The notes under the pieces are model-generated. The model did not search any database, was not told the origin of the DNA, and saw nothing but the letters and a program-made list of their open reading frames with translations. Of a stretch of DNA of 32,000 nt, positions 1-32,000 are shown piece by piece (position 1 is the stretch's first letter; the number at the start of each line of letters is the position of its first letter). The stretch is from NCBI GenBank assembly GCA_016840465.1, contig JAEOSH010000017.1:5506-37505 (forward strand), in the 5' to 3' direction. The stretch comes from Candidatus Baldrarchaeum yapensis (GTDB lineage Archaea > Asgardarchaeota > Baldrarchaeia > Baldrarchaeales > Baldrarchaeaceae). The translations under genes were made by a program, and so were the position numbers.

Positions 1-391
1 GCACAGCAAAACCCTCCCAGCCGCGCAACCCGGCAGTTACTATGAGCGCCGCGGGCTTCCTCCTAAACCTTTCTGCCTTGGGGAATAGACTTAGGACGCG
101 ATCCATGACCATCTTGAGAATCCCGGGCACGCTGAGAATGTACGTGGGGGTTCCGAGAACCACCGCATCGCTCTTCGCAATTTCTTCAAAGACCCAGTCC
201 ACGTCATCACCCAGTTTGCACTCTTCATAGAAGCAGTGGTAGCACGCCTTGCAAACCTTTACCGTTAATTTTGGAAGTCTTATCGCGTGAACCTCGGCTC
301 CCAGTTTCTGCGCCTCCAGAAGCGCCTCCTTGACCAGAATCTCCGTGTTCCCTAGTCTTCTGTAACTGGTGATGATTCCGAGAACTCTCAA
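1..391 (-). CDS. Flavodoxin-family / iron-sulfur flavoprotein (NADPH-dependent FMN reductase-like), 3' end runs off the window
   Basis: Manually translated (not in ORF track): TTG start at 391 after GGTGA; LRVLGIITSYRRLGNTEILV...CKACYHCFYEEC (CX2CX2CX4C)...SDAVVLGTPTY...LKMVMDR, typical Isf/flavodoxin motifs. Confidence 0.8.
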   Translation of the reverse strand, partial: MRVLGIITSYRRLGNTEILVKEALLEAQKLGAEVHAIRLPKLTVKVCKACYHCFYEECKLGDDVDWVFEEIAKSDAVVLGTPTYILSVPGILKMVMDRVLSLFPKAERFRRKPAALIVTAGLRGWEGFAV

Positions 392-449
392 GAAAAATCA
401 CCCTAGATATATTGCGAAATATCCACGAAAAATCTTTCGTATTGCGTTT

Positions 450-1568
450 TCAGCTTTCCCTTCTCGCAAAGATGCCGGGATCATAGCCCCTAAGCCGCAA
501 CCACTCCGCCGTTTTTCCGGTGATTATCAGGTTCTTCCTGCGAAGATCTTCTATTTTCTTAGACCCCGTGACGAACATCACGATCCTAATTTCCGTCATT
601 ATTCTCCTAAGGTAACGCACAACCTCGTCGTGGTTGCCCTCATAGGCGTGCTTGAGGAGGGGATAGGCTATTCCCACGGCGTCTGCTCCGAGTGATAGAA
701 GCTTTGCGGCATCAAGTCCCGTCCTCACGCCTCCCGTTGCAATTATTGTCAGGTCGCTCGCCTCCATGGCAACCTCTATTGTCGAGATAGCTGTGGGTAT
801 CCCCCACTTCCAGAAGACCTTTCCAATGTTCGCCCTCTCGAGATCCCCCAGCAGTCTTACTCTTATAGTTTCAAGTCTCGCCCAGTTTGTTCCGCCAGCC
901 CCGCCTACGTCTATACCCTTAACTCCGGCGTCTTTGAGAAGTTTTGCTTGCTCTCTGGCGATTCCAAAGCCGACCTCCTTCGCTATTACGGGCACATCTA
1001 AGTTCTCACAGATTCTTGTAATCGCCCTCAGAACCCCGCGAAACCTCGCCTTTCCCTCGTATTGAAGGGCCTCCTGGAGGGGATTTAGATGTATTGCTAG
1101 AGCATCCGCCTCTATCATCTCAACGACCCGTTCTGCCACCTCGACAGGCCTCTCTATTATCTCCGCCGCTCCAATGTTTGCTATAAGGAAAGCGTTGGGA
1201 GCGTTGTCCCTCGCAACCCTGTACGTGTACACTAGAGATGGATCCTCGAGAGCCGCGCGCTGACTTCCGACGCCCATAGCTATGTTCAACTCCTCCGCAA
1301 CTCTCGCAAGCAGGGCATTTATCCTGGCGGCCTCCGGGTGTCCTCCCGTCATGCTGGCGATAACTATCGGGGCGCTCAACCTCTTCCCGAAGAACCTTAT
1401 CGAAACGTCCGTTTCCTCAAAGTCCACCTCCGGAAGGGCGTTATGTACAAACTCTATATCCTCTAGTCCGGTTGTCATATCGGACTTCTCGACGTTTTCA
1501 GTCAACGTGAGAATTATATGATCGAACTTCCTCCGAGAAGTCATATTCTCTCTAGCCATGAGCCCCAC
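450..1568 (-). CDS. fni: Type 2 isopentenyl-diphosphate delta-isomerase (FMN-dependent)
   Basis: RKxDHI N-terminus, ASMTGG, MGVGSQR, NIGA, HLNPLQE, KEVGFG, DVGGAGGTNW, GGVRTGLDAAK motifs; start may be one of the next Met codons. Confidence 0.93.
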   Translation of the reverse strand: MGLMARENMTSRRKFDHIILTLTENVEKSDMTTGLEDIEFVHNALPEVDFEETDVSIRFFGKRLSAPIVIASMTGGHPEAARINALLARVAEELNIAMGVGSQRAALEDPSLVYTYRVARDNAPNAFLIANIGAAEIIERPVEVAERVVEMIEADALAIHLNPLQEALQYEGKARFRGVLRAITRICENLDVPVIAKEVGFGIAREQAKLLKDAGVKGIDVGGAGGTNWARLETIRVRLLGDLERANIGKVFWKWGIPTAISTIEVAMEASDLTIIATGGVRTGLDAAKLLSLGADAVGIAYPLLKHAYEGNHDEVVRYLRRIMTEIRIVMFVTGSKKIEDLRRKNLIITGKTAEWLRLRGYDPGIFARRES

Positions 1569-2586
1569 CGCTCTCTATTCTTGCGCCCTCAAACTCTATT
1601 TCTGCCAAGAACGCATCACGGCCGACCCGTTTGATGGATTCTACCACATTGTTGATCGCGTTCTTGGCGGGTAACGCAATTATACAACCCCCACCGCCGG
1701 CACCGGTAAGTTTCGCTCCAAGCGCTCCAGCTTTCCGCGCCGCATTTACCAACATTGATATTTCGGGGCTCGAAACTCCGAGCGCCTCCAGAAGACCCTG
1801 ATTTATGTTCATGAGGTCACCCAGCTTCTCAAGGTCGCCGTCCACGAGAGCCTGCACCGAGAGTAGGGATAACCTCCCTATTGCCCTTATGACTTCCTCT
1901 ATCACGTCCGGATACTTCTCCCTAAGCATCCTCACGCGCGCAACCATCTTGCCTGTGCTGCGGCTCACGCCCGTATCTCCCACAACGAGGGGTATCGTTT
2001 GGCCAAGACGTATTCTTTTCATGGATCCCTTTCGGTACAGTATCACACCGCCGTGGAGCGAAAGGGTGTTATCTATTCCGCTAGGTCTTCCATGTACAAT
2101 TTTTTCCGATTCAAAGGCAATATTCCAAATGTCGTTCGGAGACATATCGACGGAAAATATTTCCTTGAGGGCGAGTGCCAATGCGGTTGCAAGCGCGGCC
2201 GAAGATCCAAGACCCGCTGATTCCGGGATCTCCGATCGTATTTCTACTCTAAGCCCGTGCTTTAGGGGATGTCCATGAAGTTCGAGCATTTTGTGACATA
2301 GATGCCAAAGGGGTTTTAACTCGGCTGAAACTCCCTCGAGTTCCCCTCTTGTGCACTTTTCCAAGCGCATCGATTCCCTGATTTTTAGGTTTCTCGATTC
2401 TATTTCTATCCTGTCGGTTGCGATTTCCTCAACGGACACGTACACGCGCCTTCTTATTGCTGCTGCGATTGCGGGTTCCCCATAGACGACGGCATGTTCT
2501 CCAAAGAGTATGACCTTGCCGGGTGCGGACGCCACTACTCTGTTCAAGCCGACACACCGCTTTCGACACTCTGGAGGGGTTGTCAA
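1552..2586 (-). CDS. mvk: Mevalonate kinase (GHMP kinase)
   Basis: APGKVILFGEHAVVYG, PESAGLGSSAA ATP-binding loop, HGRPSGID, KLTGAGGGG; overlaps the fni start. True start probably a few codons downstream. Confidence 0.92.
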   Translation of the reverse strand: MTTPPECRKRCVGLNRVVASAPGKVILFGEHAVVYGEPAIAAAIRRRVYVSVEEIATDRIEIESRNLKIRESMRLEKCTRGELEGVSAELKPLWHLCHKMLELHGHPLKHGLRVEIRSEIPESAGLGSSAALATALALALKEIFSVDMSPNDIWNIAFESEKIVHGRPSGIDNTLSLHGGVILYRKGSMKRIRLGQTIPLVVGDTGVSRSTGKMVARVRMLREKYPDVIEEVIRAIGRLSLLSVQALVDGDLEKLGDLMNINQGLLEALGVSSPEISMLVNAARKAGALGAKLTGAGGGGCIIALPAKNAINNVVESIKRVGRDAFLAEIEFEGARIESGGAHG

Positions 2587-2930
2587 GTTGTTGCTTTTGA
2601 CACCTAGGTGGGGTTCTGCTAGTTGTAAGATGGGAGAGGGGCACCCCTTTTATTCTTATGGGTTCACATTGGACGATGTCTTTCGATAGTCGCAGATGTC
2701 AGATATATCGATGTGAAATATTTCATGAGTTTAAAAATTGGAGTTTGAAGTGCCAGAAAGGGTTAAAGAATTTGACCACTTTAAAAGGCATGTATACGTG
2801 CTTTACGTACATTCGTCAAATATGCAAGAATTGCGAATGATATATGACGGAAAAAATCATGCAGATTTGCCACATTGTCATAATCATTTTGTGGGTGTCG
2901 AATTTTATGATCAGAAAATTGGCAATCGCT

Positions 2931-2947
2931 CAAATAAACCTTATATA
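2931..2947 (+). promoter_or_regulatory. Putative BRE/TATA box of the HMG-CoA synthase gene
   Basis: CAAATAAACC-TTATATA about 40-50 nt upstream of the TTG 2987 / ATG 2996 starts, in an AT-rich divergent intergenic region. Confidence 0.4.
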
Positions 2948-2986
2948 CCGATAATGCCGATACCTTAAGACTACAAACATTCCGTT

Positions 2987-4507
2987 TTGGAAACCATGAG
3001 GGTGCAGCGAATGGTAATGCGTCCATCGAAAAAGGTCGGTATCGTCGGGTGGGGCGCCTATGTACCGATGTACAGAATAAAGACCAGAGAAATTGCACGA
3101 GTCTGGGGGAAGGACCCCAGGCGCTACGAGGAGATGCTACTTATAGAGGAAAAGGCGGTGGCGGGGCCCGACGAAGACACCGCAACCATAGCCATAGAGG
3201 CCGCGCAGAACGCAATAATGAGGGCGCAAATAGAGCCATCGGAAATAGGAGCGGTGTTTGTCGGCACCGAATCTAAACCCTACGCTGTCAAGCCCACTGC
3301 AACCATAGTGGCCGAGGCAGTAGGAGCCACGCCCAACACCCTGGCCGCTGACTTTGAGTTCGCATGCAAGGCGGGTACCGAAAACCTCCAATGCGTAATA
3401 GGACTCGTGGGTTCAGGGATGATAAAATACGGCATGTCGATAGGGGCAGATGTTGCCCAAAGTGCTCCGGGAGACGAGTTGGAATTTGCGGCCGCGGCGG
3501 GAGGGGCCGCGTTTATAATAGGGGAGACTAATCATAACGTTGCCGCGCGCATAGAGGCATCTTACTCTTTTGTCACTGACACTCCCGACTTCTGGAGAAG
3601 GGAGGGGCAACCGTATCCCAAGCATGGAGAGGGGTTCACTGGGGAGCCCGCGTATTTCAGGCATGTGTTGTCGGCAGCGCGGGCCCTCATGGAGGAGTTA
3701 AGTATAACCCCGAGGGATATAGACTATGTTGTTTTCCACATGCCGAATGGAAAGTTCCCCCTGAAGGCCGCGCGCATTCTCGGATTTTCGAGAGAGCAGA
3801 TCCTTCCCGGGCTTGTGGTGAGGAAAATAGGGAACACCTACTCTGCATCTTCCCTGCTCGGGCTTGTTTCCGTGCTCGAGGTGTCCAAACCCGGTGATAA
3901 TATACTCCTCGTGTCATACGGTTCCGGGGCCGGGAGTGATGCCTTCCTGATAACGGTTGAGGACGCCATAGAGGAGAAGAAGGACCTTGCCCCACGTATT
4001 GTCGATTACATTGAGAGGAAGAGATATGTCGACTATGCGATCTACGCGAAGTGGAGAGGTAAGATTCTGATACCGCGCAGGTCGGGAAACTCACACGCTC
4101 CAAAGCACTGGAGGGAAATTCCTCAGCGCTACAAGTTGATGGGATCTCAGTGCGAGGGTTGTGGAAAGATATACTTCCCACCGAGGCCCGTCTGCCCGAA
4201 CTGTAGATCGACGGAGATGGTGTACGTTCCCTTGCCGCGAAGAGGAAGGGTTGTAAACTACACCGTGATAAGGCAACCCCCACTCGAGTTCAAGTACCAC
4301 GCTCCATACGTTGTCGCAATTGTGGAGTTGGAAAATGGGGTTAGGATAACCTCCCAGCTGACCGATGTGAGTCCCGAGGACGTCAGAATTGGAATGGAAG
4401 TCGAGGCCGTGATAAGAAAGTTGGGCGAGGACGGCGTCGACGGTATAATATTCTACGGCTTTAAATTCAGACCCGCGCTTCATAACGGAAACTCCCATAT
4501 CTCCTAA
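2987..4507 (+). CDS. Archaeal hydroxymethylglutaryl-CoA synthase fused in frame to a C-terminal DUF35 (Zn-ribbon + OB-fold) scaffold domain
   Basis: [19 protein letters not shown] (catalytic Cys), [36 protein letters not shown]; then [45 protein letters not shown] (DUF35). Confidence 0.93.
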
Positions 4508-4509
4508 CT

Positions 4510-5007
4510 CTATATTTCTGCTTTATTGTGGATCTCCTCCAAGATCTCTTTGACCGCTACCGCGACCGCTCTCTCAACTTCGGGACTCAATTTGTCACAG
4601 AATTTCTCGATCCGCTTAACCTCTATCCCTATCAGGATAATATCCTTTCCTAAGACCTCGGGGCAAAGATTTGAGATCACAAATAGCGACTCTAAAGATC
4701 CGAGGTCGTGCAGGCTGATGATCTGCCTATCACACTCAGATCTATCCATTTTGGACATGATGTCAGCGAGTGAAAGCTTGTATACCGTTCCCGGCTTTCC
4801 CCCGAACTTCACTCCATCCACAACAATTACTTTTTCGTAGTCGCTCACTATGTCGAAAAACTCCGGGCCTAGGGCGCCCATTTCAAAAACCGAGACTGAG
4901 GGCGGGAGGTTCCTATTTATGAGTTCCCTCACAACGTGAATGCCCACTCCGTCATCTCCCATCAATATGTTTCCGAGCCCGACGACCGCTATCCTTTTTC
5001 CTCCCAT
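4510..5007 (-). CDS. Hydrogenase maturation protease (HyaD/HycI family)
   Basis: VVGLGNILMGDDGVG, IVVDGV, SLHD motifs; directly downstream of the hydrogenase large subunit. Confidence 0.92.
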   Translation of the reverse strand: MGGKRIAVVGLGNILMGDDGVGIHVVRELINRNLPPSVSVFEMGALGPEFFDIVSDYEKVIVVDGVKFGGKPGTVYKLSLADIMSKMDRSECDRQIISLHDLGSLESLFVISNLCPEVLGKDIILIGIEVKRIEKFCDKLSPEVERAVAVAVKEILEEIHNKAEI

Positions 5008-5058
5008 AAGATCCCTTCATAACTCCGGTGACAAAAATAAAAATTTATTGAGTAAGGC

Positions 5059-6348
5059 TTACAGTCTTAAAACATGGACGGAGCATGAGAGACAGAAGTC
5101 GTAGGCCCTTATGAGCATGCCGCACTTTAGTGTTGCCTCGTCGACCGACAGGTTGGCAATATGCGGCCCAAATGACCATAGATCTGCCTCAGCGCTTGAT
5201 ACGTTGTGCACTGTCGGGGTGACGACGTTTGCGCTCATGACCAATCCGTTTCTTCCTATCCTGTACCCGTGATATAGGATACCTCTGGGGGCTTCGGTTA
5301 CCGCCGCGCCTATTCCCGGCTTTACCTCGAATTCCACCTTTGGCTTTATGGCGGTGATGTCCAGCTCGTCTAGGATCTTGAGACACTCGTCGAAGGAGTG
5401 CACCAGTTCCATTGCTCTTGCGAGGTTCTGCAGGAACGGGTTCTGGGATGGGAATTTCACGCCGGCCTCGTCCGCTAGCGCCTTTGCATCATCACTCAGT
5501 TTATCGTAATTTAGGTTCACGCGAGCCAATGGCCCGACGAGGAGTACATCTCTGCCCTTGACCTTAGAGCGCTTAACATTCGTCTTGGGGTCCGTGGACT
5601 CGAGTATGAACTTCGTGAACTCGTCCTCGGAGATATCAAGGCCCTTGTTGGAGCGCAGTCTTCCCTCGTTTATGGGGTACTCCTTCGGGTCCCAGAGCGC
5701 CACATGCTCACGATCAACAGTGAAATCTGGAACCTCCAGTTTCGCCACAACTTTTCCTAGTTTCTCCGCGTCCGGCTTTCCTTCCTTCAGCATTTCCTTT
5801 GCCTTTTCGACCCACTTCTGATCGGGAAGTTTGCTGAACCCTCCAACTACGCAGGTCACCGGGTGGGCCCAGCGTCCCCCGAGTTGCTCCACCAGTTTGT
5901 TTCCTAAGGTCCTTAGCTTTATTCCTAGGGTCACCAAGTCCTTATGTTCCGGTGACTTCAGCATGCTGAACACGCTTTCATGCCCAAAGTAGTCGGGAAG
6001 CGCCAAGAATGCGAGGTGAAGGCTGTGACTTTGTATCCATCCCGCAAATGCGAGGAACCTTCTAAGCTTCTTTATTTCCTCCGTGACGGATACGCCGATT
6101 GCCTTCTCCACAGCCCTAAGCGCGGTTATCTGGTGGGCAACATAACAGATACCACAGATCCTAGATGCGATCTCGTGAACCTCATCGTACTTGCGCCCCA
6201 CGAGGAAGGCCTCGAACAGGCGTGGTGTTTCATCGATTATCAGGGAAACCTCCTTTATCTTACCGTTCTCCATCACCAATCTGAGGTGCCCTTCTCCCTC
6301 AACGCGCGTCAGGGGCTCTATGGAGATTACCTTCTCCCCACCACTCAT
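5059..6348 (-). CDS. hydA: Group 3b [NiFe]-hydrogenase (sulfhydrogenase) alpha/large subunit
   Basis: RVEGEG, L1 SRICGIC, EAPRG, L2 AYDFCLSCSVH followed by a 4-residue cleavable tail VLRL. Confidence 0.93.
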   Translation of the reverse strand: MSGGEKVISIEPLTRVEGEGHLRLVMENGKIKEVSLIIDETPRLFEAFLVGRKYDEVHEIASRICGICYVAHQITALRAVEKAIGVSVTEEIKKLRRFLAFAGWIQSHSLHLAFLALPDYFGHESVFSMLKSPEHKDLVTLGIKLRTLGNKLVEQLGGRWAHPVTCVVGGFSKLPDQKWVEKAKEMLKEGKPDAEKLGKVVAKLEVPDFTVDREHVALWDPKEYPINEGRLRSNKGLDISEDEFTKFILESTDPKTNVKRSKVKGRDVLLVGPLARVNLNYDKLSDDAKALADEAGVKFPSQNPFLQNLARAMELVHSFDECLKILDELDITAIKPKVEFEVKPGIGAAVTEAPRGILYHGYRIGRNGLVMSANVVTPTVHNVSSAEADLWSFGPHIANLSVDEATLKCGMLIRAYDFCLSCSVHVLRL

Positions 6349-7118
6349 ACCCCGACCCCCGCAAAAGCCATACTCGCGGCAGCATATTTTCTAAACTTAC
6401 GCCTAACATCCTCATTTGTCGCGCCCAACTCAAATAACAGCTTTGCCAGAGCCTTGGAGTTCGGATCCTTGGTCGGTCCTCTGCACCCCTCACATGGCCT
6501 GTTGGAACTGGGGCAGAGCGCGTTGCATCCGCCCGCGGTTATGGGTCCCATGCATGGAATTCCCTTGAGAAGGAAGCACTCGTTCTCCCTCAGTTTGCAC
6601 TCCACGCAGACGCTATATGGGGGAAATCTCGGCTTCACTCCCATGAGGAGGGACTTTATCACTTCCACGACCTCGGAGGGCTCTACGGGGCAACCGACTA
6701 CGTAGGCGTCCACCTTGACGTATTCATCTATCCCGAAGGACTTTGTCGGGTGGCTCTTCGGCGGCTTCTCATACACCATGTCGACGAGTTTCGCGGTTGG
6801 CTCGAAGTTTCTGATCGATTGAAGGCCCCCAAAGCATGCACAGGTTCCCAGCGCAACCAGATACTTCGTGGATGCGCGTATTTTTCTGAGGTGCTCTATT
6901 TCCTCCGCCGAACATGCACTTCCTTCGACAAGTACGATATCATATGGTCCATCGAGGTTCTCGCTTTTGGCGATCGGGAAGTATACGATGTCTATGTGGT
7001 CCAAGAGTTTCAAAAAGTCCTCACCCGCATCCACAAGCTGCAGTTGGCAGCCCCCACAGGAACTTAGCTTGAATATCGCGACCTTTGCTTTTTCCTTCAT
7101 TTTAACTTGTGCCATCAC
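6345..7118 (-). CDS. hydD: Group 3b hydrogenase delta/small subunit
   Basis: LSSCGGCQ, VEGS, GTCACFGG, GCP, and distal-cluster Cys motifs (CVEC...CF...CMGP...CNALCP...CEGCRG). Confidence 0.92.
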   Translation of the reverse strand: MMAQVKMKEKAKVAIFKLSSCGGCQLQLVDAGEDFLKLLDHIDIVYFPIAKSENLDGPYDIVLVEGSACSAEEIEHLRKIRASTKYLVALGTCACFGGLQSIRNFEPTAKLVDMVYEKPPKSHPTKSFGIDEYVKVDAYVVGCPVEPSEVVEVIKSLLMGVKPRFPPYSVCVECKLRENECFLLKGIPCMGPITAGGCNALCPSSNRPCEGCRGPTKDPNSKALAKLLFELGATNEDVRRKFRKYAAASMAFAGVGV

Positions 7119-7127
7119 ATTCCCCCC

Positions 7128-7976
7128 TTACACTATCTTATCAGGGAGGGGCTCAACCTCTTCGAACGTGAATACGGGTCCGTCCCTGCACACGAACTTT
7201 GATCCTATCTGGCAGTGCCCACACTTTCCTATCCCGCAGTGCATCCTTCGCTCCATCGAGAGATATATCTGATTCTTCGCGAATCCCCTCTCTACGAGCC
7301 CCTTGACCACGAAGTGCATCATTATTTCGGGTCCGCACACCATTACTACAGTGTTTTCAGGCCTCGAATCCATCTCCTCAAATAGCACGGTGACCACTCC
7401 GACCCTGTGCTCCCATTCCACTCCCTCCGGCACCATGTCGACCGTGAGTCTCAATGTGAAGTCCTTTATCTTGCGCCATTCGTCCATCTCCGATCTATAA
7501 AGCATATCAAGCGGCGTACGTGCGCCGTAGAGCACCTCCACGTGCCCGAACTCGTCCCTGTGATTCGCAATGTAGTAAATGACAGGTCTAAGCGGAGCAA
7601 GCCCCAGTCCTCCCGCCACTATCAGTATGTTCTTTCCCTTTGCTTCCTCTATTGGCCATGGCCTTCCATAAGGTCCTCTTACCCACAGGATGTCGCCCTC
7701 CTTGAGTTTATGTATCGTGTTTGTGACGTTGCCGACTGCCCTTATCGTGTGCTCGAAGTATTCCTTCTCATCGGGGTTTGACGTTATGGAGAAGGGGGCC
7801 TCCCCGACGCCGAACACTCCGACCATGTTGAACTGCCCAGGCTTGAACTGGTACGCCTTCTTAACGTTTTCGTCCAGGAACTCGAGCCTGAAGGTCTTCG
7901 TGTCCCTCGTTTCCGTCTTTATTTCTTTAATGACCGCGGGGTGCGGAACATACGGGTTCGCCATCTCAATCACCAC
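7128..7976 (-). CDS. hydG: Group 3b hydrogenase gamma subunit (FAD/NAD(P)-binding, 2Fe-2S)
   Basis: FKPGQF, GEAPFSI, RGPYG, AGGLGLAPL, CGPEIMM, ERRMHCGIGKCGHC...CRDGPVF. Confidence 0.92.
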   Translation of the reverse strand: MVIEMANPYVPHPAVIKEIKTETRDTKTFRLEFLDENVKKAYQFKPGQFNMVGVFGVGEAPFSITSNPDEKEYFEHTIRAVGNVTNTIHKLKEGDILWVRGPYGRPWPIEEAKGKNILIVAGGLGLAPLRPVIYYIANHRDEFGHVEVLYGARTPLDMLYRSEMDEWRKIKDFTLRLTVDMVPEGVEWEHRVGVVTVLFEEMDSRPENTVVMVCGPEIMMHFVVKGLVERGFAKNQIYLSMERRMHCGIGKCGHCQIGSKFVCRDGPVFTFEEVEPLPDKIV

Positions 7977-8991
7977 TTAATCTTGTAACCGCATCCACCG
8001 GGTCTATGTGCTTCACGCAGAACTCCACACAACGCCCACAACCCACGCATCCGAAAACTCCATGCTGTTGCTTTATGTAAACGAGTTTGTGATACATCCT
8101 GTGTTTCAATCTTGCATCCCTTCCGGGCCTGAAGTTCCCTCCGAGGGCAACCGCGGCGAACTCCAGGAACATGCACGAGTCCCAGTACCTTATCCTTTCT
8201 CCCTCCTTGAAGTCCGCTGACACCCTGTCGATCACGCCGTAGCAGAAGCATGTGGGACATACCGTTGTACAGACACCACATGCCAGGCACTCATCCGCGA
8301 GTTCCTGCCAGATCTTGTCATTTATCTTTTCGAGGAGTAAGGTTTCGAGGTTTTCTGTTTTGATCCTCCGCTTAATGGACTCGGCTACCTTCTTCAGAAT
8401 TTCGTCCCTTTTGGCAATGTCGGCATCCTCTGCCTTTGACAGTTCCTTGAAGCCCTCCACTATCTTCTTCCCGGCGTCGGTTCCCACTTCCACGAGGAAC
8501 CTGTCGCCCAGATCGGTGAGCAGTATGTCGAAGCCGTCCTTGGCCCCCGGTCCGGTGCCGAACGACGTGCAGAAGCAGTACTCTCCCGCTTTTGTGCAAT
8601 TTAACCCTATGATTACCGTATTTTCTCTACGTTGCGCATAGTACGGATCCTTGAACTCTCCCTCTATTAGCACTTTGTCCAGCACCTTTATCGCATTGAT
8701 GTCGCAAGGGTGCACTCCGAAAAGTACGATCTTTCCGTCGACCGCGGGCTGTTCGACCTTCGGCGTTTCATTCTCAAACTTGAACTTCAGGATCGTCTCC
8801 CTCTGCGGAAGCAATACCTTCTTCGGGGGGATCATCGTCGTTACGTAGTCGAGTTGTAAATCTTCCGCCTTTGAGATCTCTGCAAATACTACGAGGTTGC
8901 CCTTCTTCACTGGCCCTACGACGCGGTACTCGCGGCGCAGGTGTTCTATGAATTGTGGCAGTTGCTCTTTACGTAATATGAGGGTCTCCAA
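7966..8991 (-). CDS. hydB: Group 3b hydrogenase beta subunit (4Fe-4S dicluster)
   Basis: GVHPCD, CFCTSFGTGP, CLACGVCTTVCPTCFC, RYWDSC, CVGCGRCVEFC; first gene of the B-G-D-A operon. Confidence 0.92.
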   Translation of the reverse strand: METLILRKEQLPQFIEHLRREYRVVGPVKKGNLVVFAEISKAEDLQLDYVTTMIPPKKVLLPQRETILKFKFENETPKVEQPAVDGKIVLFGVHPCDINAIKVLDKVLIEGEFKDPYYAQRRENTVIIGLNCTKAGEYCFCTSFGTGPGAKDGFDILLTDLGDRFLVEVGTDAGKKIVEGFKELSKAEDADIAKRDEILKKVAESIKRRIKTENLETLLLEKINDKIWQELADECLACGVCTTVCPTCFCYGVIDRVSADFKEGERIRYWDSCMFLEFAAVALGGNFRPGRDARLKHRMYHKLVYIKQQHGVFGCVGCGRCVEFCVKHIDPVDAVTRLSGD

Positions 8992-9544
8992 ATCGCGTCG
9001 ACCCCTGCTGAGGGGTTCTCTAGGAGTTTCATTACGTGAAGTAAATAAATTATTCGATAAAAAATCGGGAGGCGGCGATGGGCTCTAGTGGAAATTTGAG
9101 GCGATGACGGGGGACCTAAAGCCTCTATTCGCACACATGTTCCCCCGCTAGTTGCAAATTTTTAACGGAGGATGGTAGGCGCGAAAGCGTTCTATCGAGT
9201 ACGCATATTGCACCTTTTCGGATCATTCTTTCAGAATCTTTTGCAACTCTTGAATATCCTACTCGGGCAATTGGTATAGAATTTAAATCTCCGCTAATAC
9301 GTGTCACCTGATGTATTTGATCCGCAAAATTTCAATTCGGCTGCACGTCCCCGTTGAGAAAAAAATATTAAGGTATCCGGGGATGGACACGTTTCCTATC
9401 AAAAACTCCATTTCGACGTTTCACGTGTGGAAAAGGAGGATCCTGACGCCCGATTGATAACACTTTTCGCGAAAATGTTAGCAACAATTGGTTGCTGATT
9501 GTCAATAATCACCTCTGCAGTGCCATCGATCGATAAGTACATTT

Positions 9545-9577
9545 AGATGGTACATCTTGTACACTTTTGGTGTACAA
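9545..9577. promoter_or_regulatory. Putative operator palindromes immediately upstream of the HTH gene
   Basis: AGATG-gta-CATCT (9545-9557) and perfect TTGTACAC-n5-GTGTACAA (9557-9577), ending just before ATG 9579. Confidence 0.45.
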
Positions 9578-9578
9578 T

Positions 9579-10001
9579 ATGGTCACGATATACGAGGTAC
9601 TGGGAACACCGTCTGCCCATCGAGTGCTAGAGATGCTAGCGATATGGGGAGAACTGTCAGTGGAGGATATCGTTGAGAAGACGGGGCTCAGCAGGAACAA
9701 CGTCTACAATGTTCTGAGGGGGCTGATGGAGGTAGGAATAGTGGAGAGGGTTCAGAGGGGAAGGTACAGAATTTCCGAGAATCCTAGGACTGTACATCTA
9801 ATAAACTTCTACAGGGAGAACGCGGTTGTGCAGGTGGGATCCCATATACAGCTGATGCTCGAGGGAAAGGAACCGGCAACTCCGGAGATGGTGGCGCGAT
9901 TGATCGAGATGTATGAGCCCATTTTGAGGAAACACTTCAGTTGGGTAATGCACTCTTTGGTAGAGATGGGCGCCATTGAGCGAGCGGTGGCGCACGGATA
10001 G
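9579..10001 (+). CDS. Winged helix-turn-helix DNA-binding protein (ArsR/TrmB-like)
   Basis: GELSVEDIVEKTGLSRNNVYNVLRGLMEVGIVERVQRGRYRI wHTH pattern; ATG 9579 preferred over TTG 9567. Confidence 0.8.
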   Translation: MVTIYEVLGTPSAHRVLEMLAIWGELSVEDIVEKTGLSRNNVYNVLRGLMEVGIVERVQRGRYRISENPRTVHLINFYRENAVVQVGSHIQLMLEGKEPATPEMVARLIEMYEPILRKHFSWVMHSLVEMGAIERAVAHG

Positions 10002-10005
10002 AGTG

Positions 10006-10479
10006 ATGGAACTCGTCCGCGAGGCGAAAACCCTCGTCGAGCAATTTCTTGACGTGGGGATTCCAGAGATCCCCGTGTACGTAACGACGGAGGAGGGGCT
10101 CAAAAGGGAACTCGCTAAACTGTACATGAAGAGAGGATACTCCAAAGAAGATGCCGAGGAAATAGCGGCTCGGAACGTCCGATTTCTCAGAGCCCTTTAC
10201 CTCAGGGAGGAGGGTATGATTCTTCTGAAGGAAGGGAGTGGCGAGAACCTGCAAACCCTCGTGCACGAGTTTCTTCACATTGTGCAGAAATGCGACGGTT
10301 CACCGCTCAGGAGGGAGAAGATCGTGATTTTCTTAACGTATAGGATGTTGCAGGACAAGTTTGAGCATGACCTCCTAACGCGAGCGGTCGTGGAGGAGTG
10401 GGAAGCTAAGGAGAGGTCCGTTGGATTAGAGAGAATAAAGCAAAGATTATTGGAAGAGGGTGATTGCAACGACCTCTAG
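10006..10479 (+). CDS. Hypothetical protein with HExxH zincin-like motif (putative metallopeptidase)
   Basis: LQTLVHEFLHIVQ plus a downstream Glu (RREKIV); ATG 10006 lies 4 nt after the HTH stop (ORF track start 9976). Confidence 0.55.
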   Translation: MELVREAKTLVEQFLDVGIPEIPVYVTTEEGLKRELAKLYMKRGYSKEDAEEIAARNVRFLRALYLREEGMILLKEGSGENLQTLVHEFLHIVQKCDGSPLRREKIVIFLTYRMLQDKFEHDLLTRAVVEEWEAKERSVGLERIKQRLLEEGDCNDL

Positions 10480-10643
10480 CGGTGTTTTCGACCCGTTTAA
10501 GTTTGAGATCGAAGATCTGCAAAACTCGGAGTTTCCTCCACTTCTGGTCACGACCGGGAAACTAAAATTTGGAGATGCATCATTCATTACTGGTGATTAC
10601 CCCCGCGCGGCATTCCATAGACTACAATTTTCGGGATAAGGCG

Positions 10644-11660
10644 ATGTACATGAAGATAAGGCTTCACATGAATGAGAATTTCTTCTTGGAGCGGGAGTGG
10701 CTGGTGAAGATCATTGCGAGAGTTTTGGACGATATCGACCCGAGAGTTTACCCGGAACCCTTTTCTGAGGATGTAAGGGCGTCCTTGGCCGAGTTCTACG
10801 GGGTGTCGCCGGACAATGTAGTGGTAGGAGCGGGTGGCGAACACATCATAGAGTTGGTCACGAAGACCTTCGGACGTGGTCATCGCGTGCTCACGGTCAC
10901 CCCCTCTTTTCCCCTATTTGACAAGTACGCGAACATGTATGGAAGGGGTGTCGAGAGAGTTCCACTAAGCGAGGGGTTCGACCTTCCCGTGGATGAGATT
11001 GTGAGAGCGGCGAAACGAGGAGATGTCTCGCTTGTTATGATAGATTCCCCTAATAACCCAACGGGCAGGCAGTTCGATGAAGATAAAGTTAGAGATCTAG
11101 TGGAGAAATTAAACGAGCGAAATGTTATCGTTCTGCTGGATGAGGCGTATGCCGACTTTGGGAGGTACTCCGCCCTCCCACTGGTGCTAGAGTTTTCCAA
11201 TTTAGTGATCCTTAAAACCTTTAGCAAGTCGTTTGGGCTTGCAGGACTGAGGATAGGCGCGGCCATTGCAAGTAAGAATCTAGCGGATAAGCTTTTGGAG
11301 AATCTCCCGCCCTATGCTGTCGATGTGGTATCTCAACGTGCGCTTAAGGCGGTTATTGAAAACCATGATTATGTTGCCAAAAAGATAAACGAGCTCAGGA
11401 GGGAGAGGTCGAGAGTTTTCTCGAAGCTTAAGGAGATAGACCAAATAGACGTTTTCCCGAGCGATGCGAACTTCCACATGATAAGACTCAAGAGCATGCG
11501 ATCATCCGAGGTGTGTAGCGCTCTTGCGGTCCGTGGGATCCTAGTTAAGGATCTAACCGAAGTTTTCGGAACGGAGGAGTACATCAGGGTGACTGTAGGC
11601 ACTCCCTCGATGAATGACGAGTTTCTGGCGACCCTGAAGAATATACTAACATCCACGTAG
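10644..11660 (+). CDS. hisC: Histidinol-phosphate aminotransferase-like class II PLP enzyme (HisC/CobD family)
   Basis: LHMNEN, RVYP, GAGGEHII, DSPNNPTG, LDEAYADF, LKTFSKSFGLAGLRIG (PLP Lys), SDANF, RVTVGT; start set at ATG 10644. CobD not excluded. Confidence 0.8.
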   Translation: MYMKIRLHMNENFFLEREWLVKIIARVLDDIDPRVYPEPFSEDVRASLAEFYGVSPDNVVVGAGGEHIIELVTKTFGRGHRVLTVTPSFPLFDKYANMYGRGVERVPLSEGFDLPVDEIVRAAKRGDVSLVMIDSPNNPTGRQFDEDKVRDLVEKLNERNVIVLLDEAYADFGRYSALPLVLEFSNLVILKTFSKSFGLAGLRIGAAIASKNLADKLLENLPPYAVDVVSQRALKAVIENHDYVAKKINELRRERSRVFSKLKEIDQIDVFPSDANFHMIRLKSMRSSEVCSALAVRGILVKDLTEVFGTEEYIRVTVGTPSMNDEFLATLKNILTST

Positions 11661-11844
11661 GTGGAAGGTACAGTGCCGGGAGTGCACCCATACGTGAAGA
11701 GAATGTCATTTTCGTCGAGCAACATTTTGGAAGAATCTCTGAAAAGCTTATGTATTACCTAGCGGTATTACTTCCTTCGAAAGATATATCTTTTAAGCCG
11801 AGGTCTTTCACCCAAAGGAGGTCGGCGCACGCTTTCTTTCAAAT

Positions 11845-11880
11845 TTTTATAATGAGGTGAAAAAAATTTACATTTTGTAA
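11845..11880 (+). promoter_or_regulatory. Putative TATA box and downstream palindromic operator of the disulfide reductase gene
   Basis: TTTTATAA (11845-11852) followed by TTACA-ttt-TGTAA (11868-11880) before ATG 11896. Confidence 0.35.
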
Positions 11881-11895
11881 TCAACTCAAAGACGA

Positions 11896-13239
11896 ATGGT
11901 GATGACCATGCCTAAGGTGGTTGTTATAGGCGGAGGACCTTCCGGAATATGCGCCGCGTTCTATGCAAAGCAACAGAACCCCGATGCGGACGTCGTAGTA
12001 ATAAGGAGAGAGCCGGGCTTTATAGTTCCGTGCGCAATACCGTATGCGTTCGGGCTCTTATCACCGGAGAAGATAATTTCGAAGAGCCCCGACAACCTAG
12101 TTACCAGCGTCGGTGTGAAGTTGGTGATAGACGAGGTTGTGGAGATAGATGCTTCGTCAAAGGTTGTCAAGACCGCAAAGGGCGAGAAGTTTCCCTACGA
12201 TAAACTGATACTGGCGACGGGTTCCGTGCCCGTGATGCCCCCAATACCCGGATCGGATCTAGAAAACGTTTTCCCGACGCCCAAGAGTCTCGACGCACTG
12301 TCTAATGTGGTAAAGGCCGTAGAAAAAGCAAAAAATGTCGTGATAATAGGAGGTGGATTTGCGGGCGTGGAAATAGCTGCGGAAGTTAGTCGACGCGGCA
12401 AAAAGGTATCAATAGTCGAGATGCTGCCGCATTGTCTACAATTGGCATTCGATGAGGAGTTCTGCGAGAAGGGTGAGGAGCACCTGAAGAATCACGGAAT
12501 AAATGTATACACTGGAGTAAAGGCGGAAAGATTCGTCGGGGATGGCGCGGTCAAGGAGGTCGAGTTGTCAAACGGTGAGAAAATACCGGCGGATGTCGTA
12601 ATCGTAGCTGTGGGTGTTAGACCCAACACCAAGCTTGCAACGGACATGGGCCTCGAATTGGGACCATTCAAGGCGATAAAGGTAGACGAGCACATGAGAA
12701 CAAGCAACCCGGACGTGTTTGCTGCGGGTGACTGCTGCGAAAAAATCTCGTTCATAACGAAGAAGCCTAGCAACTTAAGATTGGCGTCAATCGGCGCACG
12801 GGAAGGAAAAGTCGCGGGTATAAATGCAGCTGGTGGAGATGTCACCTTCCCGGGAGTTATCGGAGTATTTTCAACGGAATTCCTAGGGTTCGGAATGGGC
12901 GCCGCCGGATTCACAGAAAAGGCGGCGAAAGAGGAAGGAATCGATGTGGTTGTGGGCAATGCGGTCGGCTTCGACAAGCATCCGTCCACAATGCCCGGCA
13001 CGATGCAGATGCACGTGAAACTTATCTTCAGAAGAGAAGATATGAAGTTAATAGGCGGTCAGGTGTGTGGCGGCTTAACTGCGGGAGAAATTGCCAACAT
13101 GCTGGGATTCATGATCTACAAGGGCGCAACCGCCGAGGACCTGGCGAACATGCAGTACGGAACGCAACCAATGTTAACACCACCGCCGATATCATACTTG
13201 GTGTGTAGAGCCGCCGAAAATGCTCTCAGCGAAGCATAA
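11896..13239 (+). CDS. FAD-dependent pyridine nucleotide-disulfide oxidoreductase (CoA-disulfide reductase / NADH oxidase family)
   Basis: IGGGPSG FAD site, VPCAIPY redox Cys, LILATGS, IIGGGFAGVE NAD site, FAAGDC, C-terminal dimerisation domain. Confidence 0.9.
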   Translation: MVMTMPKVVVIGGGPSGICAAFYAKQQNPDADVVVIRREPGFIVPCAIPYAFGLLSPEKIISKSPDNLVTSVGVKLVIDEVVEIDASSKVVKTAKGEKFPYDKLILATGSVPVMPPIPGSDLENVFPTPKSLDALSNVVKAVEKAKNVVIIGGGFAGVEIAAEVSRRGKKVSIVEMLPHCLQLAFDEEFCEKGEEHLKNHGINVYTGVKAERFVGDGAVKEVELSNGEKIPADVVIVAVGVRPNTKLATDMGLELGPFKAIKVDEHMRTSNPDVFAAGDCCEKISFITKKPSNLRLASIGAREGKVAGINAAGGDVTFPGVIGVFSTEFLGFGMGAAGFTEKAAKEEGIDVVVGNAVGFDKHPSTMPGTMQMHVKLIFRREDMKLIGGQVCGGLTAGEIANMLGFMIYKGATAEDLANMQYGTQPMLTPPPISYLVCRAAENALSEA

Positions 13240-13244
13240 TCTCC

Positions 13245-14258
13245 CTAGTATCCTCTTTCTATGTCGACCATGTTTATCGGCTCCTCTCCCCTATAGATTC
13301 TTTTGATATTTTCTGCCACCTGCTTCAGCATACCCCAATATCCTTCCGGCGTTATGGCGGCCCTGTGCGGCGTCATCACTATATTCGGCAGTTCATGAAA
13401 CGGAAATTTCGATGGGTGGCATCTTTCCCCCTCGGAGCGCGGGTACCTGTACCACACGTCTATTCCGGCTCCGGCAATCCACCCCTCCTTGAGCGCCCTG
13501 TAAAGCGCCTCTTCATCGACCACCCTTCCACGTGCAACGTTTATCAGAAAGGCCGTGGGCTTCATCATTCTCAATTCGCGCTCCCCAATCATTCCACGGG
13601 TCTCCTTGGTCTCGGGCACGCAGATGACCACGAAGTCCGCGTTCTTCAAAACATATTCTAGATCCTGAGGCCCGCCGAGAAACTCCAGTCCCAACTCTTC
13701 CTTGATCTTGGGATCCGGAGTCCTCTTTATCGCAATTACTCGCATGCCCAACGCCTTTGCGCGCTTCGCCAGCTCCCTCCCCACGTGCCCCAACCCTATT
13801 ATACCGACCACCTTTCCCTCCAATTGCACCCCCATGTGCTCCCACGTGCCCAGCCATATACCCTCCCGCAACATTCTATCGCTTTCAACGACCCTTTTCG
13901 CCAGTGCAAACATCAATGCAAGTGCGTGCTCCGCCACTGATGGCGCATTGCCGTGAGTGTTTGCAACTTTCACGTTAAGACCTCTAACTGCCTCCAAAAG
14001 TTCCGCCCTGACCCCCGCTCCGAGCACTTGTATCAACTTCAGGTTCTTTCCTCGCTCCAACACCCTTCTCGAAAAACGTGCACCAAAGACAATATCCACA
14101 TCTCCTATTGTGCGTAAGGCCTCCTCATCATCCCGTGCAAGAAGAAACTCACAGGGCACATCAAGTAACTTCTTTAAATCGTCAACGTAACGCCAGTAGT
14201 TTTCCGCGACAAGGATCTTTAATGTTTTCCCTTCACGTTTCTCTTCATAACTGTTCAT
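13245..14258 (-). CDS. D-isomer-specific 2-hydroxyacid dehydrogenase (glyoxylate/hydroxypyruvate reductase-like)
   Basis: VAEHA, GIIGLGHVG, LINVARG, AGIDVW, VMTPH catalytic His. Confidence 0.92.
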   Translation of the reverse strand: MNSYEEKREGKTLKILVAENYWRYVDDLKKLLDVPCEFLLARDDEEALRTIGDVDIVFGARFSRRVLERGKNLKLIQVLGAGVRAELLEAVRGLNVKVANTHGNAPSVAEHALALMFALAKRVVESDRMLREGIWLGTWEHMGVQLEGKVVGIIGLGHVGRELAKRAKALGMRVIAIKRTPDPKIKEELGLEFLGGPQDLEYVLKNADFVVICVPETKETRGMIGERELRMMKPTAFLINVARGRVVDEEALYRALKEGWIAGAGIDVWYRYPRSEGERCHPSKFPFHELPNIVMTPHRAAITPEGYWGMLKQVAENIKRIYRGEEPINMVDIERGY

Positions 14259-14270
14259 TAAATCACCGCG

Positions 14271-14699
14271 TCACATCGAAATTACGTCTTTCGGCGTCAG
14301 CACCTCGAGATCCCAATACTCGCTGACCCTCTTAAAGTGTTTCACGTTTTTTGTGAGTAAGGAGTAACCATTTACTATACAAATTGCAGCTATGAAAGTG
14401 TCTCTTAACCCTATCTCCTTGCCTTCTCTCTTTAACCTCGTATCCATCTCGGCAGCAAGTTCAGCTGCGCTCTGATCTAGTGGAAGTTCGATAAGCCACG
14501 TCTTTAGTTCTTTTAATCTCTGAAGCTCTTCCGTCCTCTTTAACCATAATGGCCCTACGAAGAGTTCATATACCGTTATCGAGGAAACCGCCAATTTAGT
14601 GTTCGATTTCTTCAACATAAGAATTGCTTTAGCGGATTCCGATTTCTCCTCTCTGAGATACTCTATCAGCACATCGGTGTCTATACAGACTTTCTCCAT
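14271..14699 (-). CDS. vapC: PIN-domain VapC toxin
   Basis: IDTDVLI, ITVYEL, DTFIAAIC, LLTKNVKHF; start reset to ATG 14699, overlapping the antitoxin. Confidence 0.88.
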   Translation of the reverse strand: MEKVCIDTDVLIEYLREEKSESAKAILMLKKSNTKLAVSSITVYELFVGPLWLKRTEELQRLKELKTWLIELPLDQSAAELAAEMDTRLKREGKEIGLRDTFIAAICIVNGYSLLTKNVKHFKRVSEYWDLEVLTPKDVISM

Positions 14700-14926
14700 G
14701 ATCTCCAGCGCTCCTCTATCAACTTCTTTATTTCGTTGATGTCGATGTTCTTCCATGAGCCCGCCAACTCCTCTAAACTTCTTATCTTCCTGATGACTAT
14801 TTTGTCCCCCTCCAGCGATACGTCCACATATGTTCCCTCCCTTATGCCCAGTTTCTTACTAATAACAGATGGAATAGTTATCTGCCGATTTCTAGTAACT
14901 TTCACAATTACCATAATACTCACCAT
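14681..14926 (-). CDS. AbrB/MazE/SpoVT-family antitoxin
   Basis: KVTRNRQITIPSVISKKLGIREG pattern; upstream of and overlapping vapC. Confidence 0.88.
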   Translation of the reverse strand: MVSIMVIVKVTRNRQITIPSVISKKLGIREGTYVDVSLEGDKIVIRKIRSLEELAGSWKNIDINEIKKLIEERWRSWRKSV

Positions 14927-15186
14927 TCCTACTAAATTCTAAAGTAGCATAATAGAGTTGTGGTGTGCTCACCTGTATGCGGAATCGTTGAGGCTAACTG
15001 CAATAACCTTCCGCTAAAAATAAGTTTAGAGGAGAAAATACCACCGGGGCCCTGATATCTCCCGTAATGTCTGTAATCTTTCTACTAGTTACTTAGGATA
15101 GGAACGAAATTAAGAGTTTTATAAAGGTACGAGATAAAAAGTTTAATGTGAAAAACGAGTAGCATGGCGGGAACGGGGCGAACCCG

Positions 15187-17907
15187 ATGGATGAAAGTAT
15201 CGCGCGCATGAGTCCCCTGATGCGCCAGTACCTCAGCCTCAAGAGAAAATATCCGGATGCAATACTTTTCTTCAGGGTCGGCGACTTTTACGAAACCTAC
15301 GGAAAGGACGCAATCCTGGTATCGAAGGAGTTAGGAATTGCCCTCACGGTCAGGGATCGGGAAAGAGATCGCACCCCCATGGCGGGGGTTCCACATCACG
15401 CGGCGGAACCTTATATTGCAAAGCTTGTCAGACGCGGGTATAAGGTTGCGATAGCGGAGCAGCTCGAGGAGCCGAGCCCTAAGAAAAAACTGGTGCGGAG
15501 GGACGTAGTACGCATAATTACCCCCGGAACAGTGATAGAGGAGACCATCTTGGAGGATAAGTTTAACAACTATCTTGCAGGCGTTGTGAAGGCGAAGAAG
15601 GGTTACGGTGTCGCGTTTCTGGATATTTCCACCAGTGAGTTCTTCACAACGCAACTAGTCGGCGATAGAGCGCTTGACGACCTCCTCACCGAGTTATCGA
15701 GGTTCTCTCCCGCCGAAATTGTCCTTCCCGAGAGTTTGTACGCGGATAAGGAATTTGTGGCGAAAATTAGGGAGTATCTCGAGAGGGTGGCCTTCACCCC
15801 CTATCCGGATTACCACTTCGATTACGAGTTCGCCCGTGAGACCCTCCTCCAGCACTTCAAAGTGACATCACTCGAAGGTTTCGGATGCGAGGGAATGCCG
15901 CTGGCAGTTTCAGCGGCTGGCGCTGTTCTTTCTTATGTCCTCGATACCCAGAAGATGCAGGTCGAGAACATAAAGACCCTTAAAACCTACCACGTCGCCC
16001 AGTACATGATCCTTGATGGAACCACCATCAGAAATCTCGAACTGTTGCAGAACTTCAGGGATCTCAGCACACGTGGGACACTTCTGGAGGTTCTCGACAA
16101 GACCGTCACCTCCATGGGAAGCAGGCTCCTGAAGAGGTGGATTCTCCAGCCACTGATAAACGTGAAAGAGATAAACAGGAGACTGGACGCTGTCGAGGAA
16201 CTCGTGAATAATAGCTTCCTCAGAGAGGAGATAAGGGAACTGCTGGACGAGGTCTACGACATTGAGAGGATAATAAGCAGGCTGAACCTTGGCAGGCTGA
16301 ACCCCAAGGACATGATCGCATTGAAGGAGTCCCTAAAGAGGATACCGCAGATCGCCGACCTCCTTAAGGATACTAAGTCCGATCTTCTCAGGGAAATAAG
16401 GGAAGACCTAAATGGCCTCCCGGAGATCGTGGACCTCATCGAGAGGGCAATCGTTGATGACCCTCCACCGACCGTGCAGGAGGGCGGGATAATAAAGGAC
16501 GGCTTCAATGAGGAATTAGACAAGCTGAGGGAGGTCGTGAGGAAGGGGAAGCAGTGGATATTAGAACTTGAGCAGAGGGAGAGGGCGCGAACCGGGATAA
16601 AGTCACTGAAGGTCGGGTACAATAAAGTGTTCGGCTACTACATCGAGGTCCCGAAATCCCAAGCGAATAGGGTTCCGAAGGACTACATCAGAAAGCAGAC
16701 TCTGACCAATGCCGAGAGATTCATCACTCCCGAGCTCAAGGAGTACGAGGCCCAGGTACTGAACGCGGAAGACAGGATAAAGGAACTCGAGTACCAGATC
16801 TTCCAGGAGATCAGGAATAAGGTGTGCGAGAAAACGGAGGAAATCCAAAAAACTGCAAAGGCACTCGCAACACTTGATGTCCTTACAACATTCGCGAAGA
16901 TAGCCGTGGAGTACAATTACGTCCGACCGATAGTCGATGATAGCGATGTTATTGAGATAAAGGCCGGAAGGCACCCGGTAGTGGAGCAAATGATAGAGGA
17001 GGACTTTGTGCCGAACGACGCTTACCTCAACAACACGACCGACCAGATACTGATAGTCACGGGACCCAACATGGCGGGTAAATCAACCTACCTCAGGCAG
17101 GTGGCGCTAATAGTTCTGCTGGCGCAAATGGGATGTTTCGTCCCGGCAAAGTATGCTAGGATCGGTGTTGTCGATAGGATCTTCACGAGAGTCGGCGCAG
17201 TTGACGACATAACTAAGAGGCAGAGCACGTTTATGGTGGAGATGCTGGAGACCGCAAACATCCTCAATAACGCGACCTCGCGCAGTCTCATAATTCTGGA
17301 CGAGATAGGCAGAGGAACCTCGACGTTCGACGGGATGAGCATAGCTTGGGCGGTAATAGAGTACATACACAACCGCATCGGGGCAAAGACTCTGTTTGCA
17401 ACCCACTATCACCACCTCACGCAGATAGAACAGGTGCTCCCCCGGGTCAAGAACTACCACGTCGCGGTCGCTGAAGTTGACGGCAAGATGATATTCCTGA
17501 GGAAGGTGAAGCCGGGGCCATCTGACAGAAGCTACGGAATCCAAGTGGCAAAACTCGCAGGACTCCCACCTGAGGTCATCAGCAGAGCAGAGGAGATCCT
17601 CCACCTGATAGAGGAGCAGAGCAACATAAGGATCCCGGTGGAGAAGATCTCCAGTGTTTCTGCTCCCGAGTATGATGCGAGAGCCGAAGAAACCGTCGCA
17701 TCAATTGAGGATTTGATGCCCGAGATAGAAGTTAAGGAGGACGTAAAGAGGAAGATCGAGAGGATGAGGGAGGAGAGAGTCGAGGAGGCCGCGGTCGTGG
17801 AAGAGGGAGAGGAGGTTGTATCGGAAGCGGTAACCATGGAGGAAACCGAAGAGGAGAAGAAAAAGAAAGTTGCCCAATTCACTCTGGATCAATTCATCAA
17901 GAAGTAG
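15187..17907 (+). CDS. mutS: DNA mismatch repair protein MutS (MutS1 type)
   Basis: FFRVGDFYE (Phe-X-Glu), TGPNMAGKST, STFMVEM, DEIGRGTST, FATHYH, SYGIQVAKLAG; acidic tail ending QFTLDQFIKK. Confidence 0.97.
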   Translation: MDESIARMSPLMRQYLSLKRKYPDAILFFRVGDFYETYGKDAILVSKELGIALTVRDRERDRTPMAGVPHHAAEPYIAKLVRRGYKVAIAEQLEEPSPKKKLVRRDVVRIITPGTVIEETILEDKFNNYLAGVVKAKKGYGVAFLDISTSEFFTTQLVGDRALDDLLTELSRFSPAEIVLPESLYADKEFVAKIREYLERVAFTPYPDYHFDYEFARETLLQHFKVTSLEGFGCEGMPLAVSAAGAVLSYVLDTQKMQVENIKTLKTYHVAQYMILDGTTIRNLELLQNFRDLSTRGTLLEVLDKTVTSMGSRLLKRWILQPLINVKEINRRLDAVEELVNNSFLREEIRELLDEVYDIERIISRLNLGRLNPKDMIALKESLKRIPQIADLLKDTKSDLLREIREDLNGLPEIVDLIERAIVDDPPPTVQEGGIIKDGFNEELDKLREVVRKGKQWILELEQRERARTGIKSLKVGYNKVFGYYIEVPKSQANRVPKDYIRKQTLTNAERFITPELKEYEAQVLNAEDRIKELEYQIFQEIRNKVCEKTEEIQKTAKALATLDVLTTFAKIAVEYNYVRPIVDDSDVIEIKAGRHPVVEQMIEEDFVPNDAYLNNTTDQILIVTGPNMAGKSTYLRQVALIVLLAQMGCFVPAKYARIGVVDRIFTRVGAVDDITKRQSTFMVEMLETANILNNATSRSLIILDEIGRGTSTFDGMSIAWAVIEYIHNRIGAKTLFATHYHHLTQIEQVLPRVKNYHVAVAEVDGKMIFLRKVKPGPSDRSYGIQVAKLAGLPPEVISRAEEILHLIEEQSNIRIPVEKISSVSAPEYDARAEETVASIEDLMPEIEVKEDVKRKIERMREERVEEAAVVEEGEEVVSEAVTMEETEEEKKKKVAQFTLDQFIKK

Positions 17908-17916
17908 GTGTGATGA

Positions 17917-19653
17917 TTGCCGCGCATAATAAAACTCGATAAGAACGTGATTGAGAGGATAGCAGCGGGTGAGGTTGTAGAAAGACCCGCATCCGTCGTT
18001 AAGGAACTAATAGAAAACTCCATAGATGCGGGCGCGTCCAGGATCCTCATCGAGGTGCAGGGCGCGGGGCTGAAGAAGATAAGGGTCTCCGACGATGGAA
18101 TTGGCATGGACAAGGAGGATGCCGTGCTGGCGGTGCAGAGGTACACCACTAGCAAGATAAGATCCCCCGAGGATCTCGAGAGGATCGTGACCCTCGGCTT
18201 CCGGGGAGAGGCACTTGCAAGCATAGGTGCAGTCTCCTTCCTCAAAATCATAACTAGGACCCACGACTCCGAGATAGGCACAGAGGTCTCTGTCGAGGGC
18301 GGAACAATAAAGAGGGTGGAACCCGTAGGATGTTCACCTGGAACCACGGTCATCGTCGAGAACCTGTTCTTCAACGCGCCCGCACGAAAGAAGTTCTTGA
18401 AAAGCACAGACGTGGAACTCTCAGAGATAGTCAACACAGTCACTAGATACGTGCTGGCGTACCCCCACATATCCTTCCGCCTGATAAGTGATGGGAAGGT
18501 CCTAATATCATCACCAGCCGCAAGAGACCTTCTCGAGAAAATCCTGCACATTTACGGAAGAAGAGTAGCTGAGGCCATGATAAAGGTAGAATACGAAGCC
18601 GATGGGGTGAAGATAACTGGATATACCTCTAAACCCGATGTGACAAGAGGTACTCGCTCCCATATGAACATCTACGTCAACGGAAGGCCCGTGATAGATG
18701 AAACTCTATATAAGGCGATACTTGACGCGTATGGCCCCACCCTTCCGAAACGCAGATACCCTATCTGCGTCCTCAACCTAGAAATAGACCCCTCCCGCGT
18801 CGACGTAAACGTCCACCCCACGAAGAGAGAAGTCCGGTTTGACAACCCGGATCTTGTGTACAACGCCCTGCGCGATGCAATCCGCAACTCCTTATTCTCC
18901 CAGAAGGCGGTACCAGCCCCCGAGGAGAAGACCTTTATAATGCCGCCGGAGATGAGAGAATCGGAGAGGAGACTACCGGAGGTTAAACAGATCCCCTTAA
19001 CCAGTATAAGAGTCGAAGGCCTGCAGACGAAGTTGGAGGAGTTTGAAGAAAGGGAAAAGGAGGTTGTGTCCCGCGGGGTGACGTGGAAGATAGCAGGGCA
19101 GGTTGCGGACTCCTTCATAATAGCCTATGACGATGAGAACATGTATGTCATAGATCAGCACGCGGCCCACGAAAGAGTAATATTCGAAAGGCTGAGAAGG
19201 CGGAGAATGGAGAAGGGAATAAAGAAGCAGTCCCTACTGGCGCCAATAGTCGTGGAACTGCCGCCAGCGGAGGCGGAGTTCCTGAGAAGAAACATCGAGT
19301 ACTTTAAGAGCTTCGGAATAGATGTGGCGGAGTTTGGCGGGAACTCCTTTATCATAAGGGCACTTCCCGCAACAATCACGTCTGTAGATGAAAAATCCGT
19401 AAGGGAATTCCTGATGGAACTCCTGACGTCGAATGGTAGGGTTAGGAGGAAAGTTCCGTCGAGTGACGAGGTTCTCGCGACGATCGCATGTAGATCGGCC
19501 ATTAAAGCCGGCGAAAAACTGGATCCCGAAACCATGAGGAAAATTCTACAAGATTTACTGCGTGAGGTCAAAAACCCCTTCATATGCCCACACGGAAGAC
19601 CGACCATCGCAGTTTTTCCTATTTCAAGACTAAAAAAGCTATTTAAGAGATGA
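17917..19653 (+). CDS. mutL: DNA mismatch repair endonuclease MutL
   Basis: IAAGEVVERPASVVKELIENSIDAG, DDGIGM, TSKI, GFRGEALASI, DVNVHPTKREV; DQHAAHERVIFE, ACR, CPHGRP endonuclease motifs. Confidence 0.97.
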   Translation: MPRIIKLDKNVIERIAAGEVVERPASVVKELIENSIDAGASRILIEVQGAGLKKIRVSDDGIGMDKEDAVLAVQRYTTSKIRSPEDLERIVTLGFRGEALASIGAVSFLKIITRTHDSEIGTEVSVEGGTIKRVEPVGCSPGTTVIVENLFFNAPARKKFLKSTDVELSEIVNTVTRYVLAYPHISFRLISDGKVLISSPAARDLLEKILHIYGRRVAEAMIKVEYEADGVKITGYTSKPDVTRGTRSHMNIYVNGRPVIDETLYKAILDAYGPTLPKRRYPICVLNLEIDPSRVDVNVHPTKREVRFDNPDLVYNALRDAIRNSLFSQKAVPAPEEKTFIMPPEMRESERRLPEVKQIPLTSIRVEGLQTKLEEFEEREKEVVSRGVTWKIAGQVADSFIIAYDDENMYVIDQHAAHERVIFERLRRRRMEKGIKKQSLLAPIVVELPPAEAEFLRRNIEYFKSFGIDVAEFGGNSFIIRALPATITSVDEKSVREFLMELLTSNGRVRRKVPSSDEVLATIACRSAIKAGEKLDPETMRKILQDLLREVKNPFICPHGRPTIAVFPISRLKKLFKR

Positions 19654-19740
19654 AGATATGAACAAAAGATCGACACCCTGACCCAAAAACTTGATTGCTT
19701 CGAAGTAAAGGACGAATGTCGTGATTGATCGGGGATCTAA

Positions 19741-20670
19741 ATGATGCTAAAGAACGTAATATTAATAACAATTGATTGCTTGAGACCCGATCATTTGAAC
19801 TGCTACGGATATAAGCGTATAACGTCTCCGTTTATAAGTTCATTAGCGCGAACCGGCTGGATTTTCACAAATTTCTTTGCAAACTCTTCTTACACGTGTG
19901 CATCAATAGCCTCAATGATCACCAGCACATATCCCTTTGACTACGGCGAGTACCTCGAGTTCTCCACACCCGCAAGATTGTCTAAAAAGAGACTATTATT
20001 ATCAGAAGTTTTGAAAAAGTACGGCTACTCAACGGCATTCTTTCACGATAACCCGTACTTATCACCAATATTCGGCTACAACAGGGGATTTGATGTTTGT
20101 ATAGACTTTGGAAGAAAGGTGCTCAGTAGCATTAGATCCAAAAGAAGATTCCTCAATTTAATGTTCAAAAATAAGAAGATACAAGATCTGCTCTGGAAGA
20201 TAAAGGATTTCGTCCTTCTGATAGATTGGTTCATACGAGGAAAACCTATACGGACCGATGCCGAAACAATATTGCGAGAAGCTTATAAGTGGTCACGGAA
20301 GGCTAGCCGACCCTTCTTCCTCTGGATGCACCTCATGGATACTCACATACCGTATTCACCCAAGCATGAGGTGCTCAAACAATTCGGTATAAGCAAGCTC
20401 AGAGCCGCCATGATACTGTACAAACAGATATTCAGGAAGAATATTTCAAAAGAAGAAGTACGTCTGGTAAAACTATTATACGACTCTCAGATATATCAAA
20501 TCGACCAGGCATTGGCAAAATATCTGCCTAAGATGGTCAATCACGACTTCGAAGATACTTACATAATAATTACAGCAGATCACGGAGAAGAGTTCTTCGA
20601 AAACGGAAGAATAGGGCACTCAGGCGTCTTAACTGATACGCTACTACGCGTGCCACTGATAATATGTGGT
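19741..20670 (+). pseudogene. Sulfatase-like (alkaline phosphatase superfamily) gene, 5' part, interrupted by IS607 element 1
   Basis: ITIDCLRPDH, FFLWMHLMDTHIPY, YDSQI, TADHGEEF, GH, LRVPLII; continues after the IS. Confidence 0.85.
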
Positions 20671-20730
20671 GGGCTGAAACGTATAGTGTTGCATTCGTAG
20701 CATTTAAGTACTTTTGTTGCATCAGATGAT

Positions 20731-21345
20731 GTGATGACAAAATTATATAGAACTGGGAAGGTTGCGGAGATTCTTGGAGTAAATAGAGTTACGGTAATTA
20801 GGTGGATTAAGCAAGGTAAGATTAAAGCGGTGAGAGTTGGTAAAGAGTATAGGATTCCAGAAGATGAAGTGAAAAGATTACTTAAAGGTAAGGTTATTAA
20901 TACAGCGGTTATTTATGCTCGTGTGAGTTCTTCAGACCAAAGGAGCGATTTGGAGAGGCAAGTTGAATATCTTAAGGAGTATTGCACAGCTAGAGGATAC
21001 AATGTAGTTGGTATTCTAGCAGATATTGCTTCTGGATTAAATGAAAAGCGAAGAGGTTTGAAAAAGCTGTTTGAATACGTTGTAAACGGAAAGGTTGACG
21101 TTGTAGTAATCAGCTACAAGGATAGACTTACGAGATTTGGGTTCAGGTATTTAGAAGAGTTCTTCAACTCACATGGAGTTAGAATTGAAGTCGTTTTCGG
21201 AGAAGAACCTAAGGATTTACAGCAAGAGCTAATTGAAGACTTAATTGCCATTGTAACATCATTTGCTGGTCGATTATACGGAATGAGAAGTCATAAAAAG
21301 AAGAAGGTGGTAGAGAGTGTCAAGCAAGCGATCAGAGACTGTTAA
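20731..21345 (+). CDS. tnpA: IS607 transposase TnpA (MerR-like HTH + serine recombinase)
   Basis: LYRTGKVAEILGV HTH, IYARVSS catalytic Ser, [25 protein letters not shown]. Confidence 0.95.
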   Translation: MMTKLYRTGKVAEILGVNRVTVIRWIKQGKIKAVRVGKEYRIPEDEVKRLLKGKVINTAVIYARVSSSDQRSDLERQVEYLKEYCTARGYNVVGILADIASGLNEKRRGLKKLFEYVVNGKVDVVVISYKDRLTRFGFRYLEEFFNSHGVRIEVVFGEEPKDLQQELIEDLIAIVTSFAGRLYGMRSHKKKKVVESVKQAIRDC

Positions 21346-22627
21346 ACTCACGGCAAGGTTCAAACTCGATGGTGAAGTAGATGAGAGACTGTTCGAAACG
21401 TACAAACGGATTGTCAATGAATTGTTGGATTACGCTCATTCCAAAGGAATTACCTCGTTCAAGAGACTGAAGTCCGAAAAATATCACGAGTTGAGGCAAG
21501 AGTACCCCGAATTGCCGTCTCATTACATTTACACGGCGTGCCAGATGGCTTGCTCCATCTATAAGTCGTTTAGAAAGCTTAAAAGAAAGGGAAAGACAAA
21601 ATCCGAAAAACCATTACTAAGGAAAGATGTAATTATGCTTGATGACCACCTGTTTAAGCTAGACTTGGAAAAATGGAAAGTCAGAATTTCTGTTCCCGAT
21701 GGAAAATTGGAGTTTAAGCTTTTGCATGGAGAGTATCACGAGAGATTTAAGGACTGGAAGGTCGGTCAGGCATGGCTGGTCAGAAAGCCTGACGGAGTTT
21801 ATCTGAACGTAGTATTCTCAAAGAATGTCGAGATGCTACATTGTGTGGATGTCATAGGTGTTGACGTGAACGAAAACAACATTACTGTTGCGACCAATCG
21901 GGGCTTTGTGAACTTTGGGACGAGAGAAAGGGTAATTAGAACCGCTTACTTCCTGAAGAGAAGGAGAATCCAAACCAAGATTAAGAGCAAGAGGGTTAAA
22001 GCTAGGATTTTGGCAAAATATCGTGATAGGGAAAGAAACAGGGTTCTGGACATTTACCATAAAGTTGCTAATGAAATTGTCAGATTGGCATTAAAAATGA
22101 GGTCTGCAATAGCCCTAGAAAGTCTCAAAGAAATAAGGAGTAGGATAAACTACTCAAAGGAGCTGAACGGAAGGTTGCATAGATGGAGTTTCAGGAGATT
22201 TCAACAAATATTGGAGTACAAGGCTAAACTCAATGGTATTGCGGTTATTTATGTCGATCCTCACAAAACCTCCCGCCTCTGCCCGATATGTGGGAGGAAG
22301 CTAAGCCCGAATGGGCGGAGGCGGTTGAAGTGCGAATGCGGGCTGGTTGCTGATAGAGATGTCATCGGTAGTTGGAATATCAGATTGAGAGGTTTGAGAT
22401 CTTTAAAGATAGATGTGGGGAGCACCGTTCCCCCCGAAAGCCCGTCGATGAACCCCGAGACGGGAAGACTCTCCGCTACACATGCATCAAAAGTTGTGAA
22501 AGTAGCGGAGAGTCAGAACGGGTTTAAAGCACAAAGTGATCGACATAAAGGCATCCCTAATAGACCTTGCACCCACAATATTGGATCTTCTCGGATTGAA
22601 AATTCCACGCCGCTTCAAAGGAACTAG
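21317..22627 (+). CDS. tnpB: TnpB RNA-guided endonuclease with intact RuvC triad; ORF reads 35 codons past the element end
   Basis: RuvC-I GVDVN, RuvC-II ALESL, zinc finger CPICG...CECG, RuvC-III ADRDVIGSWN. Confidence 0.93.
   Translation: MSSKRSETVKLTARFKLDGEVDERLFETYKRIVNELLDYAHSKGITSFKRLKSEKYHELRQEYPELPSHYIYTACQMACSIYKSFRKLKRKGKTKSEKPLLRKDVIMLDDHLFKLDLEKWKVRISVPDGKLEFKLLHGEYHERFKDWKVGQAWLVRKPDGVYLNVVFSKNVEMLHCVDVIGVDVNENNITVATNRGFVNFGTRERVIRTAYFLKRRRIQTKIKSKRVKARILAKYRDRERNRVLDIYHKVANEIVRLALKMRSAIALESLKEIRSRINYSKELNGRLHRWSFRRFQQILEYKAKLNGIAVIYVDPHKTSRLCPICGRKLSPNGRRRLKCECGLVADRDVIGSWNIRLRGLRSLKIDVGSTVPPESPSMNPETGRLSATHASKVVKVAESQNGFKAQSDRHKGIPNRPCTHNIGSSRIENSTPLQRN
22412..22520 (+). ncRNA. 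Putative omegaRNA scaffold of element 1 (guide would be the flank from about 22521)
   Basis: Overlaps the tnpB 3' end; CCCGTC-GATGAACCCCGA-GACGGG stem-loop and a 13-bp perfect inverted repeat 22467-22479 / 22502-22514 next to the element end. Boundaries inferred. Confidence 0.65.
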
Positions 22628-22706
22628 CCTCTTAAGAAAGAAAAAATCGGATAAAGTAATAGCTCAGGGAATATTCCGTGGAGTGAGATACCAAAGAATA
22701 ATCTAA
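22521..22706 (+). pseudogene. Sulfatase-like gene, 3' part
   Basis: GLKHKVIDIKASLIDLAPTILDLLGLKIPRRFKGTSLL...stop; joins in frame with 19741-20670 when the IS and one GG are removed. Confidence 0.85.
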
Positions 22707-22722
22707 TCTGATTCTTCGATAA

Positions 22723-22805
22723 CTATATCTGACCATAACGGTGTACCTTCCTTTTGCTCTTATAAAAATCTATCAAGACGTCCGATCGATGAGAATCTTC
22801 TCCAT
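22723..22805 (-). pseudogene. Frameshifted, truncated PIN/VapC toxin remnant
   Basis: MEKILID, then a one-base frameshift into DVLIDFYKSKRK...; overlaps the antitoxin 3' end as in vapBC pairs. Confidence 0.55.
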
Positions 22806-23041
22806 TCCGCTTCCCTCACCCGCCCTGCATAATCCTCGGCAGCCTCTATACTGACACTGGCCAGAATTTCCTTCACCTCATCCCCCAGATCCTCCAGCAA
22901 CTCCTCGCTACTGATGATGCCCTCAAGCCTCCTAACGTAGTCTATGATCGCCTTTCGGGCAACCTCGCTCCACTTAACCTCCGGATGCTTCTTCATAAGC
23001 TCGTAGATCTCCTCGGGTATCGATAATGTTATGTTTGGCAT
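22760..23041 (-). CDS. CopG/ribbon-helix-helix antitoxin-like protein
   Basis: MPNITLSIPEEIYELMKKHPEVKWSEVARKAI RHH pattern; real start ATG 23041, not 23368. Confidence 0.8.
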   Translation of the reverse strand: MPNITLSIPEEIYELMKKHPEVKWSEVARKAIIDYVRRLEGIISSEELLEDLGDEVKEILASVSIEAAEDYAGRVREAEWRRFSSIGRLDRFL

Positions 23042-23149
23042 ATGTGTAGTACGTGATTCCACATGTTTAAGTATGCCTCTGCAGTGAAAATGGGATGAGC
23101 ACCTAAGATGTGGTTGCCCGTGCGTTATCTTTTGGAAACTAAGGGTATT

Positions 23150-23302
23150 TTGGGAACCCGCACGGGCTTCCCCCTCGGCCGCCTCATCCCTCTTCGGCGG
23201 CCCATCGGGGGCCACATCGACGGGCACCACGGGGCCCGCCTCACGTGCGATCCGCCCACGCCTGATCGGGGCCGCCCGATCATCGGCACGGGCACCACGA
23301 TC
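23150..23302 (-). ncRNA. Candidate GC-rich structured non-coding RNA with its own TATA box
   Basis: TTTTATAAA at 23318-23326; stems GCCCGTGCC/GGCGTGGGC, GATCGGG/CCCGATC, GGCCGCC/GGCGGCC, CCCCC/GGGGG; GATGA motifs; 12-bp direct repeat at 23220 and 23288. Confidence 0.5.
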
Positions 23303-23690
23303 AATGCCCCAGCCGGGTTTATAAAAGTTGGAGTTTCCACGATGGTTGAAAGTACCGGCAATATTCATCCTAGTGAATAGTCCTTAACTTCCCCTTCTTA
23401 GATCCTTAACTGTTATTGCCACGTCTATTGACGCAATCACTAATGCCACGGGTATAAGATACATTTCCAGCATCATGTAAGCCAATGGTCCACTCCTCAA
23501 CCATCTGGTTGGTCTCTCAACCGGATTGTTCCTCCAAAGGTAGTTACTTAACCTCTGATAGGTTCTGTGCGCAGCCTCTAGTTACGTTGACAAAAACAAT
23601 CTTTTGGCGGCTCAATTCACCAGAAAAATCCGTATATATCAGCACACTCAAAATAGGAATCTGGAGATTCTGTGTAAGGGAGTGAGCGGC

Positions 23691-24495
23691 ATGCCATACG
23701 CGAAAGTACGTGACATAAATATCTATTACGAAATTCATGGATGATGGCTTTCCCCTAGTGATGATAATGGGGCTAAGCGCAAATAAGGATTGGTGGCCAC
23801 CGCAATTGGTAAGGAAATTATCGGAAAAGTACAAGGTGGTGCTGTTTGATAATCGTGGCGCCGGCCGTAGTGATAAGCCGGATGCTCCATACACTATAAG
23901 GATGCTCGCAGACGATGCTGTGGGATTGATGGATGCTCTTGGAATAGAGCGCGCCCACATCTTTGGGGTCTCGATGGGCGGGATGATTGCTCAAGAAATC
24001 GCAATAAACTACCCCGAGAGGGTCGAGAAATTGATACTCGGTTGTACGACATGTGGTGCTGGCCGAATGGTCCCTCCATCACAAGAGGTTCTTCGAATGC
24101 TAACGAGAACACGTGCTGAAATGAACCCAGAGGAGTACGCAAGGAAGTATGTTGCCCCTCTACTGTTTACGAAGGAGACATTAGAAAAGCGCCCAGATAT
24201 TGTGGAGACATTTGTGAAGTCGTACTCGATAGCCCCCATTCCTGACTTCTCGTACAGGAGACAGCTTGAGGCGGTCCTTGCGCATAATGCATGTGACAGG
24301 TTGCACATGATAAAGGCACCGACATTAATTCTTCACGGGAAAAAGGATATTTTAGTTCCCCCCGAGAATGCAAACATTCTCGCTGAGTTAATTCCCAACT
24401 CAAAGGTTGTGATATTCGAAAATGCCGCACATGCATTCATAGCCGAGGCGCTGGAAGAGACGTGCAGTGCAATTCTCGAGTTCCTAGAGAAATGA
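23691..24495 (+). pseudogene. Alpha/beta hydrolase (enol-lactonase/PcaD-like) with a +1 frameshift near 23742
   Basis: MPYAKVRDINIYYEIHG* in one frame continues as DGFPLVMIMGL in another; GVSMGG, HGKKD, AAH triad intact downstream. May be a sequencing error. Confidence 0.75.
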
Positions 24496-24565
24496 TAAAA
24501 AAGCCGCAAAAGATTTTCCGAAAACTACAATCACGAAGATCCGATCCCTGATGCACATTAAGGCG

Positions 24566-25444
24566 TTACAGCATTGTTTCTTTTTCTTTAAAGCTTCCCC
24601 CATATAGAGATGAAATTCCCATTGATGTCACTATCATCGCCGCCCCTATGATTTGAGTAACTGTCAGTTTTTCAAACAGAAAAATGTACGCAAAGATGGC
24701 TGCCGCTACAGGTTCAAATAGGAATATTATTGCTGTTGCGGCCGGGCTAACGAACCTCTGACCATATACTTGGAGTATAAAGGCACCATCGCTGCACATG
24801 ATGCTCAAATAAAATATGAGCATCAGTATCGTCATGTCTATACCCTCCATTCCACCGCCTACAAGCATTGAGGGCACGAAGAACGCCAAGGCAGGAATCA
24901 TTTCAAAGAACGTGAAAACAATAGGATCCGTTTCACTAAACCTATCAACTATTATCACTTGGGCCGCCCATGCAATAGCACCCAGCAGAACAAGAGCATC
25001 ACCAATGCCGAACCCCCCCGCTGGCGCAGTTAGCAAATATAATCCTGTTATGGCAAGGAGCAGAGACACTGATAACTCAATGCTATATTTTCTCAAAACC
25101 ACAGCCGTGTATATGTGAACAAAGACTGCATTTAATCCCGTTATGAAAGCAGAGTTCGAAGCCGTAGTGTACCTAGTCCCCCATCCCTGAAGCCACAGGC
25201 CAATAGCATATGCAATACCGGCCAATAGACCTCCTCTGATCGATTGACGGGATATTCCTTGGTTCTTACGGGTGTAAATCACGTAAGGTAGTAGAAGAAT
25301 TAGAGCTATTAAACTTCTAGTCCACACATAGGTGTATTCGCTAATGCTCGAAACAACAACTTTTATTGCCGGAAATGAAGTCCCCCACAATACAGTCGTT
25401 GCGATCAGGGCAGCGACCCCTTTTGTTTTAGACATGCTTACCAC
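24566..25444 (-). CDS. DMT/EamA-family transporter
   Basis: LWGTSFPAIK, TTASNSAFITGL, GDALVLLGAIAWA, EPVAAAIFAYIFLFEKL; about 10 hydrophobic segments. Confidence 0.92.
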   Translation of the reverse strand: MVSMSKTKGVAALIATTVLWGTSFPAIKVVVSSISEYTYVWTRSLIALILLLPYVIYTRKNQGISRQSIRGGLLAGIAYAIGLWLQGWGTRYTTASNSAFITGLNAVFVHIYTAVVLRKYSIELSVSLLLAITGLYLLTAPAGGFGIGDALVLLGAIAWAAQVIIVDRFSETDPIVFTFFEMIPALAFFVPSMLVGGGMEGIDMTILMLIFYLSIMCSDGAFILQVYGQRFVSPAATAIIFLFEPVAAAIFAYIFLFEKLTVTQIIGAAMIVTSMGISSLYGGSFKEKETML

Positions 25445-25619
25445 CGCATAAAGCGATAACTCTCATGTTAGCATCAACCTTTCTGCGTGTTATTTCATAG
25501 AACACTCTCTGAAACTCTTTGAAGTTTACCGTCAGAGGGGGCCCACCAAAAGGTTGTCATTCGTCAAGCCTTACACTTCAATCGTCCCCGCTTTATGCGC
25601 TCAAGGATCCGCTAGCGCC

Positions 25620-25808
25620 CAAGGGGTTCAGCGGATGTCCGCATTGATGAGCAGACATCCGCCTTGGGACGCATCAACCTCAACTCCCTCGGGGTTCATC
25701 GGGAGTAAATCATCGGTCTCGCCCCCTTTCGGGGTAACCCCTCTCCTTCTCAGGATTGGCTCGATTAATTCGAGCCAAACCTTCATTGAAGGAGGAAAAC
25801 CCCACATC
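25620..25808 (-). ncRNA. Putative omegaRNA scaffold of element 2
   Basis: Begins GATGTGGGG like element 1; hairpins 25756-25778 and 25723-25734 (GAAA loop), ACTCCC-GATGAACCCCGA-GGGAGT, terminal 12-bp stem 25631-25662 closed by CCCAAGG/CCTTGGG. Confidence 0.65.
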
Positions 25809-26576
25809 GTTTGTCCCTCTTATACTCCACTTTTTAAGCCAATACTTAATAGTAGTTCTATGGACTCCAAGCTTTTTGGCAAGTTCATTCAAAGTTAACC
25901 CTTGTCTTAAATATTCAACAAGCCTATCCTTGTCTACAGCCCCTCTTCTATAAGGCTTTCTGATTACTTGCATATTACCAAGTAATTCTTGAAGCTTTTG
26001 TTTACGGGTCTTATTCTTCATGTAATTGATAACCTTTCTACCCAACCTTATTATGTCCCTTTTTCTATAGATGGAAAGAGCGAATTCTGCTCCATTTTTG
26101 TGAACACATGGATGATAGTTATACTTAAGTAACTTGCATCTCATCTTCTCTAGCCATGTCTTATCGGTGTTTAATATTCGTATCTCGCCCTCCCCAGTTT
26201 TAATACGTTTGCGGAACCTTATATTTCCATCACCATCTATTGCTCCTGCTATGTATGCGTATAATTCCTCCTCATTTTCGGGTACACTTTTCTTTGAAGA
26301 AAGTAAGAACTCAAATGATGGGTCTAATATAGCGTATCTATAGCTCATCGGAAGTCCAGTCTTTTTGTCTATAGTGTCTGTAGAATTTACCTTAGTGTAC
26401 TTACCAAAAACTTCTTCAAAAATCTCTAAAATCTCCTGTCAGGTACTTCCTACAATCACTTCAATTTGTTCTCCTAATCGTCTCACGAAAATGTCTGTAG
26501 CACAGAGCCCCATCATGTAAGCTCTTTCAACCATATCTGGTGGCGCTATCTTTTTTGTTATGTTACTTCTAGCCAT
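25710..26576 (-). pseudogene. Two-motif LAGLIDADG homing endonuclease with C-terminal HTH; in-frame TGA at codon 46
   Basis: ATG 26576 after GGAGGTG; motif 1 RAYMMGLCATD, motif 2 YAYIAGAIDGDGNI; HTH GLTLNELAKKLGVHRTTIKYWL; stop at 26439-26441; the 212-aa ORF 25710-26348 is the downstream part. Confidence 0.8.
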
Positions 26577-27715
26577 GTTACACCTCCTCTATCAAGTAAC
26601 CTTTTCACGTATTTCCATGAATTTAGGCATGGTTTCATATCTTTCATCCTTAGGTATAAGTTTATAGAAGCATTCAACTGTCTGTTAATAATCAACCTAC
26701 ACTTAATACATTCCAAAACCTGCCCCTTTCGGTGCTTCATTCTTCCACCACATCTGGAGCAGATTTTAGTTGAATTACGAGGATCTAACAACTTTACATT
26801 AGCTTTATAACTCATTAGAGCTATTATCTGCTTCCAATTTTGTTTAGAAACAACTCTATTGTGTATTTTACATTTACCAAACATTCCCTGCTTTTCTAAG
26901 TTCTCAAATCCATGCTCGTAATCTTTGAACTCTTTAGCGAGCTTAGTTGTTAGCTTATGTAGAAAATCTTTAACTCTATTTCTGTATCTTTGAGAATACT
27001 TCTGCATAAGCCTTTTAGCAGTTTTTGGCTTAGTTTTACTCAAGCTCTGGATTTTTCTTCTCTTGTTCTCATAAGTTATGTGTAAAGTGTATAGTGGTTT
27101 TAAGTTCACTCTAATCCATCCTCTATCGCAAAATCCGTCCATGCTAAGCAGATTTAGATCCCAAGCAATTTTCTTCTTTGGAGTATAATTAACGGGTTTT
27201 CTGAACGTTATAATTAACTCATTCTCCTTGAGTATTAACTCTCCTAAATCGCAACCTTCAACTCTTTTCCTGAACCAAGCTTTTGACAGGTCAAATTCAA
27301 GATAAAGCTGACGAGGTCTTATCGTAATTACGATTTTCTCATCTCTGAATCTGTAAAGTGTTTCTTTTACTCTGACGAACTTCCTTTTTACTACAGGTTT
27401 ATTTCTTCCCCTCTTTCCTTTGATGTAATTCCTCCTCCACGAGCTTAAAATTGAATAAGCAGTTTTTATTGCTGAATCTACGTAATGTGATGCGTAATTC
27501 CAATCTTTAAGCAATTGATTTCTTAAAGTTCTTTTAAATTCTTTAGATTTTGGAATTATTGGAATTAACCTATTTCTCTTCTTTTTCCATTCTATGCTGT
27601 CCCAAATTATATCTATCGCTCTTTGTAGAAGATACCTGTAGCTACTTAAAAATTCGCTTATATCGTAGTCGTGTCTTACTTTGTAGCTAACAATCCTGTA
27701 TGAGTTTCTTTGCAC
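26558..27715 (-). CDS. tnpB: TnpB of element 2 (RuvC-III Asp replaced by Gln; substituted C-terminus)
   Basis: RuvC-I AWDLN, RuvC-II GFENL, zinc finger CSRCG...CIKC, Ruv[13 protein letters not shown]. Confidence 0.9.
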
Positions 27716-28295
27716 CTTCTACCACCTTCTTATACTTGTGTGATCTCATTCCATACAACTTACCAGCAAAATGAGATATTATCGTGATTAAATCTTCGAT
27801 TAGCTCTTCTTGTGGCGATTTTTCTTCTTTATTTATAACTACTATCTCTGTTCCGTAACTCTTGAAGAATTCCTCTAAAATCTTAAATCCAAATCTCGTT
27901 AACCTGTCTGGATACGCTATAACGACCTTAGAAACCTCCTTGTTCATAACCATTTTTAGCAGTTTTTGAAAATTCCTCCTATCTTCTTTCAACCCAGAAC
28001 CTACATCTTTGAGAATTTCTATTTCCCATCCTCTTTCCTTCGCATAACGTCTTATTAGCTCTATTTGTCTCTCTAAATCATCCTTTTGAGTATGAGATGA
28101 AACCCTCGCATAACCCACTATCTTCCTTTCTTCGTGAATCCCTAAAATTCGCTTTATTTCTGATTCGGGAACTCTCCTCTTTCCACCTACAGTTCTGACA
28201 CACCTAATCTTCCCTTCCTTATCCCACCTCTGAATAGTCTTAACGTGAACTCCAAGCAACTTAGATGCCTCTTTTAGTGTGTATAACTTTTCCAT
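27687..28295 (-). CDS. tnpA: IS607 transposase TnpA of element 2
   Basis: [32 protein letters not shown] catalytic Ser, [24 protein letters not shown]. Confidence 0.95.
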
Positions 28296-28300
28296 GTTTA

Positions 28301-28377
28301 CTCACTAATACTCTCAAATGCTCACCAAATACTTAACTGTCTCGCACGGCAAGAGTTTGCGTTCTCAAACTCAAATG
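28301..28377 (-). repeat. Left-end direct repeats of element 2 (putative TnpA binding sites)
   Basis: Plus strand CTCACTAATA / CTCTCAAATG / CTCACCAAATA at 28301, 28311 and 28321, plus CTCAAAC / TCAAATG at 28364-28377. Confidence 0.55.
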
Positions 28378-28411
28378 TATGACCTTAAATAGTGTTCCCA
28401 CACACCACTAA

Positions 28412-28729
28412 ATGGTGGACGCAATGCCGTCAGCAGCCCACGAGGAGCGGGACCTTATAGAGGAACTCCTAGAGGAAGAGTGGAGAAAACGGCGGGCGAG
28501 GGTCGTGGAAACCCGAAAGATGGAAGTCGACGATATCATCATCTTCTCAATCGTGAAACTTAACCACCGGGTGAGCACCCTCTCCGGAAAATTAGATAAC
28601 CTATCGGCGGAGGTCGCATCCCTAAAGAACGATGTAAAGCTGCTGAAGACCGTCGTCCTCGGAATAATCCTCCCCATCCTCATCGCAATCGTCTCAATCC
28701 TCGTCACGATCCTCCTAAAAATCTCGTGA
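28412..28729 (+). CDS. Small coiled-coil protein with C-terminal transmembrane helix, function unknown
   Basis: Heptad segment LNHRVSTLSGKLDNLSAEVASLKNDVKLLK followed by hydrophobic VVLGIILPILIAIVSILVTILL. Confidence 0.6.
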   Translation: MVDAMPSAAHEERDLIEELLEEEWRKRRARVVETRKMEVDDIIIFSIVKLNHRVSTLSGKLDNLSAEVASLKNDVKLLKTVVLGIILPILIAIVSILVTILLKIS

Positions 28730-28763
28730 CACGTAACTTATAACCTAAAAACCCGATCATCCC

Positions 28764-29189
28764 TCACGGAAGCACAATACCATACCTCTCCAACTCCGAA
28801 AGCACCTCACCCCTCCTCGACACCACCCCTAATATCTCCTTATCGGTGGTCAGGGGCTCCGCTCCCCTCACAACGCACTGCGCCGCCACCAGCGCGTCAA
28901 AATAATCCAACCCATAACTCGCAATTATGACCGCCGCAACCGCCATGTCCAGCGGCGTCACCGGCTCCACAGTCTCCCTGCTTATGAACCTATGAAGCAC
29001 AAGCCACACCTTCCGCCTCTCATCATCGCTAAAGCCCCGCGCCTTCATGAGCAGGTCAAACTCCAAAAGCGCCGCCTGCGAAACAACAGTGTCCCCGCCC
29101 AGCCCCTCTATCACCCGGATCGCATCCCCATGCAACCGATCCGAGGATCTAAAGTATGCCACAAGGTAAACAGTATCAACTATCCTCAT
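28764..29189 (-). CDS. vapC: PIN-domain VapC toxin
   Basis: IVDTVYLVAY, AALLEF, LDYFDALVAA, LTTD. Confidence 0.88.
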   Translation of the reverse strand: MRIVDTVYLVAYFRSSDRLHGDAIRVIEGLGGDTVVSQAALLEFDLLMKARGFSDDERRKVWLVLHRFISRETVEPVTPLDMAVAAVIIASYGLDYFDALVAAQCVVRGAEPLTTDKEILGVVSRRGEVLSELERYGIVLP

Positions 29190-29430
29190 CGCCCACCATC
29201 CTCAGTGCAAGCCTAGATGCCTCGTGGTCCTCCTCCCTCCAACCCTTAAACTTCTCCTCAAAAGCCCGCGCAACCTCCTCGTAAATCCTGTCCGATAAAA
29301 CAATCTCCAAACTGCCACTACCCTTTACCCTCAGCAAAACCCTCCGCTTCCCCCTGATACCCAGCCTCCGCCTGACCTCCGCTGGTATGACTATCCTCCC
29401 ACGCTCATCTATTGTGACCACATACTCCAT
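29176..29430 (-). CDS. AbrB/MazE/SpoVT-family antitoxin
   Basis: VTIDERGRIVIPAEVRRRLGI; overlaps the vapC start. Confidence 0.9.
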   Translation of the reverse strand: MEYVVTIDERGRIVIPAEVRRRLGIRGKRRVLLRVKGSGSLEIVLSDRIYEEVARAFEEKFKGWREEDHEASRLALRMVGDEDS

Positions 29431-29499
29431 TCAACCCACCATTGTGAAAATTCTCCCACCCTCAATATAAAACTTGTAAATAGATCCATGCAACCCCCA

Positions 29500-29676
29500 T
29501 GTTAATCTATCTTTGTAACTGACCACCACAACATCAACCTTTCCGCTTACAACATATTTAAATGGCTTTTTCAACCCTCTTCGCTTTTCATTCAATCCAG
29601 AGGCTACATCTGTTAGATCATCAATAACATCGTGTCCTCTAGCTGAGCAGTACTCTTTAAAATATTCGGCTTGCCT
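29500..29676 (-). pseudogene. Decayed fragment of an IS607 tnpA related to element 1
   Basis: Translates RQAEYFKEYCSARGHDVIDDLTDVASGLNEKRRGLKKPFKYVVSGKVDVVVVSYKDRLT, closely matching TnpA of 20731-21345; no start, no tnpB. Confidence 0.85.
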
Positions 29677-29748
29677 ACTAAATATTCAGGAATACCATAA
29701 TAGTGGCACCCATATGTTGCATGCTACCGGTAGCTAGGGGCGAGGTTT

Positions 29749-30207
29749 ATGCCTGTAGAACCTGTTCTGAGGTGGATTAAGAGGTACGGTGTCGGGTGGA
29801 GGCTTATTAGAGCTTCGGGGAAAACCACTAGAGTGGATGACGCAGCAAGGCTCCTAGGTGTGAGCAGGTCTAAAATAGTCAAAACAATCGTAGTAGTTGC
29901 TGGAGGTGAAGTATACGCTGTGGTTATCCCTGGAGATAGAAGGCTAGACATGGATAAACTCGCAGATATTACTGGGGCTAAGCCGAGACTGGCTAGACCA
30001 GGTGAAGTGGTTGAGAAAACCGGGTACCCCGTAGGTGGAGTACCTCCCGTCGCACTCCCAAGCCACGTCAAGTTGGTAGTTGACGAATCCCTACTCAGAC
30101 ACGATAGAGTCTATGGGGGAGGAGGAGAGGATGGAATACTACTAGAGTTCAACCCTAAGGAACTCATAGAACTAGCAAAACCCCTAGTTGCGAAGCTAGC
30201 GAAATGA
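29749..30207 (+). CDS. YbaK/EbsC-family aminoacyl-tRNA deacylase
   Basis: SKIVKTIVV, VIPGDRRLD, TGYPVGGVPP, VVDESL, GGG. Confidence 0.88.
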   Translation: MPVEPVLRWIKRYGVGWRLIRASGKTTRVDDAARLLGVSRSKIVKTIVVVAGGEVYAVVIPGDRRLDMDKLADITGAKPRLARPGEVVEKTGYPVGGVPPVALPSHVKLVVDESLLRHDRVYGGGGEDGILLEFNPKELIELAKPLVAKLAK

Positions 30208-30883
30208 CTTAGTCAAATTTTGAGAAAGAATTTATGATAATTATAAGTCGATTTCTAATCTCTTTAGCCACCTCAGCCGGTACCCTGACATGATATCCCC
30301 TAAGAAGCATTACCATCGAGAAGGGGATCTAGGGACGGACCACCCTCCATAGACCCAGGGCCACAAGTACGAGGAGGTTTTGAGGCCCTTCAAGCACATC
30401 TACCGCTACAAGGGGCGAGGAGGCCCGCTTCTGCTCGAAGGATAAAGACGAGGCTCAGGAGGTCGCTGAGGTACCAGCTCGTGGAGAGCACAGATGCATC
30501 CGTGAAGCGGCTGTCTCTCTCGCACTAATGTGGAGCAAATCGCCGCCGGGATGACGGGCGCGTGACACGGAAATAGATGATGCCCGAAAGGGTAGAGACG
30601 GACAGCGACGTGCGTACAGCGACCGATACCTTAGGCCGATGCCTAGTCATGAGTGTTTATGTTGAACTTATTTATGAAACAGCCTCCCCACCTCCATAAA
30701 AACTTATAAGTCACGCCCACCCAAGATACCCCGCTCTCACTATAAGCCTCCCCTGTGTGCTAGGCAACATCTCTTCCTGTTACCCGATCTCCCATGAAAT
30801 TCAAGATCTCATATCTTCTACGCACATCCAAACCCGGCAACTCCAAACCTGCCTCATCGTGTCCGCAAAAAAGAAGTTTCAAT

Positions 30884-31378
30884 TCACCTCCTCTCCGCAT
30901 AAATTCTATCCGCTACCGCCTTGACAAGCCTACGGGCATGTTCAAGCGCCTCCTCCACGTCCTTCCTATCAGCACCCCCCTCATAAAAGTTCATGTGCAT
31001 GGCATTAGCGGCATACCATGCCCCCCTCACCCAATCCCCTAACTCCTCAGCCATCTTGCTCTTATACTGCCATAGTTGCACATGGGACTCCAGCCGGATG
31101 CCCTCCCGATACATCGCGTGCGCCTTGACCGCAAGCGCCACAGCTCCCCACACCTTCTCACCAGCCTGCCTCAAATCCCCTTTCCTCAGCTCATCTTCCG
31201 CCTGTCCCAACATCTCAGCCGCCACATCTATGTACTTCCTAGCAACGTCCGACGGGTCTAGACCCCTCGTCACAAACTCCAACAACAGCTCCTCAATTGG
31301 AACCCCCAACTTGCCCGCTTTCTCCCGAAGCAAATCAGCAATTACCCGCGGAATCGTAATCGATACCACAATAACCAC
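30884..31378 (-). CDS. PaREP1-family (HEPN-like) protein
   Basis: GDLRQAGEKVWGAVALAVKA, SHVQLW, AWYAANAMHMNFYEG, DVEEALE. Confidence 0.88.
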   Translation of the reverse strand: MVIVVSITIPRVIADLLREKAGKLGVPIEELLLEFVTRGLDPSDVARKYIDVAAEMLGQAEDELRKGDLRQAGEKVWGAVALAVKAHAMYREGIRLESHVQLWQYKSKMAEELGDWVRGAWYAANAMHMNFYEGGADRKDVEEALEHARRLVKAVADRIYAERR

Positions 31379-31504
31379 CCATATCTCTGTTCCTCACTCC
31401 ATAATATAAACCCGTAAAAAGACACCGCAGAGTGCTTACACTCTTCCATCCAACCGCGCACCCTCACCATCCGCCCCGATGGACTCACTTGAAAAAACGA
31501 GAAC

Positions 31505-31987
31505 TCAGGTGCCCTCACCGGAATATCCGGCAAACTTCTTTAAAACCTCTAACGGCACGGGGTTCTCATACCTTATCCCGACCGCCTCACATAACCTCTC
31601 AAAATCGGTGTCCGTCGTCACTATCGCGACCGCGCCCTCCTGCAACGCCAGCGCCAAGTAAACGCAATCATAAACATCGTGATTCAACTCCTCCGCCAGC
31701 TCGAACGCCCTCAGTATCGTCTCCCTCCTCAACGGAACCAGCTGAGGAACATCATACTTCCTCAGAAAATCAATAACCGACCGCGCCGCCTCCCTCCTGT
31801 CTATACCCCACTTCCTCTCCATGATCCAAAAAGCCCGCACCGGAAGAATGTCTAAAAGCACCGGAATGTACTCCCCGCGCAACCCCCTATCCACAACCTC
31901 CGAAACGTACTCATTCCCGGGATGGTCCTCCACCAAGTAAATCGCCAGCACGTTCACATCCCAAACCTTCTTCTCAACCCTCCCCAA
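31505..31987 (-). CDS. vapC: PIN-domain VapC toxin (partner probably outside the window)
   Basis: WDVNVL, DVYDCVYLALA, IVTTDTDF. Confidence 0.85.
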   Translation of the reverse strand: MGRVEKKVWDVNVLAIYLVEDHPGNEYVSEVVDRGLRGEYIPVLLDILPVRAFWIMERKWGIDRREAARSVIDFLRKYDVPQLVPLRRETILRAFELAEELNHDVYDCVYLALALQEGAVAIVTTDTDFERLCEAVGIRYENPVPLEVLKKFAGYSGEGT

Positions 31988-32000
31988 ACGTCGCCTCCCC

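Follow-up and report, generated by a model that had tools for sequence, protein, structure and literature searches.

Within the tnpB gene of an IS607-family transposon (element 2) lies an 840-bp insert that is probably a free-standing LAGLIDADG homing-endonuclease cassette, one that has colonised the tnpB of a single archaeal IS607 clade. The transposon lies in the window, the 32,000-nucleotide stretch of DNA analysed here. An earlier note on this DNA had proposed a LAGLIDADG+HTH gene parasitising an IS607 TnpB/omegaRNA element, and the ends of insert-free homologues, the shared insertion site, the scaffold and the protein fold all agree with that reading. The features concerned, in the order in which the element is read, are:

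25623..28397, minus strand: IS607-family element (element 2) including the nested cassette, left end approximate
27687..28295, minus strand: tnpA, 202 aa, serine recombinase with N-terminal MerR-type HTH (IS607 type), apparently intact
26645..27715, minus strand: tnpB core, residues 1-357, ending ...INLYLRM (Pfam OrfB_IS605 3.1e-10, Cas12f1-like_TNB 1.5e-10)
25805..26644 (equivalently 25809-26648), minus strand: probable homing-endonuclease cassette, 840 bp, absent from close tnpB homologues
26558..26644, minus strand: substitute TnpB C-terminus from the cassette, 28 codons and a stop, frame open in 5/5 distinct cassettes
26581..26587, minus strand: GGAGGTG, ribosome-binding site of the endonuclease gene, within the GGV codons of the substitute tail
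25710..26576, minus strand: endonuclease ORF with two LAGLIDADG motifs and an HTH, broken by a TGA at 26441-26439 (codon 46), own stop lost
25819..25824, minus strand: TATA-like hexamer TATAAG, ~20 nt upstream of the scaffold start
25628..25807, minus strand: displaced native TnpB tail ORF (MWGFPPSMKVW...INADIR, then stop), matching insert-free TnpB tails
25623..25804, minus strand: omegaRNA scaffold (right-end RNA), intact, with RNAalifold covariation

Element 2 has the anatomy of an IS607 transposon. Its serine-recombinase TnpA carries a MerR-like HTH (Pfam Resolvase 4e-28, HTH_17 5.7e-13, MerR 1.5e-10) and is followed by an overlapping tnpB, the two ORFs sharing 27687-27715. GC content is 33-37% in the element against ~52% in its flanks. 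The right end, reading ...TGAACCCC, was set at 25623, where six homologous elements stop aligning. The left end lies somewhere in 28351-28397; the boundary of 28397 given earlier is approximate only, since similarity to other copies begins near 28351, and the non-coding left ends of homologous elements are too diverged to fix it by comparison. A search for the empty chromosomal site of the transposon found none among 30 related genomes, a set in which the window's genome alone represents its family. That genome is metagenome-assembled and comprises 100 contigs.

The insert can be lifted out of tnpB without disturbing the reading frame. It follows TnpB residue M357, immediately after ...INLYLRM, and because GATG is present at both junctions it has five equivalent placements. 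Removing it joins ...INLYLRM in frame to WGFPPSMKVWLELIEPILRR...PMNPEG..., the downstream part being the ORF 25807..25628; both the bounding GATG and this in-frame join, described in the earlier note, are seen directly in the window. The same note held that its reading would fall if insert-free tnpB genes did not end in LRM-WGFPP..., and P0007-P0025, the closest TnpBs without the insert (84-87% identical, most of them 416 aa), do end that way, reading ...INLYLRMWGFPPSMKVWLELIEPILRRSGVT...PMNPEG.... The alignment runs unbroken across the junction in three insert-free loci of the same phylum and in three metagenomic insert-free loci. The motif GATGTGGGG, said to be common to element 1, occurs there at 22412-22420. 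The cassette is single in the window's genome, where a search for further copies found none; among viral contigs no relative was found.

The same insertion site is occupied in five further independent metagenomic tnpB loci (L006, L007, L008, L009 and L011), a recurrence that the earlier note had named as support. Endonuclease homologues at this shared site are 63-99% identical. A further assembly, L010, is an independent reconstruction of the window's own locus with the same chromosomal flanks. Among the TnpBs that bear cassettes the RuvC-III motif takes at least three forms (NRQLNAS, DRQLNAS and DRQFCGA). In an AU test on 286 columns, for which the cassette-bearing group was chosen with the loci already known, the hypothesis that cassette-bearing flanks form one clade is rejected (p=0.010). 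The window's flanks pair with those of an insert-free locus, L022 (support 89/97), whose nucleotide identity to the window is 88-90%, as against 85-91% for L011, the nearest cassette-bearing element; L022 and the cassette-bearing L006 come from one and the same sample. Empty alleles in general are 84-90% identical to the occupied window copy. A mobile homing gene should show a shared site, close empty alleles and a distribution off the host-gene tree, and judged from the sequences these loci appear to show each of them, in a short data set of only six independent cassette loci, mostly on 1-1.5 kb contigs. Cassettes are rare: six loci, against hundreds of TnpBs in the clade. The pattern may also reflect a single ancient insertion, after which cassette and host gene diverged together and gene conversion removed the cassette precisely from some copies; the divergence of the endonuclease (63% between the window and L009) is indeed similar to that of TnpB.

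The protein that the cassette encodes is modelled with the fold of a LAGLIDADG endonuclease. The AF2 model (pLDDT 92.8) has the secondary structure H-E-E-H-E-E-H twice over, and Foldseek matches it with probability 1.00 to I-DmoI, I-Tsp061I, I-AniI and I-WcaI, with E-DreI also among the fold matches. Sequence similarity is fainter. A single sequence scores 21.7 bits against Pfam LAGLIDADG_3, just under the 22.5 cut-off, and 2.8e-06 against HTH_28; a five-member family profile searched against PDB sequences returned HTH noise only, and a 43-sequence profile was needed to match I-AniI (7e-11) and PI-PfuI (8.6e-11). The first LAGLIDADG motif reads MMGLCATDI, with D28 kept in at least 90% of the 43 relatives; the second reads IAGAIDGDG, with D116, a position where the family consensus has D or E and which aligns with the catalytic E in the AEG of I-AniI. 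The predicted protein thus combines an acid in each motif with a tandem alpha-beta-beta-alpha-beta-beta-alpha fold, as expected of a monomeric two-motif LAGLIDADG enzyme. The gene has a pN/pS of 0.11-0.28, which indicates purifying selection, and its ORF is open in L006-L009 and L011.

The window's own copy of the gene is broken. Its in-frame TGA replaces a codon that is Arg (CGA) in the 99%-identical P0002, and L010 also has CGA at codon 46, but carries a 7-nt duplication elsewhere. By comparison of the two sequences, decay is independent in the window and L010, which makes two separate lesions in one host lineage. The window's gene is a pseudogene, and therefore no activity is possible at this locus now. 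The ORF runs past the noted junction by 33 codons including the stop (TGA at 25712-25710), so the earlier statement that it ends 33 codons into the scaffold holds with the stop counted. The claim that it lacks a stop of its own is true of the window, L006, L010 and L011 but fails for L007, L008 and L009, where a stop lies 8-18 nt upstream of the junction.

These properties also bear on an unlikely alternative, in which the cassette is a domesticated accessory gene, a non-homing DNA- or RNA-binding factor (a WhiA-like regulator or a maturase-like omegaRNA chaperone) that serves the transposon and is inherited vertically with occasional loss. WhiA (3hyi) and the LAGLIDADG maturase bI3 (2ab5) are among the endonuclease's Foldseek matches, bI3 among the top ones, and WhiA shares with the cassette protein the domain order of two LAGLIDADG domains and then a C-terminal HTH. 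Purifying selection across lineages, the like size of endonuclease and TnpB divergence and the preservation of TnpB and scaffold by the cassette would also fit such a role. In WhiA, which is a conserved gene of bacterial chromosomes, the catalytic acids have been lost, and LAGLIDADG maturases do not keep both of them either; the cassette protein, in contrast, keeps D28 and D116 and is present or absent at one site. That presence and absence is sharp among elements 88-90% identical, occupied flanks do not form one clade, and the two inactivating lesions in one host lineage likewise argue against domestication. Moreover, L008, L011 and contig C55 of the window's genome carry a second, unrelated LAGLIDADG gene, of zinc-finger type, at a different place in tnpB, and this looks like repeated parasitism rather than recruitment.

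Several observations support the conclusion that the first 28 codons of the cassette are a selected, native-like replacement for the TnpB C-terminus. In the tnpB frame the substitute tail has a pN/pS of 0.36, versus 0.63 and 0.78 in the other frames. MAFFT places substitute and native tails in one register, and their collinear similarity is modest, its score being reached by 21 of 2000 shuffles (~1%). AF2 models TnpB with a mean pLDDT of 88.5 and predicts a helix at residues 364-377 (pLDDT 78-90). The endonuclease ORF, starting at 26576, overlaps the end of this tnpB frame (stop 26560-26558), and its ATG stands at offset 68 from the junction in 5/5 distinct cassettes.

Downstream of the cassette the omegaRNA scaffold is whole. 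An RNAalifold consensus of 10 sequences contains 47 pairs, compensatory changes supporting 15 of them, and ends at the transposon's right end; its first base pair lies 3 nt past the junction, and across the 47 columns upstream no pairing is predicted. The scaffold matched no Rfam family. It is a structured RNA at the transposon's right end which overlaps the 3' part of tnpB, as in a TnpB/omegaRNA system, and the earlier view that the insert leaves it intact is borne out. The placement of the insert "between tnpB and its omegaRNA" needs qualifying: it stands where the RNA structure begins, at its 5' side, whereas the native tnpB ORF of insert-free copies normally extends 59 codons on, through the scaffold. 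In the cassette-bearing copy tnpB stops 0.75 kb upstream of the scaffold, and the displaced native tail ORF, which overlaps the scaffold, is now untranslated. The hexamer TATAAG might serve the omegaRNA as an archaeal promoter: L007 and L008 have ATATATAG and ATATATAA at equal distance before the scaffold, and in insert-free copies TATAAAC stands about as far from it.

From this anatomy we infer a homing cycle of cleavage at a specific target followed by repair-mediated copying. The two-motif endonuclease, aided by its C-terminal HTH, would recognise ~20-30 bp across the junction of ...CCTAAGGATG with TGGGGTTT... in cassette-free tnpB, a stretch that is nearly invariant because it is both the end of the RuvC domain and the start of the omegaRNA scaffold. 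It would cut cassette-free tnpB at the junction, and repair of the break from a cassette-bearing copy would copy the cassette in; occupied copies would be immune because their recognition site is split. Harm to the host would be limited by the native-like TnpB tail and stop in the first 28 cassette codons, by a start of the endonuclease through translational coupling, with GGAGGTG inside the tail and the ATG overlapping the tail's last codons, and by the intact scaffold downstream. The cassette would be carried along with the transposon. The decaying window copy, with its TGA at codon 46, would represent the expected late stage of such a cycle.

Could the cassette instead benefit its host? This question turns partly on TnpB itself, whose RuvC domain retains D (IAWDLNL) and E (GFENLEK) but has Q aligned with ISDra2 D361, and N at the equivalent of D359 (NRQLNAS). 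The D-E-D triad (ISDra2 D191, E278, D361) is therefore incomplete in the window's TnpB, and its activity is uncertain. The same is seen throughout the family: wherever the motif could be located, in 105/105 homologues, it reads [D/N]R[Q/H]L, in place of the DRD of ISDra2 that includes the catalytic D361. Because the TnpB clade is without the canonical third RuvC acid, the cassette might, on such a reading, supply the sole working DNA nuclease. We consider it quite unlikely that the cassette is a stabilising transposon module whose tail, ending tnpB early, and TATA-like promoter ~20 nt ahead of the scaffold uncouple guide production from destruction of the tnpB message and whose LAGLIDADG enzyme is the only efficient DNA cutter; were this so, the transposon's spread among its own copies would be driven by a protein homing endonuclease. 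Lower still do we rate a mutualistic composite, in which the cassette separates the tnpB frame from the omegaRNA, sparing the tnpB message, and supplies a guide promoter. TnpB processes its own mRNA into omegaRNA (PMC10278001), which counts for this idea, as do the tnpB stop 0.75 kb from the scaffold, the hexamer that precedes the scaffold by ~20 nt in cassettes and empty copies alike, and the [D/N]RQL motif of the family. Against it, most copies in the clade do without a cassette, the endonuclease decays in the window's lineage, and an enzyme whose site is tnpB itself cannot replace the role proposed for TnpB at empty donor sites. A composite element with two homing strategies, as the earlier note had suggested, finds nothing in its favour beyond co-residence; the endonuclease site is in tnpB itself and not in the empty chromosomal site.

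The insert is very improbably an intron, whether archaeal bulge-helix-bulge or group I/II, whose excision restores full TnpB and RNA. The archaeal I-DmoI and I-Tsp061I, the closest folds, are intron-encoded, and removal of the insert keeps the tnpB frame. Yet a bulge-helix-bulge motif (two 3-nt bulges with a 4-bp helix between, at the exon-intron junctions) that would allow precise excision appeared in none of the five loci, where our own script, not a validated tool, scanned both bulge arrangements within +/-10 nt at +/-3 nt offset and turned up only weak, unconserved candidates. Rfam returned no intron over the whole window at gathering score, nor at E<=10 on 25400-28500, where two chance-level matches appeared (CRISPR-DR44, E 2.2; snoZ278, E 6.7). 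The junction residues, read from sequence, break group I rules in 5/5 registers, and the purifying selection on the substitute tail in the tnpB frame implies that unspliced RNA is translated. An intein is ruled out, the endonuclease lying in a different frame from tnpB and behind a stop codon. Resident in neither intron nor intein, the endonuclease gene is therefore of the free-standing type. An assembly artefact fusing two unrelated elements, which the 100-contig source might invite, can be dismissed: the junctions recur in six other independent assemblies (L010, L011 and L006-L009), one with identical chromosomal flanks, so the misassembly that the earlier note saw as fatal to its reading is excluded.

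A free-standing cassette of this sort would extend the range of hosts in which such genes live. Introns, inteins and the genes of phages or organelles are where homing endonucleases are known to be encoded; the present one would inhabit an RNA-guided-nuclease transposon, as a parasite of a parasite, and our literature search found no published description of an endonuclease cassette nested in IS607 tnpB. Its site is the one doubly constrained stretch, where the protein ends and the guide RNA starts, and IS607 copies would form an allele population whose size and mobility suffice to keep a homing cycle going. Cassette-bearing copies also offer natural experiments, in which 28 residues can stand in for the native 59-residue TnpB tail and the tnpB ORF can end 0.75 kb away from the omegaRNA. 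The family could furnish tools in the form of thermophilic meganucleases with a candidate target of ~25 bp.

Comparison with known systems sets the cassette apart from each. Like the cassette protein, I-DmoI (2vs7) and I-Tsp061I (2dch) have a single-chain two-motif fold with acids in both motifs and come from thermophilic archaea, but they are encoded in bulge-helix-bulge introns of rRNA, whereas the cassette enzyme is free-standing in a transposon's protein-coding gene, has an extra C-terminal HTH and shares only 12-16% sequence identity with them. IStrons, which combine a group I intron with IS605/IS607 tnpB (PMC4227781, bioRxiv 10.1101/2023.11.20.567912), resemble the present element in fusing a second selfish element to a TnpB/omegaRNA transposon, with conflict or compromise at the omegaRNA boundary. 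In an IStron the intron comprises the whole transposon, and no homing endonuclease protein is involved; in element 2 the endonuclease gene lies inside the transposon and there is no ribozyme. The zinc-finger LAGLIDADG genes of L008, L011 and C55 are also nested in archaeal IS607 tnpB, but the cassette occupies the boundary of RuvC end and scaffold, belongs to an unrelated endonuclease family with a C-terminal HTH, and supplies a substitute TnpB tail where the zinc-finger type truncates TnpB. The C-terminal duplications of fungal mitochondrial atp6/cox/nad genes and the intron-less homing of T-even phages are familiar cases in which a free-standing homing-endonuclease gene supplies a new 3' end to the gene it invades. 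As in such cases, the cassette lies near the 3' end of a gene, provides a diverged substitute C-terminus and stop, and displaces the resident 3' end downstream. Unlike in them, the invaded gene here belongs to a mobile element, and the displaced 3' end is a functional guide-RNA scaffold, not a dead remnant.

The low-GC stretch at 25.6–28.4 kb of the window (33–37% GC vs ~52% around it) is an IS607-family element in which an endonuclease gene separates the body of tnpB from the omegaRNA (guide-RNA) scaffold. The host is an uncultured archaeon (genome of 2.27 Mb in 100 contigs, 96% complete) and the sole member of its family in the reference set. The element comprises:

25.6–28.4 kb, minus strand: IS607-family element
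28295–27687, minus strand: tnpA, serine recombinase with a MerR-type HTH
from 27715, minus strand: tnpB, with OrfB_IS605 and Cas12f1-like_TNB domains

As read, the tnpB frame encodes 385 aa, including a run into an 840-bp segment past M357. This residue closes ...INLYLRM at 26645, and the segment that follows, the cassette, has no counterpart in close relatives. GATG at both junctions permits five equivalent placements, one of which is the 25809–26648 proposed in an earlier sequence-only note. A search with the TnpB query returned 480 relatives at E ≤ 1e-10. The nearest uninterrupted TnpBs (84–87% identical, mostly 416 aa) read ...INLYLRMWGFPPSMKVWLELIEPILRRSGVT...PMNPEG..., and deleting the insert yields exactly their sequence (ORF 25807–25628), the in-frame join that the earlier note had predicted. 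Six insert-free elements, from same-phylum genomes (L013, L014, L017) and metagenomes (L022, L023, L025), align directly across the junction at 80–87% nucleotide identity.

The cassette spares the guide RNA. We aligned the six insert-free elements with four 3' sides of occupied elements and found that third-codon variation ends at ~CCTAAGGATG. Positions beyond it are conserved or covary as far as ...TGAACCCC (25623), the end that the elements share. RNAalifold gave 47 pairs, 15 with compensatory double changes; the first lies 3 nt past the junction and the 47 upstream columns contain no pair, which places the cassette just where the folded scaffold begins, at its 5' edge. The claim that the scaffold is left intact thus holds for the predicted fold, which starts past the junction and remains whole in the window's copy. 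Cassettes carry the TATA-like hexamers TATAAG, ATATATAG and ATATATAA ~20 nt ahead of the scaffold, and insert-free copies carry TATAAAC at a similar distance. In the window, such sequences lie at 25819–25824 and 26662–26668. Such a hexamer may be an internal archaeal promoter driving the guide RNA; how archaea make these RNAs is not settled (PMC4615843). Another contig of the genome (C6:5901–6059; L019/L021) holds one more omegaRNA-like scaffold, 71–89% identical to 25620–25808.

The inserted gene encodes a LAGLIDADG protein. Its ORF starts at 26576, six bases past GGAGGTG, and overlaps the final tnpB-frame codons, an arrangement that would couple it to tnpB translation. With the single window sequence, Pfam reports HTH families, and LAGLIDADG_3 slightly below cut-off (21.7 vs 22.5 bits). 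An exhaustive search without a profile returned 443 distant relatives (~30% identical), of which those inspected are LAGLIDADG_1/_3 proteins, frequently with HTH arrays. A 43-sequence profile matches the solved enzymes I-AniI (7e-11) and PI-PfuI (8.6e-11), as well as I-CreI, I-OnuI and I-Tsp061I. The confident AF2 model (pLDDT 92.8, pTM 0.81) has two alpha-beta-beta-alpha-beta-beta-alpha domains and a three-helix C-terminal HTH, with E-DreI/I-DmoI, I-MsoI, bI3 maturase, I-Tsp061I, I-AniI and WhiA as top structural matches. Each LAGLIDADG motif keeps an acidic residue (D28, D116), and D116 aligns with the I-AniI catalytic Glu. The nearest outgroup, the 41%-identical protein P0126, is encoded by a free-standing gene adjoining a DNA-ligase gene and has its HTH at the N-terminus.

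Close homologues are rare, forming one cluster at 50% identity. Four proteins from a word search and two further loci from contig scans all sit in tnpB at the same point:

L006: endonuclease 99% identical; 5' junction as in the window
L010: 99% identical; the window's own chromosomal locus, assembled independently
L011: 92% identical; junctions as in the window
L007: 73% identical; junctions as in the window
L008: 70% identical; junctions as in the window
L009: 63% identical; different TnpB subclade, ...YLKM before the insert and AGGGTTTTCC on the 3' side

The gene had been described as having no stop of its own. This is true of the window, L006, L010 and L011, where the stop is lost, but not of L007–L009, which have one 8–18 nt upstream of the junction. 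The reading frame is open in five lineages, with pN/pS of 0.11–0.28. In the window, codon 46 is an in-frame TGA; other copies have CGA. L010, an independent assembly with the same flanks, has CGA (Arg) there and a 7-nt tandem duplication (gctatag; L010:3755–3775) that shifts the frame. These are two independent inactivating lesions, as expected once an endonuclease gene has run out of empty sites to invade. At L006:1267–1325, the 3' junction is followed not by scaffold but by ~55 nt like the left end of element 1, the window's second IS607 (~20664–20720), and then by unrelated sequence. Either a second IS607, nested or fragmentary, is inserted at the GATGTGGGG site, or the contig is chimeric.

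A tree of the flanks (100 nt upstream and up to 186 nt downstream of the insertion site) does not unite the occupied copies and places the window beside insert-free L022 (support 89/97). An AU test on these short flanks, with the group defined after the loci were seen, rejects monophyly of the occupied copies (p=0.010). The window is 88.3% identical to L022 in tnpB and 89.8% in the scaffold, vs 89.4% and 85.3% to the nearest occupied copy, L011, so that the two are about equally close to it; L022 and occupied L006 come from the same sample. By analogy with its family, the endonuclease would cut the empty junction and the cassette would be copied in by repair. One old insertion followed by co-divergence and precise losses is a possible alternative. 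As for a spliced element, five loci scanned around the junctions showed no helix-bulge-helix-bulge-helix that was conserved or fitted precise excision, Rfam gave no intron and no other credible match even at E ≤ 10, and by direct reading none of the five registers has both the U before the 5' splice site and the intron-final G of group I introns. The endonuclease gene is out of frame with tnpB and is therefore no intein.

Beyond the endonuclease, the cassette appears to bring TnpB a new end. Its first 28 codons extend the tnpB frame and then stop, and this frame is open in all five distinct cassettes, with pN/pS of 0.36; the two alternative frames contain stops and give 0.63 and 0.78. The substitute tail runs collinear to native-tail residues 1–24 (P..., W..., L-x-R-x-G-V-T), a likeness matched by only 21 of 2000 column shuffles, and MAFFT sets both tails in the same register. 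AF2 models a helix at TnpB 364–377 (pLDDT 78–90).

The RuvC-III motif is non-canonical across this TnpB family (window 26661–26690, residues ~343–352). The motif could be located in 105 homologues. In these, the position of ISDra2 catalytic D361 is Q, or H in two; the counterpart of D359 is D except in the window's clade, where 37 sequences have N (NR[Q/H]L). Judged from these residues, such TnpBs may lack nuclease activity or may rely on a different acid. Element 1 is canonical (tnpA 20731–21345; tnpB from 21317, with a DRD motif) and interrupts a sulfatase-like gene (19741–20700 and ~22500–22627), whose ORF takes its last residues from the element's left end and whose C-terminus (LAPTILDLLGLKIPRRFKGTSLL) resumes past the right end.

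The TnpB zinc finger is the site of another two-motif LAGLIDADG gene, unrelated to the first (motifs AYILGVLLGDGTV, FIRGFYESEGSI) and inserted at the initial CxxC (L011:1516–2103, L008:1–312), so that L008 and L011 hold both endonuclease genes. This insertion truncates TnpB, with ~12–13 nt of its gene missing; the 3' junction is likewise ATG/TGG. In an element on contig C55 of the same genome (L027:1330–2103) sits a relative that is 47% identical and has its HTH at the N-terminus. Some free-standing endonuclease genes provide the invaded gene with a new 3' end, and the layout of the 840-bp cassette is similar. In the papers searched we found no account of an endonuclease gene inside tnpB; the matches were IStron work and a conceptual review that treats OMEGA systems themselves as 'homing endonucleases' (PMC13565253). 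Unlike the zinc-finger type, the 840-bp cassette occupies its own new site, encodes an endonuclease of a separate, new family whose HTH is C-terminal, and supplies a substitute TnpB tail.
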